Virus record (IMG/VR): IMGVR_UViG_2529292873_000015
Length of the DNA stretch: 4,155 bases
Direction: 5' to 3' (one strand)
Source of the DNA: a virus
Lineage: Duplodnaviria > Heunggongvirae > Uroviricota > Caudoviricetes
The position numbers were made by a program, and so were the translations under genes. How positions within the stretch are numbered: the stretch's first letter is position 1; every line of letters starts with the position of its first letter. A model generated the notes under the pieces. That model did no database searches. It was not told where the DNA came from and worked only from the letters and a program-made list of their open reading frames with translations. Below, one piece after another: positions 1 through 4,155 of this stretch.

Positions 1-71
1 GCACCAATCCCGGCCACATAGGGAATGCCGTCTTCGTTTTTTGAACCTTCAGCATGTACAGCGCAGCCAGG
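1..71 (-). pseudogene. In-frame continuation of gpJ-like coding sequence downstream of the tandem stop (orphaned C-terminal J segment, runs off the window start)
   Basis: Minus-strand translation in the same frame as J, directly after TGA-TGA, reads PGCAVHAEGSKNEDGIPYVAGIG with no further stop to position 1. This aligns with the lambda gpJ segment ...[21 protein letters not shown] at the expected position. There is no in-frame ATG with an SD in this stretch to restart translation. Confidence 0.45.
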
Positions 72-74
72 TCA

Positions 75-2726
75 TCATTTGTGTCCTTCTGCACGCGCTG
101 TATCTGCTGAATGGTTGGCGCTCTGGTCTTCCAGCGTTTTACTGACCGTCTGTGTGATTTCATTGCGGGTTTCCGTGATGCTGGTCTTCATCTCCGCCAT
201 CTCATCTGCAAGCTGGCTGTTATCTATCAGTTCCCACACCCCCTGAGCCAGATGCAGTTTTCCTATTTTTTCCCGAAACAGCCCCAGATACCCTTCTGCA
301 TCATTGCTGGCCCGGCCACTGGCTTCCACAAAAGCAGATTTCCCCACCAGGTTGACGCTGCGCACGTAAAACCAGAAATCCTTCCCGGGCTTAATGTGCG
401 GGCCGGATACACTCCAGTACAGCCCCGTGCCAAGGTAGCGGGCTGTGGTTTCAACCTGCCTGATATCGGTAATCCGCGTTTCCGAAAACCAGAACTCAAA
501 CTGTACCGTCGGGTCATACACCGCAAGACGCGGGACCGCTGTTATCTGAAAATAGCCCGGTGTCAGCTCAATCTGTGACGGCGCTGCCGGTGCGGCAATC
601 CGGAACGATACCGACGCCGGATCGCCCTGCTGCCCCCACGCATTTACCGCCCGGACTGTCAGCCTGTAGTTCCCCGGCGCCAGTTGCGTGAAGCGGTATG
701 TGGTTTCCGTCGTCCGGGCCGTGCTGACCAGCCGCTCACTGCCGTCATCCGCGGCCACGGTCAGGCGAAGCATAAAGCTCACGCCCTTCACCACCTTCGG
801 CGTGTCCCATTTCGCCTGCGCCAGATACTGACCGTCAGCTGCGCTCACCTCCACCGTCAGGTGCTGCACTGCCGGAGGGATGACGCTGTTCAGGGTGCCT
901 GACTGCGGCTCAAAGCGGGCACCGTTATCCACGATGGCTTCTTTTTCCGGTACGTGCTGCACCGCCGTGATGGCAAAGGTGCCGTCCGTGTTTTCCCGGA
1001 CGGAGACACAGCGGAACAGGCGACGGCGCAGTGACGGCAGGGATAGTCCCCATACACCGTATGTCTCCACACCATCAGGCAGGGTGCTGACCTGTATCCG
1101 GTCCGGCGCGGGGTGTGCGGTGATGTCCACACTCACCGGCTTACCGCTGCCGTTAATCAGGTTCACCGTGGCGGCACCTGTCTCCGGCAGGGTCACCTCA
1201 CGGTCCAGCGTCAGGGTGCGGCTGGCGGCATCGATGGACAGGACACGTCCGCCGGTCATGGTCCCGGCATAGTCGTTATCACAGATTTCAATAATGTCAC
1301 CGGGTGTGTGACGCAGCCCCTGTGACCCGAGCGTGAAATCCACCGTCTGCGTTTCCAGCAGTCCGGTCTTTATCACCCACAGCCCGGCACGGTGGGCCTG
1401 ACCGCGACTGGTGCAGCCGAACGCATCCATCTTCAGCAGGTTGCGCCCGTAGCGCAGTATGGCTTCCGGGTCTTCCACCAGTTCCGTGGAAGTCTGCCAG
1501 CCGTTCTGCGGGTCGGTGTAATTCACCTCCACCGCCGTGTGGCGGTCCTTCAGGGCGCTGAAGCTGTAGCGGAACCCCACGCCGTTATCATCCACCACCA
1601 CATCGCTGTTGGTGTACGGCCACACCACATCCGACGGGCGGTCCTGAACGAACGTCAGCGTCTGGCCGTTCCATACCGGCATACAGCGCATCGCCGAGCA
1701 GAAATCACTGAGCACATCCCATGCCTTACGCTGTTGTGACAGGTACGCATTAAAGGTCATCCGCGGCTCGGTCCCCCCGAAACCATCCGGCACCGTCTGG
1801 TCGCAGTACTGCGCAATGGCATACAGCGCCCACTTGTCCACATCCGCCGCCCCCAGACGTTTTCCCATTCCGTAGCGCGGGTGGGTCAGCATGTCCCACA
1901 GGCACCAGGCCGGGTTATTGCTGTATGCCGGTTTCAGGCTGCCGTCCCAGATACCGCTGTAAGTGCGTTTTTCCGGGTCATAGTTTGACGGTACCTGAAT
2001 GATGCGACCGCGGATATGGTAGTTCACCGTCATCTGCTGGCCACCAAACTGCTCCGCATCCACCTGCAGCCCCACAATCGCCGTGTTCGGGTAGCACTGT
2101 TTCACATCGATGATTTCGGTGTATGACGACCACAGCGTCTTATTCTGCAGCTGGTCCGTGGTGCTGTCCGCCGTCTCCCTGACCATCCGGATGTTAAAGG
2201 GGCGGGGAGGCAGATTATCCAGAATCACCGACGCCAGGTACTGTGAGGTGGTCTTGCCGTTAATGGTGACATCCTTTTCCGTCACCCAGTTACCGTTACG
2301 CTGCAACTGAATCAGCAGTCGGACAGAAGAGGGATTACGGTCGCCCTTTGAGGTGGTCTCCAACAGTGACTGCACCCCGAAGGTGACCCGCAGGCGGTCA
2401 ATGTTCGCGGATGTAATGGTGCGCGTCACCGGCTTTGCCTTCGTCACTTCCACGCCCAGTGCGGTTTCAGCTCCGGAAGACTCAAAGCCTTCAGGTGGTG
2501 TCTGCTCCTGCTCCCCGGCGCGCCAGACCGCTGTCACACCATGTATCACAGGATTACCGTCCGTGTCCGTCAGCGGGGTTTTGTTCACCAGGATACTCTG
2601 CAACCCCTTCACCGGACCTTCAATCGGCCCTTCACCAATGGCATCAATCACGCTCATCATCTGCGTGGACTTAAGATTGTCCTTTGCCTCAACCGGCGTG
2701 TGCGCCCTGCCGCCACCTTTACCCAT
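75..2726 (-). CDS. J: Phage host specificity protein J (lambda gpJ-like tail tip / central tail fibre); 883-aa ORF ending at a tandem stop, shorter than full-length gpJ
   Basis: The 883-aa minus-strand ORF begins [39 protein letters not shown], which is collinear with the lambda gpJ N-terminus as I recall it ([39 protein letters not shown]). Similarity continues through blocks such as [85 protein letters not shown] and [48 protein letters not shown] at 2724..2726 (minus) is preceded by an SD-like GAGAGGA. The ORF ends at TGA 75..77 followed by a second in-frame TGA at 72..74. Confidence 0.9.
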
Positions 2727-2732
2727 AATGTT

Positions 2733-2738
2733 CCTCTC
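2733..2738 (-). promoter_or_regulatory. Shine-Dalgarno sequence for J
   Basis: The minus strand reads 5'-TTGAGAGGAACATT-ATG; the GAGG core lies about 6 nt upstream of the J start codon. Confidence 0.55.
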
Positions 2739-2850
2739 AATTGGTATTATTAATCGCAGTGATAGGATATTGCACAGCTATTGCGCGATATCATCAGAAC
2801 GCTGTTTGTTACCCTGTAACCAGCAAGCTCAGTCTGTTAACGGAATTAAT
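2739..2850 (+). promoter_or_regulatory. AT-rich intergenic region between the J start and sodC, expected to carry the sodC promoter; no confident -35/-10 pair identified
   Basis: This is a non-coding, AT-richer stretch immediately upstream of sodC, with several short palindromes (GTTAC-CCT-GTAAC at 2808..2820, GTTAAC at 2835..2840, GATATC at 2787..2792). Candidate hexamers such as TTGCAC at 2770..2775 and TATCAT at 2789..2794 have non-canonical spacing, so the promoter position is unresolved. Confidence 0.3.
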
Positions 2851-2855
2851 GAGGG
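2851..2855 (+). promoter_or_regulatory. Shine-Dalgarno sequence for sodC
   Basis: GAGGG lies 4 nt upstream of the ATG at 2860 (sequence tgagggttttATG). Confidence 0.5.
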
Positions 2856-2859
2856 TTTT

Positions 2860-3387
2860 ATGAAATGTAAAATCATTGCTGCCATTGCCATGCTGACAGC
2901 AGCATCATGCGGATACGCAGCAGAACAGGAAGTCCCAATGAACCTTGTCAGTGCTGACGGAAAAGAAGTCAGCATTGGAAAAATAACCATTCAGGAGACC
3001 CCCTACGGTCTGCTGTTCACACCAGCCCTTCACTCTCTGTCTGAAGGCATTCATGGTTTTCATGTGCACGAAAAAGGAAATTGCGCCCCGGCACTGAAAG
3101 ACGGAAAACCGGTCGCAGCATTATCGGCTGGCGGTCACTTTGACCCGAAAAACACCGGCAAACATCTTGGCCCCTGGTCTCCGGATGGACACCTGGGCGA
3201 CCTCCCTGCGCTGTTCGTGACGCATGACGGAAAAGCGAACTACCCGGTCCTGGCCCCGAGACTGAACTCATTAAAAGAGATTAAAGGGCGTTCTCTCATG
3301 CTTCATGCTGGCGGTGATAACCATCATGACCATCCGGAGCCCCTGGGCGGTGGTGGTGCGAGAATGGCCTGCGGCATCATTCAATAA
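2860..3387 (+). CDS. sodC: Periplasmic Cu/Zn superoxide dismutase (SodC family), prophage-encoded moron
   Basis: The 175-aa product is [30 protein letters not shown]... It has an N-terminal signal peptide and Cu/Zn-SOD hallmark motifs: GFHVHE (Cu-binding His pair), GGHFDP, KHLGPW...GHLGDLP (Zn/bridging ligands), [21 protein letters not shown], and the disulfide Cys pair (GNCAPA / MACG). It closely resembles E. coli SodC and Salmonella SodCI as I recall them. It is the downstream part of the 344-aa track ORF 2353..3387; the start is placed at 2860 on homology, the signal peptide and the SD. Stop is TAA at 3385..3387. Confidence 0.93.
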
Positions 3388-3393
3388 TCAGTC

Positions 3394-3424
3394 AGGTAAG
3401 GGGCGGGCCCCTTACCTTTATTCC
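3394..3424 (+). terminator. Rho-independent terminator of sodC
   Basis: A perfect 10-bp stem, AGGTAAGGGG (3394..3403) paired with CCCCTTACCT (3408..3417), encloses a 4-nt loop (CGGG) and is followed by TTTATTCC, 7 nt after the sodC stop codon. Confidence 0.7.
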
Positions 3425-3534
3425 TCAGGACGATAAATCCTTTCTCCCTGAAAAGAACGGCACATCCTCCCTCTCTGAGTTAATGTTTTTGTCGTGACAT
3501 AAGAATAATTCCTTACACTCAATCTTCGTAACGC

Positions 3535-3573
3535 TCCCGCAGTTCCTGTCCGTGAGCACTGCGGGATTTTTTC
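3535..3573 (+). terminator. Candidate second plus-strand intrinsic terminator (hairpin plus T6 tract) abutting the stop codon of I
   Basis: A 9-bp stem, TCCCGCAGT (3535..3543) paired with ACTGCGGGA (3558..3566), is followed immediately by TTTTTTCGCTTTT. The loop is long (14 nt), which lowers confidence. The T tract is on the plus strand only. Confidence 0.4.
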
Positions 3574-3577
3574 GCTT

Positions 3578-4155
3578 TTATGCCTGCCGCCCGATAACCA
3601 CCACCTTCCCGTCACCGCCTTCATCACGGGTACTGATGTCCCGGGAGATTCGCCGGGAGCCAACCAGCATTTCACCGTAAGGCACCGGCATCGGGTTCCC
3701 CTGGGCAATCATGTTATCCAGCGAGGAAAAGTACGTGTTCTGTCTGCCGTTATCCGTTGCGCGGTAATCCGGTGTTTTTGCCTTCGGGGCCAGCATCTGG
3801 GCCACACCACCCAGTATCATGCTGGCACCCAGTGAAAACAGCATCGTGGTGGCAGAAAAACCGCCGGCACTCAGCGCTGCACCCCAGGCTGCCATCGATG
3901 CTCCGGCCGTGAAGAAAGAGCCCACGATGGCTGCCGCCCCCAGCACAATCTGCAGTCCACCCTTTCCGGCCCCGGCCAGTCGCGGCACAATATGGATGAC
4001 CGCCCCCTCACCCAGAGGTTCGTGAAGACGGGCGTACACCGCCTCCGGTGCCGTGTCCTCACCGCGAATACGTATCTGGTACCAGCCTTCGTTCATCTGA
4101 CGGCGGAATCCCGGCACCTGTAACGACAGCGCCCGGATGGCTTCCGCTGCCGTGT
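3578..4155 (-). CDS. I: Phage tail assembly protein I (lambda gpI-like), 3' portion; 5' end lies beyond the window
   Basis: Minus-strand translation reads ...TAAEAIRALSLQVPGFRRQMNEGWYQIRIRGEDT...AVIHIVPRLAGAGKGGLQIVLGAAAIVGSFFTAGASMAAWGAALSAGG...LGASMILGGVAQMLAPKAKTP...DNGRQNTYFSSLDNMIAQGNPMPVPYGEMLVGSRRISRDISTRDEGGDGKVVVIGRQA*. This is collinear with recalled lambda gpI (...GAEAIRALATQLPAFRQKLSDGWYQVRIAGRDV...QNTYFSSLDNMVAQGN...VVVIGR). The frame is open to the window end at 4155; the track start at 4117 is an internal GTG, not the true start. Stop is TAA at 3578..3580. Confidence 0.88.
   Translation of the reverse strand, partial: TAAEAIRALSLQVPGFRRQMNEGWYQIRIRGEDTAPEAVYARLHEPLGEGAVIHIVPRLAGAGKGGLQIVLGAAAIVGSFFTAGASMAAWGAALSAGGFSATTMLFSLGASMILGGVAQMLAPKAKTPDYRATDNGRQNTYFSSLDNMIAQGNPMPVPYGEMLVGSRRISRDISTRDEGGDGKVVVIGRQA

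Follow-up and report, generated by a model that had tools for sequence, protein, structure and literature searches.

Tandem stop codons in a prophage J gene at a draft contig end: two opposite single-base indels and a probable sequencing artefact

The tandem in-frame TGA-TGA that ends the J reading frame in a 4,155-bp stretch of prophage DNA, referred to here as the window, is most likely not a real feature of the gene. Two single-base indels of opposite sign lie within the last 116 bases of the contig. The first shifts the J frame and exposes the two stops, the second shifts it back, and both are private to the AETZ assembly. As judged from comparison with intact J genes, the interruption probably stems from wrongly called homopolymer lengths, at a contig end of low quality that falls within a multi-copy prophage repeat. 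The main value of this case is as a caution: apparent truncation by adjacent stops, in a repeated prophage gene where a short draft contig ends, is no ground for calling a pseudogene or for inferring prophage decay. The J gene underneath is ordinary, and its family is very well known.

Contig and gene layout

The window is the whole contig AETZ01000028.1 (GCA_000187325.3) in reverse complement, and hence the window edge at base 1 is the contig end, with nothing beyond it within the record. AETZ00000000 is the draft genome (2011) of the sorbitol-fermenting E. coli O157:H- strain H 2687, which belongs to a common clonal complex, A4, together with strain 493-89 (PMC3271280). The 3' part of the tail assembly gene I, sodC and an 883-codon J ORF are found on the contig (Table 1). 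The exact 883-residue J product is recorded for AETZ01000028.1 only. Outside the terminal 116 bases, the remaining 4,039 nt of the contig are free of frame-breaking indels, and J, sodC and I are all open there.

Table 1 Features of the window and of the related J segments (positions refer to the window unless a contig is named)
Feature	Position	Strand	Basis or remark
J ORF, lambda-type tail tip/host-specificity gene, 883 codons	2726..75	-	ORF list
J, authentic N-terminal 870 codons, from the start codon (2726..2724) to the insertion site	117..2726	-	ORF, Pfam and repaired translation
Tail assembly gene I (gpI), 3' part	3578 to >4155	-	ORF
sodC, Cu/Zn superoxide dismutase	2860..3387	+	ORF between I and J
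+1 indel	115..116		Plus strand TT vs T in aligned intact J; minus strand GCCAACC vs GCCACC; shifts the J frame
Off-frame J stretch, 28 codons counting the indel-bearing ones	35..114	-	Three-frame and repaired translation
TGA TGA, off-frame reading of A-AAT-GAT-GAC	72..77	-	Alignment with intact J genes
-1 indel	33..34		Plus strand TT vs TTT in aligned intact J; minus strand ACGAAGAC vs ACGAAAGAC; restores the J frame
True J frame resumed, DGIPYVAGIG (899-908 in the 1158-residue relatives)	1..32	-	Contig ends here
A6 to A5 deletion, contig L046	~1007	+	Same J segment
A6 to A5 deletion, contig L049	~3798	+	Same J segment
A6 to A5 deletion, contig L060	~1735	-	Same J segment

J as a member of the lambda gpJ family

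The 883-residue product contains the Pfam domains FNIII-A_GpJ, Phage-tail_3, Ig_J and Ig_J_second. Removal of one T at 115-116 and addition of one T at 33-34 produce an open J frame of 908 codons. This repaired product is identical to a 1158-residue E. coli gpJ at 886 of 908 residues (97.6%), and to lambda gpJ at 659 of 880 aligned residues (75%). J is placed in the tail module 3' of K and I and 5' of lom and stf: gpI is encoded on the same strand in the window, and the lom/stf side is read from the closest relatives and from lambda. The tail order in the closest relatives is K-I-(sodC)-J-lom-stf, and that of lambda is alike except for the added sodC. By domain content, identity and synteny, the J gene is assigned to the lambda gpJ family as an ordinary member.

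The Pfam set and the tail gene order are the same as those of lambda gpJ and of the 1158-residue O157/O55 homologues (WP_000515116.1 and WP_171877887.1). However, the deposited J frame is broken at codon 871 by the +1/-1 indel pair, and the last ~250 codons present in the 1158-residue homologues, including the receptor-binding region, are off this contig. The initial annotation had described roughly the C-terminal quarter of gpJ as missing. It is true that ~250 C-terminal residues are absent in comparison with the 1158-residue relatives, but their absence is due to the end of the contig at base 1 and not to a demonstrated deletion.

Two opposite indels and the origin of the stops

Translation of the minus strand of 137..1 confirms that the J ORF ends with TGA (77..75) followed immediately by a second TGA (74..72), corresponding to the plus-strand stretch 72..77. 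It also bears out the initial observation that the frame stays open past the stops to the window edge, with J homology resuming in frame. The stretch from the stops to base 1 reads PGCAVHAEGSKNEDGIPYVAGIG, in which only the final 10 residues, DGIPYVAGIG, are authentic J in frame; PGCAVHAEGSKNE and the 13 residues that end the 883-residue ORF are off-frame translation. DGIPYVAGIG corresponds to residues 872-881 of lambda gpJ, and a longer match of 11 residues covers 871-881. The match to lambda gpJ and its length of 1132 residues, as given in the initial annotation, are both right.

When window 1-200 is aligned with intact J genes, there are exactly two length differences, one 1-nt insertion and one 1-nt deletion. 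Both fall in T runs on the plus strand, are opposite in sign and lie 81 nt apart. The TGATGA bases themselves are unchanged relative to the intact 1158-residue J. The initial annotation had proposed such an alignment as a way to identify the ancestral codons at 72..77, and these are AAT-GAT-GAC (Asn-Asp-Asp, 79..71). Thus, the single +1 insertion at 115-116 exposes both stops at once, and J homology resumes in frame downstream because the -1 deletion at 33-34 cancels the insertion. It had been regarded as curious that two adjacent stops cannot arise from one substitution. The puzzle disappears, because no substitution is needed at all.

The initial annotation had explained the stops by nonsense substitutions that inactivated a tail fibre gene in a decaying prophage. 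Apart from the presence of the stops, nothing points to such substitutions. The bases at 72..77 and at least 30 nt on each side of them are identical to those of intact J genes, and an insertion upstream is what brings the stops into frame. No sense codon has been converted to a stop by substitution; the frame differs and the bases do not. A nonsense-mutated pseudogene is therefore extremely improbable and has been rejected.

Public gene calls include a fragment of 31 residues at window 94..1 on the minus strand, with a GTG start at 94..92. This fragment follows the true J frame within the shifted stretch and leaves it past the deletion at 33-34.

Relatives and rarity of the indel alleles

The closest relatives among complete genomes are prophages of O55:H7 and O157:H7 strains, which are 95-97.5% identical across the whole window. 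In these relatives, gpJ is encoded by one unbroken ORF of 1157-1158 codons that runs through the indel and stop sites. The complete genome of 493/89, a sister strain labelled O157:H7, contains an intact J that matches window 1-200 with 100% identity once the two indels are set aside. Window 1-180 has 2,976 matches, spread over 742 of the 5,426 complete E. coli genomes searched, with a median of 4 copies and up to 9 copies per matching genome. The best of these matches is 98.9% identical. This is the value expected for a sequence lacking both indels, and hence neither indel occurs in that background in the 5,426 complete E. coli genomes.

Scans for exact 26-nt words carrying either indel, together with a 33-nt insertion word in the GTDB representative genomes, found no match to the insertion allele in IMG/VR, the GTDB representative genomes or the JGI metagenomes. 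The deletion allele likewise had no match to its 26-nt word in IMG/VR, the GTDB representative genomes and the JGI metagenomes. The wild-type alleles are present in IMG/VR on 54 contigs at the insertion site and on 71 contigs at the deletion site.

Since the J frame recovers past the stops, a pair of ribosomal shifts might in principle reconstitute J, and programmed frameshifting or stop readthrough would then yield a full-length protein. However, the ORF runs through the site without a break in every related J gene examined, the 84-nt spacing is the same in 48 of the 51 retrieved J segments, and the indel alleles have been found on this contig only. Moreover, if ribosomes did no more than read through the stops, the protein would still contain 26 off-frame residues. 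No slippery heptamer was seen by inspection at GCC-AAC-CAT. An interrupted frame conserved among relatives, as would mark a programmed frameshift or readthrough site, was not found. The initial annotation had ranked readthrough as less likely, in agreement with the uninterrupted ORFs of every relative examined, and the probability of programmed recoding is considered negligible. A naturally split J gene is ruled out because the relatives have one continuous ORF.

A different 1-base deletion, from A6 to A5, is present in the same J segment of three IMG/VR contigs (Table 1). It frameshifts J in L046 and L049, the two contigs that were translated. These deletions may reflect real decay or homopolymer errors alike.

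Probable sequencing error and a less likely genuine frameshift

The initial annotation had regarded a sequencing artefact as a less likely alternative. This ranking is now reversed: because the two indels are private, lie in the terminal 116 nt of the contig and interrupt a sequence otherwise identical to an intact J, an artefact best accounts for the interruption. Each indel makes a single-base run longer or shorter by one base (T to TT and TTT to TT), and both are located where assembly quality is lowest, at most 116 nt from a contig end and within a multi-copy J gene. The chance that two random indels would both fall within 116 nt of one given end is small (P ~8e-4). Draft assemblies of O157-group strains typically break inside near-identical lambdoid prophages (PMC7175801).

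The contig stops inside J, of which the lambdoid prophages in strains of this kind contain several near-identical copies. Two runs within the last 116 bases of the contig would have been miscalled: a single T at 115-116 as TT, and TTT at 33-34 as TT. The first miscall would shift the J frame by +1, so that AAT-GAT-GAC is read as A-TGA-TGA-C, and the second miscall, 81 nt on, would shift the frame back. The underlying J is most likely an ordinary, intact gene of ~1158 codons, the 3' quarter of which would be on another contig.

The characteristic error of pyrosequencing is a wrong homopolymer length, with long runs being favoured, and such errors in drafts of the pyrosequencing era create false frameshifts and false pseudogenes. 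The six drafts of Rump et al. 2011 were reportedly obtained by Roche 454 pyrosequencing, and the H 2687 (AETZ) draft belongs to this set. The two indels resemble known homopolymer errors in drafts in that they are one-base changes in run length at a contig end, within a multi-copy repeat and in one assembly only. They differ from the typical case in the shortness of the runs, one of 1 base and the other of 3 bases. The A6 run adjoining the indels (minus strand CAAAAAACG) is correct, while the 1-mer and the 3-mer differ, which counts against a homopolymer miscall.

The same shortness of the runs, being less typical of homopolymer errors, would fit a genuine frameshift. In that case, a real +1 insertion in J of the sodC-linked prophage of H 2687 would truncate the protein at 883 residues, of which 870 are authentic and 13 off-frame. 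The receptor-binding C-terminus would be lost, leaving the prophage without adsorbing particles. The gene would already be dead, and the -1 deletion 81 nt further along would add a lesion of no functional consequence. The tandem stops are present in the deposited sequence, one-base deletions occur in the same J segment of other contigs, and defective lambdoid prophages are common in O157-lineage strains, in which prophage J genes can be genuinely defective. If the indels were real, the outcome would be the same as that of defective O157 lambdoid prophages with frameshifted tail genes, namely a truncated J and non-adsorbing particles.

However, real decay of such prophages usually brings substitutions, IS insertions or deletions, whereas there are only two opposite 1-base indels here, at a contig edge. 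Gradual decay would not leave two opposite indels 81 nt apart in a 200-nt stretch that shows no substitution when compared with an intact 493/89 J. Neither indel allele has been seen elsewhere, whether in complete E. coli genomes, IMG/VR, the GTDB representatives or the JGI metagenomes. Because the contig boundary is defined by the assembly, a real mutation would have no reason to track it and to fall at most 116 nt from it, whereas errors concentrate there. In addition, selection for a compensating second indel is implausible because the shifted stretch holds two stop codons. A genuine frameshift in H 2687 is therefore regarded as unlikely. Even if real, it would add one more defective prophage of the O157 lineage, which is also well known.

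Possible mosaic structure of J

The window was compared with the J paralogues of 493/89 to see whether the contig could be a chimera of them. Positions 1900-3800 are identical to the sodC prophage of this sister strain, and positions 1-400 are identical to another of its prophages. Window 400-800 matches neither of the two 493/89 J copies examined, with 25-35 differences per 100 bases from both. When window 181-900 was searched against the 5,426 complete E. coli genomes, no match above 95.7% was found. The sequence at 181-900, especially at 401-800, would stem from natural mosaicism of J, or else paralogous copies would have been collapsed into a consensus in the draft assembly.

If both indels were real, a single event between the paralogous J copies of a poly-lysogen could have produced them, for example template switching or gene conversion with misalignment. 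The tail tip of the sodC/tccP prophage in H 2687 would then be inactivated, and the virulence cargo of this prophage would be trapped in the chromosome. Such an event is considered very improbable, and homopolymer-length errors remain the preferred explanation for the two indels.

sodC and associated prophage genes

sodC is inserted between I and J, is encoded on the strand opposite to these two tail genes, and resembles a typical prophage cargo ('moron') gene. It is followed on its own strand by two terminator-like hairpins, at 3394-3417 and 3549-3575. Its counterpart is annotated as WP_000649829.1 in three relatives, which are O55:H7-like and O157:H7 strains. In two of these three sodC-bearing relatives (L001 and L006), espJ and a tccP/EspF-repeat gene are also carried on the prophage.

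Follow-up and report, generated by a model that had tools for sequence, protein, structure and literature searches.

A Cu,Zn superoxide dismutase gene lying antisense in the I-J tail gene spacer of an O157/O55-type lambdoid prophage: a probable lysogenic-conversion cassette

How does a gene for a superoxide dismutase come to lie between two tail genes of a lambdoid prophage, on the strand opposite to both, and what might it do there? The question is raised by a 4155-bp stretch of viral DNA, referred to here as the window, a section of a lambdoid tail gene cluster whose tail genes lie on the minus strand. The tail tip gene J is recognised by its FNIII-A_GpJ, Phage-tail_3, Ig_J and Ig_J_second domains (Pfam) and by its match to phrog_31, 'central tail fiber J' (PHROGs). 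The tail assembly gene I contributes 191 residues to the window, which are 68% identical to residues 36-223 of lambda I (E = 7e-85) and match phrog_32, 'tail assembly protein' (1.2e-68). In lambda, I and J lie on one strand and 60 bp apart; here they are separated by a spacer of 851 bp (2727-3577). An earlier reading of the window, made from its letters without database searches (the first-pass annotation), had placed an intact, oppositely oriented sodC gene in about 850 bp between I and J, and this holds, as the only credible open reading frame of the spacer is that of sodC on the plus strand. Two minus-strand frames of 44 and 96 amino acids within 3418-3577 were rejected as unsupported, the longer one overlapping I out of frame. 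The features of the window are listed in Table 1.

Table 1. Features of the 4155-bp window, with the evidence or landmarks for each.
Feature	Position	Strand	Evidence or landmark
J, tail tip / host-specificity gene, 5' 2.7 kb	1-2726	-	start codon CAT at 2724-2726
sodC upstream region	2727-2859	+	GC 0.40; opposite strand holds the J ribosome-binding site
sodC, 175 aa, product predicted as the precursor of a Cu,Zn superoxide dismutase, periplasmic or lipid-anchored	2860-3387	+	Pfam, PDB, ligand mapping
T1, predicted sodC intrinsic terminator hairpin	3394-3417	+	folding and covariation
sodC cassette 3' end	3418-3470	+	plasmid-copy homology stops at ~3440; sodC-less spacer homology begins at ~3470
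I-proximal spacer module, apparently ancestral, contains T2	3471-3577	+	common to sodC-less Stx1a/Stx2c phages
I, tail assembly gene, 3' 578 nt	3578-4155	-	stop TTA at 3578-3580; start beyond window end

The assignment of the encoded protein is clear. Its match to the Pfam family Sod_Cu (PF00080) reaches 3.9e-32 and 111.9 bits (cut-off 28.9) and spans 3-133 of the 133 profile positions. In the PDB it matches bacterial Cu,Zn superoxide dismutases of known structure at about 1e-62, namely those of Haemophilus ducreyi (1z9n), Yersinia (2wwn), Salmonella (SodCI, 1eqw) and E. coli (1eso); crystal structures at 60% identity to it exist. Among phage protein families it falls into phrog_1975 (9.5e-97), which PHROGs places in the category 'moron, auxiliary metabolic gene and host takeover'. 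Metal ligands were mapped by aligning the protein with SodCI, SodCIII and human SOD1; the ligand positions of the human enzyme are taken as H46, H48, H63, H71, H80, D83 and H120. These correspond in turn to H68, H70, H93, H102, H111, D114 and H149 of the window protein, so that H68, H70, H93 and H149 are the copper ligands and H93, H102, H111 and D114 the zinc ligands, with H93 bridging the two metals. The catalytic arginine (human R143) aligns with R168, and the disulfide cysteine C146 with C171. Its bacterial partner in the longer disulfide loop, C75, is kept in SodCI and SodCIII, and a C75-C171 disulfide is predicted from this conserved pair. The first-pass annotation had judged the protein catalytically intact by its looks, and on alignment all seven metal ligands, the catalytic arginine and both cysteines are in place; as far as its residues tell, the product is an intact Cu,Zn superoxide dismutase.

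Translation and export signals are likewise present. The gene has its own Shine-Dalgarno sequence, as had been noted earlier (GAGGG at 2851-2855, 4 nt 5' of the ATG). The signal peptide recognised in the first-pass annotation can be described more closely: the N-terminus carries a KxK motif, a hydrophobic core, an AASC lipobox and a GYA/A site, and the leader comprises either residues 1-16 (cleavage at the lipobox, leaving Cys17) or residues 1-20 (signal peptidase I, SPase I). By its motifs this is a dual SPase I and lipoprotein export signal, matching the leader of the E. coli O157:H7 proteins SodC-F1 and SodC-F2, in which an AASC lipobox leaving Cys17 is combined with an SPase I site at 20/21 and which are found in both soluble periplasmic and membrane fractions (D'Orazio et al., 2008; PMC2569942).

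The gene itself is not new. The stretch 2600-3700 of the window is 100% identical to DNA of E. coli O157:H7 strain 493/89 and at least 99.8% identical to that of many O157:H7, O55:H7 and O145 genomes, and at least 80% of it is held by 547 of 5426 complete E. coli genomes. Annotation in the matching genomes places sodC between gpJ and a tail assembly protein, the identical DNA corresponding to WP_000649829.1, and two Stx2a phages in GenBank carry sodC with the same annotation. In strain 493/89 (positions 4953-6212 of the locus compared), the sodC prophage adjoins a tRNA-Ser gene and the hya operon, and past its tail fibre genes it carries tccP2 and an espV fragment, and hence several cargo loci in one element. 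A 287-kb EDL933 'plasmid' record with lambdoid tail genes and sodC (NZ_CP124741.1) is probably a misassigned chromosomal or prophage contig.

The window protein is identical at 174 of 175 residues to a copy in an EDL933 assembly, the single difference being L112P. Codon 112 occupies 3193-3195 of the window. Its Leu is the residue that SodCI, SodCIII and further bacterial SodCs have kept at this position, next to the zinc ligand His111, where one EDL933 copy carries Pro. The two genes of EDL933, sodC-F1 and sodC-F2, have been studied as residents of prophages given as CP-933R and CP-933V, and their products differ by one residue (D'Orazio et al., 2008), which is probably this one. SodC-F1 and SodC-F2 share with the window protein the length of 175 amino acids, the leader and the context between J and a tail assembly gene; the EDL933 copy compared differs from it by having Pro at position 112, and the J and I flanks of the window are mosaic, with a broken J frame. 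The window gene is thus, to judge from these comparisons, effectively the same gene, and a sodC between I and J is already known and ordinary.

Much can consequently be taken from the earlier work on the EDL933 genes. SodC-F1, which departs from the window protein by one residue at most, is dimeric, more active than the chromosomal SodC (19380 versus 6290 U/mg) and also more stable (D'Orazio et al., 2008). Expression is independent of rpoS and extends to log phase and anaerobiosis. In O157:H7 cultures without induction, epitope-tagged SodC-F could be detected in every phase of growth, and it is relatively enriched in intracellular bacteria. A 299-bp fragment upstream of the start codon drives lacZ, although the promoter-fusion and rpoS results are given there as 'data not shown'. 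Mutants in sodC-F are more sensitive to H2O2; the evidence for the E. coli genes thus consists of peroxide sensitivity and expression, not animal data (D'Orazio et al., 2008).

Whether the gene represents an insertion can be read from related phages without it. At least 80% of the window is covered in each of 54 phage records; in 52 of them the match falls into two pieces and the sodC insert is absent. Two such empty-site alleles, WGPS8 and JLK-2012, have I-J spacers of 238 and 239 bp without sodC, and a three-allele alignment divides the spacer into modules. The J start is common to the window, WGPS8 and JLK-2012; a J-proximal module of about 150 bp is common to JLK-2012 and WGPS8; and an I-proximal module at about 3470-3577 is common to the window and JLK-2012, the stretch 3472-3560 showing 97.8% identity to 33 sodC-less phages (Stx1a/Stx2c). 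Read in this way, a cassette of 744 bp (about 2727-3470) replaces the roughly 150-bp J-proximal module of a spacer of about 240 bp. The first-pass annotation had set the locus against the adjacent I and J of lambda and read it as an insertion that separates them; the comparison with lambda stands, and the alignment points to replacement of part of a pre-existing spacer, ruling out a clean insertion into a lambda-like 60-bp gap. Together with the J-proximal module, a GC-rich hairpin that precedes a T run has disappeared from the sodC allele; lambda (1246-1305), WGPS8 (3765-3795) and JLK-2012 (about 3255-3290; numbering of the individual loci) each have it on the late strand just upstream of J.

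Base composition supports a foreign origin of the cassette. GC content is 0.40 upstream of the gene, 0.53 within it and 0.47 downstream, and 0.50 over the spacer as a whole, against 0.59 in J and 0.62 in I; at third codon positions sodC stands at 0.51, against 0.72 in J and 0.68 in I. Sister phages with the same I and J lack sodC, the O157 gene is 99-100% identical, and we consider it very probable that the segment is a lysogenic-conversion cassette, or moron, carried among the tail genes of a lambdoid prophage of O157/O55 type, as the first-pass annotation had proposed.

The cassette also appears to bring its own terminator. Directly downstream of sodC lies a hairpin, T1, with a 10-bp stem, a 4-nt loop and a folding energy of -17.4 kcal/mol. 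Five homologous copies at 76-82% DNA identity were compared, one from the window, three from variants on IncF plasmids and one from a chromosomal relative. Three stem pairs are changed on both sides and still paired, and 94% of cells are paired, while structures slid by 1-3 columns give 0-1 such pairs; the sample is small, and the covariation signal is clean. The U tract is weak (UUUAUU), and the earlier description of a strong terminator therefore fits the hairpin, not its tail. A second plus-strand hairpin, T2 (3535-3566), is followed by UUUUUU just past the I stop. It is present in the sodC-less I-J spacers of WGPS8 (3900-3967) and JLK-2012 (about 3350-3459; numbering of the retrieved loci), and T2 would therefore be part of the ancestral spacer. 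In these sodC-less phages, T2 is a terminator in antisense direction with nothing obvious to terminate.

The promoter is less sharply drawn. A scan for consensus sigma-70 promoters found no site, and alignment of the upstream region with four plasmid copies of about 80% identity revealed invariant blocks. The best candidate, an extended -10 element, TGgTATTAT at 2742-2750, adjoins the J ribosome-binding site on the other strand and is only partly conserved, three of the four plasmid variants having TGaTATGAT in its place. Another of the invariant blocks, CGCGATATCAT at 2784-2794, includes TATCAT and is without a usable -35 element. Since homology of one plasmid copy extends only from about 2727 rightwards, the signals that sodC needs may all lie within the 133-bp spacer upstream of the gene, and a candidate promoter position can be placed within these AT-rich 133 bp. 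Gifsy-2 sodCI is reported to be PhoPQ-regulated; no PhoP box in the window was convincing. One found by eye, TGTTTG-N5-CTGTAA at 2804-2820, was dropped for its poor second half-site and its position downstream of the candidate -10 elements.

Could the region instead specify a small RNA? A search of the whole window against Rfam (E<=1) gave only two sub-threshold chance matches and no known sRNA; one of the two, STnc400, scored 23 bits where the gathering score is 80, and does no more than overlap T1. AgvB and AsxR are located at the pR' moron site and not between I and J, and they have no match in the window; sodC and tail genes are not mentioned in the supplements of Tree et al. (2014). A weak -35/-10 pair (TTAATG-18-AATAAT, 3480-3509) stands ahead of the T2 hairpin and its U run. 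We regard it as very unlikely that 3471-3577 is a small independent antisense RNA gene of Stx-type lambdoid phages and that the I-J spacer is a recurrent slot for antisense-oriented cargo, with sodC as one occupant.

The cassette is better preserved than its surroundings. Compared with five relatives, J has an extra T near position 116 and lacks a T near 33, putting the 27 intervening codons out of frame. The out-of-frame stretch contains stops at 75-77 and 72-74, and the frame is restored afterwards; translation of J would end at residue 883 out of about 1158. Either J is a true pseudogene here, or two sequencing errors fell in short T runs; the annotation of J in strain 493/89 likewise records a frameshift. 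With J frame-broken, the prophage of the window may be defective; sodC is unaffected. As a whole, the window is at most 97.5% identical to any complete E. coli genome, though the cassette is identical to many, and by this measure the window is mosaic.

From these elements the following course of events can be proposed. A promoter belonging to sodC, within the AT-rich 133 bp, would drive its transcription in the direction opposite to that of the late operon. The transcript would end at T1 or, failing that, at T2, the older terminator of the spacer. If T1 and T2 stop transcription in this way, no antisense transcript would run into I, K and L. In a lysogen the late operon is silent, so that sodC could be expressed from the repressed prophage; in lytic growth, late transcription would cross the cassette in antisense, so that sodC could not be made from the late transcript. 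The precursor would be exported and then either cut by SPase I after residue 20, giving a soluble periplasmic enzyme, or processed by the lipoprotein pathway at Cys17, giving a membrane-anchored one. The protein would bind copper and zinc, form the C75-C171 disulfide and mature into a dimer, and it could then dismutate external superoxide that reaches the periplasm, for instance from a host oxidative burst, and thereby raise the fitness of the lysogen. For the window gene, an active, dimeric and partly lipid-anchored enzyme that lysogens make independently of rpoS, and mutants sensitive to peroxide, are expected by analogy with the near-identical EDL933 genes; we infer what T1 and T2 do in vivo, where the promoter lies and any contribution to virulence.

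Other uses of the locus have to be weighed against this course of events. Its position within the late region could mean that sodC serves the lytic cycle, being made from the late transcript or on induction and shielding the induced cell against oxidation until it lyses. H2O2 and other oxidative stresses do induce Stx-type prophages. Transcription driven by pR', however, yields only antisense RNA of a gene that lies on the opposite strand, and cultures without induction contain SodC-F in every growth phase (D'Orazio et al., 2008); this makes such a use extremely unlikely. It has somewhat more to commend it that the cassette might act mainly as RNA, with sodC RNA, or RNA from read-through beyond T1 and T2, antisense to the tail transcript and damping J or I or excluding superinfecting relatives, and the enzyme being secondary. 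The gene is antisense to the late operon and diverges from J, its upstream region overlaps the J ribosome-binding site, and antisense RNAs of prophage structural regions can exclude phage, as does STnc6030 of the Salmonella prophage BTP1 (PMC7067206). We nevertheless hold this to be very unlikely: the open reading frame is fully intact with every catalytic residue kept, the enzyme works and mutants without it show a phenotype (D'Orazio et al., 2008), two plus-strand terminators between sodC and I would prevent read-through rather than use it, and the same gene is kept on plasmids and chromosomes where there are no tail genes to regulate.

Nor does sodC look like a passenger without selected function, a still-intact leftover in a decaying prophage. 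Such prophages do seem to degrade, J being frame-broken in the window and frameshifted in 493/89. The cassette, by contrast, is intact and 99.8-100% conserved in hundreds of genomes of several serotypes, with flanking tail genes that vary by 3-7%; copies of about 80% identity retain the open reading frame, the upstream blocks and the compensated terminator; and mutants are more sensitive to peroxide (D'Orazio et al., 2008). A mere passenger is thus most improbable, and an exported enzyme made in the lysogen from a lysogenic-conversion cassette is the reading that we prefer.

The discovery value of the locus is small, as prophage sodC has been annotated since the first O157:H7 genomes and was biochemically characterised in 2008. 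What has been gained is that the moron was read correctly from sequence alone, that its bounds (about 2727-3470) could be set against real empty-site alleles, that its synteny could be corrected, and that plasmid copies could be traced to a phage tail region.

These plasmid copies encode a SodC with 82% identity (P0005) and lie beside IS elements on E. coli IncF plasmids of about 90-110 kb (e.g. CP024150.1, AP026497.1; positions 4719-5582 of the CP024150-type locus). At the DNA level they are 79-82% identical to the window from the upstream region through the gene to T1. They differ from the window in being flanked by IS3, IS66 or IS110 elements and in lacking tail genes. Homology to the window covers 2581-3440 and in some copies includes up to 146 nt of the 5' end of J; the plasmid genes would thus stem from the tail region of a phage, probably through secondary capture. 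A further relative with 80% protein identity (P0007) is chromosomal and adjoins an ABC transporter, its homology being confined to 2851-3426, that is, to the Shine-Dalgarno sequence, the gene and T1.

Among classical morons, lom and bor of lambda, which belong to the concept of Juhala and Hendrix, are extra genes absent from sister phages, with their own transcription signals, a distinct composition and benefits for the lysogen; the sodC cassette resembles them in its absence from such phages, its composition, its terminator and, as proposed, its promoter and its benefit. The site and strand differ: lom lies downstream of J on the late strand, whereas the sodC cassette lies upstream of J on the opposite strand.

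The closest parallels come from Salmonella. The first-pass annotation had likened the gene to the sodC genes of Gifsy-2, Fels-1 and O157 prophages. With respect to synteny this is correct for the O157 prophages, which share the context of J, sodC and a tail assembly gene, and for Fels-1, not for Gifsy-2. In Fels-1, sodCIII occupies the same slot in the same orientation, antisense between gpI and gpJ homologues, and its product has 60% amino-acid identity to the window protein and shares all catalytic residues. Its gap to I is 53 bp, against 190 bp in the window, its leader is without the lipobox cysteine, and the non-coding flanks of the two loci have no recognisable homology beyond the J start. 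The sequences are compatible both with a single ancient acquisition and with independent capture at the same site. In Gifsy-2, sodCI is likewise prophage-borne, antisense-oriented and part of a tail gene cluster, and its product is 59% identical to the window protein, but it sits at a different site, between gpM / Lom-like genes and gpL; I and J of Gifsy-2 lie about 70 bp apart with nothing annotated between them. Gifsy-2 sodCI is a proven virulence factor that is expressed in lysogens, and highly so while the lytic genes are silent (PMC7067206).
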